Shown one piece after another: positions 1 through 64,000 of a stretch of DNA of 64,000 nt (within the stretch, counting starts at the first letter, position 1; the number at the start of each line of letters is the position of its first letter). The notes beneath the pieces are model-generated. The model made no database searches, had not been told where the DNA came from, and worked only from the letters and a program-made list of their open reading frames with translations. The translations under genes were made by a program, and so were the position numbers. Source of the stretch: Escherichia phage GADS24; sequence record OQ703618.1; one strand, 5' to 3'.

Positions 1-14
1 CACTAGTCAAAAAC

Positions 15-302
15 TCATTCGACAGGATAAATGTCGGAAGATTCTTCAGTCTCAACAGTCCCAAGTTCGTCTTTACCATAGATACCTCTGATGTGTAGTT
101 CGCCAAAATAAATGCGGTCACCTTCTTCAAGATATTCTGCATCTACAGGCGGAATTTCAATAACAACTTCGTCACATTCTAACCACCCGTAGTGTGCATC
201 GCCAGGATGTTTTACCAATTTAGCACAATAAACTGATTTACATTTATGATGGCCACGAAGATTAGCGATTTTGGATTCTGATACGTCAAATGGATGAATC
301 AT
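15..302 (-). CDS. hypothetical protein downstream of rIIB (start taken at internal ATG, MIHPFDV...)
   Basis: Minus-strand ORF; first in-frame ATG at 302; His/Cys-rich; follows rIIB terminator. Confidence 0.4.
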   Translation of the reverse strand: MIHPFDVSESKIANLRGHHKCKSVYCAKLVKHPGDAHYGWLECDEVVIEIPPVDAEYLEEGDRIYFGELHIRGIYGKDELGTVETEESSDIYPVE

Positions 303-312
303 AATTACCCCT

Positions 313-337
313 AAAGAAAAAGGGGACCGAAGTCCCC
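313..337 (-). terminator. intrinsic terminator after rIIB
   Basis: GC stem ggggac/gtcccc with 4-nt loop (UUCG on minus) followed by T-run on minus strand. Confidence 0.6.
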
Positions 338-342
338 AATTA

Positions 343-1278
343 TTATTCTGCAAATAATTCAGTAACGTCTGAAATTACTTCATAACGACAAGTACGCATC
401 TTAGCATCGCCGTAGTCAACTGGGATGGACACAACATCACGTGGATGAACTTTAACCTTAACAACTTTATCTGAGCTAGAACCAAAGTAACGAATATATG
501 ATTTAGCACAAACATGTAGACCACGGGAACAAGTTTGTGTATCATCATCGTTAACACGAGTACGAGGCATTGAAACAACTTTACCAGGTGAGTTATCAAA
601 TGTACCACTATAGCAGTCTAAATAGTCCTTACGAACTACTTTCCACGCATAGAAATGCCCATCTTCAGTGATTTCAATATCGTTTGCAACCAAGAAGTCG
701 AATAAACGTTGTACAGCTTTTTCGCTTGGGTTTTCTAACAGGTTTTCAAGGAATGGCAGATAGAATTTAAAGTCTTCGCCTTTTTCCATAGAATCAATAA
801 TACGATTAACCAGCCCTGAACGAATCTCTATACCTTGATAAAATAAACTACCACCTTCAATAGTAACATTACCATCAACAAACTTAGTAATAGCTTTCTT
901 GACGTTAATAAGTTCGACAGCTTTACTAAGGTTTCCTGCGACCAGATTAGCTTTAATTTCTTCAAAATTTGCATGACTTGATGGAGTCGCATTGTATGCT
1001 ACGCGTCCTTCAATAATTGAAATAAATTTAGATGACGCGTTCCATACGATTTCAGGACGATGTCCGCCGATAATAGGTTCATCATTTTCTGGGACCTGTT
1101 CTTCGTCTTCAAATTCAGCTGCTTTCTCTTCAGCTTTAAAATTCTTAACAATCTTACGAAGAGTATCTGTTGAAATGTCGAAGTAATCGGCAATTTCTTT
1201 ACGGGTCCATTTGCCTGATTCGACCAGGCCGTAAGCTTCTAACTGTTCTTCTTGGGGCAAGCATTTGATATTGTACAT
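343..1278 (-). CDS. rIIB: rIIB membrane-associated protein
   Basis: 311 aa; N-terminus MYNIKC and conserved C-terminal block recognised as T4 rIIB; sits next to rIIA. Confidence 0.85.
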   Translation of the reverse strand: MYNIKCLPQEEQLEAYGLVESGKWTRKEIADYFDISTDTLRKIVKNFKAEEKAAEFEDEEQVPENDEPIIGGHRPEIVWNASSKFISIIEGRVAYNATPSSHANFEEIKANLVAGNLSKAVELINVKKAITKFVDGNVTIEGGSLFYQGIEIRSGLVNRIIDSMEKGEDFKFYLPFLENLLENPSEKAVQRLFDFLVANDIEITEDGHFYAWKVVRKDYLDCYSGTFDNSPGKVVSMPRTRVNDDDTQTCSRGLHVCAKSYIRYFGSSSDKVVKVKVHPRDVVSIPVDYGDAKMRTCRYEVISDVTELFAE

Positions 1279-1287
1279 AATGTTTCC

Positions 1288-3501
1288 TTATTTGGCCGCT
1301 TCCACGGCCTTCATGAATTTAACGATTTGAGCGACCTGTTCTTTAGAAAGAGTACCACGTCGTCCCATGTATTCTGACACAATATGATAATTGGTTTCAA
1401 ATTCAATAACCATTTTATCATCATTATCGTAAGCATTATCTTTAAGCTTATCGAAAATTTTAGCACACAGTTCTAACTTCCTGTTCAGGTCTCTGTTATT
1501 AGCACCTGCGAATCGATTCCATCCCCAACGATTATTTACTGTTGAAAGTTTTGCAAAATCTTTACTGATTTCTTTGTTCTTAGAGCTAAAATACTTACTA
1601 AGGAAGTTAAGCTCTTCATTACGAGTAATATGGTTTAGATAGGGCTGTGCTCTACGACTTGGTGATACATACTCATCATAATCTACTTTATCGATTAGCG
1701 TAATGTAGTCATTAATTGATTTTTCGAACAAGCATTCTACTTCACCAAGTTTACGAACTTTCTTAGCAATCTGTGGGCGGACCACAGTGAACTCTTTAAT
1801 ACCTGACAAATCGGCAATACGAGTCAAGAAACCAGAATCATAGTTCAACCAACCTTTATCTGCGTCAAGACATTCAGCATTAGAACGATTACGAACTATA
1901 GCATAACCTTGGATTTCATCAGCTTCACTCGCCGGAATAAAGAGATCTTCTGATACCCAAACATCGTTTTCGTTCTTAAAGAACCGATGAGCACTTGGGG
2001 ATTTAGGACGAGGCCCATTAGAACGAGTCTTGACTTCAATCCATGGCTTAACGATTTGTAAAAGCTCTGAAGTCTTGTACATGTTAATGTTGTCGCCATC
2101 AAAGATAACTTTAAGGCGTTCCAGAAGTTTCATTGCATCTTCGTCTGTAGGGTCAACGAATAGTACGCTTTTACCAAAACCGCGTGGAACTTTACCGGTT
2201 AATTTAACCTCGTCTTTAGACATTTCAATTGAATTAAGAGCTCGCATTAATGGAACACGTCCCTTAACGTCGTCAATAACAATTTCAACGTTTTTAATGT
2301 TAATGCCAATCAGACTGTTAATTGAAATAGTTGCAGATGAGCTACCACTTTCACGAATACGACGAAGACGAGGGTCTTCAATGATATCGTATACGACGCC
2401 GAGATTACACCATTCGGGTCCCATTTTAAAACGTTTGTACAACTCAGAATAAGTTAGTTGTTCTTTAGAATATTTCAGAGATTCAATATTAGTCCCAGCC
2501 TTTTCCATGTATTTGCGAGCGGTATAGCCAAGAGAATCAATTTCACGGAACACATGACGCGGGTATTTACAATCAATCCATTTCTTAGAATCTTCAGCGA
2601 ACAATTTAGCATCGATTTCTGCAACGCGTTTATGGATATTTGCTACTGTACGTTTATCAAATGACAATGCTTCACGAGACGGGGCTACATCTAGTTCACC
2701 CATAGGGAATTTAATATAAGCTGTAGTGCATCGCGTCATCATCCATGTTTGTTCTTTAATAACACTTCCGATTGGATACACAATACCACCATAAACAGCC
2801 ATGATATTACCACGTTCACCCCATGGAGCTTCCTTGGCCAAATATACATCATCAAATTCAGGAAAGTATTTGATATCTTTAACACCACGAACTTCTGCAA
2901 TATCACCTAGAGGACGCATAACATAAGCAATTTCGGATGCGAACTTTTCAAAATCTTCTGGGTTAACAGGCACAACTACTTCAACGCCAGTCCGGTCATC
3001 AGGTCCCATCTTATCTACGAAGGTTGGCTTAATTTGTGGACCACTGTCATCTTGGTAGATTACGTAACCACGAACTTCACCATTGTGATAAGACGTAAGG
3101 TTAAACGTATCGGTATATGCTAGTGGAGCTTTAGAGCCGAGTCCGAATCCACCAATGAAATCGTTACTCGATGTTTTAGTTGAAGCAAAATATGAGTTAT
3201 AGATTCCTGGCTCTTCGTCATTACCTCGAATGGTGAAATCACTCATACCAGGACCAAAGTCTCTAACTACAAAACGTGGGTCTAAACGACCTGGAGCCTG
3301 AACAATAAACTTATCAGTGCAACCATTAAGAATTTGTCCATCGATACAGTTTGTGATTAATTCACGTACACAAGCCAATTCTTTGTTTGTATAAAGGTCA
3401 TTAGACAAAATCTTATAAACTTTGCTATTGCCTTGAATAGTAAATGCTGTGCTCTTACCGCCTGAGCCAATAATCGTTTCTTTAGCCGTTTCAATAATCA
3501 T
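1288..3501 (-). CDS. rIIA: rIIA protein (GHKL ATPase-like)
   Basis: 737 aa; T4 rIIA-like sequence and size; upstream of rIIB. Confidence 0.9.
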   Translation of the reverse strand: MIIETAKETIIGSGGKSTAFTIQGNSKVYKILSNDLYTNKELACVRELITNCIDGQILNGCTDKFIVQAPGRLDPRFVVRDFGPGMSDFTIRGNDEEPGIYNSYFASTKTSSNDFIGGFGLGSKAPLAYTDTFNLTSYHNGEVRGYVIYQDDSGPQIKPTFVDKMGPDDRTGVEVVVPVNPEDFEKFASEIAYVMRPLGDIAEVRGVKDIKYFPEFDDVYLAKEAPWGERGNIMAVYGGIVYPIGSVIKEQTWMMTRCTTAYIKFPMGELDVAPSREALSFDKRTVANIHKRVAEIDAKLFAEDSKKWIDCKYPRHVFREIDSLGYTARKYMEKAGTNIESLKYSKEQLTYSELYKRFKMGPEWCNLGVVYDIIEDPRLRRIRESGSSSATISINSLIGINIKNVEIVIDDVKGRVPLMRALNSIEMSKDEVKLTGKVPRGFGKSVLFVDPTDEDAMKLLERLKVIFDGDNINMYKTSELLQIVKPWIEVKTRSNGPRPKSPSAHRFFKNENDVWVSEDLFIPASEADEIQGYAIVRNRSNAECLDADKGWLNYDSGFLTRIADLSGIKEFTVVRPQIAKKVRKLGEVECLFEKSINDYITLIDKVDYDEYVSPSRRAQPYLNHITRNEELNFLSKYFSSKNKEISKDFAKLSTVNNRWGWNRFAGANNRDLNRKLELCAKIFDKLKDNAYDNDDKMVIEFETNYHIVSEYMGRRGTLSKEQVAQIVKFMKAVEAAK

Positions 3502-3513
3502 ATTTTTCTCTCA

Positions 3514-3714
3514 TCACAAGTTACGTTTAAAAATTTCTGCTACTTCAAGAAGTTCTTCTTTAGTAGCTGTATCGGTTTGTATTTTATATCGAATTTCTTT
3601 AAAGCGTTCTTTAAAGGACTCTGCTGACTCGATATCAAAAAATCTTTGGATAAGCCGGAATTCCCGGAGCACCGCTTTATCAAAAAGGTCCAAGTCCACG
3701 TTATATGTTCTCAT
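3514..3714 (-). CDS. small hypothetical protein (rIIA.1 position)
   Basis: 66-aa ORF immediately upstream of rIIA, synteny with T4 rIIA.1. Confidence 0.45.
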   Translation of the reverse strand: MRTYNVDLDLFDKAVLREFRLIQRFFDIESAESFKERFKEIRYKIQTDTATKEELLEVAEIFKRNL

Positions 3715-3740
3715 AATATTCTCTTCAGTAGATTCCTAGG

Positions 3741-3789
3741 GCACTATTATTAAAGACCATATAATCTATCATCTTATGTGTAATAGTGC
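3741..3789 (-). other. inverted repeat (9-bp arms gcactatta/taatagtgc) enclosing conserved GATGATAGA motif
   Basis: Seen in sequence between glycosyltransferase stop and rIIA.1 start. Confidence 0.5.
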
Positions 3790-3806
3790 CTCAGGCGATT
3801 CAGGAT

Positions 3807-4907
3807 TTACGCTGTGAAGATTTTATCCCACATCGCAACAACTGCATCTCGGTTATACTTCTTCCATACTGCTTCAGCGCGTTTAACTCGAGCTTCGTAT
3901 GTGTCAGTGAATTCTAATACAGCTTTTGTGTAAAGCGCAACTACTTCTTTCTTAGGAGTAGAGGAATCAATTTCTACACGCACAGTATCTGGGTCGTATT
4001 CGAATGTCGCATGAGGATAATCCTTAAAAACTAACTGGATTACAGGGACACCTTTAGAGATGGCTTCAATAGAACTATTCTCTACTGTACCTGTGTCAGG
4101 ACACGTATTAATAAGTGCTTTAGCTGTTTTAAGACGTTCCATGATTTCACTGTGTGGAGCATCAATAATAACAGGATATTTAGCTGGTGGTGCCCATTTA
4201 CTAGGACAGTATCCTACACCATTTTCGCCTAGTGCTTTAATCGCTTCAAGAGCAACATCAGTACGACGCATTTTAGTGTCATAACGTTGTGCACTAATAA
4301 TCAAATCAGTTGCCGGGAGAACTTCTGGTTTTTCAGTCAAACAAATAACCGGATAATCTTCGGCTTCAAACAACGGATTTGCTCGCCAATAATCATAATC
4401 AATTTTGTCAGTCAGACCTGAAGTCATATAACAATATTTGCGTTCAAATTCACGGAAGGCTTTAGTAGGAGCATAACTCTTACCACCATTCTTATGAATT
4501 TGAATAGTCTGGTCCCAAATTTGAACAATGCCACGAGATACCGGTTCAAATGGTGTTGCCATAAAATTCTTATGAACTTTAGAGAGACCTGCGTCTTTAA
4601 TTGCCTGAACGGTTAGTTTAGTCGGTTCCATAGTAACAACAAAATCGTATTCATGTATGCCGGCTAGTTCGACAATCTTACGAGCCATAGTATAACTCAT
4701 ACCTAGACTGAATTTAGTCAGATGTCCAACAGGGTGGTGTGTAACTTTCCAGTCACCAAACGTGTCATTATCAAAGCCGATATAATCAATATCAGCACCG
4801 ATGGACACAAGATATTTCAACACATTTAAATGTACTGCTTCAAGACCACCTTGTACACGGTCAGGATTAAATGGGACTGCACGAGATGGGATAAACATAA
4901 CTTTCAT
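3807..4907 (-). CDS. GT-B fold glycosyltransferase (candidate DNA sugar transferase)
   Basis: 366 aa; C-terminal E-x-x-x-EA-x-x-KG-x-PVI motif typical of GT1/GT4 enzymes; inserted between rIIA.1 and topoisomerase. Confidence 0.6.
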   Translation of the reverse strand: MKVMFIPSRAVPFNPDRVQGGLEAVHLNVLKYLVSIGADIDYIGFDNDTFGDWKVTHHPVGHLTKFSLGMSYTMARKIVELAGIHEYDFVVTMEPTKLTVQAIKDAGLSKVHKNFMATPFEPVSRGIVQIWDQTIQIHKNGGKSYAPTKAFREFERKYCYMTSGLTDKIDYDYWRANPLFEAEDYPVICLTEKPEVLPATDLIISAQRYDTKMRRTDVALEAIKALGENGVGYCPSKWAPPAKYPVIIDAPHSEIMERLKTAKALINTCPDTGTVENSSIEAISKGVPVIQLVFKDYPHATFEYDPDTVRVEIDSSTPKKEVVALYTKAVLEFTDTYEARVKRAEAVWKKYNRDAVVAMWDKIFTA

Positions 4908-4921
4908 AATTAAGCCTTATT

Positions 4922-4951
4922 AAAATTAAAATGAAGCTCCCGAAGGAGCTT
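4922..4951 (-). terminator. intrinsic terminator after topoisomerase gene
   Basis: Stem aagctcc/ggagctt with cgaa loop, T-run on minus strand. Confidence 0.55.
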
Positions 4952-6767
4952 AGGACATCCATTCTTTACGAAGTTCTGAATCATCACCCAACAACATTTC
5001 AAAGAGTTCTTTCCAGTTTTCAGGAAGTTTAACTACGTCGTACACAGGGTTCTGAATCATTTCACGATATTCTGACTTTTCAAGGGAGCCTAATCCCTTG
5101 ATGTATCGAATACTATGCTTAGGCAGTGTATCTTTAACTTCTTCATACTCAGCTACAGTATAAAACCATTTTTGAGTTTTGCCAATTTGTGCAATAATTA
5201 CAGGCGTTTTAACAAAGCGAATACGTCCTTGTTCAAACAATTCAGGCCAATTACTAAAGAAAGCAAGCAAAGCCGGATAAATACTTCCAAGGCCGTCATG
5301 ATCGGCATCGGTCATAATTGCAATATTACGATAGTTCGTATTCTCTGCCTTTTCACCAAGAATAAGACCTGTGATAGCACAGATATCAAAGAGCTCTTTG
5401 TTCTTCATCATATCAGCATATGACATACCCCAGCTATTCATCACCTTACCACGTAATGGGAATCCACCGTGTAGTTCACGGTCACGAACATCAATGAGAT
5501 AACCAATTGCCGAATCACCTTCTGTTAAGAACAATGTCGTATCTGCATCTTTACCACATTGGTTAGCTTTAATATGCTTATGAACCTTAGCTTTAGTTGC
5601 CTTTTTAGCTGCTTTAGTTTCTGCAGCCTTTTCTGCTGCCAATTTACGAGCTAATGCTGCTTCAACAATAGGCATAATCAAGGCTTCGTTTTTAAGAAGT
5701 GCCTGAGCAATTTTCTTAGCATCTAATTGGATATGATTACGAATATCACCATACGTTGACGTTAATCGTTCTTTAGTCTGAGAATCAAAACGCATGTTGC
5801 TCATGTCTCTAATAAACATCAACATTGTGAGGCATTCTTTAACACGAGCTTTAGTGACTTCAATACCCTTATATTTCTTTTTAATACCAGGCAAAAGATG
5901 TTCGCAGATATCATCCATTACACATTCAACATGATGACCACCGTTTTTAGTATGGATGTTATTCACATAAGTTAAATGACGGAAGCCGTCTGGTGATGTT
6001 GTGAATGCTATAGAGACTTTATCATTTTCTTGAATGATGTTATCTTCGCCAAATTGTTTAGCAAATCGTTTAAAATTACCATCAACCTTTTTACCATTAA
6101 ATGTGAACTTGATATCAGGATAAACGACTGCCAATGTTTGAAGTCGGTCTAAAGTAATATCTAAATAAATTTGAGATAAATTATGCTCTTCAAACGAAGA
6201 GAAATCAGGAGTGAAGATTACTTTAGTGCCTTTACCTTTAGATTTCTTAGAAGACCATGATTTGTTTTCCATTCCGTTTGAACAGTTAACAGTGATTTCA
6301 TTTTCGCCATCCGACGTGATGCCTGTAAACAACGTGGAGAAGATATTAGTTAAACTACTCCCGACGCCGTTCATACCACCAGTCTTGCGTTCAGAGTCAT
6401 CACCAAAGTTACCACCGGCCTTTGGAATAGTCCAGGCTGCTACAGGCCCAGGAATTTGTTCACCTGTTTGGTCGGTAACTAAACCTTGAGGAATACCACG
6501 TCCGTTATCTTCCACCGAAACTTGATTATTTTTAATTTGCACATCAATTTTATTTGCAAACTTAAATGATGTACGAATAGCTTCATCAACCGAGTTGTCA
6601 ATAATCTCATCGATTAATTTAACCAGACCAGGAACATATTCAACTTGTTGATATTTACCAAACAAAAAACGCTCATGGGCTTCTTTAGCAGAAGAACCAA
6701 TATACATACCACTACGTTTCTTAATATGTTCTACATCTGACAATACCTTAATTTCATTTTTAATCAT
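4950..6767 (-). CDS. 39: DNA topoisomerase II large subunit, fused gp60+gp39 (GyrB-like ATPase)
   Basis: 605 aa; GHKL ATPase and TOPRIM motifs; single uninterrupted ORF, no gene-60 bypass. Confidence 0.85.
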   Translation of the reverse strand: MIKNEIKVLSDVEHIKKRSGMYIGSSAKEAHERFLFGKYQQVEYVPGLVKLIDEIIDNSVDEAIRTSFKFANKIDVQIKNNQVSVEDNGRGIPQGLVTDQTGEQIPGPVAAWTIPKAGGNFGDDSERKTGGMNGVGSSLTNIFSTLFTGITSDGENEITVNCSNGMENKSWSSKKSKGKGTKVIFTPDFSSFEEHNLSQIYLDITLDRLQTLAVVYPDIKFTFNGKKVDGNFKRFAKQFGEDNIIQENDKVSIAFTTSPDGFRHLTYVNNIHTKNGGHHVECVMDDICEHLLPGIKKKYKGIEVTKARVKECLTMLMFIRDMSNMRFDSQTKERLTSTYGDIRNHIQLDAKKIAQALLKNEALIMPIVEAALARKLAAEKAAETKAAKKATKAKVHKHIKANQCGKDADTTLFLTEGDSAIGYLIDVRDRELHGGFPLRGKVMNSWGMSYADMMKNKELFDICAITGLILGEKAENTNYRNIAIMTDADHDGLGSIYPALLAFFSNWPELFEQGRIRFVKTPVIIAQIGKTQKWFYTVAEYEEVKDTLPKHSIRYIKGLGSLEKSEYREMIQNPVYDVVKLPENWKELFEMLLGDDSELRKEWMS

Positions 6768-6789
6768 GTTGTCTCCTCGTTATGAAGGT

Positions 6790-6814
6790 ATTCTATCATC
6801 CGAAATCTAAAGCA
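6790..6814 (-). promoter_or_regulatory. T4-type middle promoter (MotA box TTTGCTTTA, 12-bp spacer, -10 TAGAAT)
   Basis: Minus-strand motif 23 nt upstream of topoisomerase ATG; overlaps T-run of preceding terminator. Confidence 0.5.
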
Positions 6815-6831
6815 AAAAGGGCCGAAGCCCT
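6809..6831 (-). terminator. intrinsic terminator
   Basis: Stem agggc/gccct with cgaa loop plus T-run on minus strand. Confidence 0.55.
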
Positions 6832-7106
6832 TATTTAAATTTAATTTTCTGAAGTGCATCAATTGCAGCCAAACGCCCTTGTTCACTTTTAACTGTAATG
6901 ACCACATCGCCTGATACGATCACCGAACCATCAACAAATTCTATAGAGCCTTTTTTGAAATCGACCGCTGTATCTGGTTCCGGAACTTCTTCAAAGAATT
7001 TAAATTCTGCACCATAAAGCAGAATATCACCTTGCATACTATGAATAGTTCGACCATAATCACCTACGGCTTCTACAGCAATAACAGAAACGCCGTAACC
7101 AATCAT
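6831..7106 (-). CDS. hypothetical protein; N-terminus uncertain, possibly frameshifted relative to upstream 23-codon ORF (7187..7258)
   Basis: ORF track start at 7190 is a TTG; first in-frame ATG at 7106; upstream ATG ORF in another frame. Confidence 0.35.
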   Translation of the reverse strand: MIGYGVSVIAVEAVGDYGRTIHSMQGDILLYGAEFKFFEEVPEPDTAVDFKKGSIEFVDGSVIVSGDVVITVKSEQGRLAAIDALQKIKFK

Positions 7107-7260
7107 CTCTTCCACAATAAAATCTTTGGACAATAAAGTAGTATGCAGATTAGTATTAAGACGTTTACCAGTCGTATTAAGAAGTCTCAAGAAATTATCT
7201 TCTTGTCCTTTGATAATACGATATATTTCTTACCAATTTCAAAACCTTTAAAAGCCATAA

Positions 7261-7440
7261 TTAACCCTTCTTAAGTAAGTCGTAAAAACCACCATTTACA
7301 TGTTTAGGAGCAGAAACCCGACGAGTAGACAGACGATGACATTCAGGGCAAACATCGTTTTCTCGTTCAGAGATCCTTTTAATTTTTTCATATTCATGAC
7401 CACAATCTTCAGATTGACATTTATAGTCGTATAACGGCAT
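7261..7440 (-). CDS. zinc-ribbon protein (FmdB-like CxxC...CxxC), 59 aa
   Basis: Translated by hand: MPLYDYKCQSEDCGHEYEKIKRISERENDVCPECHRL...; below ORF-track cutoff. Confidence 0.45.
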   Translation of the reverse strand: MPLYDYKCQSEDCGHEYEKIKRISERENDVCPECHRLSTRRVSAPKHVNGGFYDLLKKG

Positions 7441-7442
7441 TA

Positions 7443-7853
7443 TTATTCCTTAAAATGTGCTTTCAACATTTGATACAAAGACCATGCCTGGTCGGTATTT
7501 TCGATAGTAATCGTCATCACCGGAAATTCAGACAATTCGTCAAGTTCACCAGAATCTTGCTCTTCAGACGCTTGATACGGATTTCCAACTTCGTCAAAGA
7601 ACTCTGCTTCATTCGTAGAGAGCCAGATAAAGTTTTCATCAAGGATATCACCACCTGTTGCGTATCCAACCGCACCAGTAGATGTTAAAATTTTAGTAGG
7701 ACGTCCGAGATGGTCAACATCTAAAATTTTAAAAGGTTCCATGCCAAGACGTCGTGCATAAATCCCATTATCAGTGTGGTCTTTAATAAACTCTTCTTGG
7801 GCCCGTTTATCTATAAATTGGTACCATGAGTTAACGCGGAATTTATTAGCCAT
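7443..7853 (-). CDS. hypothetical protein
   Basis: ORF; start taken at MANKF ATG overlapping upstream stop (TAATG). Confidence 0.45.
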
Positions 7854-8080
7854 TAGTAAGTTTCCTTCCAATAAGTTGTACCATTTTCAGTGATTTCACG
7901 GAAGATGCCATAGATAGGCATTTCGTCACCGAGTTTTTCGTAAACGTAAACCACTTCGGTGTAGCATAAAAATTCAGTCCAGCTTTTTTGTACAACAACT
8001 AAATCAGGATTAAACAGAACATCTTCAAACTCATTGATGTTTGAATCAGTAGTTACGTTTTTAATGATTTGACGTTTCAT
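7853..8080 (-). CDS. hypothetical protein
   Basis: ORF; start at MKRQII downstream of early promoter cassette. Confidence 0.4.
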
Positions 8081-8108
8081 AATATTCTCCTCTTGTTTTG
8101 ATAGGTCT

Positions 8109-8137
8109 ATAGTATCATAGACCATAGTTGTTGTACA
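8109..8137 (-). promoter_or_regulatory. T4-type early promoter (-35 TGTACA, 17-bp spacer, -10 TACTAT) with small inverted repeat around -10
   Basis: Minus-strand hexamers with 17-bp spacing, followed by conserved AGACCTATCAA. Confidence 0.55.
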
Positions 8138-8662
8138 TCATTTTAGCAAAATAAAATCAACTTGTTCTGCCAATGAACGTCTGAACATTAATTGACAACT
8201 TCCGAGGATGAAATCAGGTGCTTCATAGACCGCGATGTAGTATCCTTTAGCTTTCAAGAGTTCAACATCCACCTGGTCATCAAACCATGCATAAACCGCG
8301 TCAACACTTTCAAATCCAAAATAGAACCCTTGAGCCCAATCTTCGCTCAATTCAAATGCGTGATCAATTCTATAGTATCTTAAGATATTTTGTTCAAGGA
8401 GTTTGTCTTCATTTACTGTAGGACGATTAGGGACATTATAGTTGTCGCCGTGATGGTAGAAGTTACCTGAGAGTATTCCATGCTTATCAAGGAACTCCCA
8501 TGTTTCTTCAGAGTTGTCGGTGCCCGACCAACCGTATGGCGAGCGAGGTTCTTTATTCCAAGAGGTTTCCCAAATTCTGACGGCTTTACCGTCTTCGATA
8601 GCAATTCCAGGTAATGATTCACGTTGAGTACAAAAACTACGTTCTACGCGGTAAACTAACAT
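8138..8662 (-). CDS. hypothetical protein
   Basis: 174-aa ORF with SD, own early promoter. Confidence 0.5.
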   Translation of the reverse strand: MLVYRVERSFCTQRESLPGIAIEDGKAVRIWETSWNKEPRSPYGWSGTDNSEETWEFLDKHGILSGNFYHHGDNYNVPNRPTVNEDKLLEQNILRYYRIDHAFELSEDWAQGFYFGFESVDAVYAWFDDQVDVELLKAKGYYIAVYEAPDFILGSCQLMFRRSLAEQVDFILLK

Positions 8663-8688
8663 ATTATTCTCCTCTGGTTGATATGGTT

Positions 8689-8717
8689 ATAATATCAAAA
8701 CCAGAGGAGAAGTAAAC
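8689..8717 (-). promoter_or_regulatory. T4-type early promoter (-35 GTTTAC, -10 TATTAT) flanked by inverted repeat pairing with SD
   Basis: Hexamers 17 bp apart; arms cctctggtt/aaccagagg. Confidence 0.55.
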
Positions 8718-8721
8718 AACT

Positions 8722-9141
8722 TTATGCAAAAGCAGCTGGGCTATATTTTTTAATTTGGAATTCAGGAACTACCATGAACTGTCCAGCGAAAACGATGTTA
8801 TAAAGCTTGACACCATCTTCTACCCAACGGTCGCTAATAAATCCAGCGATTTGCTTAGTTTTCCACGGCGTTCCATCAGTTGCCGCAGCAATAGTGAATT
8901 CATGGTCTTTTTCAACAGAAACTGATCTGCATAGTCCCCATTTGAACGCTTTTTCTTCTGGTTCAATGAATTGGCTTTTAACGTAGCCAATATTACCATT
9001 AGCATCACGAACTTTAACTTGGTTACGGCCAAAAACCGGATCACTCACAGAAAGAACTTCAACCAACTTCCCGGCAACTTTAGAGCGAGAAGCAACAGAT
9101 ACATATACGTAATCACCTGTAGAGAGATTTACAATATTCAT
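8722..9141 (-). CDS. hypothetical protein, tandem paralog family member A
   Basis: 139 aa; shares SRSKxAGxLVEV and GFISDxWVEDGxKLYNIVF blocks with next ORF. Confidence 0.55.
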   Translation of the reverse strand: MNIVNLSTGDYVYVSVASRSKVAGKLVEVLSVSDPVFGRNQVKVRDANGNIGYVKSQFIEPEEKAFKWGLCRSVSVEKDHEFTIAAATDGTPWKTKQIAGFISDRWVEDGVKLYNIVFAGQFMVVPEFQIKKYSPAAFA

Positions 9142-9150
9142 AATAATTCC

Positions 9151-9648
9151 TTAAGCTTTACGAGGAGACACATAGCGAGTGATTTCAGATTCTTTAACAA
9201 CTCGGAAGTCACCTAAGAATACGATATTGTATAACTTTTCACCATCTTCAACCCATTGGTCACTAATGAAGCCACACATAATATCAGTTTTGCTTGGATA
9301 TCCGTATTCGTCGATGTAATCAAATTCTTTATCGGTTATAAATTCAACGCCTTTGCAAAGGGCCCATTTAAACTGTGTAGTAGGCTCAACGATATCGTTT
9401 GAAGCAAAGTGTGCAGGTGCAACTTCTTCGCTTGAAGCAAATTGGACTCGTATATGTTTTTCCAGGAATTTAGGACTTACGTAAGCATACTGGGCATCTT
9501 GTCCGCCAAAACTAGGAATGATTCGAACTTTAACTTCTTTAATACGTCCCATGCCATTTGTGCGAAGTCCGACAACTTCAACCAGACGACCTGCGGCTTT
9601 AGACCGGGATGCAGTTGATACACGTTTAATTTCACCAATAGTAATCAT
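9151..9648 (-). CDS. hypothetical protein, tandem paralog family member B
   Basis: Start taken at MITIGEIK with SD; ORF-track 5' extension overlaps promoter. Confidence 0.55.
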   Translation of the reverse strand: MITIGEIKRVSTASRSKAAGRLVEVVGLRTNGMGRIKEVKVRIIPSFGGQDAQYAYVSPKFLEKHIRVQFASSEEVAPAHFASNDIVEPTTQFKWALCKGVEFITDKEFDYIDEYGYPSKTDIMCGFISDQWVEDGEKLYNIVFLGDFRVVKESEITRYVSPRKA

Positions 9649-9678
9649 ATTTTTTCTCTCTTTGTTTAAGTTGAATTC

Positions 9679-9707
9679 ATTATACTCCATCCATCCTTGG
9701 ATGTACA
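9679..9707 (-). promoter_or_regulatory. T4-type early promoter (-35 TGTACA, -10 TATAAT)
   Basis: Hexamers 17 bp apart; part of repeated ~40-bp cassette. Confidence 0.55.
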
Positions 9708-9710
9708 ACA

Positions 9711-10205
9711 TTAATTTAGAATATTAACTACTGCACTACGTGGAACCACACTAAAGTCACCGGCATGAACAACGTTCAGAAGTTCAACCCCATCTTCAAT
9801 CCACTGGTCAGTTACCCAGCCACTTACCGGTCCAGCGAATGGTCGACGAATTGAAACTGCTTTACACAACAAGTCTGTAGGCTCAATAGGCTTAATCAGA
9901 GTACCGTACATACAAGCGATATCCATATCAAAGTGGAGACCATCTTTAACAGGTGCTTCTTCAATCAACAGTTCAAAGTCAGTGCTTGGAATGGCGGTAG
10001 TAGAAATTGTACCGTGTGAATTTTTAATTTCTAAGAATAACCAAGGGCCTTCAGCTTGTTTGATGAAGTTAACAATAGTGAAACTATTACCTTGAGTGGC
10101 ACCTAAAATTTCACAAAACTTTTCATAAGCTCGCACTGAAGCACCGTACCAGTTGATTTGTTTTTCGTCTTTCAGGATGTAAGTAGCCGTAGTATTGATA
10201 TTCAT
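9711..10205 (-). CDS. hypothetical protein, tandem paralog family member C
   Basis: 164 aa; C-terminal WVTDQWIEDGVELLNVV block related to members A and B. Confidence 0.55.
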   Translation of the reverse strand: MNINTTATYILKDEKQINWYGASVRAYEKFCEILGATQGNSFTIVNFIKQAEGPWLFLEIKNSHGTISTTAIPSTDFELLIEEAPVKDGLHFDMDIACMYGTLIKPIEPTDLLCKAVSIRRPFAGPVSGWVTDQWIEDGVELLNVVHAGDFSVVPRSAVVNILN

Positions 10206-10220
10206 AATGTTTTTCCTGTT

Positions 10221-10270
10221 TGGTTAAGATAGAAAGATTATACTCCAACCATCCTTGGTTGTAAACTGAT
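10221..10270 (-). repeat. ~50-bp early-promoter cassette copy (near-identical to 51801..51853)
   Basis: agatagaaagattatactccaacc[a/g]tccttggttgtaaactgattt seen at both sites. Confidence 0.7.
10237..10266 (-). promoter_or_regulatory. T4-type early promoter (-35 GTTTACA, -10 TATAAT)
   Basis: Hexamers with 17/18-bp spacer inside repeat cassette. Confidence 0.55.
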
Positions 10271-10271
10271 T

Positions 10272-10949
10272 TTATCGCTGTTTTACACTTAACGGGTCAG
10301 GATTCTCAGGGACATCTTCAAGGCCAAGCGCATAACGCTGAGCATATTTTAACATCAAAATATCTTTAGCACAATCATGAATACTATCATGGGCAACGAA
10401 TCCTTTTAGCGTACCCATCGGTAATGGACACATACTTAATCCTCGTGTCAACGAGTAAGCTTCGATTGCCGTACGAATATCGCGTTGAGCCCAGAATTTA
10501 ACCGGTTCTAATTTATCGGTATCAATCTCTGGTTCAAGAACACCTTCATCACGATAGAGGTCACGAATCAAATCGACCAATATCGGGAAGTCAAAGCTCA
10601 TACCACGGCACCACATCTGTGATTTCCATTGGTCAACTTTATTAGCTCGGCAATAATCTAAAAAGATTTTAATGCCTTCAAGCGTAGTGACATCGTCTTC
10701 AGACGGAGCTAGGTTTTTACGTGCTTCTGCTGATTGTTCTTTCCACCATTTCATAGTGGATTTAGCGAAAACTCGCTTCCCTTTCTGAGAAGCTAAATTA
10801 AATTTAATTCGCTTACCTCGTTGAACAAGTTCTTCAAATGATTCAACAACTTCAGGGTCGGAATTATATGCAATAACCGCAAGGTCAATAACAGCCGCTT
10901 TTGATGTATTGCCGAATGTTTCAAAATCTATAATAACATCAGTGCTCAT
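10272..10949 (-). CDS. dexA: exonuclease A (DEDD 3'-5' exonuclease)
   Basis: 225 aa; DFETFG motif and overall similarity to T4 DexA. Confidence 0.8.
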   Translation of the reverse strand: MSTDVIIDFETFGNTSKAAVIDLAVIAYNSDPEVVESFEELVQRGKRIKFNLASQKGKRVFAKSTMKWWKEQSAEARKNLAPSEDDVTTLEGIKIFLDYCRANKVDQWKSQMWCRGMSFDFPILVDLIRDLYRDEGVLEPEIDTDKLEPVKFWAQRDIRTAIEAYSLTRGLSMCPLPMGTLKGFVAHDSIHDCAKDILMLKYAQRYALGLEDVPENPDPLSVKQR

Positions 10950-10958
10950 AATTTTCTC

Positions 10959-12272
10959 TCAAATAAAATGGACGTCAAACCGACCACGAGTTGTGCCAAC
11001 ATACAATAACTGTTTAGCTAATTCTGAATCGGCATAATGGATACACGGTGTATAAACAAAGGCCGTGTCAACAGACATACCCTGGGCCTTATGGAAGGTT
11101 GATACTGGTAGTGCCTTCACCTTAGTGAACATACGTTTAGCATCCCAGAATTCGCTCCATGGAGCTTTACCACCTTTATTCCAAAATTTGTATGTTTCTG
11201 CGGTTTTAGCCAAAAACAAATTGAATTTATAAAGCTCTTCTTCAGAAGAAATAACCTTTATATCTTCGCGGATGTATTCTTCATCATCCCCATATGTTTC
11301 TACTGTAAGATTCCAGTATCGTATCATATATTCGCCTGAAACACCCCGTGCTTTAACAAATGTAGACGTTTCTACAGCATCTCGAATACGAACGAATTGT
11401 CCGTTATTGAAAAGCATTTCAGTCATATTTTTGCCATCTAACTTATATGTCTTGGTAAACGGCTCTTGTAGAACAATGACTTCATCTTTAATAAATGGCT
11501 TTTCTGTTTCGAGAAGTTTTCGGCGAATAATTGAATTTAACTTGTCTACTGACTTATTTGTGAATGCCATCATTCGATTTTCGAAAAGGTCTTCAGGAGT
11601 TTTAACGACGTTAAAATAATTCATCATATACGATTTAAGGTCTGTATATCCGTGAACACCGTGCCCATCAACTACTTTATCGTAAATCCATTTGCCATTA
11701 CGAATATCAGTCGCAACATCAATAATTGGTGCATTGCTACGTTTAACTTCTGTAAGGTTGCATTGCACGAAGTCTTTGTGTGTGAAGAAAGGACTTAGAT
11801 ACGCAGTTGATTCGCCTGGGTCTACCGGACGAATTTGGCATCGGTCGCCGATTCCAATTACTGTACACCATTTAGGGATACTAGCTAACATTATTTTAAA
11901 CAGAGAACGGTCGCACATTGACGCTTCATCAAATAACAGCACACGGCACAAGGCTAAGTCTGGAACCTTTTTCTGTTCAAATAATACGTTTTCTTCGTAT
12001 GTAGTTGGGTTGATTTTAAGAATGCTATGAATAGTCGATGCTTCTTGACCTGCGAGTTTGCTTAGAACCTTTTTAGCAGCATGTGTAGGGGCTGCTAAAA
12101 TAATACCTGATTCTCCAGAAGAAATAAGGGCTTCAACGATGAATCTAGTAAGGGTTGTTTTACCTGTACCAGCAGGCCCATTAATAGTTACGTGATGTTT
12201 CTTTTCTTTAATAGCGTTCATAACAACGTTGAAGGCGTTTTTCTGGCCTTCAGTCAAATCATCAAATGTCAT
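10959..12272 (-). CDS. dda: Dda DNA helicase (SF1)
   Basis: 437 aa; Walker A GPAGTGKTT; T4 Dda-like. Confidence 0.85.
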   Translation of the reverse strand: MTFDDLTEGQKNAFNVVMNAIKEKKHHVTINGPAGTGKTTLTRFIVEALISSGESGIILAAPTHAAKKVLSKLAGQEASTIHSILKINPTTYEENVLFEQKKVPDLALCRVLLFDEASMCDRSLFKIMLASIPKWCTVIGIGDRCQIRPVDPGESTAYLSPFFTHKDFVQCNLTEVKRSNAPIIDVATDIRNGKWIYDKVVDGHGVHGYTDLKSYMMNYFNVVKTPEDLFENRMMAFTNKSVDKLNSIIRRKLLETEKPFIKDEVIVLQEPFTKTYKLDGKNMTEMLFNNGQFVRIRDAVETSTFVKARGVSGEYMIRYWNLTVETYGDDEEYIREDIKVISSEEELYKFNLFLAKTAETYKFWNKGGKAPWSEFWDAKRMFTKVKALPVSTFHKAQGMSVDTAFVYTPCIHYADSELAKQLLYVGTTRGRFDVHFI

Positions 12273-12580
12273 CGTAAAGTCCCTGCAATCGGAATACTAA
12301 CAATACGGCCTGTGTCCAGGATTCGTTGATACAATTTTTGCGTCTCCGCATCTAGTTTAATGTGTTTCATTTCAAGCTTATTAAACCAGAACTTACGCGG
12401 AGTTTCGACCATTCTTAGAACTCCCATTTTTAAATCTGTTTTATACTGTGTTTTCAAAGTATCGAAAACTTTATCTGCAATATCCTTTCTAAAAAATACT
12501 GCAGGACGATGCTCATCAAGTGGAACCGGGACAGTAAATCCTTCCATATCTCGATAAACTATTGCATATACATAAACCAT
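12269..12580 (-). CDS. hypothetical protein (dda.1 position)
   Basis: 103-aa ORF overlapping dda start. Confidence 0.45.
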   Translation of the reverse strand: MVYVYAIVYRDMEGFTVPVPLDEHRPAVFFRKDIADKVFDTLKTQYKTDLKMGVLRMVETPRKFWFNKLEMKHIKLDAETQKLYQRILDTGRIVSIPIAGTLR

Positions 12581-12582
12581 AA

Positions 12583-13329
12583 TTAACCTTTAATCAGTTG
12601 GAATAATGATGCGCTAAGTGGTAGGCCACGTTTCAATTTTAATTTACCAATGAAACCGATCTTTTCAAAACGTTGCAGACCTTGGATAACTTTATCATAT
12701 GTATCGAAAAGCGATTCAGCGTCAGTTAATTTAGTTTTAGTTTTCCAGTCAGAGCCTTTAAGAAGAACATTGAGTTTAGTAAGTTCATGGCCTTCTGCTT
12801 GATGTGAGCCATTAATGCGTGCTTTCAAAGCAACAATTCTAAGTTTAGATTCGTTAGATAAAGGTTGATTTTTCATCATGTTCGCCATATGCTTAACACG
12901 ATTTTCACGTTTTGCTCGGATTTTTAAAATAGTACCATAAACCTTTTTAATTTGGGCCCATTTCTTCTCGTCGAGATTAAGTTTCTCTACTTTACGGGCA
13001 GAAGGATTAGCAATACGTCTTGCAACAGCGTCACGTTTCTCAATAAGTTCTTCTAATGTTAAATCAGAACGAGCCGTGTTATATTTTTTCTTAACTGGGA
13101 TAACATTACCTTTAATGTAGCCTATATCATTATTAAAACGTTCTAAGGATAATTTCTCACCTTCAACAGAGTTATTGAAAGATTCACCTGAGTAAGCGCA
13201 GACCTTTTGATCAAGAATGTTTTTAAGGTAATTAAAGTCTAAGTTAAAATCCTTAGAGCGTCTCTTCGCAGAAGCTCTAGTGTGGTCAAGACGACGATTG
13301 ATTTTGTTAATTTTATTATTTGATAACAT
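12583..13329 (-). CDS. hypothetical basic protein (possibly degenerate HNH-like or Srd-position protein)
   Basis: 248 aa; Lys/Arg rich; CAYSGESF...IGYIKGNV resembles degenerate HNH; assignment uncertain. Confidence 0.45.
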   Translation of the reverse strand: MLSNNKINKINRRLDHTRASAKRRSKDFNLDFNYLKNILDQKVCAYSGESFNNSVEGEKLSLERFNNDIGYIKGNVIPVKKKYNTARSDLTLEELIEKRDAVARRIANPSARKVEKLNLDEKKWAQIKKVYGTILKIRAKRENRVKHMANMMKNQPLSNESKLRIVALKARINGSHQAEGHELTKLNVLLKGSDWKTKTKLTDAESLFDTYDKVIQGLQRFEKIGFIGKLKLKRGLPLSASLFQLIKG

Positions 13330-13378
13330 AATATTTTCCTCTGTCTTACGGACGTTAGGTCATTTAGCTGATAGGTCT

Positions 13379-13407
13379 ATAATATCACGCCCTCAGGTAG
13401 TGTACAC
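13379..13407 (-). promoter_or_regulatory. T4-type early promoter (-35 GTGTAC, -10 TATTAT)
   Basis: Hexamers 17 bp apart followed by AGACCTATCA. Confidence 0.5.
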
Positions 13408-13481
13408 TCTTTTTTCGTAAAATGCTTTAATTTTTTATGTGTTATAATGGTTCTGAGTTCCATCCGGTTATTCCAATCCAG

Positions 13482-14090
13482 TCAGTAACTGACAATAGAC
13501 AGATTCCAGATTGTATAACGTCCATCTTGAATAATAGAATCTACACGCAGTGTAGTCCCTATAGGGAGCATAAATTCACATTCGTCAGATATAAGTCTAG
13601 CATTAGACCGTCTTGTCGCTTCAGGGAAAGCTCCATTGAACTCGCAAGATGGTGCAGCCAGAATCATATTAAGCATATGTTCACGGAAGTTGAAAGCAAA
13701 TGGTGCATCTTTGATGCAGAACATATTAAATGTTCCATAAAAATTATATGAAGCGAAGTTACGTGCTACACCAAACACCGGACTAAAGCTCATTACTCTA
13801 TCAAATTTAATAATACTACCAACGCCTTTATCGTCGAGTGTGGCCATAGTTTTCTTAGAGATTCCACGATACATTGTCTCAGGAACTGAAGAAGACCAAT
13901 TTCTACGAACGATTGAACTTAACTCCTGTTGAATACAGTCTGGCTTGTTTTCCATACACTGCCAAAGGATGCTTTGTTCATTATCGTTGAATTGACTATC
14001 AATTTCGTACTGCAATACATCTTGATATTCGGGGTTTTGAGCACGACGAACCATTTCTTCAATTTCACACTCGTTATACGGCATAAACAT
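13482..14090 (-). CDS. ADP-ribosyltransferase, ModB-like
   Basis: 202 aa; R (YRG), S-x-S (FSP) and E-x-E (ECE) motifs; tandem with paralog; T4 modA/modB synteny. Confidence 0.55.
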   Translation of the reverse strand: MFMPYNECEIEEMVRRAQNPEYQDVLQYEIDSQFNDNEQSILWQCMENKPDCIQQELSSIVRRNWSSSVPETMYRGISKKTMATLDDKGVGSIIKFDRVMSFSPVFGVARNFASYNFYGTFNMFCIKDAPFAFNFREHMLNMILAAPSCEFNGAFPEATRRSNARLISDECEFMLPIGTTLRVDSIIQDGRYTIWNLSIVSY

Positions 14091-14118
14091 TTTGGTTTCT
14101 CCTCTGGTTGATAGGACT

Positions 14119-14147
14119 ATAGTATCATCGTCCTTGTTGTTTGTACA
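14119..14147 (-). promoter_or_regulatory. T4-type early promoter (-35 TGTACA, -10 TACTAT)
   Basis: Hexamers 17 bp apart. Confidence 0.5.
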
Positions 14148-14729
14148 CTAAAAATTCAACATTTTTAAATGAATGATTTTGTATAACCGAGATAAAGGGT
14201 CATATTCTAAGTCTTCAATTTCCACAATCTCAAATCTAGAGATACCTGAGACCATGTACTCTTGTTCAGATTCAATCATATCTAGGACGTCAACACGTGT
14301 TTCTTCCATAACATGCTTAGGGTTCTTTCCGGCAAGTACAATGTTAACCATGTTTTGGTAGTAATCAAAAACGAATGGAGCATTCCTGAGACTAAGAATA
14401 GTGTACGTCTGGTATTCCCAACTCCCGGAGAATTGACGAGCTGTACTGAAATCAGTTGTGAACGATGTTACTCGTCCAGGAGACCAATGGCATCCAACAG
14501 AAAGAAGTGAAAGACGTTCTACTTCTTCTGGAGTTACACCACGGTAGAGTTCTACTGGTACTGTAGAAGTCATATGCTTACGAACAAGATGGTCTAATTC
14601 ATAGTGGAAATCCGGGTCTTCCTTAGAATCGGTGCAAGCCCAGAGAATGTTTTGTTCTTGGCGGGTGAATTTGCTATCAATCAGATTTGTTAGGTATTCA
14701 CGTTCTTGAAGTTCAGATTGACATGTCAT
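14148..14729 (-). CDS. ADP-ribosyltransferase, ModA-like
   Basis: 193 aa; LYRG and acidic catalytic motif; paralog of 13482..14090. Confidence 0.55.
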   Translation of the reverse strand: MTCQSELQEREYLTNLIDSKFTRQEQNILWACTDSKEDPDFHYELDHLVRKHMTSTVPVELYRGVTPEEVERLSLLSVGCHWSPGRVTSFTTDFSTARQFSGSWEYQTYTILSLRNAPFVFDYYQNMVNIVLAGKNPKHVMEETRVDVLDMIESEQEYMVSGISRFEIVEIEDLEYDPLSRLYKIIHLKMLNF

Positions 14730-14756
14730 GATAGACCTCCATTTAAAGATAAGCCT

Positions 14757-14785
14757 ATCATAACACGAGAGGAGGGAATGTAAAC
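14757..14785 (-). promoter_or_regulatory. T4-type early promoter (-35 GTTTAC, -10 TATGAT)
   Basis: Hexamers 17 bp apart upstream of modA-like gene. Confidence 0.5.
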
Positions 14786-14949
14786 TACTTTTTAAGCTTT
14801 CCTACTAAAGGACCATCAGGGCCAGGTTGTTCTAACATGAATAAGGACGCTTTAAAAAGCAATGTCAACCCTTTCACCATTCGATACCATGTCTCAAAGT
14901 CTTTTTCCTTGATTTCTAGTAAGAATTTCTCTTTAAATTTCTCTTTCAT
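14785..14949 (-). CDS. small hypothetical protein (54 aa)
   Basis: ATGA start/stop overlap with upstream ORF; hand-translated. Confidence 0.3.
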   Translation of the reverse strand: MKEKFKEKFLLEIKEKDFETWYRMVKGLTLLFKASLFMLEQPGPDGPLVGKLKK

Positions 14950-15125
14950 TTCCATGGACTCCATGGTGGAGGGTCGTCATAATAAGAGGCAAGGTCTTTC
15001 AGGGCTTCAACAGGTAAACTAAAGCCGTGTCGTTGTATAATACTATCTAGTTCATCAACAAGTTCACTACGATGCACTTTAGGAGCCTCAACTTCAGGCT
15101 CGTCAAACATACTCATCAAGTCCAT
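14946..15125 (-). CDS. small acidic hypothetical protein
   Basis: ORF; start at internal ATG just after upstream stop. Confidence 0.35.
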   Translation of the reverse strand: MDLMSMFDEPEVEAPKVHRSELVDELDSIIQRHGFSLPVEALKDLASYYDDPPPWSPWK

Positions 15126-15126
15126 A

Positions 15127-15591
15127 TTATTCACCAAGATAAAAACTAGCAGGTTCAGAGAATGTTTCTAGTGCTACGCCTTTTGTCTTAAAAAATTTCC
15201 AAATAGCTCGTTGCAAATGGGTTAAATCTGCTAATGATGTAATAAAGTATTTTTTGGCAAAATACTTATGGTCTCGCTTTTCAAATAAGTCTAAACGCTT
15301 TTCAGGATTCACATAAACTGCATTTTCCGTAGATTCATAACCTAAGTCCTTTATGCCTTCTTCAAGACTAAACGGAGAATTTTTAGAATGAGTAATAGCT
15401 CCAACTCGCTCTACACGAATTTTGTAACCTTTAGGAATCTGCAATTTGCAGAATTCTTCTACGATATATTGCGGATTATTTAGACTTTTGTTAATGAGAA
15501 TAGCTATTTCTAGTGGAGTCTTATCTTCTACTGGTATATGTTTAAACGACTTGGCTTCAAGCAAATACATTTTAAATAACATAGCATCCAT
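15127..15591 (-). CDS. hypothetical protein
   Basis: 154-aa ORF. Confidence 0.5.
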   Translation of the reverse strand: MDAMLFKMYLLEAKSFKHIPVEDKTPLEIAILINKSLNNPQYIVEEFCKLQIPKGYKIRVERVGAITHSKNSPFSLEEGIKDLGYESTENAVYVNPEKRLDLFEKRDHKYFAKKYFITSLADLTHLQRAIWKFFKTKGVALETFSEPASFYLGE

Positions 15592-15797
15592 TATAATTTC
15601 CTCGATGGTTCACCCATATAAAGTTTTACAATACGTTCGCCTTCATCTTCGACGAGCTTCTCTTCGTGTTTCTGGAATTCTTTAGCCATATTCTCTTCAA
15701 GAACATCCAGCCAATCTTCTGGACCGACACCATCGTCCCAGCTTTTAAACCATTTAACTATCTTGTTCATTCGCAGCTCCCTGAGCTTGAACCACAA
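15591..15797 (-). CDS. hypothetical protein
   Basis: 68-aa ORF, start/stop overlap with neighbours. Confidence 0.4.
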   Translation of the reverse strand: MWFKLRELRMNKIVKWFKSWDDGVGPEDWLDVLEENMAKEFQKHEEKLVEDEGERIVKLYMGEPSRKL

Positions 15798-16015
15798 TCA
15801 GAATAACTTGACCCGGAATCACCAGGCCAAGACGATACGTATGAATGATTATAACTTGAAGAGCTTGAAGCGTTAACCTGTTTTGTTTTTGGACGAATAA
15901 CTTCTTCCATCATGCCGTCACCAATGTATTCCCAACTTTTTTCGTGTGTATCAGGAATAGGCATCATACCTTCGCCTGGTTTAACAGCAAACAACTTCTT
16001 CAGCATCGTAAGCAT
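15767..16015 (-). CDS. hypothetical Ser-rich protein
   Basis: ORF; internal start chosen to avoid overlap. Confidence 0.3.
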   Translation of the reverse strand: MLTMLKKLFAVKPGEGMMPIPDTHEKSWEYIGDGMMEEVIRPKTKQVNASSSSSYNHSYVSSWPGDSGSSYSDCGSSSGSCE

Positions 16016-16208
16016 TAATTGTTCCTCGAACAAAACGAACACCACCATCGTCCCAACGAATTTCGGAATTAAATTTGACGTCTTCACCATCCATCATGAA
16101 TGAGTGTACGACTACATCATCATAATATCCAAGACCATATTTCAACGAAACTTCTTGAGCAATCAAAGCACCTAATGTGTTATTAGGTTTAATCCAACGA
16201 TTTAACAT
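15981..16208 (-). CDS. hypothetical protein
   Basis: Start at MLNRW with SD aggag; promoter cassette upstream. Confidence 0.4.
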   Translation of the reverse strand: MLNRWIKPNNTLGALIAQEVSLKYGLGYYDDVVVHSFMMDGEDVKFNSEIRWDDGGVRFVRGTINAYDAEEVVCC

Positions 16209-16237
16209 ATTGTTCTCCTCTTGAGTAAGTAGGAATA

Positions 16238-16266
16238 TCTTAACACAGTTTTTAGTGGTTGTAAAC
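16238..16266 (-). promoter_or_regulatory. T4-type early promoter (-35 GTTTAC, weak -10 TAAGAT)
   Basis: Hexamers ~18 bp apart. Confidence 0.4.
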
Positions 16267-16275
16267 TGTAGAAAC

Positions 16276-16303
16276 AAAAAAAAAGGAATCCCGAAGGATT
16301 CCT
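16276..16303 (-). terminator. intrinsic terminator downstream of soc
   Basis: 8-bp stem aggaatcc, UUCG tetraloop, then run of 9 T on minus strand. Confidence 0.75.
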
Positions 16304-16311
16304 TAAATTAT

Positions 16312-16548
16312 TTAACCACTTACTGGTGTAGGGGTAAACATTGCAGCGTTCTTAGTTTTCCAAGTTGCTGCATCAGAAACTACAGTAGAATATGCTGCCT
16401 TTTCTGACGGAAAGATTTGATAATGAGAATCCGCAATCCGATGTTCGTTTGAATAAATCTCAAACGGTACAGAAACTTCCATACCTTTAACTTCTTTACC
16501 TTCACCAGCAGGATGCGTAAAGGTTTTGATGTTTACATAACCACCCAT
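16312..16548 (-). CDS. soc: small outer capsid protein Soc
   Basis: 78 aa; GYVNIKTF and HYQxFPSEKAAYSTV match T4 Soc. Confidence 0.8.
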   Translation of the reverse strand: MGGYVNIKTFTHPAGEGKEVKGMEVSVPFEIYSNEHRIADSHYQIFPSEKAAYSTVVSDAATWKTKNAAMFTPTPVSG

Positions 16549-16579
16549 AATTAACTCCTTTGTTGTTTAATTACAGGTG

Positions 16580-16587
16580 TATTTATA
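16580..16587 (-). promoter_or_regulatory. T4 late promoter TATAAATA upstream of soc
   Basis: Exact TATAAATA on minus strand ~32 nt upstream of soc ATG. Confidence 0.6.
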
Positions 16588-16593
16588 ACTTAA

Positions 16594-17115
16594 TCAGTAA
16601 CCATTATCCTGGCGTTCAAAGTTGTGTTGGTTTTTCAAGTAGTAAAGTTTAAAGATTTCTTCAGCGGAAAGACCCAGACCTTGGAACATATTCAGAACAA
16701 AGTGGAGAATATCAATCATCTCAAATTTAATTTCAAGCTGGTCTTCAGGAGACAGTTCATCGATACGACGATTTCGATATTCAGCATGTTGTGCTTTCCA
16801 TGGCTTCCATACAGAGCTAGCGGCTTTTTCACCATTGCTCATACCACCGAGTGAAGTCAGCAGTTCACGGAATTCATCATCAATATAATCTTTCTGATTA
16901 CGCAGCCAATCAACAACATCACCGGCAGTGGCCAATTCATCAGGATGTTTGTTATGTTCAGGCTTGTCATTTGCCAGACGAACCTGTAAAGATTTCTGCA
17001 TATCAAGCATTACCTGAAGTGGGTCTTTATCTTCGTGAATCAGAGCATTAAAATAAGCTTCTTCTGCTTTATCAACACCAGAAATAAGTTGTGAACATTC
17101 ATTAAAGTGCGCCAT
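16594..17115 (-). CDS. 56: dCTP pyrophosphatase gp56 (MazG-like)
   Basis: Start MAHFNECSQ; strong similarity to T4 gp56. Confidence 0.85.
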   Translation of the reverse strand: MAHFNECSQLISGVDKAEEAYFNALIHEDKDPLQVMLDMQKSLQVRLANDKPEHNKHPDELATAGDVVDWLRNQKDYIDDEFRELLTSLGGMSNGEKAASSVWKPWKAQHAEYRNRRIDELSPEDQLEIKFEMIDILHFVLNMFQGLGLSAEEIFKLYYLKNQHNFERQDNGY

Positions 17116-17203
17116 TATTTTTCCTTTCAATTCAGTATAAGAGAGTTAATTCTAACATTAATTTTATAAAGCGTAATAAATAATAGGTAACTAAGGAGAT
17201 ATT

Positions 17204-17401
17204 ATGTTTAAACTTCCGTCGTTAATCAACGCTATTAAAGGCAATAAAAAGAAAACTGCTATCGCTGCAATAGTTGTAGGTGGCATTATTTCATGGAACT
17301 TCGGGATTGCACCATTGTTAGTTGCTAATGGTATTATAGTTCCTTCTGTTCCATTGGATACTGTAGTTGATTTGGCCTTTGCTATTATAGGGCTTATTTA
17401 A
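17204..17401 (+). CDS. small hydrophobic membrane protein (only plus-strand gene)
   Basis: 65 aa; strong SD aaggag 7 nt upstream of ATG; hydrophobic segment. Confidence 0.45.
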   Translation: MFKLPSLINAIKGNKKKTAIAAIVVGGIISWNFGIAPLLVANGIIVPSVPLDTVVDLAFAIIGLI

Positions 17402-18420
17402 ATCTTTGAATAACGAGATAATCTCATTTTAGCATGCAACCCACTTGAAATATTCTGTTTCATATATTCTAAAATTTCTTGTGGTGTTGCATTTTCTTTC
17501 ATTACCATATCATTCACGTCCTTTGATCTCCACGGAGCTCGGTCCCAGAACATGACACGTTCGCCTGCATCAACTAATCGCTTCATGCGAGCTATAGTGT
17601 CCGGATGCCTAGGTTCATTATCCATTACCCATACCCGACGTTCTTTAAATGGTACCACATCTAAATCTATTGAGCCGCCTGTAATAGCGATTGCATTGGG
17701 TATGAATAAACTATCAATAGGGCCTTCCATTACCCAGACGTCTCCTTCCTTAACACGTTCAACACCATAAATTTTTGTTGCAGACTCAAACGCTTTAATA
17801 GTGATATATTTCTGAGGAGCATCTTTACGAAGTGCACGTCCTTGGAATGACTCAGCCTTCCCATCTTTATTAAAAATAGGAATCACTAAACGTGGCTCGG
17901 GAATCTCTTTCTTATACGTACCAGGTTGAATCTTGTTGACCAATTTAGGCCATTCTAATGTGAACCATAATCTGTTCCATGATTCTTTAGGAATACACCG
18001 AGACTTAACATATTTCACAATAGGATGCTCTTCAGGCAGCTTGTCCAGACGAGAACAAGACGGCAAAGAATTTATAGTCTTTTTCTCCGGTTCTGGTTTA
18101 TGTTCAGGAACCTTTTCAATCTTTGGTTCCATTCTAGCTTTTTCTTTACGAACTTCCATTAGATATTCGCGATAAAGCTCTTCATCATACTCTTTTAAGT
18201 ATCCGGAAATTGTATTATGGTATTGACAATTATAGCAATGTACATTACCAGGAGTACCGCCATAATACCATCCGCGAGCTTTCATTGCATCTGTCTGGGA
18301 GTCGCCACAAACTGGACATCGAAATGTTAATTTAAATGTGCTTGAATTATTGATTTGTCTAAAACGAGGTAGGTGAGAAAACGCACGATAAGCAAATTCA
18401 TTATCTATCCATTCAGCCAT
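17398..18420 (-). CDS. 61: DNA primase gp61
   Basis: 340 aa; zinc ribbon CPVCGD...CYNC and TOPRIM; T4 gp61-like. Confidence 0.85.
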   Translation of the reverse strand: MAEWIDNEFAYRAFSHLPRFRQINNSSTFKLTFRCPVCGDSQTDAMKARGWYYGGTPGNVHCYNCQYHNTISGYLKEYDEELYREYLMEVRKEKARMEPKIEKVPEHKPEPEKKTINSLPSCSRLDKLPEEHPIVKYVKSRCIPKESWNRLWFTLEWPKLVNKIQPGTYKKEIPEPRLVIPIFNKDGKAESFQGRALRKDAPQKYITIKAFESATKIYGVERVKEGDVWVMEGPIDSLFIPNAIAITGGSIDLDVVPFKERRVWVMDNEPRHPDTIARMKRLVDAGERVMFWDRAPWRSKDVNDMVMKENATPQEILEYMKQNISSGLHAKMRLSRYSKI

Positions 18421-18459
18421 AGTATTCTCCAGAGGCCTTAAATTAATAAGGCCATCATA

Positions 18460-18927
18460 TCACAACTTATTAATATTTACTTTAATTCGCTTTCTTTTCT
18501 TGGAAGGAATTTGTTCTGGACCTTTATTTACGACTGCACCTGTAGTTGTTCCTGATGCAATAGCTTGAGGACTACCGCCTGAATCACCAGCAACCATATC
18601 CTCAAATAAAGGGAGTTCTTTAAATATTTCTTTCTGTTGTTCTTCCGTAATGTTATAGCGTGAAGCTACAGCACTCCAGGCAGACATCATTGAGGCCATT
18701 CCATTAAGACCTGGAACAGTGCTCATCATTCGCTTCATTGAACGAACTGAAGCATGAAAAGGTGTATACGCCGCTTTCTCTTCGGGAGTAGAAGGACGTT
18801 TAAGAACACTTCCACGTTCATCGATGATTTTGGCTTCGTATGCTTTCCATTCGGTAAAAGGTTTTTGCATTAGTCGAATAAACTTATATGCGTAAACAGA
18901 ATCTATTGCAGTGTTAATAATACCCAT
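18460..18927 (-). CDS. hypothetical protein (61.1 position)
   Basis: Start at MGIINT with SD aggagg. Confidence 0.5.
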   Translation of the reverse strand: MGIINTAIDSVYAYKFIRLMQKPFTEWKAYEAKIIDERGSVLKRPSTPEEKAAYTPFHASVRSMKRMMSTVPGLNGMASMMSAWSAVASRYNITEEQQKEIFKELPLFEDMVAGDSGGSPQAIASGTTTGAVVNKGPEQIPSKKRKRIKVNINKL

Positions 18928-18946
18928 AGGTACCTCCTGAGTATAT

Positions 18947-19144
18947 TTAATCAATTACAAAGATTGCTTTGTCACCATTTATATCTGTGACTTCATATGT
19001 AGTGCCTTCATACTGTGGAATATTCCAAATTACACCATCATTAGCTTTTACGCTAATATGGCATTGGTGTTTTGAAACAACTTCATAATCTTCAAAACTT
19101 GTAAAAACACTAATTTTAGAACCAGTGCAAATTGCAGTAGTCAT
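18947..19144 (-). CDS. hypothetical protein
   Basis: 65-aa ORF. Confidence 0.4.
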   Translation of the reverse strand: MTTAICTGSKISVFTSFEDYEVVSKHQCHISVKANDGVIWNIPQYEGTTYEVTDINGDKAIFVID

Positions 19145-19145
19145 T

Positions 19146-19805
19146 TTAACCTCGATTCATAAATGCATTAAATATTTGGTCATCAACAGAAATTTCTAAT
19201 TCGACTTCAATTGTTTCAGCCTTTTCTTCAGGTGGTAATTCGTATCCACACACTACAATTTTTTCATCGATACCAAAATATACAGAAGCAATACGATTAA
19301 TGTTACTTTCAGTTAAGTCTAAATCAACATCAACATCTTTTTGACATACACTTAAAGGATAACTAATACGGGTTATTTTATTATCTTTAACAAAGAGTCC
19401 GCCAACATACTCTGTACTACGTTTGAAGTTTACACGTTTCCGAATTGAAAGATATGATACATCTTTACCGTGAGCTCGGCTCATAGGACATAATGAATAG
19501 CTAGAATAAGAGATGTCAAATCCTACACCTTCAATATGAGCCAACGCGTCATGATTAAACCAATTATAATCATATGCCAAATCCATTATATTGTAATATG
19601 TGAAAGGCATCGGATTAACATCATACGTTGTACCTTTAAAATCTGCCCAGGCGACGATTTCGTTATCTTTAACAATTACAAAAATTACACCAATATGATA
19701 TCCGTTATTATTTTCGTTAGGCGTTATATTATAACATTGTGCATTAGGAAATTTACCATATTTAAATGGCGCATTTTTGTGCATATAATAAATCATATTA
19801 TTCAC
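19146..19805 (-). CDS. hypothetical protein
   Basis: 219-aa ORF. Confidence 0.5.
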   Translation of the reverse strand: MNNMIYYMHKNAPFKYGKFPNAQCYNITPNENNNGYHIGVIFVIVKDNEIVAWADFKGTTYDVNPMPFTYYNIMDLAYDYNWFNHDALAHIEGVGFDISYSSYSLCPMSRAHGKDVSYLSIRKRVNFKRSTEYVGGLFVKDNKITRISYPLSVCQKDVDVDLDLTESNINRIASVYFGIDEKIVVCGYELPPEEKAETIEVELEISVDDQIFNAFMNRG

Positions 19806-20091
19806 CTGTGATTTCGGTTACGATATCTTTGTTATCGAAATTAGGGTCACAATACAAAACATAATTGTACTGCATGATACCGCCAGACTTAAGTTGTTCA
19901 ACAACTTTATTAACCATATTAGGACGGTCTCTTTTAGTGATGTTCATGATATCAGAGAAGATTTGTTGTTCAACATCTTCTTGATTTGCAGTCATTGACC
20001 ACTCACAGAGGTCTTTATCATAACCTGCCGTAACTGGAGCTGGTGCACATGATACTGCAAGTAAGATTGCTGCCAATGATAACTTTTTCAT
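19798..20091 (-). CDS. secreted protein with signal peptide (Spackle-like position and size)
   Basis: 97 aa; N-terminal signal peptide; SD aaggag; T4 sp synteny only. Confidence 0.45.
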   Translation of the reverse strand: MKKLSLAAILLAVSCAPAPVTAGYDKDLCEWSMTANQEDVEQQIFSDIMNITKRDRPNMVNKVVEQLKSGGIMQYNYVLYCDPNFDNKDIVTEITGE

Positions 20092-20120
20092 TTTAACTCC
20101 TTAGTTGATTTGATAGGACT

Positions 20121-20150
20121 ACTATACTATAGTCCATCTATAATGTAAAC
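20121..20150 (-). promoter_or_regulatory. T4-type early promoter (-35 GTTTAC, -10 TATAGT) with inverted repeat
   Basis: Hexamers ~18 bp apart; stem ggacta/tagtcc. Confidence 0.5.
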
Positions 20151-20154
20151 AAGT

Positions 20155-20403
20155 TTATTCTTTTTCGCGAATAATAATTACTTGTTGAGGCTGCTGAGCA
20201 GATTTCTTTTCGGCAACGATAGACCAAATTAAAGTTCCAATCCAACCAACCATCGTCCAGTTAAAGAGTAAAGATACAAAGAAGATTGCTGTTGTGCTTT
20301 TTGTGCCACGAATAAGTGCGATTACCCAAGGCAACATGTAAATGATGATTGAACCAATACCTGCGATTAAAACCGCTACTGAACTAGCTACGAATAATTC
20401 CAT
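20155..20403 (-). CDS. small integral membrane protein
   Basis: 82 aa, two hydrophobic helices. Confidence 0.45.
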   Translation of the reverse strand: MELFVASSVAVLIAGIGSIIIYMLPWVIALIRGTKSTTAIFFVSLLFNWTMVGWIGTLIWSIVAEKKSAQQPQQVIIIREKE

Positions 20404-20464
20404 GTTAATTTCCTCTTGATTTGTTATGTTTATAATATCTTATTTTAACTTTGGTGTAAACCAA

Positions 20465-20833
20465 TTAGTTAAATTTGTTTAAACGTTCAATACACTGGAC
20501 GTAGTTATTTGCGATTTGTTTCTGGGTAGGCTCTTTACCAGTTGTTTCAACATAGCGAATGAATGCGATTTCAGTAGCCTGTAGACAATGTTCTTTAACG
20601 CGTTGTTCTTTTGACATAGCTACAGTATCAGAATCACGATAACGTTGAGCATGTGCATCAGCTTGAATCATTCGATTACCTACAGTAACCGGGTCTTCCA
20701 CTTCAACTTTAGGTTGGTCATACTGTTTAACATTTGGATTGTAAATCAGTTGGCCAACGTTATTAGGGATAAAGCCATGGGCACCACATCCGGTTAATCC
20801 AAATACCATTGCTAAAGCGATTAATTTTTTCAT
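20465..20833 (-). CDS. putative lipoprotein
   Basis: Signal peptide ending in lipobox LTGC. Confidence 0.5.
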   Translation of the reverse strand: MKKLIALAMVFGLTGCGAHGFIPNNVGQLIYNPNVKQYDQPKVEVEDPVTVGNRMIQADAHAQRYRDSDTVAMSKEQRVKEHCLQATEIAFIRYVETTGKEPTQKQIANNYVQCIERLNKFN

Positions 20834-20861
20834 TTCAATTTCCTCTGTGGTTGATAGAAAG

Positions 20862-20890
20862 ATAGTAACACAGTATGCGATGCTTGTAAA
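20862..20890 (-). promoter_or_regulatory. T4-type early promoter (-35 TTTACA, -10 TACTAT)
   Basis: Hexamers 17 bp apart. Confidence 0.5.
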
Positions 20891-20893
20891 CAG

Positions 20894-21106
20894 CTATTTT
20901 AAACTTTTGCGAAATTTGCGTTTTTCTTGACGAATCTGTCGTTTAGTCGGACGTACAGCAAATTTAACGAAGTCCACTTTGCCATGTGGAAACTTTTCAG
21001 ATGCTTCACAGTCCATCATTAGTTCCCATCCTTCCAGAATAAGAGCTTTCCATTGTGTAGTTGATGCAAATTCGTATGTTGATGGTTTAAACACAGTTGA
21101 ATACAT
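20894..21106 (-). CDS. small protein with basic RPTKRQ C-terminal tail (family member)
   Basis: C-terminal VRPTKRQIRQEKRK shared with 48609..48788 and 49213..49383. Confidence 0.4.
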   Translation of the reverse strand: MYSTVFKPSTYEFASTTQWKALILEGWELMMDCEASEKFPHGKVDFVKFAVRPTKRQIRQEKRKFRKSLK

Positions 21107-21107
21107 A

Positions 21108-21299
21108 TTATCCTCTGAAATCAGCTTCAAAAACTTTCTCGTCATTAACAAATGCTTTAACTAATGCTTTGTTCACTTCAGCAAGTTGTACCGTAACCCA
21201 CTCGATTTCTTCGCGATCACCTGATAACATGATATCTTTAGTGAACATCTCACCACTTTTAAACCAACCAATAAAAGTAACTTTAGTTAATTTGCTCAT
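21108..21299 (-). CDS. dmd: Dmd antitoxin (discriminator of mRNA degradation)
   Basis: ~63 aa; GWFK...MFTK...AEVNKALVKAF recognised from T4 Dmd. Confidence 0.65.
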   Translation of the reverse strand: MSKLTKVTFIGWFKSGEMFTKDIMLSGDREEIEWVTVQLAEVNKALVKAFVNDEKVFEADFRG

Positions 21300-21613
21300 A
21301 TTTCCTCGCAAAATGCCCATTCAGCGTGATAAACTGTAGCACCTTTAGTATTATTCATTTGAACTACGTCTACCGGAGAAATTACTCGATAGAGACGTGG
21401 TTCACCTCCATAAGAGCGTGCTGCTCGTCCTGCATAAATCTTTGCTAAACCAATATCTTCAGTAAAGAATACACGATCCAGGTTTTTCTTACGTCCAGTT
21501 TCAGACAGAACTCCTGTTTCCTCAGGAGGACAAAGCATGTTTTCGATGTTAGCTGAACTACTTGAACCGTGATAAAAAATCTTAAATTCTGCTTTACAAT
21601 CGATGGTTTTCAT
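21296..21613 (-). CDS. hypothetical protein
   Basis: 105-aa ORF, own early promoter. Confidence 0.45.
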   Translation of the reverse strand: MKTIDCKAEFKIFYHGSSSSANIENMLCPPEETGVLSETGRKKNLDRVFFTEDIGLAKIYAGRAARSYGGEPRLYRVISPVDVVQMNNTKGATVYHAEWAFCEEI

Positions 21614-21639
21614 TTTGTTCTCCAGTAGTTGATAAGTCT

Positions 21640-21668
21640 ATAATAACACAACTACTGGAGAAGTAAAC
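21640..21668 (-). promoter_or_regulatory. T4-type early promoter (-35 GTTTAC, -10 TATTAT) flanked by 10-bp inverted repeat ccagtagttg/caactactgg
   Basis: Hexamers 17 bp apart; arm pairs with SD region. Confidence 0.55.
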
Positions 21669-22043
21669 TTAAAAACGTAATTTAGATACATCTACGTTGA
21701 TTTCGCTTTGGTTTGCGTCGTATGCAATTAAACGAACCGCTTTAGATGGGTCATTCAATGCATAGAAATGATGGAACATTGCTCGAACGATATCACCATT
21801 TACGAGTTCTACCTGGATAGGAGAACCTTTTTCGAGTTGGAAATGTTCATAAGCTTTGATGGTTCGCAGATAATCAAGTTTTTGATTTCCGGCTCCAACA
21901 ATTTGTACGATACGTTTGCCCATGTTTTCCATACGAGATACAATAGTTTTAGGAGCAAGAATAACGTAGGTTGCCAGTGGAGAAACTACTTCAACAGTTG
22001 TGTTTTCGGTGATTGCAGTAAAAATTGCTTGAGACATATTCAT
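21669..22043 (-). CDS. hypothetical protein
   Basis: 124-aa ORF. Confidence 0.45.
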   Translation of the reverse strand: MNMSQAIFTAITENTTVEVVSPLATYVILAPKTIVSRMENMGKRIVQIVGAGNQKLDYLRTIKAYEHFQLEKGSPIQVELVNGDIVRAMFHHFYALNDPSKAVRLIAYDANQSEINVDVSKLRF

Positions 22044-22072
22044 AATGTTTTCCTCTTGGTTGGTGTAAGTAC

Positions 22073-22102
22073 ATCATATCATGCCTAGAGGAAGATGTAA
22101 AC
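22073..22102 (-). promoter_or_regulatory. T4-type early promoter (-35 GTTTAC, -10 TATGAT)
   Basis: Hexamers 18 bp apart. Confidence 0.5.
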
Positions 22103-22109
22103 CCCGAAA

Positions 22110-22130
22110 GGAGACCGAAGTCTCCTTTTT
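22110..22130. terminator. GC hairpin (ggagac/gtctcc, cgaa loop) with T-run on plus strand
   Basis: Directly after gp41 stop; T-run lies on plus side, so may terminate antisense or act bidirectionally. Confidence 0.4.
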
Positions 22131-22131
22131 A

Positions 22132-23574
22132 TTAAAATTTTAACTCATTGGCTAAGCTATCTAGGTCAGCACGTGTTGTTTTGGCTTTACCTACGCGTTC
22201 CGTACGATTCACCTCTGCCTGACGCATCTGAGCACCTGCGTTTTCATTTACTGTGTTAGGTGTGTTCATGCCTTCTTGCTCAATCTCAATCCATTTCTGG
22301 TTGCCTTTACGTACACCCATCAGGAATTTATTCCACTTATTCTTATCACCGTATCGTGATTTGATTTGTTTGATAAGTTGTTGTTCAGCTTGTGCAAGTT
22401 CTTCTGTTTCAATTACGGCCAACATGAAATCTGCCGTTGCTGGTAAACCTGCTGATTCTGCAATATCACTCATGTTCATATCCGAAGCATCCCATGCTGC
22501 ACGTCCTACTTGAGCTGCAGTCCATAGAACTGTTTCAGATTCTACTGCTAATGCACGAAGTTCTTCTGCGATAGCTTTAACTAATGTGTAGCTATTTTCA
22601 GTGTAAACTCTGATACGACAAGACCCACAAATACCTAAGTAATCAACCATGATTACAGATGGCACAAAGTTCTTCTTGAGTTTCAATTCATTAAGCAATG
22701 CACGGAATGTATTAGCATTAGCTCCACCAGTAGGATACTGTTTAACTACTAAACGTCCTAATGTTGTTTTTGAACGCCATTTTTCCATCTTAGCTTTATA
22801 TTCAGCATAAGATACGTTACCATCATCGATATCATCGAGTGATACGTCAAGCATGTTTGCATCTATACGCTTAGCGCAAACTTCTTCGGCCATTTCCATG
22901 GAAATATAAAGAACATTATGACCTGTTTGAAGATAATCTGCAGCAAGTGAACAAAGGCCTAAAGATTTACCGACGTTAACACCAGCCATTAAAACGTTTA
23001 GTGTACCTGTTTCTGCACCGCCTTTGGTGATTTTATTCAAAATGTTTAATTTGAACGGGACCTTACGTGCTTTATTTAGATAAGAAAGCCAGCGTGCTTC
23101 GTAGTCTTCCATCCAATCATGTCCAACATAACTATCGAACGAAATTGAAAGTGCTTGACGCATAATATCAGGAATAGCTCCTACGTCAGGCATTTTCTTG
23201 TTACGTTGTTCTGGAGGTAGTTCAGCATTAGACTGAATCTCAATGATTTTGGACGTAGCATTATACATCGCTTTTTGCTGGACGTATTTCTCAGTTTCTT
23301 TAACCAGCCATTCGTGGTCTTCAGGAGTATCAGCCAATTTTTCAATTAGGTCTGAAGTTCCTTTATATTCTGCTTCAGTTAAAGAACTGTTATCTAAAGC
23401 CACCTTTAACGCATTGATAGATGGCATTGCATTATATTCGTTAACGTGGCTCTTTATAATTTTAAAGACGTTTTTTGCCGGTCCACGCTCAAAGTAATCA
23501 GAATCCATATAAGGCCAGACCTTAGAAAAATAAGCCTGGTCATATACTAGATGAGACAAAATAATTTCTACCAC
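22132..23574 (-). CDS. 41: replicative DNA helicase gp41 (DnaB-like)
   Basis: 480 aa; Walker A GVNVGKS; T4 gp41-like. Confidence 0.9.
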   Translation of the reverse strand: MVEIILSHLVYDQAYFSKVWPYMDSDYFERGPAKNVFKIIKSHVNEYNAMPSINALKVALDNSSLTEAEYKGTSDLIEKLADTPEDHEWLVKETEKYVQQKAMYNATSKIIEIQSNAELPPEQRNKKMPDVGAIPDIMRQALSISFDSYVGHDWMEDYEARWLSYLNKARKVPFKLNILNKITKGGAETGTLNVLMAGVNVGKSLGLCSLAADYLQTGHNVLYISMEMAEEVCAKRIDANMLDVSLDDIDDGNVSYAEYKAKMEKWRSKTTLGRLVVKQYPTGGANANTFRALLNELKLKKNFVPSVIMVDYLGICGSCRIRVYTENSYTLVKAIAEELRALAVESETVLWTAAQVGRAAWDASDMNMSDIAESAGLPATADFMLAVIETEELAQAEQQLIKQIKSRYGDKNKWNKFLMGVRKGNQKWIEIEQEGMNTPNTVNENAGAQMRQAEVNRTERVGKAKTTRADLDSLANELKF

Positions 23575-23583
23575 GATAACTCC

Positions 23584-23925
23584 TTAAAAGAATTTAAATT
23601 TTTTCTTGGTCCGTTCATTAAAAGCTTGTTGTACTTGCATTGTAACACATTTTTCAACATGTGGTGCAAGTTCTGCTTTTCTGTCCTGGTCAAGAACTGC
23701 AAAGTCCATTACGATTTTACCATCAACCCAGTCTAGTTTTGTAATATAGACTATATGATGAGAACCATCTTCAAGCGTAATCAGAATCTCTTGAATGACA
23801 TTTTCCATTGCTGAACGGACGATTTTAAGAGATTCATTAAACACTCGTTCTTTGCGAATGTCTTCCCCTTCCGAAGAAGGGGATTCATCAACGATTTCTA
23901 GATTTAAATCATCGAGATTATTCAT
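23584..23925 (-). CDS. hypothetical protein at gp40 position
   Basis: Between gp41 and uvsX; synteny only. Confidence 0.45.
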   Translation of the reverse strand: MNNLDDLNLEIVDESPSSEGEDIRKERVFNESLKIVRSAMENVIQEILITLEDGSHHIVYITKLDWVDGKIVMDFAVLDQDRKAELAPHVEKCVTMQVQQAFNERTKKKFKFF

Positions 23926-25090
23926 CGAAATCTTCCATTTCGTCAAGGTCGTTTTCTATATCTGCTGCAGAAGGAGCATCAGAAGTTTTAACCGGAACTT
24001 TAGTTGTTGCTTTGCAATTAATAAGGTCATTAACAGCGTCATCAACTTCTTTAATAGAAGAGATAGCACCTAGTTTATATTTAGTTTCAATTGCATCTCG
24101 GAAAGGTTTGTGTTTAAACAATGGTCCCCAGAATTCTACACAATCAGTAGCTTTAGCACGCCATGATTTTTCTTCACGAATCATTTCACCTGTTTCTTCG
24201 TCAAGGAATTCACGAGCATACCAACCAGCTTTAGGCTTAACCACAAAACCGATTTCAGTTGCCATTTCTAACAAGCCGCTGAATGGGTCAATACCGCCAT
24301 CAAAATTAACCGTGATTGGGAAAGTAGATTTCTCTTTAACTGTACGAGATTTTTCTGCTTTCAACGTGAAGTCATAACCGGTCAATTCTGTACCTTCTTT
24401 AACCTGACGTTTAGAGATAAAGAATACAGTGTTAGCAGAGTAAAGAATACCTGTACCACCACCCATAATCTCTTTAGGATATAGACCGCCGATTTCCATT
24501 GCTGTATGGTTGATTGCAACACACGGAATATCTTTAATAGTCAGATAAGGAGTCACAATGCGGAACAGAGATTTAAGTGCCTTAGCACGAGACATATCAC
24601 CTACAACTTTCTCGTTCAACGCATCTTCGGTTTCTTTCTTAGATGCAGTATTACCGATTGAATCGATAAAGATAATAACTTTATCGCCGCGTTCAATCGC
24701 GTCAAGCTGATTAGTCATATCAACTTTAAGTTGTTCTACAGATTGAATCGGAGTATGAACTACACGGTCCAAATCAACACCCATTGAACGGAAGTAAGAT
24801 TCTGAAGCACCGAATTCTGAGTCATAAAACAAACAGATTGCATCTTTATATTTCTTCATATATGCTGCAACCATGGTCAGTCCAAACAACGTTTTAAAGT
24901 GTTTAGAAGGAGCAGCAAAAATAGTTAAGCCTGATTGCAACCCAGCATTCAGTGCACCACCTAATGCAATATTCAACATCGGAATACGAGTAGGGACTTC
25001 ATCACGATTATTAAACAGCTTAGACTTAGTCAAGTCTGCAGTCATTTTAGAAGTAGAAGCTTTAATCAGACGAGATTTTAAATCAGACAT
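23918..25090 (-). CDS. uvsX: UvsX recombinase (RecA-like)
   Basis: 390 aa; RecA-fold P-loop; T4 UvsX-like. Confidence 0.9.
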   Translation of the reverse strand: MSDLKSRLIKASTSKMTADLTKSKLFNNRDEVPTRIPMLNIALGGALNAGLQSGLTIFAAPSKHFKTLFGLTMVAAYMKKYKDAICLFYDSEFGASESYFRSMGVDLDRVVHTPIQSVEQLKVDMTNQLDAIERGDKVIIFIDSIGNTASKKETEDALNEKVVGDMSRAKALKSLFRIVTPYLTIKDIPCVAINHTAMEIGGLYPKEIMGGGTGILYSANTVFFISKRQVKEGTELTGYDFTLKAEKSRTVKEKSTFPITVNFDGGIDPFSGLLEMATEIGFVVKPKAGWYAREFLDEETGEMIREEKSWRAKATDCVEFWGPLFKHKPFRDAIETKYKLGAISSIKEVDDAVNDLINCKATTKVPVKTSDAPSAADIENDLDEMEDFDE

Positions 25091-25182
25091 TGTATTTTTC
25101 CATAGGCATCATTATATTTTACTCATGTTTAAAAGATAAGACGATTATATACTAAGGGTTATACAGCGTTTAAAACTTTAAA

Positions 25183-25200
25183 CAGGCTCTTAACGAGCCC
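25183..25200 (-). terminator. weak hairpin terminator after kinase gene
   Basis: Stem ggctc/gagcc followed by T-rich tract on minus. Confidence 0.3.
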
Positions 25201-25738
25201 ATTTGATAATTTCTGTAATCAAATTATTACGTTCGCTTGCATTAAATCCTATAACTTTGTTAGCACCATCATGATTAAGTAATTGATATGTTTGGATTTT
25301 GTTATGAATTGCAAACTCTTCAAAATGTGAAATGACTGTATTAAAACCGAATGAAGACAAAGTAATAAGGTCGTCTTCAAAACTTTCAGTCATTTCGTTA
25401 CGTGTTAAAATAATTGTGAACACATCATGGTTTTGGCAAAGACGAACATAATCCTGTTCATAAACATCAAGAACCGAGTCCGCATCTTGTCGAATACGTC
25501 CATAAACCCAGTTACTAATATATCCACGGTCTAACAGATAAATCTTAGTAGGGTCTAAATAATTCAACATCGTTTCGAAACAGCCAACTTCATTTCGAGA
25601 CTTAACATCAAAACGTCCATCAACTGTTCGTTTAGGGAAATCAATTTTTACATATCTTTCACTAATTTCCATTATGTCATTAATGAAAGTTGTTTTACCA
25701 GCATTATCCGGGCCATCTACTAAAATAATTTTAGCCAT
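25190..25738 (-). CDS. P-loop nucleoside/nucleotide kinase-like protein
   Basis: 182 aa; Walker A GPDNAGKTT; LLDRGY lid-like motif. Confidence 0.55.
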   Translation of the reverse strand: MAKIILVDGPDNAGKTTFINDIMEISERYVKIDFPKRTVDGRFDVKSRNEVGCFETMLNYLDPTKIYLLDRGYISNWVYGRIRQDADSVLDVYEQDYVRLCQNHDVFTIILTRNEMTESFEDDLITLSSFGFNTVISHFEEFAIHNKIQTYQLLNHDGANKVIGFNASERNNLITEIIKWAR

Positions 25739-25739
25739 T

Positions 25740-26639
25740 TTATTCCTCGATTACGACATCTTCGTATTTAGGTATATTATACGGTGAAGAAATTAAAGCA
25801 TTAAAGTAGATGAACTCGCCAAGACCTGGATGGAATACTTCTTCAGGATTTTCGAAATATTGAATCTTCGGCCGTCCTTTAAGAATTTGATAGTACTCAG
25901 TTTTAGTTGGTTTAAAAATTCGAATCAGCGCTTCTTCAGGATACTTATTTCTATCGAAGCTATTATTTGGATCGGTTACATAAAGCGGTTGACCTAATTG
26001 AATTGCACATTCAACCACTTGTTCAAAACGATAGCACGGGTCACTAATTCGAAATGGATGAAAAATACCATCTAGATGAATAGGAGCCAAATCACCTACA
26101 AAACGCTGCATGATGGAAGGACGTATAACTTTCTGGGTTACGATAATCTTATTACCATCTGCACCAGCGTTAACCAGCACTTCCTTTTGACGTTCATTCA
26201 ACACAGTAGTTTGAAGTGAACGATTAACCGACAACATGTCGGTTTTTAAGAATTCGTCAATATAAAAACGTGGTTTATTAGGGTCTGCAGTGATATTGAA
26301 ATTGAATTCTACATCAAAAGCTCCGTCATATCCAGTGATATCTGTTATTAGAAAATCACAATCATAATAAGCAATTAATGAATCAACCACAAATTCATTT
26401 TCAGACCAGAAATATTTACGAGTGTTATACGCGTTATCTTTATACCATAACGGAACAAACTTAAATTCTGGGAAAAGACGTTCACATTCTTTAATATCAG
26501 ATGCATTACGTGGATATGTAATAACATCACCCGGATTAGCACGGTGCAAATGAAGTTGGAAGTTGCCATCCTTAAGGATAGCATACTCTCCAGTTTCATA
26601 AGACCGCATACTCAAGATAGGTACGCGGAAAATAGCCAT
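25740..26639 (-). CDS. putative glycosyltransferase (GT-B-like) at the T4 beta-gt locus
   Basis: 299 aa; C-terminal FEQVVECAIQLGQPLYVTD resembles GT-B donor-binding motif; position uvsX-42. Confidence 0.45.
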   Translation of the reverse strand: MAIFRVPILSMRSYETGEYAILKDGNFQLHLHRANPGDVITYPRNASDIKECERLFPEFKFVPLWYKDNAYNTRKYFWSENEFVVDSLIAYYDCDFLITDITGYDGAFDVEFNFNITADPNKPRFYIDEFLKTDMLSVNRSLQTTVLNERQKEVLVNAGADGNKIIVTQKVIRPSIMQRFVGDLAPIHLDGIFHPFRISDPCYRFEQVVECAIQLGQPLYVTDPNNSFDRNKYPEEALIRIFKPTKTEYYQILKGRPKIQYFENPEEVFHPGLGEFIYFNALISSPYNIPKYEDVVIEE

Positions 26640-27355
26640 TAGTCAAGGAATCCTTTAACATAATCAAAATCACGTTCAAACACATGGGCACTTACCATGG
26701 TATGAGTATAATCACCAACTTCTACACCACATTCGTTAGCGATATAATGAAGTAATTTTCCTTGGAGATAAAAATCCAACTGCATAACAACAGCACAGTT
26801 CTGAGAACGCATATGGCAGTGGGTATAAAGCTTACCATCACGAATATAATAAGTCACTGAGTCAGTACATGGATATTCAAGCGTTTCGTCCGAATCAAGC
26901 AAAGCCTGATCAGAACTTTCTAGAATTTGGAACACAACTCTTCGAGAGTTAGGTTTCTCTTTAAGTTCTTTGAGAAGAGCTGGTAACTGGGCCGCAATTC
27001 GTGGACCATAGAAAGTGTTGAAGTTTGCAGGCAAAGCATCTGATTTCGGTTTAGAAATAAATTTAGCAACGTTAGGATATGCCTTAAATGCTTCTTCTGC
27101 ATCAGTTCCGCCAGAAATCATAAATTTCCAGAAATCTTCGGCATATTCATAAGAGATGCGGTTAATACGTGGGTCGGTCATTTTGAATGATGATGGAGTG
27201 TCAACAACTACTGTCATAGACCCAATTTCATTACAACGTCCAATACGAGAATCAGTTACGAATTCCGGGTTTTCTAAAATCTCACGATTGACTGCTTTAA
27301 ATGCGGATTGAAAATCTGCGGCTTTAATATATTTCATTGTGTTATGTTTTCCCAT
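26639..27355 (-). CDS. 42: dCMP hydroxymethylase gp42 (thymidylate synthase fold)
   Basis: 238 aa; NSRR...YPCTDSV...HMRSQN motifs parallel T4 gp42. Confidence 0.8.
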   Translation of the reverse strand: MGKHNTMKYIKAADFQSAFKAVNREILENPEFVTDSRIGRCNEIGSMTVVVDTPSSFKMTDPRINRISYEYAEDFWKFMISGGTDAEEAFKAYPNVAKFISKPKSDALPANFNTFYGPRIAAQLPALLKELKEKPNSRRVVFQILESSDQALLDSDETLEYPCTDSVTYYIRDGKLYTHCHMRSQNCAVVMQLDFYLQGKLLHYIANECGVEVGDYTHTMVSAHVFERDFDYVKGFLD

Positions 27356-27396
27356 GTTTACCTCAATACAGTTATTATATACTCAATTCATAAAGC

Positions 27397-27636
27397 TTAT
27401 TTGAATTTCTTAGCGATGTTGATATAACGTAGAGCTTCGGCATCGATACTTCTAAGGACACTATGAAGGAATGCGTCGGCATAGTATTCTAGTTGAACAG
27501 GTTCTTTAATCGCTTTAGCCGCTTTAGTTTCAAACAGGCCCATAAGGGCCTTTTTAAGAATTTGTTCGTTGCTGGTAATTTTAATAGTCAAAATCTCTTC
27601 ATTAAGTTGGTGGTTAAAAGTTTTTCTAGAAATCAT
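27397..27636 (-). CDS. hypothetical protein
   Basis: 79-aa ORF. Confidence 0.4.
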   Translation of the reverse strand: MISRKTFNHQLNEEILTIKITSNEQILKKALMGLFETKAAKAIKEPVQLEYYADAFLHSVLRSIDAEALRYINIAKKFK

Positions 27637-28793
27637 TCCGGGTACCTCAAAGCGTCGTCAGAGTTAGTTATATCAATAATAGATATAGAATTTTCTGATA
27701 ACCCATTTTTAGATAACTGACGTTTATAATATCTTTCACAATATGTACACGTCGTCCCGCAGATTTCATTAGCACAATCGAAATCTGGATGTCTGAACCA
27801 CCTTTTTTCTAAAAAGCCGTCTAACAAAGAGGTTTCAATATTTACCGTATGTGAAAACTCGGTCTCATTTTCAAGAGTGAAAATGGTCTCTAAAGGCTTC
27901 CACAGTTCTAACAAATTACCTTCAAACTTTTCAGAAGCGTATGCTTCAAGAACTTTCAAAATGTAGTCTGTGCTACCTGTACGTCCTGAAACTTTGAATT
28001 GAGTGATACCAATATCATTATAAAGTTTCAAATCTTGTGGACGAACAAAACGAGTTCTCAACCAGTTAAATGGGTCTGTATCACGAGCTTTAATACAGTG
28101 CTGCATAGGATATCCATTTAAGGATTTAGCATCATCAGCTGTAACATCAGTACTATGGAAAATATAGCAAGAGTCACGATAGCTACAATGTGTTGTATAC
28201 CCTTTACCAGCATTAGAACAGAACTCATTTACAAGAACTTCAAATATTATATTGTTCTTATTGCAAAACTCTGCTGCACGCTTCAGGAAAGAAACTGAAC
28301 GGTTCTTATGAATTCCACAGCAGACCTTTTTGATATTATACTGGTCATGTAAGTATTTGATTTGAGTTACAGCATCGACATGTAAAATTGTTGAAACTTC
28401 AATCTCAATGTCTTTATTGACTTCACGAACAATTTCCATAACAACAGGGTTAGCGATAGTAATACGCCATACGCCTATTGACCAAAGATACTGAACATAA
28501 TCCTGAATAGCTTTCTTCTTCCACTCAACTAGTTCTCTTTTTGAACCGGGATTTATCGTGTTGAGTGTATAGTTAAAGCAAATACCTAATTCGTTACAAC
28601 GTTTAACGTAATCTTCTAACATCTTTTTGTCAACGTCAGGAAGCCTAAAATCAGGTCTGGCTGCTACAAAAGCCATTTCTCTTGTAGAGCCGTATACTTC
28701 GTTTATCAAGCTATTAGGATAAGTTTTATTGAGCTCTACGATTTTATCAAGAAGAGCTAAATCAAAATTCGTTCCGATTTTAAAAGTATTCAT
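27633..28793 (-). CDS. Cys-rich hypothetical enzyme in modification cluster
   Basis: ~386 aa from ATG preceded by A9 tract; multiple Cys clusters (CCGIH, CANEICGTTCTYCE). Confidence 0.5.
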   Translation of the reverse strand: MNTFKIGTNFDLALLDKIVELNKTYPNSLINEVYGSTREMAFVAARPDFRLPDVDKKMLEDYVKRCNELGICFNYTLNTINPGSKRELVEWKKKAIQDYVQYLWSIGVWRITIANPVVMEIVREVNKDIEIEVSTILHVDAVTQIKYLHDQYNIKKVCCGIHKNRSVSFLKRAAEFCNKNNIIFEVLVNEFCSNAGKGYTTHCSYRDSCYIFHSTDVTADDAKSLNGYPMQHCIKARDTDPFNWLRTRFVRPQDLKLYNDIGITQFKVSGRTGSTDYILKVLEAYASEKFEGNLLELWKPLETIFTLENETEFSHTVNIETSLLDGFLEKRWFRHPDFDCANEICGTTCTYCERYYKRQLSKNGLSENSISIIDITNSDDALRYPE

Positions 28794-28852
28794 TTTTTTT
28801 TTGCATCTCACGTTAATTGACGCGATGGTTTTTGCAGGTCTTACTTAAATTA

Positions 28853-29239
28853 TTATAGATTCGGTTTATATGATTTAAATGTTTCGAATTCGCCTTTATT
28901 CATAAGAGCTTTGAATTCGTCGGGACGCATAGCTTTGTCGTCGATAATCCAATCATATACTGGTTTATGTGTTAGCAAATTATGGTACTTCAAGCCAATG
29001 TTTGCCAAGTTCTGAATAAGACTTGGGAGAATGTCAATTGCTATACGACCAGGACCTACTGACTTCATACCGCGAGCAGTGTAAAGCGTTATGGTATGCC
29101 CTGCATCATACAGGGCATTAATGGCAGACACCATTTCGACGTCTGGTTTGAAGTTCACGTAATCACGATTGTTATTCCACTCTGTTATACAATCATCGAC
29201 ATCAAAACAAAGATTAAGCATGTTTTCTACACGGTGCAT
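28853..29239 (-). CDS. HAD-like phosphatase (small)
   Basis: FDVDDC motif (DxD) near N-terminus; start overlaps upstream stop (TAATG). Confidence 0.45.
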   Translation of the reverse strand: MHRVENMLNLCFDVDDCITEWNNNRDYVNFKPDVEMVSAINALYDAGHTITLYTARGMKSVGPGRIAIDILPSLIQNLANIGLKYHNLLTHKPVYDWIIDDKAMRPDEFKALMNKGEFETFKSYKPNL

Positions 29240-30924
29240 TAGATTCGTTCCCATTGATGAGTGATATCGCCACCGATTGGACGATAGGAAACACCAGTTT
29301 CTTTATCAGTTAGTACCCATTTACCAGGATTTTTTGTAATCAGAGTAGCCGTTACAGGTTCTGCCATGTCATAACTAATAGAGCCGTCCTGAAGTACACG
29401 GCCCATGTTACGTAATTGCTTAGTCAGAAGTTCCATACCTTTATAATATGCGGCTACCGCTTTAAGTGGATTATTCTTGAAATAACCACCTAATGCAATC
29501 CAGATAATTGCTACAGCCAAATGATGATACTCGTTAAATGAACTCATCTTTCCATATTTGTAAACTAATGGATTGATGTTAATAGTCACATTACAAGTTG
29601 TTTCATCAATAGTAAACTGTCCCCAGGTCGGATTAGCGTTGAATTCATCATAACCTGAAACAGCATAAAGCACTTTAGCTTCATCGTACAATTTTGGCCC
29701 GTAAATCTTGGTTTCGCCAAAATATCCACGAGGGTCGATAAACTTGACTTCGCCGTTATCAGTAATCATAGTATTACTGAAGTTCGGGTCACCGTGAATA
29801 ACAGAGTACTGTCCCTGAGAACGGTTATGATAACGAATAAGGTGTTCTAAAGCTTGTTTCAGCATTGGCTTCAGACGCCCAATCTTAGTGTAGTTCACAT
29901 GTGTGATTTTACCAAATGAATCAATCAATGGTTGAATACTTTCACAACGATCAATAACTTTCGTATAGAATTCTTTAGTGAAATCACGACGAACAGTTTC
30001 AGGACTTACAAAATAAGTGTCTGTGCTGAATTTCAGTGCATCTAAAATTGCATCAACAATTTGTGGACGAGCAAGACTCGATTTAGATTTAATATATTCA
30101 AATGCCGGCTTACCTTTAATGCGTTCCATTTCAAAGTTATTTTCATTAACAGAAACTAACTGAGGAACTGAATCTGATTTCACTTTAAGATACCATGAAA
30201 TCTCATCTTTCTGAAGAGCTCGTCCCTGTTCGGTTAATGCGAATTTAGTTACAGTTTCTTCACCAATTTCAACTGCATTAAAACTACGATTAAGTTCACG
30301 AACTTCATGAGCTTTTTCAAGTTTAGGCATATCACCTAAATCAATTAGATTCATAAGCTCTGATTTATTGAATGCGCCGCTGTAAAGGAATTCTACGAAA
30401 TCACGTCCTTTGCAGTATTCATGAATTTCCTCATCAGTAGAACCCATATAGAATTCCCAGTCTTTGAATTGATAAATTCCTACAACATTACCACCTGTTG
30501 AACCTACGTTAGTGATATTTTCACCGTCGAAATTATATCGACATTCGTCACCCTTAACATAGATTGCGTTAACATTCCAAGACCATGAACCAAAATCAGG
30601 AATAATATCACACCAGTTAACAATTACATTATGGCCGTCTAAATCTTTGTGTAATTTAGCAAGAGCATAAGCGGAACCATATGCTTCATCAACTGTACGA
30701 ATAGTCACATTGAACCCTTCTTGCTCACAATAAGCTCGAACAGTTTCAGCAAATTTTGAATGAACTACTACAATAATTTCATCTGCGCCAAGGTCAGAAT
30801 AAATTGTATACAAATTGCTCAGAATAGTGTCTTGTTTATAGTTAACAAGCACCTTAGGAATATGATGCGTTATTGGATACAAACGAGTTGCCAGTCCAGC
30901 ACCAAGAATAACAGCTTTTTTCAT
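29239..30924 (-). CDS. bifunctional sugar-1-phosphate nucleotidyltransferase / APH-like sugar kinase
   Basis: N-term GAGLATRLYPITHHIPKVL (G-x-G-T-R NTase); C-term HGDPNFSN and IDPRG (Brenner kinase motifs). Confidence 0.7.
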   Translation of the reverse strand: MKKAVILGAGLATRLYPITHHIPKVLVNYKQDTILSNLYTIYSDLGADEIIVVVHSKFAETVRAYCEQEGFNVTIRTVDEAYGSAYALAKLHKDLDGHNVIVNWCDIIPDFGSWSWNVNAIYVKGDECRYNFDGENITNVGSTGGNVVGIYQFKDWEFYMGSTDEEIHEYCKGRDFVEFLYSGAFNKSELMNLIDLGDMPKLEKAHEVRELNRSFNAVEIGEETVTKFALTEQGRALQKDEISWYLKVKSDSVPQLVSVNENNFEMERIKGKPAFEYIKSKSSLARPQIVDAILDALKFSTDTYFVSPETVRRDFTKEFYTKVIDRCESIQPLIDSFGKITHVNYTKIGRLKPMLKQALEHLIRYHNRSQGQYSVIHGDPNFSNTMITDNGEVKFIDPRGYFGETKIYGPKLYDEAKVLYAVSGYDEFNANPTWGQFTIDETTCNVTININPLVYKYGKMSSFNEYHHLAVAIIWIALGGYFKNNPLKAVAAYYKGMELLTKQLRNMGRVLQDGSISYDMAEPVTATLITKNPGKWVLTDKETGVSYRPIGGDITHQWERI

Positions 30925-30952
30925 GTTGTGGTCCTCATTGGTAAGTAGGAGT

Positions 30953-30977
30953 ATTGTACACTATTCTAGTTAAAGCA
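30953..30977 (-). promoter_or_regulatory. T4-type middle promoter (MotA box TGCTTTA, 12-bp spacer, -10 TACAAT)
   Basis: Minus-strand motif ~30 nt upstream of NTase-kinase ATG. Confidence 0.45.
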
Positions 30978-31099
30978 TTCATACTTTGCTTGTAGTCCAA
31001 TCATAATCCATCCAATTACAAGTGTTGGAATCATTACTGGAGCCGTTAAGCTCCAGTAGATAGTCATGACAAGCATCAATAGTAAAAGTCCTATTGTTA
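30956..31099 (-). CDS. small hydrophobic protein (47 aa)
   Basis: Hand-translated MKAITIGLLLLMLVMTIYW...; overlaps middle promoter. Confidence 0.25.
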
Positions 31100-31105
31100 T
31101 TGCTT

Positions 31106-31741
31106 TCATTGTTCGCCTCGTAACATGGCACCTAGTGCACCACCAGGGTGGAACTTAAGGAAGTCATTAGAGGTAAATCCACGTTCAGACGAAAGGTTGA
31201 TAGCGAACGTATCGATAAGCGCTAACAACAATGTAGTAGACATTGTCGGAGCTAAAGAGTTCTCGTCAACTTCTACCGCGATGCCTGTACAGAAAGAGTA
31301 ATCAAAAAGGGCTTCATTTTCTTGCGGAATGTCAGGGTTACAATGTAACAGAATCTGTTTAACCTGAGGACGAATCATACGAAGATGTTTAGCAACACCT
31401 ATCATTTCTTCGGTTTTACCAGAACGACTAATATGAATCAACACATCATTAGGCGCAATGAATCCTGCATCACCGTGAGAATAATGCCCAGTGTTCAAGT
31501 ACATACTCGGGATACCGAGTGAAGCAAATGTCTCAGAAGCTTTAGTTGCAATATTAGCATTCTTACCAACACCTGTAATAATTACTCGGCTTTCATAATT
31601 ACTAAGTCCTGGGCGTCGAAGAGTTTCTAGAATAGCATTATAACGAGCAGGGTTTTGACTAATTACTTTGGCCATAGTAGCCAAAGAAGAAGCTTGTTTT
31701 ACGATTGCGTCAATAGCGATAGTAATAGGAGTAGTTTTCAT
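31106..31741 (-). CDS. SIS-domain sugar phosphate isomerase (KdsD/GutQ-type arabinose-5-phosphate isomerase-like, no CBS domains)
   Basis: 211 aa; GVGKNANIATKASETFASLGIPS...HGD...ISRSGKTEE matches SIS signature. Confidence 0.7.
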   Translation of the reverse strand: MKTTPITIAIDAIVKQASSLATMAKVISQNPARYNAILETLRRPGLSNYESRVIITGVGKNANIATKASETFASLGIPSMYLNTGHYSHGDAGFIAPNDVLIHISRSGKTEEMIGVAKHLRMIRPQVKQILLHCNPDIPQENEALFDYSFCTGIAVEVDENSLAPTMSTTLLLALIDTFAINLSSERGFTSNDFLKFHPGGALGAMLRGEQ

Positions 31742-31781
31742 ATTTCTCTCATTTAATTAGTTTACCGTCCATGGTATTATA

Positions 31782-34493
31782 TCAAAAATCGAACATATCG
31801 AACAGAGATGCTTTCTTCTCGTAATCGAGTTTCGCCGCTGATGTGAATCCTTCAAGTGGTTTAATAAATGTCTTCTCAAGGAGAACAGTGTAGTCCATCC
31901 AATGAAGTACGTCGTCTTTAATTAAATCTGTGATTTCAGTACCAGAAGGCCATGCGATACATTTATCACCGAATGGGTTTCCTTCACGTAAAGGCAGAAC
32001 ATATACTTTTTCACCTTCTACAACTTGCGGTGCATCGATATTACCTTTGATAGCTCTGTTATATGTCAGAATTCCACGAATATGGAACGGACATTTAGGA
32101 CCAGGGAATCCACCAACGTCATATTTAGCAATGTTATTCGCAGAAGATACCGACGCGATGCTAATATAATTCAATTGACGGAATTCTTTTTCAAACTCTT
32201 TAAAATATTCTTGTAATGATTCTTCACCTTCTTGAAGCATACGGCGAATACATTCTTTAAGAGCTTTCTGTACTGCTTTAGGGGTCGAAGATTTCTGAGT
32301 CTCTAGACCCATGATTTTGAGTTTAGGCTCAGCGTAACGAGTACCTTCCATATCCCACACGTTTAATGCATAACGTTTCTTACCAGTCCAGAATCCACCA
32401 ATACCTTTAGAACCGAGTGGAGGACCAGCGATAGCTTCTCGGTCCATGAACATTAAGTGTTGTTTATTGTTCATGTATTCACACATTTCACGGAAACCTC
32501 TATCAATAGCTGGTTCCATACGTTCACGTGCAAACTTATCTAAGAAGTCTACCCAATGGTTGGTATCACGGAATTTAGATTCACCAACCTTATCAATAAT
32601 TTTATCAGCAGATACGTAAATAGAGTCTGTATCACCATAAAGAACGAAAGCTTCACCTTCTGTGCCACAAACTTCATTCAGATATTCATTAACTTTACGT
32701 TCAATCCACTGTAAAGCCATTTGCCCGAATGTTGTGATTGCAGTAGCATTACGCAAATCATAATAACGGAACCAAACGTTGCCAAGTGCACCATAAAGTG
32801 AGTTGATAAGCAATTTACGGTTAATTTGGGCAGTCATACCTGCAACTTCAGTACGTTGAGCTCTAAACAACATTTCATTAAGAGATTTAGCAGACAACTT
32901 TTTAATCTTTTCTTTAATCTCATCACTGAAGTCGAAACGATAATCAACATCTAACGGTTCGTCAACAGAAAGATTAGGATTATGCAATGCCTCTTTAATT
33001 ATTTCACCGTTACGTTGAGCCGCAAGCATATAACCTTTATGTTCTTTACGTTGATTAAAGACTTTAGTGATTTCAGTTGGAACAACACCGTCACGGTCTT
33101 TATAATACATCATGCCGTTAGGAGAACAACTGTACACATCAGAAGGTCGTTCAGCAACAGCGTTAATATAATCATGCAATGGAGCTACTTTAAACGTTCC
33201 TGCTATTGTTTCTGGGCTAATATTCACTTGGCGAATAATACTTGGATACAGAGATGTGAGGTCGAAGCTCATCACATATTTGTATCGATTTGGAATAGGT
33301 TCCTTAACAAAAGCGCCAGGATAAGGTTGAACCGGATGAGAACGACCTTGTGGAATCACCTTGTTCTGCTCTTTAAGGCTATTAAAAATAATAGCATCCC
33401 ATGTTTTAATAGGGCTAAACACAGATTGAATCTGTATCTTAGCATAATAACCCATGTCCAAGCTCAAGTTAATGAACTGACGTTTACCATCAATTTGCAA
33501 TACACGATACACGTCGATAATGTTATAAGAAATATATCGTTGGTGATTGCTTTCACGAAGCTTAGAAATAGGGCCGTCATATTTCAGTTTACCAACGTTC
33601 AATTCAAATTCTGAAATGTAATCCAGAGAATACGACGGTTGATTAGTAAAAGAGAATTTTTTGTAAAGGTCAATGTAATCAAGAACAGAGATACCGAACA
33701 ATGTAATGATTTCACGAGAACCATACATGTTTTCGATAACTTTAACACGTGTTTTACGATGCGGTGATAAACGTTTCGCAGTAGATTCGCCAAAAATATT
33801 CTTGATTCGGTTATACACATATGGAATATCAAATGACTCAACGTTCCATCCAGTCAAAATGACAGGAGTTTTCTGTTGCCAGAAGTTGAGATATTCCATC
33901 AACAATTCTTTTTCATTATCGAACGGCATATAAACGATTTTGTCGATAATTTCGGATGGAACTTCATCACCACCTTGTTCTTGAAGCTTAGCAGCAATTT
34001 CGATAGACCATTCTTCCACATTACCATATGGAGAATTCAAAAGGTCAAATACGTAGAACCTGTCGTCAATTGAGTCATAATGGGTGATAGCATCAATTGG
34101 ATGTTTTGCTTGTGACGGCTCAGGGAACCCGTCTGGAGATGTTACTTCGATGTCGAAGTTAGCCACACGAATTTTTGTATGGTCGTATTTGATTTCATAG
34201 TTATAAGTGTCAGACAAATACGCCAATTTGAAATCGTCCATGCCAAGTGCTTCAAGTCCGATATCTTCCATGCGTTTAATCCATTGGGAGGCATCACGCA
34301 TATTGGCGAACAACTTACGAGTACACGGCTTACCGTAGATATCGAAATATTTCGTAGCCTGACTTTCCGGACAATGAGCAAACAGTGATGGTTTATATTC
34401 TACTTCACGAGTACGTTCACGGCCATTAGAATCGATGTAACGTTCAAAAATTGAATCACCAATCTGTTCAACCGTTAAGTAAAATTCTTTCAT
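31782..34493 (-). CDS. 43: DNA polymerase gp43 (family B, RB69-type, 903 aa)
   Basis: Exo motifs FDIEV, YGDTDS polymerase motif; recognised as RB69-like gp43. Confidence 0.95.
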   Translation of the reverse strand: MKEFYLTVEQIGDSIFERYIDSNGRERTREVEYKPSLFAHCPESQATKYFDIYGKPCTRKLFANMRDASQWIKRMEDIGLEALGMDDFKLAYLSDTYNYEIKYDHTKIRVANFDIEVTSPDGFPEPSQAKHPIDAITHYDSIDDRFYVFDLLNSPYGNVEEWSIEIAAKLQEQGGDEVPSEIIDKIVYMPFDNEKELLMEYLNFWQQKTPVILTGWNVESFDIPYVYNRIKNIFGESTAKRLSPHRKTRVKVIENMYGSREIITLFGISVLDYIDLYKKFSFTNQPSYSLDYISEFELNVGKLKYDGPISKLRESNHQRYISYNIIDVYRVLQIDGKRQFINLSLDMGYYAKIQIQSVFSPIKTWDAIIFNSLKEQNKVIPQGRSHPVQPYPGAFVKEPIPNRYKYVMSFDLTSLYPSIIRQVNISPETIAGTFKVAPLHDYINAVAERPSDVYSCSPNGMMYYKDRDGVVPTEITKVFNQRKEHKGYMLAAQRNGEIIKEALHNPNLSVDEPLDVDYRFDFSDEIKEKIKKLSAKSLNEMLFRAQRTEVAGMTAQINRKLLINSLYGALGNVWFRYYDLRNATAITTFGQMALQWIERKVNEYLNEVCGTEGEAFVLYGDTDSIYVSADKIIDKVGESKFRDTNHWVDFLDKFARERMEPAIDRGFREMCEYMNNKQHLMFMDREAIAGPPLGSKGIGGFWTGKKRYALNVWDMEGTRYAEPKLKIMGLETQKSSTPKAVQKALKECIRRMLQEGEESLQEYFKEFEKEFRQLNYISIASVSSANNIAKYDVGGFPGPKCPFHIRGILTYNRAIKGNIDAPQVVEGEKVYVLPLREGNPFGDKCIAWPSGTEITDLIKDDVLHWMDYTVLLEKTFIKPLEGFTSAAKLDYEKKASLFDMFDF

Positions 34494-34562
34494 TTAATTT
34501 CCTTTAGACGAGTTATTGTCTTTTGTTTGTTGATGAACTTATTATACTCCAAATGGGACCGA
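34494..34562 (-). promoter_or_regulatory. gp43 5' leader: putative translational operator (AATAACTCG...AAGGAA) and upstream GC hairpin
   Basis: Leader resembles T4 gene 43 operator; hairpin atgggac/gtcccat with cgaa loop at 34545..34562. Confidence 0.4.
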
Positions 34563-34574
34563 AGTCCCATTGCT

Positions 34575-34943
34575 TTAATTACCAATTGTATATTTTGCTT
34601 TCAAAGTCCAGTCATCTTTCTGTTTAAAAGAGATAACACGGAAGTTATTAGTCAGGCCAAACAGATCTTCACGAGCAGAGTCTTCAATAACAATCAATCC
34701 CCAGTCTTCAAGCAACTGAGCAATCGAATCACGTCGCTGATAGTCTTCACCATCAATATCAACCTGACGTCCGTCCATACGCAGCATTTCTTTAAAGTGG
34801 ACGATATAGTACTTACCTTGCTTTTGGAGGATATGACAAGACTGGTAAAGGACTTTATCCTTGTTATTAGCGATGCCCATACGGGTCAAAGTCTCTTTGA
34901 CTTTCAGAAAATCTTCAGGGTTCTTCAATTTAATTTCAATCAT
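34575..34943 (-). CDS. regA: translational repressor RegA
   Basis: Near-identical blocks to T4 RegA (KVKETLTRMGIANNKDKVLYQSCHIL). Confidence 0.85.
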   Translation of the reverse strand: MIEIKLKNPEDFLKVKETLTRMGIANNKDKVLYQSCHILQKQGKYYIVHFKEMLRMDGRQVDIDGEDYQRRDSIAQLLEDWGLIVIEDSAREDLFGLTNNFRVISFKQKDDWTLKAKYTIGN

Positions 34944-34945
34944 TT

Positions 34946-35509
34946 TTACCATTCCAATGCTAATTTTTTAAATTGTTTTTGTTCTTTCACATTTTTTGTA
35001 ACTTCTTTGAGAAACTCATCAGTGACCATGGCCTTCAGTTCTTTAAGGACTATTGGCAACTTGTTATTTTTTTCAAGGAGCCGCTTATACTCAGTAGCAT
35101 CATTCATGTTGATTGTGTAACGTTTCATCAACAGTTTGATAACTAGTAACTCTGAAGTGTCTTCGACTAGTTTAGCCCATTTAGAGAATCGACGACCATG
35201 CGGAATTGCCGCCATCATATAGTTGAAGTGCGCTTCATCACTTAATTCAGAACCGACTAAGTTCATCATGTAAACAGCTGGCATACATTCTGGGAACTGG
35301 GATAATGAGTTCTCAACCATAAATTTTGAGTAGTCGACCTGAGCAATTGACATAGGTTTCTTTTCATTAATAGCATTAATGATTTTAAAGAATTCATTCT
35401 CAGGTTTTTCTTTAAACATATCAGCACATTTTTGAATCGCATCAGCGTCATTAGACTTCCATGCAATTTGGTGCTCGTTAAGCCGGACGTCATCATCGAA
35501 TAAGTTCAT
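34946..35509 (-). CDS. 62: clamp loader small subunit gp62
   Basis: 187 aa; T4 gp62-like. Confidence 0.85.
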
Positions 35510-35510
35510 A

Positions 35511-36473
35511 TTATTTCCAAGTCAGTTCGCAGGTCAGTTGAAGAAGCATATACATAACATGTAATTCAATATTACTTGCTAATCCATGAAACTTATTGTT
35601 TTCGCCTGCAATTTCATAAAGCGAAATAATACTTTTACCAGGTGCAACTTGGTCATAACATTCTGAAACTAATTTATCGATGAACCACGAATAATCTGCG
35701 GCATATTTTGGAGCTAATGCACGAAGCTGTTTGATATCTTTGTTCTTCATTGCTTCGATAACATCAGAGACTGTGCCACGGTCATTAGTTACGATAGACA
35801 AAATACCCGCATCAAGAACACCTTTAGACGAGTACTGGTCTAATTGACCAATTGTGCGACGAAAGTCTGGGAAGTTCTTTTTAACCAGAGCTGCAACAAC
35901 TTTCATATCAGCGATTTCGATATTTTCATTCTTACAGATTTCAACCATACGATGAATCATTTTCTTCATCATCGAGATTTTATCTTCTTCGGTTGGACGT
36001 CCGAATTCGATAACTCGACAACGACTACGTAACGGTTCAATAATTCCATCGATGTTGTTAGCAGTAATAACAATAGAGCAGTTACTAGAGAATTCTTCCA
36101 TAAACGTACGAAGGTGACGTTGTGATTCGGCGAGGCCACTACGGTCAAATTCATCAATAACAATAACTTTAGGCTTACCTTCCATTGAGACTGAACGAGC
36201 GAATGCGGTTAACGGACCCCGCACAAAATCAATCTTACAATCAGAACCGTTGACGAACATCATTTCGGCGTTGATATCATTACATAATGCTTTTGCTACG
36301 GTTGTTTTACCTGTACCAGGAGAAGGAGAGTGCAAAATAATATGAGGAAGTTTTCCTTTAGATACTAAAGACTTGAATGTTTCATGGTCATACGCAGGCA
36401 GAATACATTCGTCAATGGAAGAAGGACGATATTTCTGTTCTAGAATGTGTTCTTTGGAATTGATAGTAATCAT
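35511..36473 (-). CDS. 44: clamp loader large subunit gp44 (AAA+)
   Basis: 320 aa; Walker [11 protein letters not shown]. Confidence 0.9.
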
Positions 36474-36497
36474 GTAATTTTCCTCATTATCATTAAA

Positions 36498-36515
36498 CTG
36501 GAGGATTTCTCCTCC
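36498..36515 (-). other. 7-bp stem tetraloop hairpin between gp45 and gp44
   Basis: tggagga/tcctcca hairpin ~25 nt upstream of gp44 ATG. Confidence 0.35.
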
Positions 36516-36548
36516 ATAATCGTATCACAATAAACGTAAAGCTTTGAC

Positions 36549-37235
36549 TTAGAAGTCGTGAGTAGAATCGGCTTCCATCGCAATAACATAACTTACTTGA
36601 GAGCTTTCAAACTTGGCTGCAACTTTATCACCAGCTCCCCACAACATTACTTTATAGTTACCTGGCTGGATTTTCATATTAGCCATATTGATTACGAAGT
36701 TAAAGTTGTTAGAACCATCATAATCGGTAAGAGTCAAAGAATACTTAGGACGAGTTAGTCCAGAATCTTCAACTTTATTATAGCCATTGATAACAATTTT
36801 ACCATCTTTATTTGTAATAGCAATTGTATCAATCTGAAGACCACGTGAAACTCGAAGCAATTGTTGAAGGTCTTCAGCTTTAATTTCAGTAATCACAGAA
36901 GCCACTGGGAATTGAATTGGCTTATTAGGAAAAACAATGGTGCTCTTGTCAGCGGCAGGCCAATAAACTGTGGAACGTGTATCTGCAATTTTAATATTGC
37001 CATCAGTGTGCATTGAAATTTCAGCATCATCAGACACTAGACTCAAAATGCTTAAGAAGCTATTCAAATCATAAAGTGCTACGTCAAAATCAATTTCATC
37101 AGAGATATTTGCTTCCGCATAAGTGGTGCCATTAACTGCACGAGTCATAATAAATTTACCTTGACTCAGCAGAATGCCAGAGTTAATAGAGGCAAAGTTT
37201 TTCAGAATAGCGATAGTATCTTTAGACAGTTTCAT
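36549..37235 (-). CDS. 45: sliding clamp gp45
   Basis: Start MKLSKDT; high similarity to T4 gp45. Confidence 0.9.
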   Translation of the reverse strand: MKLSKDTIAILKNFASINSGILLSQGKFIMTRAVNGTTYAEANISDEIDFDVALYDLNSFLSILSLVSDDAEISMHTDGNIKIADTRSTVYWPAADKSTIVFPNKPIQFPVASVITEIKAEDLQQLLRVSRGLQIDTIAITNKDGKIVINGYNKVEDSGLTRPKYSLTLTDYDGSNNFNFVINMANMKIQPGNYKVMLWGAGDKVAAKFESSQVSYVIAMEADSTHDF

Positions 37236-37277
37236 TTTATTTCCTTTCAAGACAATTCAAAGTTTATAACAAATTTA

Positions 37278-37694
37278 TTATGCAGCAACCATCTGCTTTT
37301 TAATAGCTTCAGGCAGTGATTCAATATATTCTGGAATTTTAGAAGCAACAATTTCGCCAGCTGCAATTAGTTGTTCGTCGGCATCAACACAGTAGAGATC
37401 TTCCAGACGCTCAGAACCATCTTTATCAAGAACGATTTTTCCGCCGGCTTCAATAGAATCTTTATAGTGCTTACGCATCAGATGAATCCACATATCAGAT
37501 ACATCGTTATCAATAAAACCATAAATCATAAAACGAGTTTCTTGTGGCAAAGATTGGAGTTTTTTAGCACTTGCGTCATCACAATGCAGGACCCATGCTT
37601 TACGAACACGATTATGGTTATGTGGGTTAGCGTCAGTACGGATAGAAGTAACTTTCAGATCAGCAGCAGTGAAACCTTTAGCAGTAGTAAACAT
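37278..37694 (-). CDS. hypothetical protein at rpbA position
   Basis: 138 aa; synteny with T4 rpbA. Confidence 0.45.
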   Translation of the reverse strand: MFTTAKGFTAADLKVTSIRTDANPHNHNRVRKAWVLHCDDASAKKLQSLPQETRFMIYGFIDNDVSDMWIHLMRKHYKDSIEAGGKIVLDKDGSERLEDLYCVDADEQLIAAGEIVASKIPEYIESLPEAIKKQMVAA

Positions 37695-37706
37695 ATTATT
37701 TCTCTC

Positions 37707-37907
37707 TTATTCGTAGAAGTCGGTAACTGTCCATGCGGAATTGCGATTAGACATTATTTTATTATACTCATCTTTAAAAGCAGATTTGAGCATTTGTTCA
37801 GTAACAATATGTTCTTCACCTGAAAACGTATTGGTCAAAACATATTTTTTAATTTCAGGGACAACGAGAAGATGTTGACCGGTTGAATACTCCATGTTGT
37901 TCTCCAT
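37707..37907 (-). CDS. hypothetical protein
   Basis: 66-aa ORF. Confidence 0.4.
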   Translation of the reverse strand: MENNMEYSTGQHLLVVPEIKKYVLTNTFSGEEHIVTEQMLKSAFKDEYNKIMSNRNSAWTVTDFYE

Positions 37908-37949
37908 TTAATTTGATGTGGTCATTATAACCACATCGTGTTAAAGCGT

Positions 37950-39638
37950 TTATGAAACAGTCATTACCGTAAATCGTCCAACTTTGCTCATCTGAAGATG
38001 TTGTCCATAACGTTGAGGGTCATGGTCTCGATGAGAGATAATGAACACGTTAGTATTTTGTAAACTTCCAAGAATGGTATCTATAGCCTTAACAGCCTCA
38101 GAATCAACAGCACCATCAAAAACCTCATCAAGAATCAGAGTGTTGATTTTAACACCAGAGACCTTTTCAGCAATATCTCGCCATGTAAACAACAACGCGA
38201 TATCGATACGTGCTTTTTCACCTTGACTAAATGAAGCATAACTAAAATCTTCACGACCACGTGATTTTATAGATTCATTGAATTCTTCGTCAATAGAAAA
38301 CACGTAATCAGCTTCCATAATTTTAAGATAATGATTAATCTGTTTGTTGAACAGAGGCACATATTTTTTAATGATAGCACCTTTAATACCAGAATCTTTT
38401 AACATATCTGTGATAATACCACGATGGTATTTTTCAAGAACGATATCTGATTTTGTTTTAATGATTTTATCAAGTTCTTTTTGAAGCAAAGCTATCTCAT
38501 CGGCATGGTCGATAAATTCAGCCGAGGCTTGTTCTATTGCAGCTTTAACTTTCTTAGCTTTATCAATAGTGGCAATCATTGCTTGTTTCTTGGTACGAAT
38601 ATCAGATGCAAGGTCCTGTTTAGTCTTAACATTAGCTCTATATTCGTCCACTAGGACACTCAGATTATCTCTGTGACATGTAAGTTGCTCGAATGAGTGA
38701 TTACATTCGTGAAGCTTATCGGTAATCTTAGAGACAATAGGATCACCCTGGTGCAACTGTGATGCACAAGTAGGACATGTGCCACCATCATGATACATCT
38801 TAATAACTTTGTTATATGAGTCGATTTTAGATTTAATCAAGAATGCTTCTTGTCCGATCTTGTTGAATGCCTCAGTAGGGTCTTCGTCAAGAACGATATT
38901 AAGTAGACGCTCGTTAGCTTCTTCAATTTCTGCTTTTAATGAACGAGCTTCTTTGGCTAGGTCGTCATACATATTCTGTAGACGCGCTACATTATCACCA
39001 GATAATTTCTTTTGACGTTCGATATTCTCGTTATAAATCTTAATTTGTTGGATAACACCATCTTTCTTGGCATCGAGAACTTGTCCCTGGGAATTAAGTT
39101 CTCGAACTTGAGACTTATTGATTTTATCCATTTCAGCGAGTGTGCCGACTTCTAAAAGGTCTTCGACAAGTTTTCTACGAGCAGGGGTGCTAAGAGCCAT
39201 GAAAGGGGTATACCCTGCCGTCCCAAGCACAACGATTTGTTTAAAAGACGCGTATGACATTCCGATGCTACGTTCAAATTCTTCTTGGAAGTCACGACTG
39301 CTGGCAGATTCATCAAGACGAACACCGTCAACGGAGATTTCGAAAATATTGGGTTTTTGGCCGCGTTTAATGAAGTATTTTTTATCATCGAATTCCATCC
39401 AAAGCTCAACTAAGAGCTCTTTCTTGTTCGTGCTATTAATGATTTGCCCTTTCTTAACATCACGAAATGGTTTACCGAAAAGTCCGAAAGTAATGGCTTC
39501 TAACATCGTAGATTTACCACCGCCATTTTTACCAGTGATTAATGTCTTTTGGACTTTATCTAATTGGATATCAATAGGATTCCCGCCTACCGACATGATA
39601 TTTTGATAACGAACACGATTTAATTTAAATGATTTCAT
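37950..39638 (-). CDS. 46: recombination endonuclease subunit gp46 (Rad50/SbcC-like ATPase)
   Basis: 562 aa; Walker A GKNGGGKST; coiled coil with CxxC hook. Confidence 0.85.
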   Translation of the reverse strand: MKSFKLNRVRYQNIMSVGGNPIDIQLDKVQKTLITGKNGGGKSTMLEAITFGLFGKPFRDVKKGQIINSTNKKELLVELWMEFDDKKYFIKRGQKPNIFEISVDGVRLDESASSRDFQEEFERSIGMSYASFKQIVVLGTAGYTPFMALSTPARRKLVEDLLEVGTLAEMDKINKSQVRELNSQGQVLDAKKDGVIQQIKIYNENIERQKKLSGDNVARLQNMYDDLAKEARSLKAEIEEANERLLNIVLDEDPTEAFNKIGQEAFLIKSKIDSYNKVIKMYHDGGTCPTCASQLHQGDPIVSKITDKLHECNHSFEQLTCHRDNLSVLVDEYRANVKTKQDLASDIRTKKQAMIATIDKAKKVKAAIEQASAEFIDHADEIALLQKELDKIIKTKSDIVLEKYHRGIITDMLKDSGIKGAIIKKYVPLFNKQINHYLKIMEADYVFSIDEEFNESIKSRGREDFSYASFSQGEKARIDIALLFTWRDIAEKVSGVKINTLILDEVFDGAVDSEAVKAIDTILGSLQNTNVFIISHRDHDPQRYGQHLQMSKVGRFTVMTVS

Positions 39639-39889
39639 ATGTATTCTCTTCGAATGAAGTCCTCTACATATTTTAACATGTCATCTCTATCAGCAAAATA
39701 TTCATCTAGTTCTGCGTACATAACAACACCCGGTGCGTACTCACAGGTAACATACATTGTTCCAAAGAAACGAGGAGTTGATTCCTCGTAATTCTCAGTC
39801 CATTCAACAATACCAATATAACCGTCGCCAATACTAAATTCATGGCGATGGATTTCATAGTTAGTCTTCGTCATTATACGCATCCTCAA
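39635..39889 (-). CDS. hypothetical protein
   Basis: 84-aa ORF. Confidence 0.45.
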   Translation of the reverse strand: MRMRIMTKTNYEIHRHEFSIGDGYIGIVEWTENYEESTPRFFGTMYVTCEYAPGVVMYAELDEYFADRDDMLKYVEDFIRREYI

Positions 39890-40118
39890 TACACGCTTCA
39901 GCCATTTTAAGAATAGAGCCAGGAGTATCGTTGTCCATTATATTAAAGCTAAATTCAATAGCCCAGTCAGTGCAGACATGAACTGCTTTAACTTCATTGC
40001 CTTCAACGCGTAATGGCTCAATCCAATACTTGATAGTGTTCTCGAATCCATCATCATCTTTAACGTCCATTTCAACTTCAAGCCTGAGTCCAGCATTGTT
40101 AAATTCATCTAAAGTCAT
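39861..40118 (-). CDS. hypothetical protein
   Basis: 85-aa ORF. Confidence 0.45.
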   Translation of the reverse strand: MTLDEFNNAGLRLEVEMDVKDDDGFENTIKYWIEPLRVEGNEVKAVHVCTDWAIEFSFNIMDNDTPGSILKMAEACIEDAYNDED

Positions 40119-41134
40119 TGTGTTGCCTCAACATAAAGTTCGTTGGAATATTTGACCAGCGCTTCTCTGTCTTCATCTGAGATATCTGGAATCGCGTCAA
40201 TATATTCTTTAATGATATCTTGAAGTGATTTAATCTCGATTTCCTGGTCGTCATCAGATTCAACACTGTTATCAACTTTAGAAACCATACGAAGAGAGTG
40301 AACTACTTTTTCAAGTTCAGATTCAAACTTAGTCAACTCTGAATCAATTTCTGATACTATAACACGTACGGCTAGATTAGTATAATCAGAATAATTGATT
40401 TTGCCTTTAAACGGATAAGTGATTCGTCGGTGCCATGTTGTTTCATTAGGAATAAATTCCATACGTTCAACATCAGTGTCAAATACCCAGAATCCTCGAG
40501 GGTCGTTCTCATCACCTGCAGTAAGGGTCCATGGTGTCCCAATATATTTGACGTTAGCAGCTTCAGAGATTGTGTGGAAGTGGCCAGAACAGACTTGTTT
40601 ATAGGTCTTTAAGAAATCAGGTTCAAGCCCATGAGACTTCATTCCTTTATAGAAATAAAAGCCATTCAGTTCCCAGTGCCCAACACAATACTCTGCGGAA
40701 GAAGTCTTGATGTGCTCTAAGATTTCACCTGTATTTTCTTCACACATCCATGGAACGATATCAATCAGACATCCATCAAAATCTACAGTAGTTGGATGCT
40801 CATAAATAGTAAAGTTTTCAAATTGAGTTAACAATTCAGAAACAGTGTTAGGTGTTATTGTATTCTTAAACGCCATGTCATGGTTTCCTACCGTGACATG
40901 AACGTGAATGCCTGCTTTAGAAATCATATCAACGATTTCACGATTGAATTCCATCGTACGATGTGTTATTGCTTTACGGACGTCAAACCAATCACCGCAC
41001 TGAATCCAAGTTTTAATCCCATGTTTCTTAGAGTATTCAATTGCTTGACGAATACCATCACGTTGAATGTCTTGAACCCATGGGTCGTCTTGTTTGACTC
41101 CGATATGGAAGTCGCCTAAGTACAAAATTTTCAT
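40115..41134 (-). CDS. 47: recombination endonuclease subunit gp47 (Mre11/SbcD-like)
   Basis: 339 aa; phosphoesterase motifs GDFH, GNHD. Confidence 0.85.
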   Translation of the reverse strand: MKILYLGDFHIGVKQDDPWVQDIQRDGIRQAIEYSKKHGIKTWIQCGDWFDVRKAITHRTMEFNREIVDMISKAGIHVHVTVGNHDMAFKNTITPNTVSELLTQFENFTIYEHPTTVDFDGCLIDIVPWMCEENTGEILEHIKTSSAEYCVGHWELNGFYFYKGMKSHGLEPDFLKTYKQVCSGHFHTISEAANVKYIGTPWTLTAGDENDPRGFWVFDTDVERMEFIPNETTWHRRITYPFKGKINYSDYTNLAVRVIVSEIDSELTKFESELEKVVHSLRMVSKVDNSVESDDDQEIEIKSLQDIIKEYIDAIPDISDEDREALVKYSNELYVEATQ

Positions 41135-41157
41135 ATTATTTCCTCATTAGTTAATTC

Positions 41158-41181
41158 ATTCTATCATCCGTTTATAAAGCA
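41158..41181 (-). promoter_or_regulatory. T4-type middle promoter (MotA box TTTGCTTTA, 11-bp spacer, -10 TAGAAT)
   Basis: Same GATGATAGAAT-containing architecture as 6790..6814; 24 nt upstream of gp47 ATG. Confidence 0.5.
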
Positions 41182-41206
41182 AAAAAGGAACTCCGAAGAG
41201 TTCCTA
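41175..41206 (-). terminator. intrinsic terminator
   Basis: Stem aggaactc/gagttcct, cgaa loop, T-run on minus. Confidence 0.55.
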
Positions 41207-41377
41207 TCCACATAGTACACCGTACAGAGGCTCATTTGAACTTTTAAATCGAATGGGCTTGTATGTAATAGTTCCTTCGGCTTTAGCTTTATCATAAGAC
41301 TCTTTAAAACGTCTCATTCTTTCTGCTTTGCCTTTACGGATTTTATCGAAATTTTCAGAAGTCGGGATGTTCGTCAT
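41204..41377 (-). CDS. small hypothetical protein (57 aa)
   Basis: Hand-translated; occupies T4 alpha-gt slot between 47 and 55. Confidence 0.3.
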   Translation of the reverse strand: MTNIPTSENFDKIRKGKAERMRRFKESYDKAKAEGTITYKPIRFKSSNEPLYGVLCG

Positions 41378-41416
41378 GCATAAGCACCTCTCAGAAAATA
41401 CCTAAATCGATTTCTC

Positions 41417-41638
41417 TCATCGTTTCCACCATTTCTTAACTTGAAATGAATCAACCCACACGAGTTGTTTTGGGTCTGCCTTTACAATAGGCGGACAAAT
41501 TTCTGTAATAGAACCGTCGTGATATTCCTTTTCAGAGATTTTAACACAAAGAGGACCTCCCAATTTAAGGGTGAACCCTGCATTCAGCTTCAGACGTTTA
41601 AACTTTGTTTGAACTAGCGCCATTAATGATGTCCTCAA
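41417..41638 (-). CDS. hypothetical protein
   Basis: 73-aa ORF. Confidence 0.4.
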   Translation of the reverse strand: MRTSLMALVQTKFKRLKLNAGFTLKLGGPLCVKISEKEYHDGSITEICPPIVKADPKQLVWVDSFQVKKWWKR

Positions 41639-41921
41639 TAGCCTGACGAGTAGTAATCCACTGGATTTTAATTAACTTGTCATTGTATGGTTGTCGTAGA
41701 ATATCCCGAGATTTCTTAATAGCATATTCGTAAGCTTCGAAGTTATTTTGAATTGCTGCTTCTTGAGCATGAGCATAAAGACGGTTTAGTTCAAAACGAT
41801 TCTTTTTAAGAATCTTTTCGGATTTTTTACGTGCTTCAGCTTCATTTTTCTTTTGGATTTCTTGTAGCATTTTAGCTACTGCATCTTCTGCTTCTTTATT
41901 TTCAATAATCTCGGTAGTCAT
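41598..41921 (-). CDS. hypothetical protein
   Basis: 107-aa ORF. Confidence 0.45.
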   Translation of the reverse strand: MTTEIIENKEAEDAVAKMLQEIQKKNEAEARKKSEKILKKNRFELNRLYAHAQEAAIQNNFEAYEYAIKKSRDILRQPYNDKLIKIQWITTRQAIEDIINGASSNKV

Positions 41922-41922
41922 A

Positions 41923-42132
41923 TTATCTCATTAAATTAAAATAAAAACGTCCATCCTCTTCAATACAGAACTCGTACTCAACCGGAGTCCCATTTATTGA
42001 AAATGACACGTCATGTGGGTTCAAAGGGTCGATGTCAAAATTAATTTTAAATTCACGACCCAACAGTTTTACCAAATAAGGGATTGCTTCGTCAAAAGGT
42101 TCTTCTAAGTAGTTAGAGATGTCAATTGTCAT
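41923..42132 (-). CDS. hypothetical protein
   Basis: Internal start chosen; 5' extension overlaps gp55. Confidence 0.35.
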
Positions 42133-42679
42133 CCTCATATAAAAAATCCAAACTAGGCGAATCGCTAACAACTTCCTTCTTTTCAGCCCCAGGAGCTTTA
42201 TAAGCGGATTCTTCATAATGCGTCATTTTATCGTAGATGTCTTGAATAAACGTTTCATCTACCAACGCTACCATATCATCGTCATGACTGTCGTAGACAT
42301 TATGAACGAAGTAACTATATTTCTTTGCAACTTCCTTACGTTCTTTTTTGATACGTTGGACAAAAGCATTAAAACAAGCTCGAGTTATGTATGCATGTGG
42401 GTTATTGTACTTAGTTTCGTCGAAATTATGAAGTCCCTTAATAGAGGCTTCAATCCCATCTGCAATCATCTCTTGCTTCCAAGACTGGGTATATCCTGAA
42501 AAGTTGAAACGTTTGGACAGGCCTTCGGCGATAAGCATAATTGCTAAACCGATGGTATCATTCTGACGAATAATTTTGTTTGGGTCTTTATTATTTAAGA
42601 GCTCCTTTTTCCACTCGATTATAGCGGCGAGAAGCTCTTTATTATTCACATAGTTATTTTTAGGTTTTTGTTCAGTCAT
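42122..42679 (-). CDS. 55: late sigma factor gp55
   Basis: 185 aa; T4 gp55-like. Confidence 0.85.
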
Positions 42680-42751
42680 AAGTACCTCTTAGCTCAATTC
42701 ATAGGTCTATTATATCATAATATTTAGAGACCTATCTTAAAGCACGAGATA

Positions 42752-43021
42752 TTATCGGAGCAAACAATAAGCCTGAAATACTTTTTCCATTAAACGTTTG
42801 AACTCATGGATATCGATATAAAGCTCAGTAAGTCCGGCATTATAAAGAAAATCTAAAAAGTTCTCATGTGTTTCGTTATAGTCGCCTTCGTTTAATTTAG
42901 ATACATGAGTTTCCCAAAAACCAACACCTTTAACGAATGGAAAATACGTGACTTTCATGTATTCGTCAACATAAAATTCGCCCAGCTTTTCTTCAGTTAT
43001 ACTGATTCGAGTTAATTTCAT
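42752..43021 (-). CDS. hypothetical protein
   Basis: 89-aa ORF. Confidence 0.45.
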   Translation of the reverse strand: MKLTRISITEEKLGEFYVDEYMKVTYFPFVKGVGFWETHVSKLNEGDYNETHENFLDFLYNAGLTELYIDIHEFKRLMEKVFQAYCLLR

Positions 43022-43245
43022 TCTAGTTCCTTTGCTGCTTCAAGAGCAGCATCCAGCGAATCAAATTGGTCAACGAAATCAATATTCAATGCATCGTCAA
43101 CCGTAGCATATAACCACCATTGTTTGAATTCATATTCTAGGATAAATCCAGGCCCTTCAATCTGAGGAAGACCTAGACTATTTGTACCAACTTCGTAACC
43201 AGCTAGACGCAAGTCATTAATCAAAGTTTCTGTTAATACGCTCAT
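43018..43245 (-). CDS. hypothetical acidic protein
   Basis: 75-aa ORF. Confidence 0.45.
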   Translation of the reverse strand: MSVLTETLINDLRLAGYEVGTNSLGLPQIEGPGFILEYEFKQWWLYATVDDALNIDFVDQFDSLDAALEAAKELE

Positions 43246-43574
43246 TTTACCGCCTTAACAATTTTCAGATCAACGAATTTTTTCTTACGTTGATTTTTCA
43301 TACGACGGATAGTCTTTTCAGAGATTTCATGTTTCTGATAAGCTTTAGATTCAACACCAAATGCAGCAACGTCAAATTCAGAAAGAATATATTGTACTAG
43401 AATTTCACGAATAGAATTACGTCCAATTTTCTGGTCGTGTTTTTGCATGATTTCATAAAGACGGAATTCCCACGCATCAAGAACTTGAGGAGTAACAATA
43501 TTGCCGGATTCCAGAAGAGCAACAACTTTATCGAAAGCGAAAGAATTAACTACGTTTTTGATTTTAGTAGACAT
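43242..43574 (-). CDS. hypothetical protein
   Basis: Start at MSTKIKN with SD. Confidence 0.45.
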   Translation of the reverse strand: MSTKIKNVVNSFAFDKVVALLESGNIVTPQVLDAWEFRLYEIMQKHDQKIGRNSIREILVQYILSEFDVAAFGVESKAYQKHEISEKTIRRMKNQRKKKFVDLKIVKAVK

Positions 43575-43611
43575 ATTATTTTCCTCGGTTATTTTATTAT
43601 CCAATGAGAGC

Positions 43612-43640
43612 ATTATACTCCGCTCTCAAGAGTTTGTACA
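43612..43640 (-). promoter_or_regulatory. T4-type early promoter (-35 TGTACA, -10 TATAAT) with stem gagagc/gctctc around -10
   Basis: Hexamers 17 bp apart. Confidence 0.55.
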
Positions 43641-43880
43641 CTATTTTTTAAGCATGAAAAGTAAGTAATTTGTATCACGTGGAGTAATATCAACACCCAT
43701 ATCAAAGATGCCTTTATAGATTGGGTATTTGTTTTCGGTTGTATCGAAGCTGAAACTATTTCCATCACAACTAACAGTAATAGCATCTGTTAAAATGTCA
43801 TACTCAATCCTAACAATTGAATCCCCAATTTTAACGTCGAGGTGTTTTTTGAATTTGATAAAATCTAACTCTTGGGCCAT
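43641..43880 (-). CDS. hypothetical protein
   Basis: 79-aa ORF. Confidence 0.45.
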   Translation of the reverse strand: MAQELDFIKFKKHLDVKIGDSIVRIEYDILTDAITVSCDGNSFSFDTTENKYPIYKGIFDMGVDITPRDTNYLLFMLKK

Positions 43881-43911
43881 GATATTTTCCTCATTTTAAG
43901 ACGATAGGAAG

Positions 43912-43940
43912 ATAATAACATGTCTTCCTATCGTTGTACA
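43912..43940 (-). promoter_or_regulatory. T4-type early promoter (-35 TGTACA, -10 TATTAT) enclosed by 10-bp inverted repeat gataggaaga/tcttcctatc
   Basis: Hexamers 17 bp apart. Confidence 0.55.
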
Positions 43941-43943
43941 TTA

Positions 43944-44144
43944 TTAACCGAACTTTTTAGCGCCTTTCCAGCCTTCATACATAGCTGCACAAGTCAGTAG
44001 TACAGCGTGCTGACATTCTTTGTATTTGTAAATCCAGAACCAGCGTAAGAAGTCTTCGTCCTCAACGCCGTTGAGTTTCATATTGGCAAAGAATTCGGCA
44101 CGTTCTTCACGAAGTTGCCATGACACAATATTTTCAGGATTCAT
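43944..44144 (-). CDS. hypothetical protein
   Basis: ORF, ATGA overlap with upstream gene. Confidence 0.4.
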   Translation of the reverse strand: MNPENIVSWQLREERAEFFANMKLNGVEDEDFLRWFWIYKYKECQHAVLLTCAAMYEGWKGAKKFG

Positions 44145-44275
44145 TTTGTGTTCCACGCCCCATTTTCATCGATGAACTTAATCCAGTCATTTACAGACCA
44201 TTTAGTTGTATCACCCTTTGGATTAACATTTAAAGTATATAATCCCTGCTTAAAAAGCATTCGTTTGATATTCAT
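44141..44275 (-). CDS. small hypothetical protein
   Basis: Internal start with SD chosen. Confidence 0.3.
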   Translation of the reverse strand: MNIKRMLFKQGLYTLNVNPKGDTTKWSVNDWIKFIDENGAWNTK

Positions 44276-44282
44276 AATTTCC

Positions 44283-44576
44283 TCAACTGTAACGATAACA
44301 TTCGTTAGCTTTACGTTTGGCTTCAGTATGAGAAGTATTATAATCATAATCTTCTTTACTGTAAACATCTTTTTTCAACTTACGAACTTCTTTGCGAAGT
44401 TGTCGATTCATTTCGTTCTTAACTTCAGAGTCAACGCCTTTCATACGTTTCCATTTATCTGAGCGGAAAATGTTTTCAACCATGTCTTTGTGGCTAACAC
44501 CGTCAGGAGCTTTACGTTTACCAAAATAGTCGTAATCACGAACTTTCAAATCTTTACGACGATACGTTTTACCCAT
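44283..44576 (-). CDS. hypothetical basic protein
   Basis: Start MGKTYRRK with SD gagg. Confidence 0.4.
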   Translation of the reverse strand: MGKTYRRKDLKVRDYDYFGKRKAPDGVSHKDMVENIFRSDKWKRMKGVDSEVKNEMNRQLRKEVRKLKKDVYSKEDYDYNTSHTEAKRKANECYRYS

Positions 44577-44583
44577 AAGTACC

Positions 44584-44832
44584 TCAGAGGTTGATTGATA
44601 CAATGCGTTTGATAAAATTCACTTCACTTACTGAAAGGTCTTTAAGACCGATTGATTCTAAACGCTGAGTAAGAGTCAACATTGGGATATAGTCCCATTG
44701 TGTTTTAGACGTTTGATAAGTACGGACGCCATTAGCAATTTCAACGTTCAAATCGGAAATGGTAATGAATATCGTACGTTCGTTGTTTACATTAAGAGTT
44801 AAAACAACTTTCTTTGAATCTAAACTAATCAT
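44584..44832 (-). CDS. hypothetical protein
   Basis: 82-aa ORF. Confidence 0.4.
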   Translation of the reverse strand: MISLDSKKVVLTLNVNNERTIFITISDLNVEIANGVRTYQTSKTQWDYIPMLTLTQRLESIGLKDLSVSEVNFIKRIVSINL

Positions 44833-45011
44833 GGCTTAATTTCCTTCGCAATTGAACAGAAGATACCACGGTCACAAAGCATTTCACCAATTTCTGGATA
44901 TTTGATCGAACGGTACCAAACATCCAGGCTTGAAACTCTGGTTATCTGTACTGCATTACCGTTGACAGAATAGTACTGGTCGACCTTAATTTCTTTATCT
45001 TCAATTGTCAT
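44829..45011 (-). CDS. small hypothetical protein
   Basis: Start downstream of early promoter. Confidence 0.35.
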   Translation of the reverse strand: MTIEDKEIKVDQYYSVNGNAVQITRVSSLDVWYRSIKYPEIGEMLCDRGIFCSIAKEIKP

Positions 45012-45039
45012 TTTATTTTCCTCTATAGTAGATGGTTTA

Positions 45040-45068
45040 ATCTTAACACATCTATTGAGGATGTAAAC
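45040..45068 (-). promoter_or_regulatory. T4-type early promoter (-35 GTTTAC, -10 TAAGAT)
   Basis: Hexamers 17 bp apart. Confidence 0.45.
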
Positions 45069-45176
45069 TGTTTTATGAAAATATTTTCGATTTGAGAGGG
45101 GCACAAGGAGATAGTGAAGTGAAGATTCCAATGGATTATATTAGAAATGAGATAAAGAAGACCAGGCGGCACCTGG

Positions 45177-45485
45177 TCAATCTTCTATGATATCAGAGTC
45201 ATATCCTAATGAAATCAAGGACTTTTTAAACTCTGCAATATTCTTTTGTTTCTTATCATTTAAAAATATGACAGGATAACGAATATTAAGTGAAGTGAAT
45301 CCTGCACGTTTAGCAAGAGATACGATTAAAGGACGGTCGTATTCAATCTTACCATTATTAGTGAGGACTTTATAAAATGTATAAGGAGCATTGAGCTCCT
45401 TTAAAAGTTTTGTAACAGTATAACATCCCGGACAACGTCCTACTTCTTCAGGGATGCCATAGATTTCAATCTTGTTGTGTTCCAC
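45177..45485 (-). CDS. glutaredoxin/thioredoxin-like protein (CPGC), NrdH-like
   Basis: 102 aa with CPGC redox motif next to nrdG/nrdD. Confidence 0.5.
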   Translation of the reverse strand: MEHNKIEIYGIPEEVGRCPGCYTVTKLLKELNAPYTFYKVLTNNGKIEYDRPLIVSLAKRAGFTSLNIRYPVIFLNDKKQKNIAEFKKSLISLGYDSDIIED

Positions 45486-45487
45486 AA

Positions 45488-45700
45488 TTATTCCTTGCCA
45501 AGAACAGAATTCAGTTTATTAGTAATTTTGTCCAAACGTTCATTGAATTCGTTGGAGGATAAACCCTTTTCCGGAGAAATTAAACTAATCACGAAAAATA
45601 CAACAGTAAAAGGAATAAGAAAAATAGCTCCAACTGCCATAAACAAAAAGAACGTTACAGTTGTAAAAAAATCAGCTAAACCTTTACGAAATTTATACAT
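45488..45700 (-). CDS. small membrane protein
   Basis: Hydrophobic helix; start MYKFRKG. Confidence 0.4.
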   Translation of the reverse strand: MYKFRKGLADFFTTVTFFLFMAVGAIFLIPFTVVFFVISLISPEKGLSSNEFNERLDKITNKLNSVLGKE

Positions 45701-45814
45701 ATTTACCCTTAATTGATTAACCAAGCATTGATAAACACTAAACTATATTGTGAATAAAATTCTGGACCAAAATGAAAAATCATATCATTTATAGTATCTA
45801 TAATGTAATTCAAT

Positions 45815-46285
45815 TTAATCATGTTTCCACACCCCATCGGTATTTGACCAAAGTCGCTGATTATCTGATCCTCGCCACAGTTTTTTGGTCGGAAGATTTT
45901 TCTCATACTTCCCATCAATAATAACATCAACATATTTAAGCATTTCTAGTTGTTTAATATCTTCAAATTTATATCCTGTCCACAACCAAATGCTTTTATT
46001 GGGATAAAGATTTTTTACTGTTTGAACAATGCAATGAATAACATCTCGGTTATCAGGATAGAGAGGGTCTCCTCCAGTTATAGTCAATCCTTCTATATAA
46101 TCATTATTCAAACATTCAATTAATTGTTCCAGTGTTTCACCAGTGAATGGAACGCCATTTCTAGCGTTCCATGTTGATTTATTATAACACCCTTCGCATT
46201 TATGCAAACAACCTGTAACGAAAAGAACGACCCTGCATCCAGGGCCATTCACAAAATCGCAAGGATAAAATCTATCATAATTCAT
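45815..46285 (-). CDS. nrdG: anaerobic RNR activating protein NrdG (radical SAM)
   Basis: 156 aa; CLHKCEGC cluster. Confidence 0.85.
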   Translation of the reverse strand: MNYDRFYPCDFVNGPGCRVVLFVTGCLHKCEGCYNKSTWNARNGVPFTGETLEQLIECLNNDYIEGLTITGGDPLYPDNRDVIHCIVQTVKNLYPNKSIWLWTGYKFEDIKQLEMLKYVDVIIDGKYEKNLPTKKLWRGSDNQRLWSNTDGVWKHD

Positions 46286-48099
46286 TGGTGTTTAACCCTA
46301 TGCATGATTTCTTTATTTTTGCCTAGATTAAATCCGCGTTCGTTCGGATTTCCCAAATAACCACAAGTTCTTCTTATTGTGTTCATCTTTTTAGGATCAG
46401 TTTCTCCACAAATAGAACAAACAAATCCATTTTCGGTAGGAGTCATTTCATGGGTACTTCCACACGTAAAACATTTATCTACTGGCATATTAACACCAAA
46501 ATAATCTAAATGTTGCGCAGCATAATCCCAGACAGCCTCAAGACCTTTTAAGTTATTTTTCATATCAGGAAGTTCAACATAAGAAATGTGACCGCCTGTC
46601 GCAATGAAATGATATGGTGCTTCGCGAGAAATCTTTTCAAACGGAGTGATATTTTCTTCTACTGAAACATGGAAACTATTAGTGTACCAGCCTTTATCAG
46701 TAACATCTTTTACACTTCCATATTTTTTGGTATCAAGTTTACAGAAGCGATAACAAAGGTTTTCAGCAGGAGTAGAATACAAGCTAAAAGCAAAACCGGT
46801 TCTTTCGGTCCACTGCTTAAGACGAGCATTCATTTTAGTTAAAATTTCTTGCCCAATATCACGTCCGACAAGAATATTCAATTCGTGAATTCCAATGTAT
46901 CCCAAAGACACTGAACTTCTGCCGTTTTTAAATAACTCAATTATATCGTCATCAGGTTTAAGACGAACCCCGAATGCACCTTCTTGGTAAAGAATAGGAG
47001 CAACAGTTGCTTTAACACCCTTTAAAGAACTAATTCTACACATCAAGGCTTCAAAACATAAATCCATTCGTTCATTAAATAGCTCAACAAATTTCTGTTC
47101 ATTGAACTGTGTTCCAATATAAGAATCTAGTGCAATACGAGGAAGATTCAGTGTTACAACACCAAGATTATTACGTCCATCAAGAATTTCATTACCAGTC
47201 GAATCTTTCCATACGCCCAAGAAACTACGGCAACCCATTGGAGAAACAGGAATAGATGAACCAGTGATAGCTTTATTGTTCTTAGCTGAAATAATATCAG
47301 GATACATTCTTTTGCTTGCACACTCTAGAGCAAGCTGCTTAATATCATAGTTCGGGTCGTCTTTATAAAGATTGACACCTTCTTCAACGAACATAACAAG
47401 TTTAGGGAAAATAGGAGTTATTCCATCACGACCAAGGCCTTTAATGCGGTTTTTAAGAATTGCCTTCTGAATAATTCGTTCAGTCCAGTCAGTTCCAGTA
47501 CCAAATGTAATTGTTACAAAAGGCGTTTGTCCGTTTGAACTAAAGAGAGTATTTACTTCATATTCATAAGCTTGGAATGCATCGTATACGTCTTTTTCTG
47601 TTTTAGATTGGGCATAATTCAACGCATCAGCGATTTGCCATTTTTCTGCATCCTCAATATGTTTTGCATAGGTGCGTTTAACATAAGGAGAAAGTACTTT
47701 ATCTACATTAGCAAAAGTCGTTCCGCCGTACTGATGTGAAGCAACCTGTGCGGTAATTTGTGCCATAATTGCAGTAGCAACACCAATCGATTTAGGCGTT
47801 TCAATTTGAGCATTGCCGAGCTTAAATCCGTTTTCAAGCATCCCCTTTAAATCGACTAAACAACAATTAGTAAACGGAAGAGCAGGGGAATAATCAATAT
47901 CATGGAAATGAATAATTCCGCTTTCATGCGCTTTCATAATAAAAGACGGGACCATATTTTTGGCAATGTGCTTAGACACAATACCAGCCATAAGGTCCCG
48001 TTGAGTTGGAAAAACACGAGAATCTTTATTAGCATTCTCGTTCAAAAGATCTTTATTAGTTTTATGAATTAATCCTTCAATTTCTTTTTCAATTTTCAT
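46282..48099 (-). CDS. nrdD: anaerobic ribonucleoside-triphosphate reductase NrdD
   Basis: 605 aa, uninterrupted; glycyl radical motif RRTCGY; C-terminal Zn ribbon. Confidence 0.9.
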   Translation of the reverse strand: MKIEKEIEGLIHKTNKDLLNENANKDSRVFPTQRDLMAGIVSKHIAKNMVPSFIMKAHESGIIHFHDIDYSPALPFTNCCLVDLKGMLENGFKLGNAQIETPKSIGVATAIMAQITAQVASHQYGGTTFANVDKVLSPYVKRTYAKHIEDAEKWQIADALNYAQSKTEKDVYDAFQAYEYEVNTLFSSNGQTPFVTITFGTGTDWTERIIQKAILKNRIKGLGRDGITPIFPKLVMFVEEGVNLYKDDPNYDIKQLALECASKRMYPDIISAKNNKAITGSSIPVSPMGCRSFLGVWKDSTGNEILDGRNNLGVVTLNLPRIALDSYIGTQFNEQKFVELFNERMDLCFEALMCRISSLKGVKATVAPILYQEGAFGVRLKPDDDIIELFKNGRSSVSLGYIGIHELNILVGRDIGQEILTKMNARLKQWTERTGFAFSLYSTPAENLCYRFCKLDTKKYGSVKDVTDKGWYTNSFHVSVEENITPFEKISREAPYHFIATGGHISYVELPDMKNNLKGLEAVWDYAAQHLDYFGVNMPVDKCFTCGSTHEMTPTENGFVCSICGETDPKKMNTIRRTCGYLGNPNERGFNLGKNKEIMHRVKHQ

Positions 48100-48569
48100 T
48101 TTAAACTCTTTCTAAGCTGCTTTTTGAATGAAGCTATTAATTGTGTTTTGGTATCAGATTCATTATATTCAAATCCTCTTTGAAGCATCTCAGCCACCAT
48201 TTCCTCTTTACCTAGTCTTGAGAACTCTTTAGTTTTGTCTGGAACAAAATTAGGATGGATATTATTATCAGAATAATCTTGTTTCAAATAAGCGAGAAGA
48301 GCTTCAAGCCATTCGAGGTAGTCGACATCACGGCCTTTAAGACCAGAACGGTTGAACTTATGCTTCATTTGGCCTTCTGCTGCGTTGCACAGATTACAGA
48401 GTAACCCACGAACTCTACCTGCTTTTGGCCCGTTTAATTCGTGGTCGTGGTCAAGATGGTTACCTTGAACATCAGGGTCTAATTCACGGTGGCAAATAGG
48501 ACACTTACCATTCTGTGCATCATAAAATTTTTGTTTTTCTTCTTTATATTTTGCGCCTGATAATAACAT
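48096..48569 (-). CDS. 49: endonuclease VII (gp49) Holliday junction resolvase
   Basis: 157 aa; near-identical blocks to T4 endo VII. Confidence 0.9.
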   Translation of the reverse strand: MLLSGAKYKEEKQKFYDAQNGKCPICHRELDPDVQGNHLDHDHELNGPKAGRVRGLLCNLCNAAEGQMKHKFNRSGLKGRDVDYLEWLEALLAYLKQDYSDNNIHPNFVPDKTKEFSRLGKEEMVAEMLQRGFEYNESDTKTQLIASFKKQLRKSLK

Positions 48570-48598
48570 GTTAAACCCTTACCTTAAATAGATAAGGG

Positions 48599-48606
48599 TA
48601 TTTATA
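48599..48606 (-). promoter_or_regulatory. T4 late promoter TATAAATA upstream of gp49
   Basis: Exact TATAAATA on minus strand 30 nt upstream of gp49 ATG. Confidence 0.55.
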
Positions 48607-48608
48607 AT

Positions 48609-48788
48609 TTAGTAAACGTTATAAAAGTCTCGATGAAAACGTTTATATTGACGAATCATTTTCTTAGTAGGACGTGTTACTGAAATAATTGAAGTAGTCA
48701 TAGTCGGATTGTTTGGAGCGCCAGTCATAACAAATTTCCAGGATTTTTGTCCATTTTTTCTTTCACCATAAAATAATTCAGTTTTCAT
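48609..48788 (-). CDS. small protein with basic RPTKK C-terminal tail (family member)
   Basis: 59 aa hand-translated; paralog of 49213..49383. Confidence 0.4.
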   Translation of the reverse strand: MKTELFYGERKNGQKSWKFVMTGAPNNPTMTTSIISVTRPTKKMIRQYKRFHRDFYNVY

Positions 48789-48797
48789 AATAAACCT

Positions 48798-49211
48798 TTA
48801 ACTTAAACGTCTTTCTAAATATTCAATGTATTCCGCTGCGGCTTGCATCAGATTACCTTCATAACCATCATTATTTTCTTGGGCGGCTAATTTAGCTAAA
48901 GCATAAGAAATACGTTCACCTTCGAATTCGCCAAGTCCACCATCACAAACTACTTGGTCAATTTCTTCGAGTTCATCTATTGAATGGGATTCCCAGAAGC
49001 ACCAAAGAGAAGTATCACGGTCATAGATGCAAAGTTTCTCACCTGTGTTCAACATCACTTCGATAATGCCATGGTCACCATAACCATCTTCGGTAGTAGT
49101 ACCAATTACCTTGATGATCGTATCTTTCTTTAATTCAGGAAACTTGTCTTGTAGTTCTTCGTCTTCTTTAACAATCTTGAACCATTTACCGCGAGTTTCA
49201 GAAATATTCAT
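48798..49211 (-). CDS. hypothetical acidic protein
   Basis: Start at MNISETRG. Confidence 0.45.
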   Translation of the reverse strand: MNISETRGKWFKIVKEDEELQDKFPELKKDTIIKVIGTTTEDGYGDHGIIEVMLNTGEKLCIYDRDTSLWCFWESHSIDELEEIDQVVCDGGLGEFEGERISYALAKLAAQENNDGYEGNLMQAAAEYIEYLERRLS

Positions 49212-49212
49212 A

Positions 49213-49383
49213 TCAATATCCTCTATAAAAGTTACGATGAGAACGTTTAGCTTTGCGAAGCTGACGTTTAGTAGGACGAACTGTAAATGGTTGTCCAGAG
49301 AAAAAATTCGGATCGGTTTTAATAAGCAAATACCAATCATGCTCGCCATTTTTTAATAAACGGTACAATAATTTAACTTGCAT
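49213..49383 (-). CDS. small protein with basic RPTKRQ C-terminal tail (family member)
   Basis: Shares LxxKNGxxxW and VRPTKRQ with 48609..48788. Confidence 0.4.
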   Translation of the reverse strand: MQVKLLYRLLKNGEHDWYLLIKTDPNFFSGQPFTVRPTKRQLRKAKRSHRNFYRGY

Positions 49384-49511
49384 AATAATCTCTTCCCATT
49401 TCCATATCAATTAATTCATTTATTGAAGGTTCATCATAACATGGTTCTTCGTCGTTGTAAACCGTTTCGACGTCTGGCTCGACAGTCTCCCATCGAGCAG
49501 AATACCACGGT

Positions 49512-49868
49512 TTAACCCCGGAGTTTATTGAGCTCTTCATAATCAATCCAGGATTCTAGCCCTGATGGCAGGTCACATTCAATGTTCCACAGAAGCTCTT
49601 CAATGGCTTGCAGGCGATTATATTCTTCAATGGTAATGGTAACCATTGGTGCAACCGGTTCTGCCTTTTTAACCATCATATCGTTCATCAGGACGTAAAG
49701 GTCATCACGAACGACAGTGTCGTTCCAACCCCATGATTTGGCTTCGTAAGCTAATGATGAAGGGAGCACATTTAAAACTTCAATAATAGTTGGAGCATCA
49801 GGACCAAGTTCATTGGCACAAACTTCGTATACATCTTGGAAATCTTTAAGATTTAATGAATATGTCAT
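49512..49868 (-). CDS. hypothetical protein
   Basis: 118-aa ORF. Confidence 0.45.
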   Translation of the reverse strand: MTYSLNLKDFQDVYEVCANELGPDAPTIIEVLNVLPSSLAYEAKSWGWNDTVVRDDLYVLMNDMMVKKAEPVAPMVTITIEEYNRLQAIEELLWNIECDLPSGLESWIDYEELNKLRG

Positions 49869-50128
49869 TTAAAATATTCTCGTAGTTGGTCAAATCCACC
49901 AATGTGACTTCCATCAGGAGCAAACACTTGAGGCATAGTCAATCCGACTTGTGATTCACGTCCAAGCTTAGCCAGAAGCTCAGCAATTTTTTCTTCATCG
50001 AATATACCTTTTTCTGGCATAACATTAATGAATTCGAATGGCTGTTTCTTAACAGTCAGCAATCGTTTCGCATTATCGCAATAAATGCATTTATGAATAG
50101 TAGAGTCATACCCGTACACTTTAAACAT
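49865..50128 (-). CDS. nrdC: thioredoxin/glutaredoxin NrdC
   Basis: Start MFKVYGY; CIYC motif; T4 NrdC-like. Confidence 0.8.
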   Translation of the reverse strand: MFKVYGYDSTIHKCIYCDNAKRLLTVKKQPFEFINVMPEKGIFDEEKIAELLAKLGRESQVGLTMPQVFAPDGSHIGGFDQLREYFK

Positions 50129-50534
50129 TATTTTTCCTTTCATCAATTAAATATGCAACGCCAAATACAATACATGTAATAAAACCTGTGATACAGATAG
50201 AAACCAATAACACTGTACCAAAGAACCAAATCAGGTTATCTTTAGTAGTTTGTTTGATATCCATCTCACGAATTTCTATAGCTATCGTATCACCTTTATT
50301 CAGAAGCGTATAAAACGACGGTGATACACGCCTGTCAAAAACTCGTCCTTGCTCATCTTTATAGACGGCAATAAATTCTAATTTAGAATATTTTCCTGTA
50401 GATTGACCTGAAATTAATTCCACTACCTCCACAGGAATTACTTTAGTTTCCATGTAAGTATTCTGGCTGTTCCAAATGAACGGAACGATGGCAAAAACTA
50501 AAGCTGCGATAAAACAACGAAGGCTATATCTCAT
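50121..50534 (-). CDS. membrane protein
   Basis: 137 aa with N- and C-terminal hydrophobic helices. Confidence 0.45.
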   Translation of the reverse strand: MRYSLRCFIAALVFAIVPFIWNSQNTYMETKVIPVEVVELISGQSTGKYSKLEFIAVYKDEQGRVFDRRVSPSFYTLLNKGDTIAIEIREMDIKQTTKDNLIWFFGTVLLVSICITGFITCIVFGVAYLIDERKNNV

Positions 50535-50809
50535 TATAATGTTCTCTCAAATTTGTGGAAGCATTTACGGCATTTCAATTTCAAGTTATCAGTAGTCCAG
50601 TTAACAAGTTGGACTTGGATAGTTCCACATTCTGGGCATGGATGTTTTGCTGCCGATTTGGCAGCATTTTCACGCCGTTCAACCATTTTCATGATTTCGT
50701 TCCATGCCGGAGGAACGAACTCTTCTTCACCGTGGATTTTATCTCGCTGAACAAATTCAATCTTTGAACTATCGTCAATAAACTTAACCAAGCTATGATT
50801 AGTGCTCAT
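50534..50809 (-). CDS. zinc-ribbon protein
   Basis: CPECG...CRKC; SD agagga. Confidence 0.45.
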   Translation of the reverse strand: MSTNHSLVKFIDDSSKIEFVQRDKIHGEEEFVPPAWNEIMKMVERRENAAKSAAKHPCPECGTIQVQLVNWTTDNLKLKCRKCFHKFERTL

Positions 50810-50838
50810 ATCAATATCCTCTAAAAGACGTAGTTTCA

Positions 50839-51789
50839 TTATAAAACCTCAATGGCATTTCGTAAACCGTCCGCTTTCGCATTCAGAGCTTTTAACGATT
50901 TAGTTTGTTCTGCAATCTGGGCTTCGACTTCTTTCAGACGAGATTTGAGGTATTCGCGTTCTTCTCTTAAATTATCAACTTTTTCTGCTTTAGGTTCTTT
51001 AATAGACTTAGGTTTATACGTATTAGGGTTCTTCAGCTTAATTTGAATACGAGAACTGAATAACATTGAACCGTTATCTTCGGTTTCGCTGAACATTTCA
51101 ACAACATCCATAGTCTGTAGTATCATACGAAGTTTATAAGACAATGAACGAACGGTTTTGTTATGCTTATTAATTTCTTCAGCTTTCATGGTACCGAGAT
51201 TACGTGAGTAGTAATAAGGAACCTGGATATCAATTGATAATGATGCGTTACCATTACCGGTTGGTTTGAATACTGCAGTAACCCAATCTTTAACATGAAC
51301 TTTATTTGTACGACCATCACCGCCCGTGAATAATTTACGAGAATGTTTAAAAAGCATATTCACTTGGTTATTGAATTCACAAGCAAATTTATCAGCAAAT
51401 TTAGTTTCAGGAATGGTAGATAACCAATCAGCCAAATGAGTCTTTTTAACATCATTAACAATAGTGAATTCAACCAAATCAGTTTTAGATGTCACAGATT
51501 TAATAAAGCTTGGCTTCATAAAGTTTTTAATGTTATCACGAGCCACAGTAGAAGATAATAAACGAGAACGTTTGAACCATTGAAGCAGTGTCCCTAATGA
51601 ATGAGAATACGCATTCTGAGTATCTTTACAGATATGATTTTCTTGACCTGTGTATGTACCAAAATCTCGAAGAATACCACTTACTACATCTCGGTGTGGA
51701 ACATCAAATCCTAATGAACCGGAAGCACGTTGGGCATGAACGTTAGCGATAAGACCTGCAAAATAATCAATGTAATGTGAACGTGTCAT
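50839..51789 (-). CDS. hypothetical protein with C-terminal coiled coil
   Basis: 316 aa, own early promoter. Confidence 0.5.
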   Translation of the reverse strand: MTRSHYIDYFAGLIANVHAQRASGSLGFDVPHRDVVSGILRDFGTYTGQENHICKDTQNAYSHSLGTLLQWFKRSRLLSSTVARDNIKNFMKPSFIKSVTSKTDLVEFTIVNDVKKTHLADWLSTIPETKFADKFACEFNNQVNMLFKHSRKLFTGGDGRTNKVHVKDWVTAVFKPTGNGNASLSIDIQVPYYYSRNLGTMKAEEINKHNKTVRSLSYKLRMILQTMDVVEMFSETEDNGSMLFSSRIQIKLKNPNTYKPKSIKEPKAEKVDNLREEREYLKSRLKEVEAQIAEQTKSLKALNAKADGLRNAIEVL

Positions 51790-51800
51790 AATATTTTCCT

Positions 51801-51853
51801 CTCGTTAAGATAGAAAGATTATACTCCAACCGTCCTTGGTTGTAAACTGATTT
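51801..51853 (-). repeat. ~50-bp early-promoter cassette copy (near-identical to 10221..10270)
   Basis: Direct nucleotide comparison of both copies. Confidence 0.7.
51818..51847 (-). promoter_or_regulatory. T4-type early promoter (-35 TTTACA, -10 TATAAT)
   Basis: Hexamers 17 bp apart. Confidence 0.55.
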
Positions 51854-52787
51854 ATGGTTTTAATGCATTCATTGCGTTAAAAAGTTTAGAGTACTGCAAC
51901 TGGAGCTTGGTAACTACTTGTTGAGCATCACGAAGCTTAGCTTGTGCTTTATCAAGTTCAACAGACAGTTGGTCCATAGTGCCCTTGATTTGATTATAAT
52001 AGTAATCTTCGGCAGGAAGAAGACCATTAGATATTTCCAGTTTAGTCGACGGTGAAGTGTATATAGATGGAGCAGTAGAATATGCACCTAGAACTTCAGC
52101 ATTGCCAATTGGGGTTGCAGTAATTGACGCTTCGAACGTCGCATTTTCCTTTTTAAGATTTTGATAGTATTCAGAGTCTTTGTGCCACCATGGCGCAGGA
52201 ACCTTTTTACCAATAGATACACGAGCCTGGATAGCGATATGGCCCTTATTCTTGATAGGGTTGATAATATTAAGCTCGCGAGAATAAATTGCTTTAATCT
52301 GGTGGATATTATCACCTAACACTTCCAACGCTTGGTGGAATACACGAGCAACGTTATCATTCTTAGGTTTATACGTAAGAGTGAATTCGTTCTCACTGAT
52401 AACCATAATTTCCAACTTATCGTAAGTATATTTCAAATGTTTCATGTTAATTGCTTGAGGACGAATACGAGAAGCAATGGCCATCAGATTGTTAAGGTTA
52501 TTCCGGAACTGCTTAGCGAAATATTGTCCTTCACCACCAATACAAAAATTACGAAGTTTCTGTTTAGCTAATAAACGGCTGAACTCACCATTTTTAATGA
52601 ACTCTTTAACGGGTGTGTTAGTAACGCATTCAAATTGAGTAAACTTACGAGAAGTAATCCCATAATATGAACAGACTTCCTCAATCTCTTCAGGAGTCTT
52701 TACAGGCATACGGATAGGATTAGGTCCTGGAGTATATGCGTTCGAGGTAAATTCTTTGATAAGTTCTCTACGTGTAATAAAAGCCAT
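51852..52787 (-). CDS. hypothetical protein with C-terminal coiled coil
   Basis: 311 aa. Confidence 0.5.
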   Translation of the reverse strand: MAFITRRELIKEFTSNAYTPGPNPIRMPVKTPEEIEEVCSYYGITSRKFTQFECVTNTPVKEFIKNGEFSRLLAKQKLRNFCIGGEGQYFAKQFRNNLNNLMAIASRIRPQAINMKHLKYTYDKLEIMVISENEFTLTYKPKNDNVARVFHQALEVLGDNIHQIKAIYSRELNIINPIKNKGHIAIQARVSIGKKVPAPWWHKDSEYYQNLKKENATFEASITATPIGNAEVLGAYSTAPSIYTSPSTKLEISNGLLPAEDYYYNQIKGTMDQLSVELDKAQAKLRDAQQVVTKLQLQYSKLFNAMNALKP

Positions 52788-52813
52788 TTTATATTCCTCG
52801 TGTTGAAAAATTT

Positions 52814-52842
52814 ATTATACTCCAACCGTCCTTGGTTGTACA
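52814..52842 (-). promoter_or_regulatory. T4-type early promoter (-35 TGTACA, -10 TATAAT), cassette variant
   Basis: Hexamers 17 bp apart; shares tatactccaaccgtccttggttgta with other copies. Confidence 0.55.
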
Positions 52843-53838
52843 TCATTCCTTAAGAAGTTTTACTACTTGAATAAGATTAGCTCGTTCTGTTTTATTTTTA
52901 CCGTTTAAGCCTGCTAATCGTGAGATTTCATCGTCAGTCTGTTGAATAGTTACATTAAGTTCGTTAATCAAAGCTTCAAAGTATTTGATTTGCTCAGCAT
53001 GTTTTGATTCAAATTTCTGAACCGGAATAACGTCTTGGTTCAGTTCATCAATAAGGTCTTTAAGAGCATCTTCTTGGTTGATATCATATTCAACTTCTTT
53101 TATTTCTTCAACGAGCTCGTCTTTATATCTAACGTCTTTTAGTCCTGGAGCTGGTCCTGAAATCTCTTCTTTAAGAGTACAAACATATACATTACGGTAT
53201 CTAATGCCGTCTCGCTTGATATCAACTTCGTCAATAAATCCACAATGTTTAAGTCCAGAGCCGATTATGTCAAAATATCCTTGACGTTGTCCTTCAAACG
53301 TTACACGAACTACTAAGACAGTTTTGCCACCAACCTTTTGAAGCTCACATTTATAAAAGTCTGTTGAACCTGAATAACGCGGATGAGTTTTAAAGTTCAT
53401 CTGACGATCTAGGCCCATTTGTAAGCGTGCTGATACGGCCATAAAACGTGTTTGGTTCTCGTTAAGATGAGCAACAATCCGTTTCAAAGGCATTTTACCC
53501 TGTTCACGACCGAACAAATCAGTACGTCCTAGATTACGCAGAATGTTGTTAGAGTTAATCATCGACAGAACGTTAAGTTTATTCAGCGCGCTGAAGATTC
53601 CATCGGCCATTGATTTTCCGTAACCTTTACACGCTTTAATAAGCGCTCGCGGGAGATTAGTATAGATTTCAGACGGCATATGAAAATCAAATTTACTAGT
53701 CAGTAATTGATGAACTTGGATAGCAATTTGCTCATAATTAAGTGCTCTGCGATCGTTATGGTCTTTAAACCACACTTTAATCTGTGAAGCACATAAACCG
53801 TTAATTTCATGTTTTACCGCATCAGATGTAATGCTCAT
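52843..53838 (-). CDS. hypothetical protein with C-terminal coiled coil
   Basis: 331 aa. Confidence 0.5.
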   Translation of the reverse strand: MSITSDAVKHEINGLCASQIKVWFKDHNDRRALNYEQIAIQVHQLLTSKFDFHMPSEIYTNLPRALIKACKGYGKSMADGIFSALNKLNVLSMINSNNILRNLGRTDLFGREQGKMPLKRIVAHLNENQTRFMAVSARLQMGLDRQMNFKTHPRYSGSTDFYKCELQKVGGKTVLVVRVTFEGQRQGYFDIIGSGLKHCGFIDEVDIKRDGIRYRNVYVCTLKEEISGPAPGLKDVRYKDELVEEIKEVEYDINQEDALKDLIDELNQDVIPVQKFESKHAEQIKYFEALINELNVTIQQTDDEISRLAGLNGKNKTERANLIQVVKLLKE

Positions 53839-53900
53839 AACTATTTCCTCAGATTGAATTGGAACTCAGAACCATTATAACCCGTCCTTGGGTAAAGCGT

Positions 53901-54428
53901 TTATGCGTGAACCGTCTTTAAACGTTCTTCAAATTTCCGAAGAGTACTAATACGTTCTGCTTTCTGTTTTGTATAGTTTGCAATACGTTCTGAAGTGAGA
54001 GCGTATCGTTCGTTTACTGTTTCTTTCATGAAGTCAGGGATTTCACGAGAAGCTTTAATTTCATCAAACTTATCGAGTACTGCCTGGTCTTCAGCGATTA
54101 AATTTTCGTACATCTCGATATCTTTCTTGATAAACTCGATATCTTCCTGGGTTACTTTGGATAAACGAGATGCTTTATCCTTTTTGTACTGCTCGTTAGT
54201 TTCACGAGACCAGAATAATGTACGTTTTTTGTTAGTATTTTTGTAGACTTCCACAATTCCAACTGAATCGATGATAGCAATCCAATTCCAGCGAGATTTG
54301 AAAATCTGACCTCCGTCCACGGTAATCTCATTACCATAAGCAACGTCATTAAAGAACTTGCTTTGTGCTTCAGATTTAAATTTACCGTCGTTATAATTTA
54401 CCAGGTTGAAAATATCTTTAGCGTTCAT
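53901..54428 (-). CDS. hypothetical protein
   Basis: 175-aa ORF. Confidence 0.5.
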   Translation of the reverse strand: MNAKDIFNLVNYNDGKFKSEAQSKFFNDVAYGNEITVDGGQIFKSRWNWIAIIDSVGIVEVYKNTNKKRTLFWSRETNEQYKKDKASRLSKVTQEDIEFIKKDIEMYENLIAEDQAVLDKFDEIKASREIPDFMKETVNERYALTSERIANYTKQKAERISTLRKFEERLKTVHA

Positions 54429-54455
54429 GTTTTACCTCCAGTAGTTGATAGGTCT

Positions 54456-54484
54456 ATAATAACATAACCATAGACCTTGTAAAC
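54456..54484 (-). promoter_or_regulatory. T4-type early promoter (-35 GTTTAC, -10 TATTAT)
   Basis: Hexamers 17 bp apart. Confidence 0.55.
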
Positions 54485-54486
54485 AA

Positions 54487-54774
54487 CTAAAAGAAACTTT
54501 TTTCGGTATTTTTTCCACTGAACCAAACCGACTTCGGGACTTTCTGTAATTTTTCGGATTTAAGTTTCTCTTCCTGTTCTTTCTTATATGCATCCTTGTC
54601 GTACTGGAACAACTCTAGGGCATTCTTTTGTAGACGGTCTAAGGTAATTAAGGCTTTAGTTTTTCCTTTCAAGGAAGAGTCCTGGCGAACCTCCTCGCTA
54701 TATTGCATTGTAGAACTAACCATACGATGAGCATACAGTTCGACTGCGGCTTTAATTTTTTGCATAAAATCCAT
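54487..54774 (-). CDS. hypothetical protein
   Basis: 95-aa ORF. Confidence 0.4.
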   Translation of the reverse strand: MDFMQKIKAAVELYAHRMVSSTMQYSEEVRQDSSLKGKTKALITLDRLQKNALELFQYDKDAYKKEQEEKLKSEKLQKVPKSVWFSGKNTEKSFF

Positions 54775-54912
54775 AACATATCCTCTTTGATTTGTACATC
54801 ATTATTTTTAAATATTTCTATGCCCTCAGTAGGTTCCTGGTGTCCTTCTTTGAGGTAAGCCATATGATTATTCATCTTTATGGCTTTTGTTACCTCAGAA
54901 CTTCCTATAAGC

Positions 54913-55914
54913 TTATTTCAGTAAAGTTACTTCAGAGATTTCCTCCCAACCATCTTTATCAGTTGAAATAAAATCTGCTACATAAAGAGCCGTACGTAAT
55001 GATACGTTGCGAAGACGAGATACGTTAGCCTTCATCCAGGACAATGCTTTATACGTTTCTGCATCTGTCAGACCACGTTTCTGCATCATGTCAGTAGATA
55101 ATATTACATCTTCAACTCGAACCATAATCTCTTCATTAGAGTGTACTCCAAGGTCAAGATACACTGAACGAGATACTAAAGCTTGAAGGTGTGGGGCAAG
55201 CTTCGAACCGCGTTCTAACTCTTTATCGATATCAACGTTTGTAATGAAAACGATAGTACCTTCAAACTCAAATTCTTTATCAATACCCTTATCATCGAGA
55301 TAAGATGACGCAGTGCTCCAACAAACTTTGCGTTTATCTCCGGTATCTAATGCTGCTTTAAGAAGGTTCAAGATGTCCATATCTGAGAATACGTCAACGT
55401 CGTCGATTAAGAGAACGCTATCTGCATCACGGTTGAGCCAAAGTTGTTCGTAAAGGCCTATACCAGAGATTTTACCATTAATGCTTTTGTATTTGATGAA
55501 ACCATTATCATTAGCATTATTAAGTGCTTTATCCAGAGAATACGTCTTACCAATACCAGCTGCACCTGAAATAATGAGTGAACGAATTTTGCCATCGATA
55601 ATGCCATTCGTCATCATGTTCATTACTTTAAAGCGTTTGTTGATACGAGTTTTCATATCTTCAGTGCTTTCAACAACTGCAACTGGTGATGTCTCAACTC
55701 CTTCCATTACGATGTCTGATTTGAAGACCCATACTCCACGTTCAGAACCATCAATCATAACGAAAATTTTACCATCACCTAAGTGGGAACATTCAGGATT
55801 AAGCTTTGCCGGGAACCAGGTCTTTGTGGCAACATAAGAACCAGAGATTTCGTTATTACGATAGATACCTTTTTTGATTTGAACGTTGAACATTTTATTC
55901 TCCAATTTACTCAT
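54913..55914 (-). CDS. P-loop ATPase (AAA-like)
   Basis: 333 aa; Walker A GAAGIGKT and Walker B LLIDDVD. Confidence 0.55.
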   Translation of the reverse strand: MSKLENKMFNVQIKKGIYRNNEISGSYVATKTWFPAKLNPECSHLGDGKIFVMIDGSERGVWVFKSDIVMEGVETSPVAVVESTEDMKTRINKRFKVMNMMTNGIIDGKIRSLIISGAAGIGKTYSLDKALNNANDNGFIKYKSINGKISGIGLYEQLWLNRDADSVLLIDDVDVFSDMDILNLLKAALDTGDKRKVCWSTASSYLDDKGIDKEFEFEGTIVFITNVDIDKELERGSKLAPHLQALVSRSVYLDLGVHSNEEIMVRVEDVILSTDMMQKRGLTDAETYKALSWMKANVSRLRNVSLRTALYVADFISTDKDGWEEISEVTLLK

Positions 55915-55931
55915 TTCGTTTCGATAGGTCT

Positions 55932-55960
55932 ATAATAACATGTTTAAAGCAAAAGTAAAC
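55932..55960 (-). promoter_or_regulatory. T4-type early promoter (-35 GTTTAC, -10 TATTAT)
   Basis: Hexamers 17 bp apart. Confidence 0.55.
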
Positions 55961-55962
55961 AA

Positions 55963-56181
55963 TTATTTGCGACGAGATTTTTTGGTAAGAGGTTGAAAGA
56001 ACACTGCTTTACCGGCTGGGGTTAAGGTGACTCGTAATGCGTTACCGATTCCTAAGGATGCTTTAACTAGACCTTTAGCTTTCAGTTCACCGAATGCTTG
56101 ACGTTGGTCTGCATCACGAGTGTTAACCATAAGACCTTTATCACCTGCTTCACGAATCATTTCTAACATTTTGGTTTTCAT
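55963..56181 (-). CDS. hypothetical protein
   Basis: Start MKTKMLEM. Confidence 0.4.
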   Translation of the reverse strand: MKTKMLEMIREAGDKGLMVNTRDADQRQAFGELKAKGLVKASLGIGNALRVTLTPAGKAVFFQPLTKKSRRK

Positions 56182-56209
56182 TTTGTTCTCCTCTTGTTTT
56201 GATAGGTCT

Positions 56210-56238
56210 ATAATAACATATCCTAAAAGCATGTACAC
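56210..56238 (-). promoter_or_regulatory. T4-type early promoter (-35 GTGTAC, -10 TATTAT)
   Basis: Hexamers 17 bp apart. Confidence 0.55.
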
Positions 56239-56261
56239 TACTTTTTAAAAATATTTTAACC

Positions 56262-56284
56262 CCCTAAAGGGACCCGAAGGTCCC
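56262..56284 (-). terminator. GC hairpin, weak terminator
   Basis: Stem gggacc/ggtccc, UUCG loop on minus, short T-run. Confidence 0.35.
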
Positions 56285-56289
56285 CATAT

Positions 56290-56571
56290 TTACTTATCGC
56301 ACTTAGCAACATAATTAGGCATATCACAGAATACGGAGCGAGTAACTACTCGACCCTTTGACCATGCTTCAGTTGCTTGTCCAGCCGTGCTATTAATATA
56401 GCTTGATTTAATGTTCTCAATACCCTGAGAATGTGATGCATTTACAGAACCATTAGAAGGCCCAGAAGACTGGTTACCACCAGCTCCTGCACTACCGCCA
56501 GCAGAACCCGTGGTAGCACCAACAGAGAATGCCATCATTACTGCGAATAAACCAATTACTAATTTTTTCAT
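56290..56571 (-). CDS. secreted Gly/Ser-rich protein with signal peptide
   Basis: 93 aa; signal peptide; late promoter upstream. Confidence 0.45.
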   Translation of the reverse strand: MKKLVIGLFAVMMAFSVGATTGSAGGSAGAGGNQSSGPSNGSVNASHSQGIENIKSSYINSTAGQATEAWSKGRVVTRSVFCDMPNYVAKCDK

Positions 56572-56602
56572 ATTTACCTCAAGTTAAGGGTTATTTATCT
56601 AC

Positions 56603-57592
56603 TTATTTATAGTAAGAATTATGATTTTCGAGATAGACTTGTTCAAGGAAGTCATCCCAGAAACTCATATCTACTTTTTGTTGCATACCGTTCTTGGCAG
56701 CTTGTTCTGACGCATGTTCAACTTGGTCAACGATATCTTCTAGGAATTCTTGTACAGTTTTAAACGTATGTTTACCAAGCTTAACATCAAGAATAAATGG
56801 AGCATCCTGAAGTGGGTAAACCAGGTCGCCTGTTTTGTAAATTTCTAATAATTGAAGTCCACCACGACATGCATGACTCAATGCTTTCCAGTCAATACCT
56901 TCGTTAGCTTCTGCCTTACGAGCACGTTCGCCATAGTTCTCTTCTAGTTTAACAAGGATGGCATTGAACTCTTTATTGGTTAACGTGTCTTGGAATTTAC
57001 GGTCCAACAGATTATAGAATGTTTGCTTACCTGTTTTCTCGTTTTCGGTTTCAACCCATGAAGCAAATTCACCTACAGGCAGAACATTCTTCATATGTGA
57101 TAAACGAATTACTGCCCCATTATCAAAGTATTGTCCCCATTCATTAGAACGTTTAAGGGCTTGTCGAAGAACAGCCAATCGAGAACCCTTGACGCCATAT
57201 TTAGAAGCTTGCTTACGGACATACCCTAAATAAGATTTCATGTTAGTGGTATAGAAACGAGACCTGTTATCTTGAATATGCTTCCATACATCAGGCAAAT
57301 CAGATTTAACTACTAGACTTTGTGGAGTGTGAAGCATATCTAATGCGACGGTTTCACCATCTGCAGCTAGTTTAAAGAAATATTTGAGACTATACAACTC
57401 ATGGTCCACGTCGTCTTTTGTGTTCTTAGAAGACGTGTTATTCGTGTTCTTGCTCATATGTTCTTTAACGTTACCGGTCAAGATATCACGAGCATGAGGG
57501 ACATAAATTTCTTTAAAATCGACGTCAGATTCAGGAGTAGACGTTCCATAAAGGTGACTACCAAAGTAGCCTTTCATAATTGTTTTCATCAT
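56603..57592 (-). CDS. nucleotidyltransferase-domain protein (MNT/pol-beta superfamily)
   Basis: 329 aa; N-terminal GSHLYGTSTPESDVD (GS-x9-D-x-D) motif. Confidence 0.55.
   Translation of the reverse strand: MMKTIMKGYFGSHLYGTSTPESDVDFKEIYVPHARDILTGNVKEHMSKNTNNTSSKNTKDDVDHELYSLKYFFKLAADGETVALDMLHTPQSLVVKSDLPDVWKHIQDNRSRFYTTNMKSYLGYVRKQASKYGVKGSRLAVLRQALKRSNEWGQYFDNGAVIRLSHMKNVLPVGEFASWVETENEKTGKQTFYNLLDRKFQDTLTNKEFNAILVKLEENYGERARKAEANEGIDWKALSHACRGGLQLLEIYKTGDLVYPLQDAPFILDVKLGKHTFKTVQEFLEDIVDQVEHASEQAAKNGMQQKVDMSFWDDFLEQVYLENHNSYYK
56604..56611 (-). promoter_or_regulatory. T4 late promoter TATAAATA
   Basis: Exact TATAAATA on minus ~32 nt upstream of 56571 ATG. Confidence 0.5.
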
Positions 57593-58062
57593 TTAGCCTT
57601 ATATTCAAGAGTAGGACAGACTTTTTCTTTACGAGCTTTAAGGTATTCACCTATTAATGATTTCTTACGTTCAATAGGCTCTAGTCCATTTTTAATTCGT
57701 TCTTGGTTTTGTGCAATGAGCTCAATTTCTTTATAATATTTTCTGTCGTTATATTTGTCTAACAACCAAGACGGGCCAATTACCAACCCGGTAGCAATAA
57801 AAGCCATGACTGCTACCATTAAAATGCCTACGCCAATTGAGGCCGGAACTAATGCCCATAGACTGCTAAAAACAAAGAATCTAGTTAAAAATTCCTGGCC
57901 AATGATTACGACTGCTGCTAAAATAGCAAATCCAATAATTGAAACAGCCAATACTGGGATTAACGTTTTCCAAAAATAAGCACACAACGTTTTCGGACGA
58001 TTCCATGTACTATTGAACATGGCATAAATTTTAAAGTGCCAAGAGTTTTCATTGATAATCAT
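57589..58062 (-). CDS. integral membrane protein
   Basis: 157 aa, several hydrophobic helices. Confidence 0.45.
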   Translation of the reverse strand: MIINENSWHFKIYAMFNSTWNRPKTLCAYFWKTLIPVLAVSIIGFAILAAVVIIGQEFLTRFFVFSSLWALVPASIGVGILMVAVMAFIATGLVIGPSWLLDKYNDRKYYKEIELIAQNQERIKNGLEPIERKKSLIGEYLKARKEKVCPTLEYKAK

Positions 58063-58071
58063 AATAATTCC

Positions 58072-58602
58072 TTATTTCAAAGTCGGGATAATAGAATCAA
58101 GATAAGCTTTAAGAGCAACTGCTTCATTTTTGTCTAATGTAATGATATGTTGACGAAGGTCGTCAATTTGGCGAATAACTACGACATCACCGTCTTCATA
58201 AGAAGGATTAACTCCCAGGACTGTTGTATAATCAGGGCGGTCCTGATTTGTAATAAAAGCATTACGGCATTTAGCCCATTGAAGTTTGGCCTTTTTGGCT
58301 GTTTCAGATTCCATGAATTCTTTCACTTTAGCGACGAATGTTTTCCAATTATTAATAGAAAAACATTCGTCTTCAGTTTCGATATTAACCCCACTATAAA
58401 GTCCGTGATAAAAACGAACTTGAAGGTCTTCATTAATGTTAATTACAGATGCATGGCCGGGTGGATTGAGTTTCAAAATCTTGTCCAGTTCCATAGGAAG
58501 AATAGTAGCAGCATCATCTTCTTGTGTCAGAACATACACATAACCACGTTTTTCGATACATAAATCACCAAACAACTCGGTCGTTTCAATTACAGTTTTC
58601 AT
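58072..58602 (-). CDS. hypothetical protein
   Basis: Start at MKTVIETT. Confidence 0.45.
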   Translation of the reverse strand: MKTVIETTELFGDLCIEKRGYVYVLTQEDDAATILPMELDKILKLNPPGHASVININEDLQVRFYHGLYSGVNIETEDECFSINNWKTFVAKVKEFMESETAKKAKLQWAKCRNAFITNQDRPDYTTVLGVNPSYEDGDVVVIRQIDDLRQHIITLDKNEAVALKAYLDSIIPTLK

Positions 58603-58918
58603 ATTATTCACCAATTAAAGTTTCGACAAAATTCACCAAAGCATTCTGGCAAGCATCAACCTGATTTTCATAAAAGTCCACGTTATCATTTACCGCATGA
58701 TAAGCTACATCATTCAAATCTGAATCGGCTTCACGTAAGTCATGGATAAGGTCCATCAATTTATTAGCTTGTTCACGGGTCATTTTACCATACTCGTTTC
58801 AATAAGATTCACTATGCCGTTTACCATGTTATAAGTAAACATCGGATAATTGTATTGTACTACAACATAAGCGATAAGCAAAAGTTTCATTTTGTTCTCC
58901 ATTTGTTTTGGTAGGATT

Positions 58919-58948
58919 ACTATATCATAGTCCTACCAAGACGTAAAC
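58919..58948 (-). promoter_or_regulatory. T4-type early promoter (-35 GTTTAC, -10 TATAGT) with inverted repeat ggtaggactat
   Basis: Hexamers ~18 bp apart. Confidence 0.5.
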
Positions 58949-59181
58949 TACCGATTGTGTTTTAAATGTTGATAAAGCTCTTCAACTTGTTTAGGGTCCA
59001 AAACAATTAAGTCATTTTCTTGGCGAAGATAAATCCATCCCTTATCCCCAGGGCCATTTTTACAAAACATCACCACCGTATCATCATCTTCAGCGCTTTC
59101 AGGTAAAAGTTCAAGTACACCGTCTTCAGATTTTCCAGTATAATCGTAAAGCATAATATCCTCACATAATCTCGTTAACAT
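58948..59181 (-). CDS. hypothetical protein
   Basis: 77-aa ORF. Confidence 0.4.
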   Translation of the reverse strand: MLTRLCEDIMLYDYTGKSEDGVLELLPESAEDDDTVVMFCKNGPGDKGWIYLRQENDLIVLDPKQVEELYQHLKHNR

Positions 59182-59341
59182 ACATTTGCAATTCGGTGTG
59201 GGCTTCAGCCATCTTTTTCATAGCTCTGTTAATGTCGATGTCTCCATCTTCGCAACCATGAGCATTTTCCCAATCAGACACCGCATTAGCGTACTCTTCA
59301 ATCAAAAACATCAACTTAGAAATCTTTTCTTTACGTGTCAT
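59162..59341 (-). CDS. hypothetical protein
   Basis: Start MTRKEK with SD aggaga. Confidence 0.35.
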   Translation of the reverse strand: MTRKEKISKLMFLIEEYANAVSDWENAHGCEDGDIDINRAMKKMAEAHTELQMYVNEIM

Positions 59342-59368
59342 AACGTTCTCCTCTAGTAAGTAAAGACT

Positions 59369-59397
59369 ACTATAACACAACCTGAGGAGAAGTAAAC
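59369..59397 (-). promoter_or_regulatory. T4-type early promoter (-35 GTTTAC, -10 TATAGT)
   Basis: Hexamers 17 bp apart. Confidence 0.55.
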
Positions 59398-59407
59398 TGC
59401 TAAATGC

Positions 59408-59436
59408 AAAAAAGCCCCAACCGTAAGGAAGGGGCT
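59408..59436 (-). terminator. intrinsic terminator
   Basis: Stem gcccc/ggggc with T6 on minus strand. Confidence 0.55.
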
Positions 59437-59442
59437 AGTAAA

Positions 59443-59745
59443 TTAGATAGATGTAGGCTCTAATTTTATTTTCATGAACTCGGCAAATTGTCTGGCAGTT
59501 TTTATGCCTTGTTCATGACATTCAAATGCATCGTCACAGGGGCTATTTTTGTAATGCTTTGCCATATACTTATAGAATTTTTCAGAATTCTCGACATTTT
59601 GAATTTCAAACAAAGTATATACGTTTTTAATCCCTGATTCCATAAAGTTATCAAAATATGGGTCTGTGTACGCAGTACCAACGTTAGGAGTTGTTGCTGC
59701 AAAAAACCCCAGCATCGCCATGACAGCTATCGCTCTTAAGGCCAT
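59443..59745 (-). CDS. secreted protein with signal peptide
   Basis: 100 aa; signal peptide. Confidence 0.45.
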   Translation of the reverse strand: MALRAIAVMAMLGFFAATTPNVGTAYTDPYFDNFMESGIKNVYTLFEIQNVENSEKFYKYMAKHYKNSPCDDAFECHEQGIKTARQFAEFMKIKLEPTSI

Positions 59746-59757
59746 ATAGGCCTCCTG

Positions 59758-59970
59758 TTAATTTTGGCCAGTATTTATTTTTCGCCTTTGGACGGCCTTA
59801 ACATCTGTGAGGTATTTTTCCAGCTTGCGCTTGCGTGTATAATCAGCTTTAGAACCAGTTTGACGGATATCCTCGTTTAAATGAGAAATAGAATGTCCTA
59901 ATTCTCTTCGGATTTCATCCAATTGGGTTACAGTAAGATTACGAAGTTGTCTTTCGTTTAATTGCTGCAT
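59758..59970 (-). CDS. hypothetical protein
   Basis: 70-aa ORF; late promoter upstream. Confidence 0.4.
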
Positions 59971-59994
59971 ATATACCTCTTGGTTAGATATTAG

Positions 59995-60002
59995 TATTTA
60001 TA
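59995..60002 (-). promoter_or_regulatory. T4 late promoter TATAAATA
   Basis: Exact TATAAATA on minus 25 nt upstream of 59970 ATG. Confidence 0.45.
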
Positions 60003-60579
60003 ACAACCCTGTCAAATCATTCCAATGCTTCCGGCATAATGACACATATCTATCGGTATCACCAATTTCAATTTGACTGCCATCCGTAATTGGAAGTCCG
60101 TCTTCCGTGACTCTAGCTACCATTGTGGCCTTTTTACCACAATGACAGACACCTTTAAGTTCAACAAGCTTATCGGCAATAGCCATTAATGCTTGAGAAC
60201 CTTCAAATAGATTACCTTTAAAATCTGTTCGTAGTCCATATGCCATTACTGGCACATTGTATACGTCAACAATACGACTAAGTTGATACACCTTTTCAGT
60301 AGTTAAGAACTGAGCTTCGTCAACAAATACACAATGAATATCCTTTTGTGCTGCAGCCCATTTATAGAATTCAAAGATATCCATGTCTTTTGTAATTATA
60401 TTGGCGTCCTGACGAATACCAATACGAGAGACTATTTCACCTTTTGAATCGCGAGTATCAATAGCCGGTTTAAGAACTAATACACCCATGCCACGTTCTT
60501 TATAGTTATGTGCGGCAGTAAGTAATGAAGCAGACTTACCAGCGTTCATAGCGGCATATGTAAAAATTAAACTAGCCAT
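59998..60579 (-). CDS. tk: thymidine kinase
   Basis: Start MASLIFTYAAMNAGKS; T4 Tk-like. Confidence 0.9.
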   Translation of the reverse strand: MASLIFTYAAMNAGKSASLLTAAHNYKERGMGVLVLKPAIDTRDSKGEIVSRIGIRQDANIITKDMDIFEFYKWAAAQKDIHCVFVDEAQFLTTEKVYQLSRIVDVYNVPVMAYGLRTDFKGNLFEGSQALMAIADKLVELKGVCHCGKKATMVARVTEDGLPITDGSQIEIGDTDRYVSLCRKHWNDLTGLL

Positions 60580-60588
60580 AAGAGTCCC

Positions 60589-60771
60589 TTATAGTGAATT
60601 CACGTAGTCAATGAGTTCTTGTTCTTTCCTGTCAAATGATTCCATCAATGCTTGATATTCTTCATCTGTTAAAGGAGCATATTCATCGTACGCATTGGTG
60701 GCTGCTTGCTCATCCAATAGGTCATGAATAAGTTCAAACAGTTTAGCTTTCTCTTCTTTAGTTAATTTCAT
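60589..60771 (-). CDS. hypothetical acidic protein
   Basis: 60-aa ORF. Confidence 0.4.
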   Translation of the reverse strand: MKLTKEEKAKLFELIHDLLDEQAATNAYDEYAPLTDEEYQALMESFDRKEQELIDYVNSL

Positions 60772-60995
60772 TTAGGTTCACCTTCTTTAACGAAATCTGG
60801 GTAAGGGTAAAATCCTGAGTAAAACCCTTCACCTTTATGATTGCTACAACCTTTGTTCGAACAGTAACACCAATAATCAAAATCACAAGCCATTTCGTCA
60901 TTGCATAAAGCAAAAACTACAGGCCATTCGCATTTTTCGCATTTAGCACCTGTAAGAATTTTTGTTTGACTCATAGCCATGTCACCTTTAAGCAA
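60768..60995 (-). CDS. Cys-rich small protein (putative zinc binding)
   Basis: CEKCE...CNDEMACD...CYCSNKGC. Confidence 0.4.
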   Translation of the reverse strand: MLKGDMAMSQTKILTGAKCEKCEWPVVFALCNDEMACDFDYWCYCSNKGCSNHKGEGFYSGFYPYPDFVKEGEPK

Positions 60996-61198
60996 TATTC
61001 TTCTACATGTTGTTTACGGCCTTTCTTATCAATAAAGGTATATTCAACGAATGTTCCGATGTAGTCTTTATCTACATCATGTGGACTATTAATTGGGCAT
61101 TTGGTACGACAAATGCGTTCCCATTGACGAATAATTACTGCCTTATTCTTTGGGTCATATGGATGTGGATAATGTATATTCATAATAACGGTTCCCAA
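60971..61198 (-). CDS. hypothetical protein
   Basis: 75-aa ORF. Confidence 0.4.
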   Translation of the reverse strand: MGTVIMNIHYPHPYDPKNKAVIIRQWERICRTKCPINSPHDVDKDYIGTFVEYTFIDKKGRKQHVEEYCLKVTWL

Positions 61199-61677
61199 TC
61201 AACAATCACAATTTCTAGTTTAGTGGAATACGTATCTAAAATCTCTTCGATGACATCCCAGTTTCCACCACCAATACCTGCACCAATTCTTGGCATATAA
61301 ATTACAGGCTTTGTTATCTTATTCTTTCCGAATTCATTTAATTCTATTATACAATTCATTAAAGCAGAGTACTCAAAATTAGGTCCCGGCTCAAACTGCG
61401 TATAAAGATTAAAGCAATAAGCTTTATGGGTCTTAAAATATTTTTCATAAACCGAATAAGTCCCGAGTTTAGACTCGTCTCCGAATTCGGTTTGAAGTTT
61501 ATCAGCTTCCAGAATTTTTGGATAAGCCTTTGCTAATTGTCCTGCCACACCGGCGCCCATTGTATGAAAACAATTACACCCATGAGCGATATTATTACCT
61601 TTAGAAAACAGGGCGACAATATCGCCCTTGATATAGTTTTTAATCACTTGCTGCAAGTCCTCTATTATAAGAGTCAA
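61180..61677 (-). CDS. macro domain protein (ADP-ribose binding/hydrolase-like)
   Basis: 165 aa; GCNCFHTMGAGVAGQL and GIGGG macro signatures. Confidence 0.6.
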   Translation of the reverse strand: MTLIIEDLQQVIKNYIKGDIVALFSKGNNIAHGCNCFHTMGAGVAGQLAKAYPKILEADKLQTEFGDESKLGTYSVYEKYFKTHKAYCFNLYTQFEPGPNFEYSALMNCIIELNEFGKNKITKPVIYMPRIGAGIGGGNWDVIEEILDTYSTKLEIVIVDWEPLL

Positions 61678-61987
61678 CTAGACGGTCCACCATAGAATTG
61701 CATGCTGCCTTATCTTTAGGTTCCGCCACCGAGCATTCTAATATTTGCCATTTTTTATAGTATCTTTTAATTAAGGTAGACGCCTTGAACCTACTAGACG
61801 CCCCATCTTTTTCTCCGTCTTTATACGCATATAACAATTTTTGTGAAAAATCTACTTTACACTCTTGACTTTGACCACAATAATCAGACGCCGTTCTGTT
61901 TGTATACTCCGTTATATCAGTATATGTAGTATTAGCAAGAGCGTTAAATGAAACCAAGCCAACTATTAAAGCCAACATTTTGGTCAT
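61640..61987 (-). CDS. secreted protein with signal peptide
   Basis: 115 aa. Confidence 0.45.
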   Translation of the reverse strand: MTKMLALIVGLVSFNALANTTYTDITEYTNRTASDYCGQSQECKVDFSQKLLYAYKDGEKDGASSRFKASTLIKRYYKKWQILECSVAEPKDKAACNSMVDRLVDSYNRGLAASD

Positions 61988-62526
61988 TCTTTTATTTCCA
62001 GTAGTTTATTTGATTTAAGGTAATTGGCCTTTTCTAGGACTTCAGAAGCATATTTACTTCCAGCACTTGTCTTCCATCCCGCGTTATATGAGGATATAGC
62101 TTTTCTTATATCCCCATTATGTATATTTAACCAATAAGAAAATTCGATATAAGCCCATCTGGCTGAATTAGACCGCTTAGATAGCATTTTCTTAATTTGG
62201 GCATCAGTCATATTATAACCAAGCTGGTTAATTCTTGCCCTCATTGTTGGTAGATAATTTTGGAACATTCCATACGCATGGTGACCTTTCTTATCTTTAA
62301 GATTAATACCGGCAGATGATTCCTGCCATAGTATTGCGGCCATTATGTATCCAAGTCCTTTCTTATGCATATTTTCATGCGTTTTAAATTTTCCGTCCTT
62401 AGAAAACTGTTCCCCGAACTGATAAGCATAATTCAAGTTATCGAGTTGGACATTACTAAAAGTATGCTCGGAGCTATGTGCTGATAACGAAAGAGCAAAT
62501 AGACCAGCGAGTAGTGCTTTTCTCAT
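61984..62526 (-). CDS. secreted lytic transglycosylase-like protein (SLT domain)
   Basis: Signal peptide; catalytic-region motif WQESS...GMFQ. Confidence 0.5.
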   Translation of the reverse strand: MRKALLAGLFALSLSAHSSEHTFSNVQLDNLNYAYQFGEQFSKDGKFKTHENMHKKGLGYIMAAILWQESSAGINLKDKKGHHAYGMFQNYLPTMRARINQLGYNMTDAQIKKMLSKRSNSARWAYIEFSYWLNIHNGDIRKAISSYNAGWKTSAGSKYASEVLEKANYLKSNKLLEIKE

Positions 62527-62534
62527 GTTTACCT

Positions 62535-62993
62535 CTAGATTTTAATCACTGCTTTAGAAGCTTTTCCTGGTAGTCGTTTACTGTTAATAATAGCCATTCT
62601 GCATTGAAGAGTCTTCATTTTGAATGCTGGATTTTCGCGACAAACTGTAAGTCCTAACCAAAGATTTCCGTCAGTTATTTCTAAACGGCCTGGGCGATAT
62701 TCGACACCTTCGACAAAATCTTCATCAACATCTGGACGTGCCGGCATTGATAAAAATTCTGCAACTTCTTTAACATGATTTTTTACTTTACGAAATAATT
62801 CAAAAACGTAATTCTCGTCTATTTCTCTCTGGATGGCACGATCTAAGAGATGTTGAGAATACTTGATATGAAAGCCTGGTAGTCCAAGAGACTTTGCAGC
62901 ATCTTTTATACCGGCATTTATTTTGCGGAACTCCGTTTCAAAGATTCGACGGAGTTTATTACGGCGGATAAAAACGTCTGAATTGATAGTCAT
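62535..62993 (-). CDS. regB: RegB site-specific endoribonuclease
   Basis: 152 aa; long identical blocks to T4 RegB. Confidence 0.85.
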   Translation of the reverse strand: MTINSDVFIRRNKLRRIFETEFRKINAGIKDAAKSLGLPGFHIKYSQHLLDRAIQREIDENYVFELFRKVKNHVKEVAEFLSMPARPDVDEDFVEGVEYRPGRLEITDGNLWLGLTVCRENPAFKMKTLQCRMAIINSKRLPGKASKAVIKI

Positions 62994-63021
62994 TTTGATT
63001 TCTCCTCTAGTTGACAGGTCT

Positions 63022-63050
63022 ATAGTAACACAACTAGAGGAGAAGTAAAC
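63022..63050 (-). promoter_or_regulatory. T4-type early promoter (-35 GTTTAC, -10 TACTAT) flanked by 11-bp inverted repeat tcctctagttg/caactagagga
   Basis: Hexamers 17 bp apart; downstream arm carries regB SD. Confidence 0.6.
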
Positions 63051-63349
63051 TACTCTTTGAAAGGAATTAACTTTTTAACTGCTTTAGATACTTCGTCACG
63101 AACCTGGTGGAAGTTCTTGAGCTGTTCAAGGCGTTGTTCGTAATACGCAATCTCATCTTCTTCAAGACAATCATCAGCGTCTTCTTTCAGATATGCCTTG
63201 TACTCATTAAAGAGGGCCCATAGGCGATTCTCAAAGTCATCAAGGCTTTGAATTTTCTTGTGCTTCGGAACAAGGCCAAAAGGATTGCTTTCAGTTATGC
63301 GTCGAGATGCTTCATAATGAGTTCCAAAGCCTGATAGGATTTGAGCCAT
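63050..63349 (-). CDS. hypothetical protein
   Basis: Start MAQILSG; TAATG overlap with upstream gene. Confidence 0.45.
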
Positions 63350-63594
63350 TAGTATTTTTCCTCTGGTTGAAATACCGCACGACAAGCCCACATACTAGCT
63401 TCCTTTAGGCGTTCTTTAGCACAGTTCAATTGGGACAAAGCCGTCAGAGCTTCAGGAGTATTTGCTGATAATGCTTCTTCTGCCAGGGCGTCTAGAATAA
63501 GTCCTAAACGAACTTCAGCATCTTTAATAGCGTTCACTTTACCGATTTTATCATCGGTATGCGGCTTGTAGCCTTTAATATCTTCAATCGTCAT
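63349..63594 (-). CDS. hypothetical protein
   Basis: Internal start MTIEDIKG chosen. Confidence 0.4.
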
Positions 63595-63808
63595 AAGGAA
63601 TTTCCTCATCTGTGGCAAGGTCATATTCGACCAATTGGATAGGCTCATTAATACCGTATCCACGTACAGTGATATCAGTTGTCGGATAGTTTCCAGTAAT
63701 ATCACCCATTCTAAATGCTTCAATGAATGATTGCTCGCCTGAGCAACTAAACCAGGCGGCAAAACATTTTAAAACATCTTCAGACCCTTCTATAATCAAT
63801 TTAGCCAT
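63584..63808 (-). CDS. hypothetical acidic protein
   Basis: 74-aa ORF. Confidence 0.4.
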   Translation of the reverse strand: MAKLIIEGSEDVLKCFAAWFSCSGEQSFIEAFRMGDITGNYPTTDITVRGYGINEPIQLVEYDLATDEEIPYDD

Positions 63809-64000
63809 TATAGACTCTCGGTAAAGGTACGAGCGATAACGTCGCGCTGCTGTTCCGGAGTCAGAGAGTTAAAGCGAACTGCATAACCGGATACACGGAT
63901 GGTCAGCTGCGGATATTTTTCCGGATGCTTAACTGCATCTTCCAGAGTTTCACGACGCAGAACGTTAACGTTCAGGTGTTGACCACCTTCAATTTTAACT
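63808..64000 (-). CDS. autonomous glycyl radical cofactor (GrcA/YfiD-like), C-terminal part; 5' end beyond window
   Basis: Hand translation ends ...[34 protein letters not shown]; RVSGYA glycyl-radical motif; GC-rich E. coli-like codons. Confidence 0.6.

Follow-up and report, generated by a model that had tools for sequence, protein, structure and literature searches.

The three adjacent open reading frames at positions 8722-10205 of the window (the whole 64,000-nucleotide stretch of phage DNA analyzed here) are best explained as the motB.1, motB and motB-like early gene cluster of a Mosigvirus phage, presumably with a MotB-like function, a reading to which we assign a probability of about 85%. 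On this reading, the first and second frames (ORF1 and ORF2) would be two old MotB paralogs, each with a basic KOW/SH3-like barrel at the N-terminus that a flexible linker joins to a C-terminal domain in the form of a small beta-barrel, and the third (ORF3) would be MotB.1, with the same C-terminal domain placed behind a different N-terminal domain (reported to be LSm-like for T4 MotB.1). The cluster is already known and described for the RB69-like lineage: Patterson-West et al. 2021 (PMC7827196) aligned 102 phage homologs, described MotB proper as a KOW-like N-terminal domain plus a C-terminal domain, recognized MotB.1-like categories that carry the same C-terminal domain behind other N-terminal domains (four N-terminal categories), proposed that one of the two genes, motB or motB.1, is a duplicate of the other, and listed two motB copies, one motB.1 and a 29-aa peptide for RB69. 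Because both the shared domain and the RB69 layout had been published, the cluster is a rediscovery, a gene family correctly spotted by the original prediction and of modest use for work on T4 early genes.

Judged from its sequence, the phage is a Mosigvirus (an RB69-like, T4-type coliphage of the Tevenvirinae); the region was matched best by phage JN02 (98.8% identity), and many Mosigvirus genomes are 95-99% identical to it. All three predicted frames were present on the minus strand, in the following gene context:

10272-10949, minus strand: dexA (exonuclease A), the upstream neighbor, annotated as exonuclease or dexA in matching records
9711-10205, minus strand: ORF3, 164 aa, MotB.1 ortholog
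9151-9648, minus strand: ORF2, 165 aa, MotB ortholog
8722-9141, minus strand: ORF1, 139 aa, a second, shorter MotB paralog
8138-8662, minus strand: motB.2, the downstream neighbor, 174 aa, MotB.2 ortholog, annotated motB.2 in RB69
7853-8125: cef (PF24050, E 6e-33)

With dexA next door, the locus is anchored to the T4 dexA-cef interval, and the three ORFs thus sit where the MotB family is located in Tevenvirinae genomes, flanked further out by dda upstream (with dexA) and by a goF-like gene downstream (with cef). The order dexA, motB.1, motB, motB-like, motB.2, cef is the same in the window, RB69, HX01 and moskry, whereas T4 has the order dexA, motB.2, motB.1, motB, cef, with a single motB. The placement of motB.2 varies by lineage: T4 has it beside dexA, upstream of motB.1 (3162-3662), and in the window, RB69 and HX01 it follows the MotB copies and adjoins cef. 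The product of 8138-8662 matches T4 MotB.2 (34% identity, E 5e-13); we considered this protein as a fourth paralog and rejected it, since despite its name it matches neither the three ORFs nor PF17613.

Pairwise BLASTP alignments (E-values for a nominal database size of 1e6 residues) and the Pfam profile PF17613 (motB, modifier of transcription; gathering score 25 bits) both bore out the prediction that these are tandem paralogs sharing a C-terminal domain, with similarity far beyond chance (E 1e-6 to 1e-25). ORF1 and ORF2 are related over their whole length (40% identity, 159 columns, E 5.6e-25), and ORF3 aligned to ORF1 (E 3e-7) and to ORF2 (E 1.7e-6) over about 55 C-terminal residues; all three proteins scored above the Pfam gathering score. 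Common to the three is a C-terminal domain of about 60-70 residues, which was located as follows:

9714-9887, minus strand: shared C-terminal domain in ORF3 (residues about 107-164; from alignments and the Pfam match)
9154-9375, minus strand: shared C-terminal domain in ORF2 (residues about 92-165; from alignments and AF2 strands)
8725-8943, minus strand: shared C-terminal domain in ORF1 (residues about 67-139; from alignments and the best Pfam stretch)

Three sequence blocks had been thought to run through all three proteins. One of them, W.xDxW.EDG..L.N.V, does so; the other two, SRSK(A/V)AG(K/R)LVEV and FKW(G/A)LC, are confined to ORF1 and ORF2, since ORF3 shares C-terminal residues only, and the block GW/F..D.W.EDG..L.N.V..G.F.VV is all that it has in common with the other two. 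The divergent middle regions noted at the same time correspond, between ORF1 and ORF2, to a disordered inter-domain linker of variable length; in ORF3 it is the N-terminal domain that is unrelated. The full MotB architecture, a KOW-like N-terminal domain (bearing the SRSKAAGKLVEV motif) followed by the C-terminal domain, was found in ORF1 and ORF2 and is lacking from ORF3, where the N-terminal domain is of the MotB.1 type.

ORF2 is the closer of the two MotB copies to the T4 protein, with 46% identity to T4 MotB over 161 columns (E 1e-38, BLASTP) and a full-length match to PF17613 (129.3 bits); it also falls within phrog_1671 ("MotB-like transcriptional regulator", E 1e-63), and the RB69 gene in its position is annotated motB. 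Its layout comprises a basic KOW/SH3-like N-terminal domain, a linker (residues 66-90) and the C-terminal domain (residues about 92-165). Structurally, the AF2 model built with the family alignment (mean pLDDT 78.8) contains two confident beta-rich domains, with strands E100-160 at a pLDDT of 87-95, and between them a linker modeled as disordered (pLDDT < 50 for residues 66-90), the length of which varies among orthologs of 151 to 175 aa. The ORF2 reading frame is open upstream to an ATG at 9711, but 9648 is preferable as the start codon: this methionine is where the Pfam motB profile and T4 MotB begin, and the stretch separating the two ATGs contains a promoter-like site (9707-9679). In HX01 (NC_018855), a RefSeq 22-aa CDS named 'modifier of transcription' (3713-3781) is equivalent to this upstream in-frame motB extension (window 9649-9711); it overlaps the promoter-like site and is thus probably an annotation artefact.

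ORF1, which is 37% identical to T4 MotB (BLASTP), scored 75.9 bits against PF17613 (best stretch residues 65-139) and also belongs to phrog_1671 (E 6e-51), and Mosigvirus records give the name 'MotB-like protein' to near-identical proteins of 139 aa. It retains both MotB domains with almost no linker, so that it is 139 aa long as compared with the 162 aa of T4 MotB. Evolutionarily, ORF1 is an old and more divergent MotB paralog. T4 MotB resembles ORF2 and ORF1 in having the same two-domain layout, the same dexA-cef position and an early-promoter-like site upstream, as in the Mosigvirus cluster; it differs in that the Mosigvirus lineage keeps two MotB copies, and in that ORF2 has an acidic C-terminal domain and a whole-protein pI of 6.8, versus 9.2 for T4 MotB.

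ORF3, on the other hand, is a domain-swapped relative and not a full-length paralog of ORF1 and ORF2. Its alignment to T4 MotB.1 starts at residue 3 and runs across the N-terminal domain into the C-terminal one (38% identity, 134 columns, E 2.8e-24, BLASTP), its N-terminal domain is homologous to T4 MotB.1 residues 1-82, and it belongs to phrog_2333 (E 2e-81), with a secondary match to MotB; against PF17613 it scored 36.8 bits over residues 88-159, which cover the C-terminal half of the profile only. RB68 and T4-type homologs of ORF3 are named motB.1. Its AF2 model (family alignment, mean pLDDT 79.9) again shows two confident beta-rich domains and a disordered linker, giving a layout of MotB.1-type N-terminal domain (residues about 1-84), disordered linker (87-103) and intact MotB-type C-terminal domain. 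T4 MotB.1 corresponds to 'Category 2' of Patterson-West et al. 2021. For T4, Kim et al. 2025 (PMC12152347) assigned the N-terminal domain of MotB.1 to the LSm-like fold, a bent antiparallel sheet of five strands, with GoF and Frd.2 as relatives, and found burst size and latent period to be normal upon motB.1 deletion. ORF3 occupies the slot that matches T4 MotB.1, immediately upstream of motB, although T4 has motB.2 between dexA and motB.1, and it differs from the T4 protein in its intact 58-residue C-terminal domain and in about 22 extra linker residues (..HFDMDIACMYGTLIKPIE..).

Just before the C-terminal domain of ORF3, in a stretch predicted to be disordered, lies the conserved linker motif D.D(I/V)A.MYGTL(I/V)KP (residues about 91-106, positions 9888-9935). 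This motif recurs in the N-terminal region of a 180-aa class of proteins and internally in a 248-aa class, is also present in KOW-type proteins with a MotB.1-type C-terminal domain, and is absent from the 143-aa T4-type MotB.1. The C-terminal domain of ORF3 itself recurs, with 75-88% identity, behind at least four N-terminal arrangements (143, 145-149, 180 and 248 aa), and the MotB family is, on such alignments, modular. Metagenomic contigs of 1.1-3.8 kb contained three apparent chimeras that join an N-terminal domain of ORF2 or T4-type MotB to an ORF1-type C-terminal domain; this is the pattern expected from recombination between tandem paralogs, and assembly artefacts in short contigs would also be a possible source. 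A profile of the MotB alignment searched against all PDB sequences for a solved structure returned nothing meaningful (best match bL9, E 0.84).

Two reference records carry anomalies in motB.1. In the T4 record (NC_000866 / AF158101; about 2715-2915, minus strand, cf. window 9711-9800), an extra G makes motB.1 read ATTGGAAGATGG where relatives read ATTGAAGATGG. Owing to this 1-nt insertion, the MotB.1 of that record is 119 aa long and ends inside the C-terminal domain, and the next frame of the reference still encodes the conserved C-terminal tail EDGVELLNVVHAGEYSVVPRSAVVAILN. The insertion is absent from 13 other T4, T4T, RB55 and RB59 records, where the full 143-aa MotB.1 is encoded without a break (100% identity). 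The motB region of RB69 (RB69p013, p012, p011, p010 and p009) has the same gene order and sizes as the window, except in motB.1: the window has a single uninterrupted 164-aa ORF, and the RB69 record (NC_004928, 3866-4066, minus strand) has two single-base insertions, judged against the window and HX01, that split the gene into ORFs of 132 aa and 29 aa. The 29-aa RB69 peptide assigned to 'Category 3' by Patterson-West et al. 2021 is, on this comparison, the displaced C-terminus of MotB.1. Both the T4 and the RB69 insertions look like record errors or stock-specific changes. The 13.8-kDa monomer that Kim et al. 2025 (PMC12152347) reported for MotB.1 corresponds to the truncated, 119-aa form, which is probably a product of the single-base insertion in the record. 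The Mosigvirus copies supply an intact MotB.1 with its full MotB-type C-terminal domain, which is useful to those working on T4 early genes.

Functionally, T4 MotB is made early and in large amounts, is toxic to E. coli, binds DNA non-specifically (unmodified and glucosyl-hmC DNA alike), copurifies with H-NS and StpA only when DNA is present, overrides the H-NS footprint at proV, upregulates 75 host genes, roughly one third of them from the H-NS regulon, and increases burst size 2-fold (PMC6070864, PMC7827196); knockdown of T4 motB barely changed the phage transcriptome (PMC6070864). A host-interaction family, as had been proposed for the three ORFs, fits this published picture of nucleoid, H-NS, toxicity and burst size (PMC6070864, PMC7827196). 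By homology to T4 MotB, then, ORF2 and probably ORF1 would be expressed early and abundantly, would coat DNA without sequence preference, would change how H-NS and StpA are seated on the host nucleoid, and would relieve the repression of part of the H-NS regulon and increase burst size. The modest identity of ORF1 and ORF2 to T4 MotB (37-46%) counts against carrying the T4 function over to them. Homology, domain layout, synteny, purifying selection and promoter-like sites are what the analysis demonstrates; each biochemical activity, like the split of labor between the domains, is inferred.

As for how such a function might be divided between domains, charge and modularity are what we have drawn on. 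MotB-type N-terminal domains have a pI of 9.2-10.7 and the C-terminal domains a pI of 4.7-8.1, and ORF3 has a net charge of -8; this charge split, together with the modular recurrence of the C-terminal domain, favors the N-terminal domain as the non-specific DNA binder. We therefore propose, at slightly below even odds, that DNA is bound by the basic N-terminal domain and that the C-terminal domain, neutral to acidic, serves all three proteins as a module for interaction or assembly; a division of this kind, suggested by the charge distribution, is testable. Somewhat less likely, but a serious rival, is the proposal of the MotB authors that the C-terminal domain is itself DNA-binding as a cold-shock-like OB fold, in which case all three proteins would bind DNA and the N-terminal domains would add partners; the same authors regarded either domain as a possible DNA binder (PMC7827196). 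Returning to the assignment of DNA binding to the N-terminal domain, a more elaborate version, which we consider unlikely, would have the C-terminal domain serve for docking or co-assembly and not for DNA binding, bringing MotB, the second MotB and MotB.1 (and elsewhere the 180- and 248-aa forms) together in mixed nucleoid assemblies or on one host target, with the swapped N-terminal domains providing nucleic-acid or protein specificities and D.D(I/V)A.MYGTL(I/V)KP acting as a short binding motif.

Ecologically, MotB-like sequences were detected by tblastn in 769 phage records, nearly all of them from Escherichia, Shigella, Yersinia, Klebsiella and Salmonella phages. When 1.84 billion representative proteins were searched exhaustively with phmmer, only 17 clusters came up at E up to 0.001, and a structure search of viral models returned mostly proteins of T4-like enterobacterial phages; neither search indicated a family of known function outside the T4-like group, and we thus regard the MotB family as narrow and phage-specific. 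Within this group, dN/dS values of ORF1, ORF2 and ORF3 against HX01 and RB69 were 0.02-0.18, similar to those of motB.2 (0.05 and 0.16), with dexA somewhat lower (0.02 and about 0). These values argue that all three genes are maintained as functional genes under purifying selection, and no sign of diversifying or positive selection was seen at the depth of HX01 and RB69.

Such selection bears on the further suggestion in the original prediction, that the genes form an anti-defense or counter-immunity family diversifying rapidly in tandem, which we consider improbable. The T4-type genome can indeed dispense with the early region that holds these genes, their linkers vary in length, their N-terminal domains are swapped, apparent chimeras of an ORF2-type N-terminal and an ORF1-type C-terminal domain occur in metagenomic contigs, and the silencing of foreign DNA by H-NS can be viewed as a defense (PMC7827196). 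However, at 35-40% identity the paralogs are old, Mosigvirus genomes keep them in one fixed order, their dN/dS values are low as given above, and the literature searched held no published link to a dedicated defense system; nothing that we found pointed to an anti-defense role in the strict sense. What had been taken for tandem diversification is thus the known motB.1/motB/motB-like cluster, in the same order in RB69 and HX01 and under purifying selection, and a recent tandem amplification was likewise rejected on the grounds of the low identity between paralogs and the order conserved across Mosigvirus. That the shared blocks arose by chance, or that the ORFs are not genes at all, is already refuted by the BLASTP E-values (1e-6 to 1e-25), by Pfam scores that exceed the threshold, by the hundreds of homologs in which the sequences are conserved, and by purifying selection.

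Upstream of the genes, a consensus scan and a search for repeated elements identified the following:

10237-10265, minus strand: early-promoter-like site before ORF3 (TTTACA-17-TATAAT, 11/12 matches)
9679-9707, minus strand: early-promoter-like site before ORF2 (TGTACA-17-TATAAT, 10/12 matches)
9679-9700, 10237-10258, 51818-51839 and 52814-52835, minus strand: copies of a 22-nt cassette

The sites before ORF3 and ORF2, which are consensus matches only, are in keeping with the claim that two of the genes possess early promoters of their own, and the scan gave no promoter match for ORF1 itself. ORF1 starts 9 nt past the ORF2 stop, so the two are probably co-transcribed. Across the scan, 16 sigma-70/T4-early-like sites were found versus 11.9 expected in shuffles, which makes the consensus weak when taken alone. 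The ORF2 and ORF3 promoters also share a nearly identical spacer, CCAAGGATGG(A/T)TGGAG, and the 22-nt cassette CCAAGGA(T/C)GG(A/T)TGGAGTATAAT is present in four copies versus 0 expected. We considered this promoter likeness as the trace of a duplicated gene-plus-promoter unit and rejected it: the genes behind the cassettes at 51818 and 52814 belong to PHROG families other than those of the motB genes, which argues for a genome-wide class of early promoter.

The distant cassettes lie in a region (50839-53838, minus strand) of three consecutive ORFs of 316, 311 and 331 aa (phrog_1435, phrog_2351 and phrog_2257), of which the 316-aa and 311-aa ORFs are each preceded by a copy and have no BLASTP similarity to one another. 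The cassette before ORF3 and that before the gene at 50839-51789 are nearly identical over ~60 nt, through the 5' leader to the start codon, despite the two genes being unrelated. Very similar early-promoter cassettes that stand before genes and recur elsewhere in the genome are reminiscent of the PeSL cassettes of T4-type phages, in which an early promoter and a stable stem-loop are repeated in hyperplastic regions (Arbiol et al. 2010; Comeau et al. 2014). Compared with shuffles, however, the cassettes before ORF2 and ORF3 showed no gain in folding (z -1.0 and -0.2), so a stem-loop of the PeSL type is not seen there. A strong hairpin was seen only before motB.2, between this gene and ORF1 (8667-8711, minus strand; 18 base pairs, dG -23.9 kcal/mol, z -5.7). 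It encloses the -10 box of the promoter-like site of motB.2, and the motB.2 Shine-Dalgarno sequence (GAGGAG) falls within its 3' arm; on transcripts reading through from upstream, this hairpin could block access to the ribosome-binding site or serve as a signal for processing or termination.

Follow-up and report, generated by a model that had tools for sequence, protein, structure and literature searches.

Why would a phage keep almost the same stretch of some 50 nucleotides at two distant places in its genome? The question is raised by Escherichia phage GADS24, of which 64,000 nucleotides (OQ703618.1) were analysed, a stretch referred to here as the window. Are the repeats promoters? Do they recombine and, if so, which copy with which? 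What keeps the two distant copies so similar? The setting of the repeats is a familiar one. Over two 3-kb segments that include the sites, many Escherichia and Shigella phages of the RB69/JS09/HX01 group (Mosigvirus) match the window at 95-98% identity, JN02 being the closest relative. The early genes of the window lie on the minus strand. With gene names taken from the RB69 annotation of the syntenic region and from ORF lists, the order is dda - dexA - motB.1-like - motB - MotB-like - motB.2 - cef at the first site and nrdC.8 - nrdC.6 - nrdC.5 - nrdC.3 - nrdC.2 at the second.

Four copies of a predicted promoter cassette

A string of 46 nt is present at exactly two places of the window, 10227-10272 and 51808-51853, and the only difference between them is the A/G position that the original prediction had pointed out; none of 100 dinucleotide shuffles produced a match. 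Repeat finding lengthened this pair, cassettes A and B, to 50 nt (10223-10272 against 51804-51853, 49 of 50 positions identical, 98%). It also recovered the two related, weaker copies that had been claimed, A' at 9665-9714 and B' at 52800-52849, each 68% identical to A over 50 nt. The coordinates first given for the repeats led to the right sites and were off by a few bases. A core of 26-27 nt, TTATACTCCAACCRTCCTTGGTTGTA, is found in the four copies with 0, 0, 0 and 2 mismatches, none being expected by chance. The copies come as neighbours, A and A' being 558 bp apart and B' and B 996 bp. Exact-pattern scans for the cassette returned only 11 loci in IMG/VR and 11 in JGI metagenomes.

How is such a cassette built? 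On the minus strand each copy starts with the stop codon of the upstream gene, followed after 0-6 nt by T(T/G)TACA, 17 nt, TATAAT, 25-35 nt containing a Shine-Dalgarno sequence (SD), and ATG. The 17-nt spacer reads A(A/T)CCAAGGA(T/C)GG(T/A)TGGAG. Cassette A (10223..10274) lies between dexA and the motB.1-like ORF, with the dexA stop codon at 10274-10272, the putative -35 TTTACA at 10265-10260, the -10 TATAAT at 10242-10237 and the ATG at 10205. Cassette A' (9665..9714), between the motB.1-like ORF and motB, has its stop codon at 9713-9711, -35 TGTACA at 9707-9702, -10 TATAAT at 9684-9679 and ATG at 9648. At the second site, cassette B (51804..51854) separates nrdC.5 from nrdC.3 (nrdC.5 stop codon 51854-51852, -35 TTTACA 51846-51841, -10 TATAAT 51823-51818, nrdC.3 ATG 51789), and cassette B' (52800..52849) separates nrdC.6 from nrdC.5 (nrdC.6 stop codon 52845-52843, -35 TGTACA 52842-52837, -10 TATAAT 52819-52814, nrdC.5 ATG 52787). 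All four are on the minus strand.

Does this anatomy describe a promoter? In each of the two regions scanned, two of the four copies rank above all other sigma70-like sites, matching the consensus at 11/12 and 10/12 positions. The T-even early promoter of Nolan 2006 (PMC1524935) combines GTTTAC at -36 to -31 with TATAAT at -12 to -7 and has an A-rich stretch at about -40 to -44, and the early-promoter consensus of T4/PST is TTTACW-N17-TAYWAT (Comeau 2014, PMC4122927); the cassettes fit the latter. A and B read aaa(a)tcaGTTTACA...TATAAT, and A' and B' carry TGTACA, one mismatch to the T4-type early consensus. Matching of coordinates places the RB69 orthologues on the Nolan 2006 list of predicted early promoters, A being Pe:8947, A' Pe:8387, B Pe:51019 and B' Pe:52042; their HMM scores there are 27.2, 27.8, 18.2 and 6.2 bits (PMC1524935), for promoters that are HMM-predicted and not mapped. 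A relative, NBG1, has copy A annotated as a promoter. MotA-dependent middle promoters have a MotA box 11-13 bp upstream of the -10, in place of a -35. A, A', B and B' have neither this box, (a/t)(a/t)TGCTT(t/c)A, nor any GCTT box; their -35 hexamer stands at 17 bp. The name promoter cassette, under which the repeats were first reported, thus suits these elements, predicted to be promoters from their T-even early consensus, their intergenic position directly upstream of SD and ATG, and their RB69 orthologues on the predicted list. To judge from consensus and orthology, host RNA polymerase would fire from the cassettes right after infection and transcribe the motB.1-like ORF, motB, nrdC.5 and nrdC.3.

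The cassettes resemble the RB69 early promoters of the same source, which in its accessible part show a GTTTAC-type -35, an A-rich upstream region and TATAAT. That part offers one general consensus and does not single out the shared spacer, the hairpin described below or recombination (Nolan 2006, PMC1524935).

What do these promoters flank? The original prediction spoke of accessory ORFs of unknown function, a description that applies to nrdC.3, nrdC.5, nrdC.6 and the MotB-family ORFs: PHROGs places the flanked ORFs in the MotB-like family or in families without assigned function. Between A and A' lies the motB.1-like ORF (9711..10205, minus strand, 164 aa, phrog_2333), with a C-terminal MotB-like domain, and between B' and B lies nrdC.5 (51852..52787, minus strand, 311 aa, phrog_2351, unknown function). 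The ORFs that follow A and A' have the MotB-like C-terminal domain in common. By blastp no similarity was found among nrdC.3, nrdC.5, nrdC.6 and dexA, nor between any of these and the MotB ORFs. Tandem gene duplication as the origin of B and B' was ruled out on this ground, nrdC.3, nrdC.5 and nrdC.6 being unrelated by blastp and only the MotB ORFs sharing a domain.

A side observation concerns the annotation of motB.1. The RB69 'motB.1' together with the 29-aa ORF012 (RB69 locus 2377-2873), and T4 motB.1 (T4 locus 722-1151), align to the 164-aa ORF of the window in two or three frames, so that the reference annotations describe frameshifted or truncated versions of the gene.

Loss of genes between neighbouring copies

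Have these repeats recombined in nature? Chimeric junctions were found in two metagenome contigs, joining the dexA flank through the cassette to the start of motB and the nrdC.6 flank through the cassette to the start of nrdC.3. As such contigs may be assembly chimeras across the repeat, they were set aside as evidence of deletion and the junctions were searched in genomes of cultured phages, where they hold. nrdC.6, cassette and nrdC.3 are contiguous in 21 of 153 matching related records, from which nrdC.5 has been lost, and the annotation of p000v, F2, ESCO47 and AV115 accordingly runs nrdC.8 - nrdC.6 - nrdC.3 - nrdC.2. The other junction, dexA directly followed by cassette and motB, is present in at least six records, with loss of motB.1: VIPECOMC06, ST2, JK42 and AV116 are annotated as dda - dexA - motB - MotB-like, without the 164-aa ORF, and in PTK and AV114 the motB.1-like ORF is missing by a single-piece junction match. 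Since T4 also has nrdC.5 and motB.1, loss is the simpler direction of change. Fully conserved gene content at the junctions had been set beforehand as the observation that would speak against recombination, and it is not what the isolates display, many of them lacking precisely the gene between neighbouring copies.

Where do the crossovers fall? In every junction the upstream flank comes from one copy and the downstream flank from the other. Most crossovers can be placed no finer than the identical core. The hybrid spacers CAACC...GGATG of JK42 and ESCO47 (two isolates) put the crossover inside CCAAGGAYGG, in events separate from the others. Flanking haplotypes also differ among deletion carriers, F2 being 99.1% identical in nrdC.6 to the undeleted phage LNA2, and p000v being closest to another undeleted phage. 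A third deletion was found in ST2, which lacks motB.2. Comparison of the ST2 locus (2310-2410) with the window (8060-8160 and 8650-8740) shows a junction made of the 5' part of the promoter between MotB-like and motB.2 and the 3' part of the promoter between motB.2 and cef, two non-identical cassettes. Gene content changes at these sites over longer distances too: nrdC.5 and nrdC.3, joined in Mosigvirus, have nrdC.4 at their junction in T4 and JS98-like phages, and directly after dexA comes motB.2 in T4 and motB.1 in the window phage.

How would these deletions arise? The comparisons show a shared 27-bp core long enough for homologous or short-homology recombination of neighbouring copies. An exchange between neighbours removes the intervening gene and leaves one intact, sometimes chimeric, promoter, and the outcome is the gene presence/absence polymorphism seen among natural Mosigvirus isolates. 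The T-even UvsX/46/47 recombination system probably performs the exchanges. Replication slippage between the repeats, in place of recombinase-mediated exchange, could formally also produce the deletions. We regard it as very likely that the explanation as a whole is right, namely that the four repeats are one subfamily of predicted T-even sigma70 early promoters, every copy forming a complete cassette between two genes, and that adjacent copies recombine. The idea of the repeats as substrates for recombination and gene shuffling is supported for the tandem pairs A/A' and B'/B, though not for the distant A/B pair, which the original prediction had emphasised.

Such behaviour has precedents. Work on RB49 and phi1 described PeSLs, in which an upstream stop codon in an A/T-rich stretch is followed by -35 and -10 elements, a stem-loop, an SD and an ATG; the stem-loop is most often found between -35 and -10 or over the -10, and PeSLs are repeated among accessory ORFs and act as crossover points (Arbiol 2010, PMC2839356). 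The cassettes fit this anatomy element for element. They share with PeSLs a strong sigma70-type promoter, the presence of copies between unrelated accessory ORFs, and exchange between neighbours that deletes the intervening ORF and leaves a chimeric cassette. They also sit among accessory ORFs of the non-essential type, the hyperplastic location required of a PeSL. RB49 PeSLs differ in having near-perfect TTGACA/TATAAT, where the cassettes have the T-even T(T/G)TACA as -35. A closer match in the promoter itself is offered by the T4/PST PeSLs (Comeau, Arbiol & Krisch 2014, PMC4122927), with TTTACW-N17-TAYWAT, hyperplastic early-gene regions and indels between close relatives. Their stem-loops, however, lie just upstream of the promoter and have the form AGNA-loop-TCNT with variable sequence, whereas in the cassettes the stem-loop is inside the spacer and has a fixed CC-AAGGAY-GG core. 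The analysis in PMC4122927 was made without the Mosigvirus (RB69) group. In sum of kind, the element is a predicted T-even early-promoter cassette of the PeSL type. What is already known is that the RB69 promoters are predicted and that the mechanism has been proposed, and partly demonstrated, in RB49/phi1, T4/PST and KVP40/nt-1. What is added here are deletions in many natural Mosigvirus isolates, with crossovers mapped into the cassette, and a subfamily of predicted promoters with a covarying CC-AAGGAY-GG spacer hairpin across three genera.

The well-sampled RB69/JS09 coliphages provide a natural, sequence-level example of how accessory early genes are gained and lost while their neighbours are left undisturbed. 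The unit of exchange is a gene with its promoter, and the crossover site is the repeated promoter. The PeSL model is now backed by dozens of independent isolate genomes and not just by one phage pair. In therapeutic phages the junctions are predictable deletion hot spots, and engineering has natural landing sites in them; at cassette sites, pipelines for annotation and assembly should reckon with presence/absence polymorphism.

Two further observations were made on the deletion carriers. Over positions 300-1550 of the locus, ESCO47 and p000v are only 40-75% identical, a block that covers the 3' half of nrdC.8 and most of nrdC.6, and identity is again above 90% from about 150 bp before the B'/B cassette. 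A mosaic breakpoint exactly at the cassette of ESCO47 was considered and rejected, as the end of the divergent block lies some 150 bp farther upstream. The records NC_054913.1 (F2) and OM982647.1 (ST2) carry the taxonomy lines Tequatrovirus and Kagunavirus, yet they are about 95-98% identical to Mosigvirus-type sequence where compared.

The spacer hairpin and conservation of the cassette

All four spacers contain a perfect inverted repeat of 5-6 bp, CA(A/T)CCA-AGGA-TGG(T/A)TG. In cassette A it reads CAACCA-AGGA-TGGTTG (10261-10246, minus strand) and is followed by GGAG. B (51842-51827) and B' (52838-52823) both have CAACC-AAGGAC-GGTTG, also on the minus strand, and A' has CATCCA-AGGA-TGGATG (9703-9688, minus strand), in which a compensated double change has turned an A-T pair of the stem of the other copies into T-A. 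A scan for stems around AAGGAY led to a related promoter between nrdC.8 and nrdC.6, site C (53874..53905, minus strand), made of a MotA-box-like GCTTTA (53898-53893), ACCC-AAGGAC-GGGT (53893-53880) and TATAAT (53879-53874). Its GCTTTA is 13 nt upstream of TATAAT. Site C has the loop and the CC/GG closing pairs in common with the cassette, and its outer stem is different. It is not in the published list of RB69 middle promoters.

Is the complementarity conserved? T4 has related sites between nrdC.4 and nrdC.3 (AGCC-AAGGAT-GGCT), between nrdC.8 and nrdC.7 (TATACC-AAGGAT-GGTATA) and between nrdC.5 and nrdC.4 (CCACA-AGGA-TGTGG), and the site orthologous to site C in T4 and JS98-like phages is TATACC-AAGGAT-GGTATA. 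The stem position beside CC/GG at orthologous site B is occupied by A-T in Mosigvirus, by T-A in JS98-like phages and by G-C in T4; at site C, Mosigvirus has C-G there, and T4 and JS98-like phages have A-T. Over 11 variants, double-sided changes affect four of the six pairs, and one pair takes all four Watson-Crick types, its only unpaired cases being the two recombinant hybrids. The covariation score of these 11 variants was reached by none of 500 shuffles, a statistic inflated by the choice of the aligned sites for having a stem, so that only the comparison of orthologous sites is unbiased. At orthologous site A', T4 has another spacer hairpin, ACTCTTGGGACCAGAGT, which elsewhere in Mosigvirus is part of another subfamily; this suggests that spacer modules are swapped between promoters over time.

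How widely is the hairpin used within one genome? The complete genome of LNA2 (MZ311865.1) has eight exact CCAAGGAYGG sites, every one of them in a promoter spacer and on the strand of the early genes. Three of these, at positions 86592, 77975 and 20258, fall outside the region equivalent to the window; their stems are AACACC/GGTGTT, ATCC/GGAT and CACC/GGTG, and they are upstream of small ORFs of 166, 65 and 54 aa, respectively. The promoter at 77975 can be counted as a fifth near-copy of the cassette, of the A' type. In a crude scan of LNA2 the early strand had 64 early-type promoters and the opposite strand 7. Many of these bear some inverted repeat, in several recurring subfamilies, and the same is seen in the window. 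The pattern CCAAGGAYGG-N0-10-TATAAT was also scanned for in IMG/VR, where the matches listed are mostly single and on contigs without other link to this phage; among the matches listed, the informative ones are second sites in JS98-like contigs. A literature search with the motif string returned no match. Taken across these genomes, the predicted spacer hairpin, with its invariant CC-AAGGAY-GG and covarying outer pairs, is a conserved module of a promoter subfamily.

What, then, explains the near-identity of the distant copies? If A and B were exchanged reciprocally, about 41 kb with replication genes would be lost, so that only conversion is conceivable. No rearrangement is seen for this pair, and gene conversion left no clear trace in the six genomes compared. 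Concerted evolution of A and B was considered when it seemed that in RB69, and likewise in the window, the two copies had a private variant at about -40 in common, and was dropped when the pattern proved inconsistent over the six genomes. Site B is also polymorphic downstream of its -10 ('ctttc' versus 'gaatc'), for which ancestral and derived states can account without any A-to-B conversion. The cassette is about 85% identical in JS98-like loci, in which tblastn with nrdC.3 of the window found no match, and within the 40-75% block that separates ESCO47 from p000v, identity rises above 90% in an island over the intergenic promoter between nrdC.8 and nrdC.6. In JS98-like loci and in ESCO47, the predicted intergenic promoters are more conserved than the genes that flank them. 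The near-identity of A and B is best explained by common descent together with strong constraint on the whole cassette, and conversion between promoters now and then may also contribute.

Could the repeats instead be mere relics of duplication, promoter and gene having been copied together, and the identity of A and B a recent accident without significance? For A and A', which precede ORFs that share the MotB-like C-terminal domain, tandem duplication of gene and promoter is plausible. Beyond this pair the idea meets nrdC.3, nrdC.5, nrdC.6 and dexA, which have no detectable kinship to each other or to the MotB ORFs, and a cassette that is kept in JS98-like phages, and partly in T4, despite greatly diverged flanking genes. 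The conserved promoter islands in divergent blocks and the confinement of all eight exact sites of a complete genome to promoter spacers also speak against relics. Conservation across genera largely refutes this reading, and we consider it extremely improbable.

Possible functions of the hairpin

The stem-loops of RB49 PeSLs are G/C-rich (GGGG...CCCC) and terminate transcription in reporter assays, whereas the cassettes have short, weak ones, for which no terminator activity is predicted and whose AAGGAY loop is invariant. Folded as RNA the hairpin has -5 to -9 kcal/mol (z-scores of -1.3 to +0.5 relative to shuffled sequence), and copy A has another fold of lower energy. With 3-4 G-C pairs in its stem and GAGUAUAAU after the stem, the hairpin lacks the G+C-rich stem plus U-tract of an intrinsic terminator. 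A terminator scan of both strands did not flag the hairpin and detected no U-tract, and Rfam returned no family in the window. The weak fold, the missing U-tract and the silent terminator scan mean that the 'effective terminator' property of RB49 PeSLs is not supported here.

Might the hairpin still act on read-through RNA? It would do so by attenuation or termination, or as a processing or ribosome-binding signal, and would uncouple neighbouring cassettes. One variant takes the SD-like AAGGA and the GGAU of the loop as such signals, with the GGAG directly 3' of the stem as a target of RegB/S1. RegB cuts GGAG/U between GG and A in early intergenic regions, strong sites fitting GGAGRAYARAA, and it requires an unpaired GGA, with a constrained fourth base (PMC3014915). 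That complementarity is kept through compensatory changes agrees with a role in RNA, as does the termination by RB49 stem-loops in reporter assays (PMC2839356); in the cassette, moreover, the stem is followed by GGAGUAUAAUC, and the loop contains a GGAU whose U is paired. The match of GGAGUAUAAUC to the RegB consensus is only partial, however, at about 4 of the 7 positions after GGAG, and with the common C allele GGAU becomes GGAC and the pair that closes the loop is broken on the mRNA strand. With a stability no better than that of shuffles, no U-tract and no Rfam family in the window, an action on read-through RNA appears rather unlikely.

The alternative is that the palindrome works as DNA. 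A dimeric protein of the phage (perhaps of the MotB family) or of the host would bind CAACCA-N4-TGGTTG between -35 and -10, and co-regulation of a subset of early promoters would keep the sequence near-identical at distant loci. The inverted repeat is placed exactly where repressors act, its CC-AAGGAY-GG core is invariant over three genera, all exact copies of a whole genome are in promoter spacers, and two of the four cassettes would drive MotB-family genes. The outer stem positions, on the other hand, run through all four Watson-Crick pairs with complementarity kept, which is typical of a folded strand and not of base-specific recognition by a protein. The centre, AAGGAY, is asymmetric, the distance from stem to -10 varies from 0 to 5 nt among family members, and natural hybrids with broken symmetry are viable; no candidate binding protein has been identified. 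Binding of such a protein to the spacer is thus improbable, and it is hard to credit co-regulation with the near-identity of the distant copies.

What remains is a more general proposal, which we put forward tentatively and as more probably wrong than right. The hairpin, with its 2-4 covarying outer pairs, would be a distinct, selected module that marks at least eight early and middle promoters per genome, is common to Mosigvirus, JS98-like phages and T4, is swapped between orthologous promoters and has a function of its own beyond current T-even descriptions. This function may be that of a signal in read-through or antisense RNA (RegB/S1 cleavage, or ribosome capture by the SD-like loop) or that of a structure which targets recombination; attenuation, an operator, or a mere quasi-palindrome maintained by templated mutation are further candidates. 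Two viable isolates bear mismatched hybrid stems. The conserved AAGGAY spacer hairpin thus poses a small, testable question on T-even early transcription.

Another feature of the loop is a T/C polymorphism at its closing position (window 10250, 9692, 51831 and 52827), which recurs at every site in different phages. The change turns A-U into A.C on the mRNA strand, and on the opposite strand A-U would become G.U and the pair would be kept. This could hint at the plus strand as the folded one, or the position may simply be a mutational hot spot.

Stem-loops at T-even promoters are also known from T4 genes e, soc, 49 and I-TevI, whose ribosome-binding site is sequestered by such structures (reviewed in PMC3014915). 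The cassettes resemble these structures in that an inverted repeat at the promoter gives read-through RNA and promoter-proximal RNA different structures, and differ in that the stem-loop is wholly upstream of the -10, with the downstream SD outside it. The sequestering logic does fit many other early promoters of the window, whose spacer is complementary to the SD. Minus-strand promoters at 8667-8729, 21618-21680, 54434-54496, 59347-59409 and 63000-63062 have an inverted repeat of 10-14 bp that bridges the -10, with predicted folding energies of -15 to -24 kcal/mol, and the Shine-Dalgarno region downstream (AACCAGAGGAGAA) has its reverse complement in the spacer (e.g. TTCTCCTCTGGTT). In transcripts that read through from upstream the SD would be hidden, and RNA from the gene's own promoter would be made without the 5' arm, so that translation would be tied to the gene's own promoter.

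Follow-up and report, generated by a model that had tools for sequence, protein, structure and literature searches.

A T4-type pair of Mod ADP-ribosyltransferase genes and a separate Tk.4/AdfM-like macrodomain gene in Escherichia phage GADS24

The window, a stretch of 64,000 nucleotides of Escherichia phage GADS24 (OQ703618.1), carries two tandem genes of the Mod family of ADP-ribosyltransferases (ARTs) and, elsewhere, a gene for a macrodomain protein. The best overall explanation, which we consider probable, is that the Mod pair encodes T4-type ARTs and that the macrodomain protein is a separate, anti-DarT2 ortholog of T4 Tk.4/AdfM. The homology, synteny, motifs and folds were observed in the window, and by analogy with T4 the targets, the timing and the anti-DarT2 role would be those of the T4 genes. 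The DNA of the window belongs to a T-even phage of the RB69-like genus Mosigvirus and is typical of that genus. Genes for ModA/ModB-type enzymes and for the Tk.4 macrodomain are already known, conserved and annotated in T-even phages, and their presence here adds little.

Table 1. Features of the Mod locus and of the macrodomain gene; positions are those of the window.
Feature	Position	Strand	Description
ORF1	13482..14090	(-)	202 aa, ATG start; predicted Mod-family mono-ADP-ribosyltransferase at the T4 modA position
ORF2	14148..14729	(-)	193 aa, ATG start; predicted Mod-family mono-ADP-ribosyltransferase at the T4 modB position
Sigma-70, T4-early-like promoter match	14757..14784	(-)	just upstream of ORF2; TTTACA, 16-nt spacer, TG-extended TATGAT
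ORF1 Y74-R75-G76	13863..13871	(-)	predicted NAD-binding Arg; equivalent to T4 ModA R72 and ModB R73
ORF1 S101-F-S103	13782..13790	(-)	S-x-S/T motif
ORF1 E170-C-E172-F173	13572..13583	(-)	catalytic ExE motif, of the type found in arginine-specific ARTs; corresponds to E163-Q-E165 of T4 ModA
ORF2 Y62-R63-G64	14538..14546	(-)	predicted NAD-binding Arg
ORF2 S89-F-T91	14457..14465	(-)	S-x-T motif, as in T4 ModB
ORF2 E155-Q-E157-Y158	14256..14267	(-)	ExE catalytic motif
Macrodomain gene, T4 Tk.4/AdfM ortholog	61180..61647	(-)	155 aa from GTG 61647
Macro H22-G-C-N25-C26	61570..61584	(-)	conserved Asn; aligns with N23 of PhiKZ AdfM (gp104)
Macro G31-A-G33	61540..61557	(-)	putative ADP-ribose-binding loop
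Macro N80-L-Y82-T83-Q84	61396..61410	(-)	invariant Gln; in TARG1 (K84), DarG2 (K80) and PhiKZ AdfM (K78) this position is taken by the catalytic Lys
Macro P119-R-I-G-A-G-I-G-G-G128	61264..61293	(-)	putative diphosphate-binding glycine loop; with G31-A-G33, the ADP-ribose-binding loops

As shown in Table 1, both Mod genes lie on the same strand, and ORF1 occupies the slot directly upstream of srd in transcription order. The pair is flanked by an mrh-like gene on one side and by srd/dda.1/dda on the other, which is the T4 modB-modA position, and the gene order mrh/modA.x - modB - modA - srd - dda.1 - dda is conserved at this locus. Each start codon is preceded at 7–8 nt by a Shine-Dalgarno sequence of the GGAG type. 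The promoter match upstream of ORF2 agrees with 10 of the 12 consensus positions and has the TG extension; it is a consensus match only, obtained by a consensus scan. Elements of the form GTGTACA...TATAG that resemble it were read from the sequence upstream of ORF1 (about 14110..14143) and of srd (13379..13406). The T4 genes modB and modA share a 4-nt overlap; ORF2 and ORF1 are instead separated by a 57-nt spacer with a promoter-like element. Transcription of the two ORFs after infection would probably start from early promoters, as the timing in T4 suggests.

The two ORFs are paralogs (34% identity, 147 aa, E=9e-28), and both match PHROG 832, which is annotated 'RNA polymerase ADP-ribosylase', with E-values near 1e-38 (E=3.4e-38 for ORF2, which also matches PHROG 26695 at E=3.5e-41). 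The first-pass annotation had placed a tandem of ModA/ModB-like ORFs at the T4 modA/modB position, with which the coordinates, the paralogy, PHROG 832 and the synteny all agree. The homologs of the family are labeled PF26816 in precomputed Pfam assignments, and the local Pfam copy gave no match for either ORF. In comparison with the T4 enzymes, ORF1 matches ModA with 31% identity (E=2e-21, 74 bits) and ModB at E=3e-32 (103 bits), and ORF2 matches ModB with 38% identity over 160 aa (E=1e-28) and ModA with 27% identity (E=3e-10), so that T4 ModB outscores T4 ModA for both ORFs by BLAST score.

The annotation had also read the R, S-x-S and acidic motifs in both ORFs; all of them are borne out in ORF1, and in ORF2 the R and ExE motifs stand, with S-x-T in place of S-x-S. 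The catalytic Arg, the first Ser and both Glu residues of ExE are present in all 28 aligned Mod homologs. In T4 ModA, the corresponding residues are R72, which binds NAD, and E163/E165 of the catalytic ExE motif; the assignment of these roles also draws on the R73A variant of ModB. The R73A variant of ModB is catalytically dead (PMC10468400). A catalytically dead enzyme was considered for ORF1 and ORF2 and rejected on their predicted active sites, in which R, S and ExE are all intact. Both ORFs are thus predicted to be ordinary ModA/ModB-type ADP-ribosyltransferases with intact catalytic motifs.

A PDB sequence search with the ART ORFs returned chance-level matches only (SPT7 and nucleophosmin, E of 0.01 or weaker), and a fold comparison was therefore needed; a PDB sequence search with a 105-aa ORF at 21296..21613 found nothing. 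The fold comparison assigned the ART fold to the window Mod proteins. Of the five AlphaFold models of ORF1, four were of low confidence, owing to a shallow alignment. The sequence identity of Mod to toxins of the R-S-E clade (iota-like CPILE-a, VIP2, C3 exoenzymes, Certhrax, Vis, HopU1, SpvB and ExoS) is 10–19%, and unlike these bacterial toxins, the Mod proteins have an N-terminal four-helix region of their own. The family is small and essentially phage-restricted: an exhaustive profile search found 62 clusters in 1.84 billion representatives. A word-indexed homolog search with ORF1 had reached only 12 close relatives.

In T4, the target of ModA is Arg265 of the RNA polymerase alpha subunit, and ModB ADP-ribosylates and RNAylates S1, L2, EF-Tu and trigger factor (PMC2988021, PMC10468400). 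ORF2 and ORF1 would, by the same pattern, be two early NAD-dependent, arginine-specific mono-ADP-ribosyltransferases of the R-S-ExE type, which may transfer ADP-ribose from NAD to arginines of host transcription and translation proteins. NAD-capped RNA is a possible further substrate, as it is for T4 ModB.

The assignment of the two paralogs to ModA and ModB was analyzed by a neighbor-joining (NJ) tree and by group HMMs. ORF1 forms a clade with the downstream copy of Dhakavirus and T4 ModA (73% NJ bootstrap), and T4 ModA scored 87 bits against the ORF1-group HMM and 32 bits against the ORF2-group HMM, which gives moderate support for placing ORF1 in the ModA lineage by sequence. T4 ModA lies on a long branch in the tree. 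Further likeness to T4 ModA (NP_049635) is found in the slot, in the length class (202 vs 200 aa) and in the residues R75/S101/E170,E172 vs R72/S96/E163,E165. ORF2 and the Dhakavirus MX01 upstream copy form a clade with 100% bootstrap; ORF2 also groups loosely with the mod genes of Gelderlandvirus and Moonvirus, which occur in single copy. T4 ModB scored 114 and 89 bits against the ORF1- and ORF2-group HMMs, respectively, with clade supports below 30%, and neither the tree nor the HMM test gave a specific affinity between ORF2 and T4 ModB. ORF2 resembles T4 ModB (NP_049636) in being the upstream gene of the pair and in its S-F-T and E-Q-E motifs; only its position makes it the counterpart of ModB. 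Two separate duplications, one in Tequatrovirus and one in Mosigvirus/Dhakavirus, were rejected as less parsimonious because ORF1 and ORF2 are not sisters, T4 ModA and ModB are not sisters, and the gene order is conserved; support at the deep nodes is poor. In most of the other T-even genera, the loci examined contain one mod gene.

Since both paralogs are only about 30–38% identical to the T4 enzymes, gene order is the main basis for labeling genes of RB69-like phages 'ModA' and 'ModB', and sequence alone does not assign the two T4 roles to the window paralogs. The low identity to T4 ModA and ModB (only 27–38%), together with the higher scores of both ORFs against ModB, suggests that the target specificities may differ from those in T4. 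It is conceivable, if rather unlikely, that the Mosigvirus paralogs are not split in the manner of T4 ModA (RNA polymerase alpha) and ModB (S1, EF-Tu, trigger factor, RNAylation), and that the targets are swapped or that one or both enzymes act mainly in counter-defence, for example against Mokosh-type systems. The restriction of the ORF2 lineage, which lacks a specific T4 ModB affinity, to Mosigvirus and Dhakavirus and the single mod gene of most other T-even genera are consistent with such a divergence, and evasion of Mokosh type I has been linked to T4 Alt and, in phage Bas37, to a ModA ortholog. However, the tandem arrangement and its position are conserved, and ORF1 falls with T4 ModA in both the tree and the HMM test.

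The macrodomain gene adjoins vs; tk follows four ORFs downstream on the transcribed strand, an arrangement shared with T4. The annotation had described a 165-aa macrodomain protein near tk; the domain and the vicinity of tk were confirmed, and the length is probably 155 aa. The mechanically called ORF (61180..61677) has a TTG start at 61677 and 165 aa, but the homology to T4 Tk.4 begins at its residue 11, which corresponds to GTG 61647 and overlaps the vs stop codon, so that the real protein probably starts there. The identity to T4 Tk.4 is 83–84% across the full 155 aa. In T4, Tk.4 occupies the same locus between vs and tk.3-tk, and there is no difference of substance beyond the start codon, which is GTG in the window and ATG in T4. 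Judged from its sequence and locus, the protein is the T4 Tk.4/AdfM ortholog. Neither the Mod pair nor the macrodomain gene is a chance pattern.

The Pfam Macro family (PF01661) was matched with 28.1 bits against a cut-off of 22 (E=2.2e-6). The structural model has a pLDDT of 95.4, and Foldseek with this model gave TARG1 (1.6e-10), Poa1p (7.4e-10), BT1257 (8.9e-10) and DarG (2.9e-8); the PDB matches of the family profile belong to the TARG1/Poa1p/DarG class only. The protein is thus of the same class, by profile and fold, as the DarG2 antitoxin macrodomain, phiKZ AdfM and human TARG1, with N25 and the glycine loops present. Unlike DarG2, it has no DarT-binding C-terminal domain, and its similarity to phiKZ AdfM (gp104) is marginal (E=6e-4). 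The nearest solved structures by sequence, as found with the family profile, are Bacteroides BT1257 (PDB 2fg1/2afc, E=1.7e-15) and yeast Poa1p (PDB 6lfq-6lfu, E=1.6e-12), both at about 24–26% identity.

The residues N25, G33, P119, I121, G122, G124 and I125 are invariant in 30 macro homologs, and G31 is present in the window protein. In the overlay of the authors who reported the active-site residues of PhiKZ AdfM, its N23 corresponds to N22 of DarG2 (PMC13309987). The putative ADP-ribose-binding motifs are intact, and a degenerate, non-binding macrodomain was rejected on the predicted, invariant binding loops and the confident model. The catalytic Lys shared by TARG1 (K84), DarG2 (K80) and phiKZ AdfM (K78) is absent from the window protein. 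In the HMMER profile alignment to PDB chain 4j5r, Q84 pairs with K84 of TARG1 ('tq' vs 'TK'), and in the alignment with PhiKZ gp104 no Lys of the protein is aligned with K78; D125 of TARG1 aligns with a Gly. As the Tk.4 family has an invariant Gln and lacks the catalytic Lys, its mechanism of hydrolysis need not be that of DarG.

The role of the T4 ortholog is described in one preprint of 2025, in which a tk.4 knockout of T4 was sensitized to DarTG2 and the gene was named adfM, for anti-DarT factor Macrodomain; in a transposon screen of T4 against DarTG2, tk.4 gave the only significant hit, which was borne out by a clean knockout (bioRxiv 10.1101/2025.11.20.689424). The macro protein of phiKZ, AdfM, removes DNA-linked ADP-ribose in vitro (PMC13309987). 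The requirement for Tk.4 against DarTG2 indicates that the likely target is the host writer DarT2 acting on phage DNA and not the writers of the phage itself. By extension from T4, the window protein would most likely bind ADP-ribose and strip the ADP-ribose placed by DarT2 from thymidines of phage single-stranded DNA, and it would act as a counter-defence enzyme rather than as a Mod partner. AdfA, a second anti-DarT factor, is also encoded in the window.

The neighborhood of BT1257 and Poa1p, which are nearer than DarG by sequence, admits another substrate. BT1257 has no known function; in place of the TARG1 Lys it carries Gln, as the window protein does, and its loop reads PRIGxGxAGG. Poa1p is an ADP-ribose-1''-phosphate phosphatase with a small-molecule substrate. 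The window protein might accordingly process mainly small ADP-ribose derivatives, such as ADP-ribose-1''-phosphate as Poa1p does, O-acetyl-ADP-ribose, or immune signals or toxins based on ADPR, with the anti-DarT2 effect secondary or one of several. The invariant Gln at the catalytic-Lys position of DarG/TARG1, which BT1257 shares, and the label 'phosphatase' of PHROG 335, which the protein matches, fit this proposal, and a comparative-genomics survey argued that phage macrodomains mostly counter soluble ADP-ribose derivatives (PMC9503650). We nevertheless regard it as improbable, as the T4 screen and knockout single out tk.4 against DarTG2, the substrate of DarT2 is DNA, and phiKZ AdfM, although a distant relative, clears ADP-ribose from DNA in vitro.

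From the presence of writers and a potential reader/eraser, the first-pass annotation had suggested a reversible modification, in which the macrodomain protein reads or erases the ADP-ribose marks of ModA/ModB (or Alt) and the modification of host or phage proteins is reversible or temporally regulated. Both activities occur in one genome, as they generally do in T-even phages; the functional motifs are kept in all three proteins. The genes, however, lie about 47 kb apart (13.5–14.7 kb for Mod and 61.2–61.6 kb for macro), with dozens of genes between them and in separate transcription units. Macro homologs occur in 2799 phage records vs 1043 for Mod; many of them belong to genera in which no Mod homolog turned up, and they include Pseudomonas, Vibrio and Acinetobacter phages, which are absent from the genera listed for Mod, and every Mod locus examined belongs to Straboviridae. 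The window genes thus show neither the genomic linkage nor the co-distribution of dedicated writer-eraser pairs such as DarT-DarG and DraT-DraG. The linkage chemistry would point elsewhere as well. Macrodomains of the TARG1/Poa1p/DarG class act on O-linked, DNA-linked or free ADP-ribose derivatives, and cleavage of Arg-ADP-ribose is not known for this class. The products of T4 ModB are arginine N-glycosides, which are removed by ARH1 and not by hydroxylamine or ARH3, the treatments specific to O-linked marks (PMC10468400). A specific phenotype of the T4 ortholog is seen with DarTG2. An erasure of the phage's own marks is therefore very improbable, and the macrodomain protein probably counters host DarT2 instead. 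The reading is a corrective one: the protein would be an anti-DarT2 counter-defence factor beside AdfA and not a Mod eraser.

There is only a slight chance that a Tk.4-type macrodomain with Gln for Lys is a broader hydrolase, which both counters DarT2 and trims ADP-ribose or RNA-ADP-ribose adducts of phage Alt/ModA/ModB, such as collateral modifications of the proteins or nucleic acids of the phage; nothing was found in support of it, and if true, it would make the phage ADP-ribosylation program self-limiting. For the anti-DarT2 role, the T-even AdfM family without the DarG catalytic lysine poses a concrete mechanistic question for DNA de-ADP-ribosylation.

The two tandem ORFs that the first-pass annotation had placed at the T4 modA/modB position, ORF1 and ORF2, were found with both the coordinates and a T4-like neighbor order. 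As shown in the table, the order in the window matches the T4 order mrh ... modA.2 - modB - modA - srd - dda.1 - dda, and two small ORFs lie upstream along with the Mrh-like gene. The mod locus shares 98.5% nucleotide identity with Escherichia phage JN02 (Mosigvirus, RB69 group), and at least 80% of the locus is covered by 152 phage records, most of which carry the names 'RNA polymerase ADP-ribosylase', 'ADP-ribosylase' or 'ModA or ModB ribosyltransferase'. ModA/ModB-type genes and the Tk.4 macrodomain have already been reported and annotated for T-even phages.

Coordinates of the features of the window, with strand and supporting matches
Feature	Position	Strand	Description
Dda helicase	10959..12272		downstream of ORF1/ORF2 in transcription order
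dda.1	12269..12580		Pfam Phage_Y01A; downstream of ORF1/ORF2 in transcription order
srd	12583..13329		PHROG 1400, E=1.6e-99; downstream of ORF1/ORF2 in transcription order
Promoter-like element	13379..13406	-	GTGTACA...TATAG; before srd
ORF1	13482..14090	-	202 aa
Promoter-like element	about 14110..14143	-	GTGTACA...TATAG; before ORF1
ORF2	14148..14729	-	193 aa; adjacent to ORF1
Sigma-70 match, extended -10	14757..14784	-	TTTACA, 16 nt, TG-TATGAT, 10/12 matches; directly upstream of ORF2
Mrh-like gene	15127..15591		Pfam T4_MRH, E=4e-38; upstream of ORF1/ORF2
Perfect 9-bp hairpin, then T-run	16283..16304	both	AAGGAATCC-TTCG-GGATTCCTT; directly downstream of the 78-aa ORF
78-aa ORF	16312..16548		
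AdfA, 'Anti-DarT factor A'	19146..19805	-	219 aa; Pfam PF23813, E=1.4e-117; PHROG 3781
dmd	21108..21320		neighbor of the 105-aa ORF
105-aa ORF	21296..21613	-	PHROG 2110 (unknown function), E=6.9e-60; directly upstream of dmd
Equivalent of JN02 27919..30421	about 29200..31750	-	extrapolated by +1314 offset
tk	59998..60579		same neighbor as in T4
Macro gene (longest ORF)	61180..61677	-	Pfam Macro, 28.1 bits (cut-off 22); PHROG 335, E=7.7e-67
N-x-Y-T-Q motif	61396..61410	-	invariant in Tk.4-type macrodomains; Gln at catalytic-Lys position
vs	61640..61987		neighbor of the macro gene, as in T4

The sequence evidence indicates that ORF1 and ORF2 are ADP-ribosyltransferases. Both match PHROG 832 ('RNA polymerase ADP-ribosylase') with E of about 1e-38, and no match to either was found in the local copy of Pfam. 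ORF1 and ORF2 share 34% identity (E=9e-28); the identities to T4 ModA and ModB are 31% (E=2e-21) and 30% (E=3e-32) for ORF1, and 27% (E=3e-10) and 38% (E=1e-28) for ORF2, respectively. In the alignment of these four proteins, R75, G76, S101, E170 and E172 (ORF1 numbering) are invariant, where R75, S101 and E170/E172 correspond to R72, S96 and E163/E165 of T4 ModA, and the R, S and ExE positions are kept in all 28 aligned Mod homologs. The family is small: only 62 clusters reached E ≤ 0.001 when 1.84 billion cluster representatives were searched exhaustively with its profile. Of the R / S-x-S / acidic motifs claimed previously, the arginine and ExE are present in both ORFs, but ORF2 has S-x-T (R63, S89-F-T91, E155-Q-E157). 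Replacement of the equivalent arginine in ModB (R73A) abolishes both ADP-ribosylation and RNAylation (PMC10468400). With R, S and ExE intact, neither ORF1 nor ORF2 looks catalytically dead.

Eight T-even genera were sampled for the number of mod genes. Two genes were found only in Tequatrovirus, Mosigvirus and Dhakavirus among those sampled, and one gene at the site in the sampled Gelderlandvirus, Moonvirus, Karamvirus, Jiaodavirus, Roskildevirus and Krischvirus phages, as well as in one unclassified Klebsiella straboviridae phage. The single-copy genes of the other T-even genera adjoin srd (compared mod loci L005-L011); in Klebsiella phage HMGUkp2, a dmd-like gene is inserted between mod and srd. 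In the NJ tree, ORF1 and the downstream Dhakavirus copy formed a group (97%) that T4 ModA joined at 73%, ORF2 grouped with the upstream Dhakavirus copy (100%), and T4 ModB was placed among the single-copy genes without a resolved position. In the HMM test, the scores against the ORF1 and ORF2 groups were 87 and 32 bits, respectively, for T4 ModA, and 114 and 89 bits for T4 ModB. The tree grouping and the HMM scores of T4 ModA give moderate support to ORF1 as a ModA-lineage gene, T4 ModA being a long, fast-evolving branch; the name 'ModB' for ORF2 comes from its position only. The functions of T4 ModA and ModB have been described (PMC2988021, PMC10468400), and sequence does not assign either task, modification of RNA polymerase alpha Arg265 or of translation factors/RNAylation, to ORF1 or ORF2 in particular.

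Each of the two ORFs is preceded by a GGAG-type ribosome-binding site. The elements before srd, ORF1 and ORF2 share the pattern G-T-[GT]-TACA ... TG-n-TAT-n-AT/TATAG-n-CCTATCA, and the presence of one such element before each gene suggests an early promoter of its own for each. The T4 modB/modA pair overlaps, whereas the genes in the window are each preceded by a promoter-like element. These signals, which are consensus matches only, fit with T4 modA and modB being expressed early; promoter matches in the region numbered 13 against 9.7 +/- 3.6 in shuffled sequence, which is no excess.

Residues 11-165 of the macro ORF are 83% identical to T4 at the gene annotated Tk.4 (tblastn), which in T4 lies between vs and tk.3-tk.2-tk.1-tk. 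The earlier placement near tk holds for the region, but the gene is four genes away from tk. Its start is ambiguous: the longest ORF begins at TTG 61677, inside vs (61640..61677, minus strand), and GTG 61647, the T4 Tk.4 start position, overlaps the vs stop codon (GTGATTAA). Because the T4 protein start aligns with GTG 61647, the product is probably 155 aa long, and the protein annotated with 165 aa retains its macro domain but probably not that length. The structural model (pLDDT 95.4, built from a 30-sequence alignment) best matched TARG1 (1.6e-10), Poa1p (7.4e-10) and BT1257 (8.9e-10), and DarG macrodomains at 2.9e-8 and weaker; a PDB search with the family profile gave matches confined to the TARG1/Poa1p/DarG macrodomain class. 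The ADP-ribose-binding elements N25, G33 and P119-x-I-G-x-G-I are invariant in the family, and therefore the macro protein does not appear to lack ADP-ribose binding.

The HIDEN-SEQ preprint of 2025 reports tk.4 as the only T4 gene significantly depleted when the host expressed DarTG2; a clean tk.4 knockout made T4 more sensitive to DarTG2, and the gene was named adfM, anti-DarT factor Macrodomain (bioRxiv 10.1101/2025.11.20.689424). Independently, a macro protein of phiKZ-like phages, likewise named AdfM, strips DNA in vitro of the ADP-ribose that DarT2 attaches (PMC13309987). Besides the Tk.4/AdfM macrodomain, the window carries a gene for AdfA, an anti-DarT1 factor first described from RB69. 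Taken together, the T4 phenotype, the phiKZ activity and the presence of AdfA fit a place of the macro gene in a counter-defence repertoire against a host writer.

The catalytic lysine of TARG1 (K84), T. aquaticus DarG2 (K80) and phiKZ AdfM (K78) (PMC13309987) is absent from the Tk.4 family. When the family profile was aligned by HMMER with the PDB chain of TARG1, the invariant T83-Q84 corresponded to TARG1 T83-K84, and TARG1 D125 to a small residue, which is Gly in the macro protein of the window; no lysine of the macro protein aligned with phiKZ K78. BT1257, the closest solved relative, has glutamine at the same position. With this lysine absent and the similarity to phiKZ AdfM marginal (E=6e-4), the T-even 'AdfM' may have another catalytic arrangement, or extra substrates such as ADP-ribose-1''-phosphate, on which Poa1p acts. 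A role of the macro protein mainly on such small molecules is considered unlikely.

The first-pass annotation had suggested that the macro protein may read or reverse the phage's own Mod marks. The identities of the enzymes and the macro protein stood, but their functional coupling is not supported and is considered very improbable. The Mod and macro genes are 47 kb apart without an operon relationship. Phage records with macro homologs number 2799, against 1043 for Mod, and include Pseudomonas, Vibrio and Acinetobacter phages, which the genera listed for Mod do not include; because of this wider spread, the co-occurrence in T-even phages reflects shared ancestry. The known substrates of TARG1/Poa1p/DarG-class macrodomains are O-linked, DNA-linked or free ADP-ribose derivatives. 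The linkage chemistry of the ModB products also argues against the coupling, as they are arginine N-glycosides, which ARH1 removes but hydroxylamine and ARH3 do not (PMC10468400), and so does the specifically anti-DarTG2 phenotype of the T4 ortholog (bioRxiv 10.1101/2025.11.20.689424).

The 105-aa ORF upstream of dmd gave no Pfam match and no PDB sequence match; it carries 'FYHGSSS ... RVFFTED ... LYRV ... YHAEW', a pattern with a possible, loose resemblance to NAD-binding motifs of the H-Y-E type. The hairpin is terminator-like and would serve the minus strand, and the adjacent 78-aa ORF appears to resemble the T4 small outer capsid protein Soc. Directly upstream of the DNA polymerase gene, JN02 has an 'NTP-transferase domain-containing protein' and a 'SIS domain-containing protein' annotated, whereas T4 has neither there; these genes may relate to hydroxymethylcytosine sugar modification in RB69-like phages.

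Follow-up and report, generated by a model that had tools for sequence, protein, structure and literature searches.

The stretch of DNA analyzed here, called the window throughout, comprises 64,000 nucleotides of Escherichia phage GADS24 (sequence record OQ703618.1). Its source is an RB69-like T4-type phage of the genus Mosigvirus (Straboviridae), as megablast aligned both regions of interest to Escherichia phage RB69 and related phages at about 98% identity. Three small open reading frames (ORFs), hereafter copies 1, 2 and 3, lie on the minus strand with ATG starts (Table 1). A first-pass annotation, made from the letters of the sequence, had singled them out for their near-identical basic tails, and the tails, the translations and the coordinates are all as it gave them. 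The tails read VRPTKRQIRQEKRKFRKSLK in copy 1, TRPTKKMIRQYKRFHRDFYNVY in copy 2 and VRPTKRQLRKAKRSHRNFYRGY in copy 3, with the pattern R-P-T-K-x-x-x-R-x-x-K-R-x-x-R invariant in all three, and they carry a net charge of +9 over 19 residues, +6, and +9, respectively. The N-terminal block Y-x-x-(R/L)-K-N-G-(Q/E)-x-x-W that had been pointed out for copies 2 and 3 is indeed common to both, and these two proteins have an isoelectric point of 10.4-10.8. Neither a scan with the tail motif nor an HMM scan of all six-frame ORFs (E<=1) found a fourth family member in the window.

Table 1. Features of the two regions of the window, with the basis of each assignment
Feature	Coordinates	Strand	Description and basis
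Copy 1 = tifA (gene 61.4)	20894..21106	-	70 aa; ToxN inhibitor and RNA-binding protein; adjoins dmd; RB69 gp61.4 (AAP75940)
TifA R52-K70, the 'tail'	20897..20953	-	Pro-Thr cap (P53 T54) and basic alpha-helix
dmd, antitoxin against RnlA/LsoA	21108..21299	-	Directly upstream of tifA; Pfam Dmd, E 6.2e-22; RB69 annotation
Candidate early-promoter-like/sigma-70 site	21640..21667	-	TTTACT-16-TATTAT with TG; upstream of ORF040c-dmd-tifA; consensus scan
Gene 49 (endonuclease VII)	48096..48569	-	Downstream neighbor of copy 2; Pfam Endonuclease_7 and Endonuc-dimeris
Copy 2, short TifA-family paralog (RB69ORF087c)	48609..48788	-	59 aa; between pin and gene 49
Copy 2 R39-Y59	48612..48674	-	PT cap (P40 T41) and basic helix; alignments, AF2 helix 42-58
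pin (PinA), inhibitor of host Lon protease	48798..49211	-	137 aa; PF10465 Inhibitor_I24, E 3.4e-47; RB69 annotation
Copy 3, short TifA-family paralog (intact version of RB69ORF089c)	49213..49383	-	56 aa
Copy 3 R36-Y56	49216..49278	-	PT cap (P37 T38) and basic helix; alignments
Gene 49.1	49373..49540	-	Upstream neighbor of copy 3; RB69 annotation

Copy 1 lies directly downstream of dmd, as had been claimed, with one base between the dmd stop codon and its ATG. Copies 2 and 3 are not linked to dmd but belong to the gene string 49.1 / copy 3 / pin / copy 2 / gene 49, and the RB69 record likewise has RB69ORF089c between pin and 49.1. The earlier statement that they flank one gene is correct, the gene being pin, but its placement 'downstream of endonuclease VII' does not hold for the direction of transcription, since pin has higher plus-strand coordinates than gene 49 and is thus upstream of it. 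Gene 49.1 had no match in Pfam. Copy 3 begins within gene 49.1, with an overlap of 11 nt, and the two genes are apparently translationally coupled, to judge from this arrangement. A single nucleotide separates the copy 3 stop codon from the pin ATG, and the gap of 9 nt from pin to copy 2 includes a Shine-Dalgarno-like AAAGG. In T4, transcription of dmd-tifA comes from an early promoter that precedes dmd (PMC9391042). The promoter and terminator scans of the window, including the candidate site in front of ORF040c-dmd-tifA, did not rise above shuffle expectation.

Relationship between the three ORFs is evident at several levels of comparison. All three passed the gathering cut-off (24.5 bits) of the Pfam family PF23945 (DUF7279), with 72.1 bits (E 3.5e-20) for copy 1, 58.1 bits (E 8.5e-16) for copy 2, and 53.8 bits (E 1.8e-14) for copy 3. 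Among the PHROGs, copy 1 was assigned to phrog_2375 and copies 2 and 3 to phrog_3272 (E 2.3e-30 and 1.7e-26), the cross-matches between copy 1 and the other two being weaker; related groups besides these two are PHROGs 12748, 8921, and 15176. Pairwise BLASTP gave E 3.8e-12 for copies 2 and 3, 2.7e-7 for copies 1 and 3, and 7.2e-5 for copies 1 and 2. When 11 short forms were compared with 18 long forms by hhalign, the profiles matched over columns 1-56, i.e., the full length, at 98.1% probability (E 9.6e-14), with a single 12-column gap at the site of a loop of the long forms. The multiple alignment that had been proposed as a check, built here from 13 sequences, runs in the same direction, with likeness from the first residue through to the tail. 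The similarity shared by the three sequences is far beyond chance, and on this basis all three almost certainly belong to the TifA/DUF7279 family. Taken jointly, the observations are very probably best explained by the three ORFs being paralogs within this family of small RNA-binding proteins of T4-like phages. The paralogous family proposed in the first-pass annotation is hence real, as the shared Pfam family and the profile alignment attest. That annotation had overlooked that the homology spans the whole proteins and extends beyond the tail.

The family itself appears small and phage-restricted on the matches examined. A word-indexed protein search returned 18 proteins only, and an exhaustive HMM search of 1.84 billion cluster representatives returned 24 at E<=1e-3, wherein three long proteins with multiple partial matches (P0020 of 1685 aa, P0035, and P0037) are probably repeat artefacts. 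The queried proteins had no match in NCBIfam. TifA and endonuclease VII both end in 'RKSLK'; the two endings were compared at the DNA level, and the resemblance looks like a coincidence of five residues.

Copy 1 is 100% identical to the TifA protein (gp61.4) of RB69, a known anti-ToxIN factor, which had also escaped the first-pass annotation. Gene 61.4 was renamed tifA when it was found that T4 evades the type III toxin-antitoxin defence toxIN through amplification of dmd-61.4, i.e., through a higher tifA copy number (Srikant, Guegler and Laub, eLife 2022, PMC9391042). TifA, an early product of the dmd-tifA operon, inhibits ToxN, a type III toxin, and co-immunoprecipitates with it (PMC9391042). 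It acts as a protein, as a start-codon deletion is inactive and a version recoded at 55 nt is active (PMC9391042). The RB69 protein was the most potent of the homologs tested, and among the T-even phages RB69 is the one that toxIN restricts least (PMC9391042).

The predicted structure of TifA is L-shaped, with a three-stranded beta-sheet on a C-terminal helix and a protruding loop of about 20 residues (Guegler et al., NAR 2023, PMC10853763). The helix has a conserved cap (P53-T54) and many basic residues; for synthetic TifA(RB69), KD was 2.3-0.36 uM with RNAs of 15-45 nt, and both RNA binding and ToxN inhibition are lost in the mutants P53A T54A and K55A R56A R59A (PMC10853763). Unrelated RNAs are bound with no evident sequence specificity, and ToxN and TifA assemble into a large ribonucleoprotein enriched in 16S rRNA (PMC10853763). 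Binding of ToxN to TifA and to toxI is mutually exclusive, and the mutations by which ToxN escapes TifA overlap the toxI pocket (PMC10853763). As the identical RB69 protein binds RNA through its C-terminal helix, the 'basic tail' of copy 1 is a known RNA-binding helix, and the earlier suggestion of a nucleic-acid or ribosome-binding peptide agrees, for copy 1, with the literature on the helix mutants and 16S rRNA. Far from being a free peptide, the tail forms an alpha-helix that packs against a beta-sheet, a point that the first-pass annotation had missed. ssDNA and dsDNA are also bound by TifA in vitro (PMC10853763), and hence a DNA-related role is also conceivable.

The AF2 model of copy 1 (mean pLDDT 76.6) has strands at 2-6, 27-33, and 43-49 and a helix at 55-69 (pLDDT about 90), whereas pLDDT falls below 50 at 11-15 and 17-23, within the loop region 7-26; the predicted architecture matches the published L-shaped model. 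Copy 2 was modeled with a pLDDT of 90.1, with predicted strands at 2-9, 15-24, and 27-36 and a helix at 42-58. The order of its elements is beta-beta-beta-alpha as in TifA, with tight turns in place of both long connections, and the same order may be read for copy 3 from its alignment to copy 2. A turn of five residues (R/L-K-N-G-Q/E) replaces, in copies 2 and 3, the beta1-beta2 loop of about 20 residues that copy 1 has. In TifA, the loop is predicted to lie opposite the active site of ToxN or to block it, and in the published alignment the loop region is variable and not family-defining (PMC10853763). No relative was found in the PDB, the fold searches gave generic beta-beta-beta-alpha matches only, and Foldseek against BFVD returned only uncharacterised T4-like phage proteins of 54-64 aa (Merlin, S16, CBH8) with E of at least 0.015.

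In their N-terminal part, copies 2 and 3 share only about 30% identity with TifA. The cap context is RPTKRQIR in copy 1, RPTKKMIR in copy 2, and RPTKRQLR in copy 3. P, T, and R59 are invariant in the 18 long forms and R-P-T-K...R...K-R in the 11 short forms, and the residues of the sheet are kept within each of the two subfamilies, short and long. K55/R56/R59 of TifA correspond to K42/K43/R46 (copy 2) and K39/R40/R43 (copy 3). Both proteins are thus minimal TifA-family forms of 56-59 aa that keep the sheet, the PT cap, and this basic triplet. Since the cap and all three counterparts are retained, the same anchoring to RNA may be expected, and copies 2 and 3 probably bind RNA via the helix.

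In tblastn against about 50,700 phage records, copy 1 matched 639 records (68 at >=95% identity), copy 2 matched 355, and copy 3 matched 411 (145 at >=80% identity). The matches of copy 3 at >=80% identity were Mosigvirus in every record inspected and in every one of the listed matches taken across their spread. A short copy next to pin or gene 49 is found in Mosigvirus, Tequatrovirus, and Gaprivervirus, and in the latter two genera it lies between pin and gene 49 in every fetched locus. In the Dhakavirus JS98, the copy 2 query detected a short-form match at 42020-42196; as JS98 also carries a long TifA of its own, the two subfamilies coexist across genera.

The region around pin has been remodeled in several ways. 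The order copy 3 / pin / copy 2 is seen in the window, JN02, DCP548, phiC120, VIPECOMC06, and RB69, with copy 3 frameshifted in the RB69 record. NicPhage and LF82-35 have copy 3 / pin and lack copy 2. Shf125875, PTK, and phiE142 carry a single hybrid gene, and pin is absent in Shf125875 and PTK. T4 has no short copy; there, a clean deletion has joined pin in frame to the final 15 codons of the short gene, so that T4 Pin ends in ...SFSDRMIQQYKRLHQMFYNT, a remnant of the helix. The crossover of the hybrid genes falls in the homologous tail sequence CATCG(A/T)(A/G)ACTTTTATA, which indicates, on comparison of these loci, that the paralogous tails also act as recombination substrates. This tail-mediated remodeling around pin resembles the microhomology-driven rearrangements of T4 laboratory evolution (PMC9391042). 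Presence or absence of the copies differs even among near-identical phages, and copy 2 alleles have diverged to dS 0.3-0.6 inside flanks that are about 97% identical. The frequent loss or damage of the short copies (T4, NicPhage, Shf125875, PTK, RB69) implies that the phages can do without them, at least on laboratory hosts.

The mechanism of copy 1 has been shown in the published work on the identical protein. Copy 1 binds the endoribonuclease ToxN once freed from toxI and, at the same time, RNA via its basic helix; ToxN is held in an inactive ribonucleoprotein on abundant RNA, chiefly 16S rRNA, and the phage transcripts are spared. Copies 2 and 3 would use the same RNA anchoring through the helix, and with their different sheet surface they would tether or mask some host factor that is not ToxN of the E. 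coli type; a further nuclease or toxin of an RNA-targeting defence would be the most plausible target. Along with pin, they would belong to a second cluster of counter-defence genes. A different protein target is suggested by three aspects, of which the first is the missing beta1-beta2 loop. Secondly, distant long TifA homologs from other genera neutralize none of the ToxN proteins tested (PMC10853763), which places specificity outside the helix. Thirdly, point mutants of ToxN that escape TifA(RB69) regain defence against the whole RB69 phage (PMC10853763). The neighborhood is compatible with a role in counter-defence: besides Pin, which acts against Lon, the T-even phages encode gp49.2, which lies in the same region and inhibits OLD (PMC13096335), and nrdC.5, which counters Dsr1 (PMC9391042). 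A counter-defence role of copies 2 and 3 against a target other than ToxN is a credible proposal whose chances fall a little short of even. A bolder version, somewhat unlikely, is that the short pin-flanking proteins represent a distinct ancient subfamily of TifA-like RNA-tethering inhibitors that constitutes, with Pin, a second anti-toxin-antitoxin module, in which the minimal sheet might recognize a different RNA-targeting effector of host defence, e.g., another type III toxin (TenpN or CptN) or a type II RNase toxin released by Lon.

Alternatively, copies 2 and 3 could act in a general way on the gene expression of phage or host, as regulators that bind RNA or the ribosome (RNA chaperones or modulators of translation, for instance), with no specific defence protein to target. 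Their helix is strongly basic, the isoelectric points are high as given above, TifA binds unrelated RNAs and associates with 16S rRNA (PMC10853763), and the minimal forms would, on the predicted model, leave little surface for a protein partner. This reading is nonetheless distinctly unlikely. The variation in presence or absence among near-identical phages and the allelic divergence of copy 2 inside conserved flanks are patterns typical of accessory arms-race genes and unlike those of core regulators, and the conservation of sheet residues within each subfamily likewise argues against it.

Copies 2 and 3 could also be extra inhibitors of ToxN, i.e., a built-in increase in TifA dosage. They are of the same family and retain the RNA-binding helix that is needed for ToxN inhibition; T4 escapes toxIN through more copies of tifA (PMC9391042), and additional inhibitors would help to explain the weak effect of toxIN on RB69. 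Yet they lack the loop with which TifA is predicted to reach the active site of ToxN, the N-terminal part has diverged from TifA as described above, and long-form homologs that are more similar to TifA neutralize no ToxN (PMC10853763). The panel in that neutralization study consisted of long forms only (T2, T4, T6, RB69, EcS1, vB_EcoM_005, VR7, JS98, PM2, and CB4; PMC10853763). Moreover, single escape substitutions in ToxN restore defence against RB69, which implies that the other copies of RB69 did not compensate, although copy 3 of RB69 may be frameshifted. Additional ToxN inhibition by the short copies is accordingly considered improbable.

The recurrent losses, fusions, and frameshift described above (the Pin fusion of T4, NicPhage, the deletions in Shf125875 and PTK, and copy 3 of RB69) could be taken to mean that copies 2 and 3 arose as duplicates of tifA, have no function in their own right, and are degenerating. 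Coding sequences from 24 fetched loci, comprising 16 distinct copy-2-type and 11 distinct copy-3-type sequences, point the other way. The median dN/dS of the copy-2-type sequences was 0.16 (Nei-Gojobori; 108 pairs with dS >0.05), the pairs including saturated-dS comparisons against Tequatrovirus and Gaprivervirus orthologs. Copy 3 compared with its most diverged Mosigvirus ortholog, that of NicPhage, gave dS 0.62, dN 0.047, and omega 0.076. Copies 2 and 3 are thus under purifying selection, with dN/dS of about 0.08-0.2. Values of this order at dS up to about 2, an intact frame and a conserved position across at least three genera, tight packing with the neighboring genes, Shine-Dalgarno sequences, and a confident AF2 model for copy 2 all speak against decay, which the selection analysis has already largely refuted and which is therefore very improbable. 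The exact proteins or their cluster-mates at 90% identity occur on dozens to hundreds of contigs, and the NCBI pipeline names some of them 'DUF7279 family protein'.

The likeness of the tails resides in the protein and not in the DNA. Different codons encode 4 of 10, 6 of 11, and 3 of 9 identical tail residues across the three pairs (33-55%; 16-codon core), and the best blastn matches between tails are marginal (23 nt at 87% and 26 nt at 88%). In the pair of copies 1 and 3, identity is 8/16 at third codon positions against 12/16 at first and 13/16 at second positions; in the other two pairs, it is about equal at all three positions. The signals just past the tails differ, being the pin Shine-Dalgarno after copy 3, the late promoter TATAAATA after copy 2, and an early-promoter-like GTTTAC...TACTAT after copy 1. 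Owing to the differing codons, the marginal DNA matches, and the differing flanks, the scenario that the first-pass annotation had named as its own refutation, a shared regulatory DNA element, fails. The chance that the tails are alike because a conserved DNA or RNA regulatory element overlies the 3' ends of the genes is close to nil: short nucleotide matches do exist and the 3' ends of copies 3 and 2 do overlap signals, but besides the codon usage, the lower third-position identity of copies 1 and 3, and the unlike flanks, the recoded tifA (55 nt changed) works and its start-codon deletion fails (PMC9391042), amino acid substitutions in the tail abolish function (PMC10853763), and orthologs whose synonymous divergence is saturated still share the motif. 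For copy 1, such an element was already refuted by the published recoding experiment (PMC9391042).

The preferred reading, i.e., short RNA-tethering paralogs of TifA, may be compared with several known systems. TifA shares with copies 2 and 3 the Pfam family, the beta-beta-beta-alpha topology, the Pro-Thr cap, and the equivalents of K55/R56/R59. It differs from them in length (70-85 aa against 56-59 aa, which lack the loop of about 20 residues and the C-terminal extension) and in position (beside dmd, PHROG 2375, against beside pin/gene 49, PHROG 3272). Dmd (T4 gene 61.5), like TifA, is a small early phage protein that neutralizes a host endoribonuclease toxin and is encoded directly upstream of tifA in the so-called 'anti-TA island', but it belongs to a different Pfam family and has no sequence or fold relationship with TifA. 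Reportedly, in the work of Otsuka and Yonesaki, Dmd inhibits by direct protein-protein contact and has no RNA-binding helix. ToxI, the RNA antitoxin of ToxIN, occupies the same surface of ToxN as TifA, although it is an RNA repeat of 36 nt and TifA is a protein. Binders of RNA with arginine-rich motifs resemble TifA in having a short basic helix with low-specificity affinity for RNA; unlike these motifs, the helix of the TifA family is packed on a small beta-sheet and has the invariant Pro-Thr cap. HIV-1 Vif-APOBEC3 resembles ToxN-TifA in that an RNA scaffold holds an antiviral enzyme inactive, with no homology between the two systems, an analogy drawn by the authors of the TifA work (PMC10853763).

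TifA, the Pfam family DUF7279, and the RNA-binding basic helix are already known. The Pfam DUF7279 and PHROG entries, which cover all three ORFs, carry no function, and no connection between DUF7279 and TifA was found in the Pfam family description or the literature searched. A 56-aa copy-3-type protein of phage phiE142 is present in the alignment of Fig. 5C of PMC10853763, and the short form is thus already part of the published TifA alignment. Neither PMC9391042 nor PMC10853763 mentions a 'paralog' or several copies per genome, and searches of open-access papers and preprints found no papers on DUF7279, RB69ORF087c, or RB69ORF089c. What is new is modest, namely the three family copies in one genome, the short pin-linked subfamily, and the T4 Pin protein with a fused helix remnant.

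RB69-like phages thus carry three members of the TifA family, two of them of the minimal form of 56-59 aa, which keeps all residues required for RNA binding and lacks the loop thought to contact ToxN. Such short proteins are cheap to synthesize and could be entered directly into screens for proteins that inhibit other RNase-type defences. The gain, loss, and hybridization of genes around pin provide a clear natural example of microhomology-driven genome remodeling, and the helix remnant of T4 Pin may matter for interpreting the Pin C-terminus. If the short pin-flanking proteins do form an ancient subfamily, the PT-capped basic helix would be a reusable 'RNA anchor' with exchangeable specificity surfaces.

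Recombination between the two short TifA-family paralogs that flank pin, the gene of the Lon inhibitor, is seen in the Mosigviruses Shf125875, PTK and phiE142, in which a single hybrid gene has the body of copy 3 and the ending of copy 2, the paralog adjoining gene 49 (...NFYNVY or ...NFYNIY). The crossover lies within the homologous tail sequence CATCG(A/T)(A/G)ACTTTTATA. Shf125875 and PTK are devoid of pin; given the placing of the crossover in homologous tail sequence, it was recombination of copy 2 with copy 3 that deleted the gene.

In T4, on comparison with UFV09 and a further phage locus (L008), the last 15 codons of a short TifA-like gene are joined in frame to pin. The clean deletion behind this fusion took out the stop codon of pin together with some 42 codons of the short gene. 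The T4 Pin protein therefore ends in ...SDRMIQQYKRLHQMFYNT, a remnant of the basic helix. In L008, an intact short copy comes after a pin that carries this tail.

Features of the short-gene, gene 49 and dmd regions (positions with an L-handle are those within the phage locus)
Feature	Coordinates	Strand	Context or comparison
T4-type late promoter TATAAATA	window 48606-48599	minus	directly 3' of copy 2 stop codon
Hairpin CCCTTA...TAAGGG	window 48598-48576	minus	after late promoter, just upstream of gene 49 ATG
Hybrid short gene	L017 (Shf125875) 29398-29568; L023 (PTK) 1101-1271; L016 (phiE142)		versus window 48560-49300
Copy 2 missing	L018 (NicPhage) 28965-29525; also L024 (LF82-35)
Fusion of pin and short TifA-like gene	L005 (T4 NC_000866) 1898-2383		versus L003 (UFV09) 1340-1725 and L008
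Extra A near copy 3 5' end	L002 (RB69 AY303349) 2714-2925		versus window 49200-49420
RB69ORF040c, 105-aa ORF	window 21296-21613	minus	between early-promoter-like site and dmd
Slot downstream of dmd	L017 (Shf125875) 1440-1580		unrelated 46-aa ORF instead of tifA

Near-identical phages differ in the presence of the short copies. For example, copy 2 is cleanly absent from NicPhage and LF82-35, where the late promoter TATAAATA upstream of gene 49 abuts the pin stop codon. Where copy 2 is present, the window and RB69 versions differ from those of the other Mosigviruses JN02, DCP548, phiC120 and VIPECOMC06 (L019-L022) by a dS of 0.32-0.58, as against about 97% overall identity across the surrounding 2.2 kb (window 48609-48788 versus L019-L022). 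This marks out copy 2 as a confined stretch of either allelic divergence or mosaic replacement. The late promoter and hairpin sequence (window 48576-48606) is kept in T4, UFV09 and the Mosigviruses. In the regulation of T4 gene 49, a hairpin at this place reportedly hides the ribosome-binding site when the transcript is a long early one, and is disrupted in late transcripts (Barth et al. 1988).

Copy 3 is intact in the window. In an A-run near the 5' end of this gene the RB69 record has A7 versus A6 in the window, and because of this one extra A RB69ORF089c, the RB69 counterpart, is annotated at only 38 aa. Either an error in sequencing or a genuine homopolymer frameshift could account for the extra A.

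The ends of endonuclease VII (window 48096-48125) and TifA (window 20894-20920), both on the minus strand, read ...RKSLK, and their DNA is AAGAGTTTAAAATGA and AAAAGTTTAAAATAG, respectively; this sharing of 5 residues is probably a coincidence, and the RKSLK end of gene 49 overlaps the nrdD start (ATGA). Three proteins from the profile search, P0020 (1685 aa), P0035 (195 aa) and P0037 (655 aa), each gave several matches covering partial stretches only (profile positions 11-34, 32-51 and 6-25, respectively), which are probably repeat or low-complexity artefacts.

Upstream of dmd, RB69ORF040c lies in what the TifA authors term an 'anti-TA island' and had zero Pfam matches. The RefSeq entry of phage HX01 includes 'ADP-ribosyl transferase' among the product names for the matched 1.3-kb region as a whole. 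Downstream of dmd, the ORF of Shf125875 is acidic and Cys-rich (MEEVECVVCGCSVYEDEAVFDAYDNATCLDCDRESEEHAYEHEDEE). RB69-type TifA (at least 95% identity) occurs in only 68 phage records, and copy 3 (at least 80%) in about 145. The replacement in Shf125875 and these counts therefore indicate that tifA, too, is variable among Mosigviruses.
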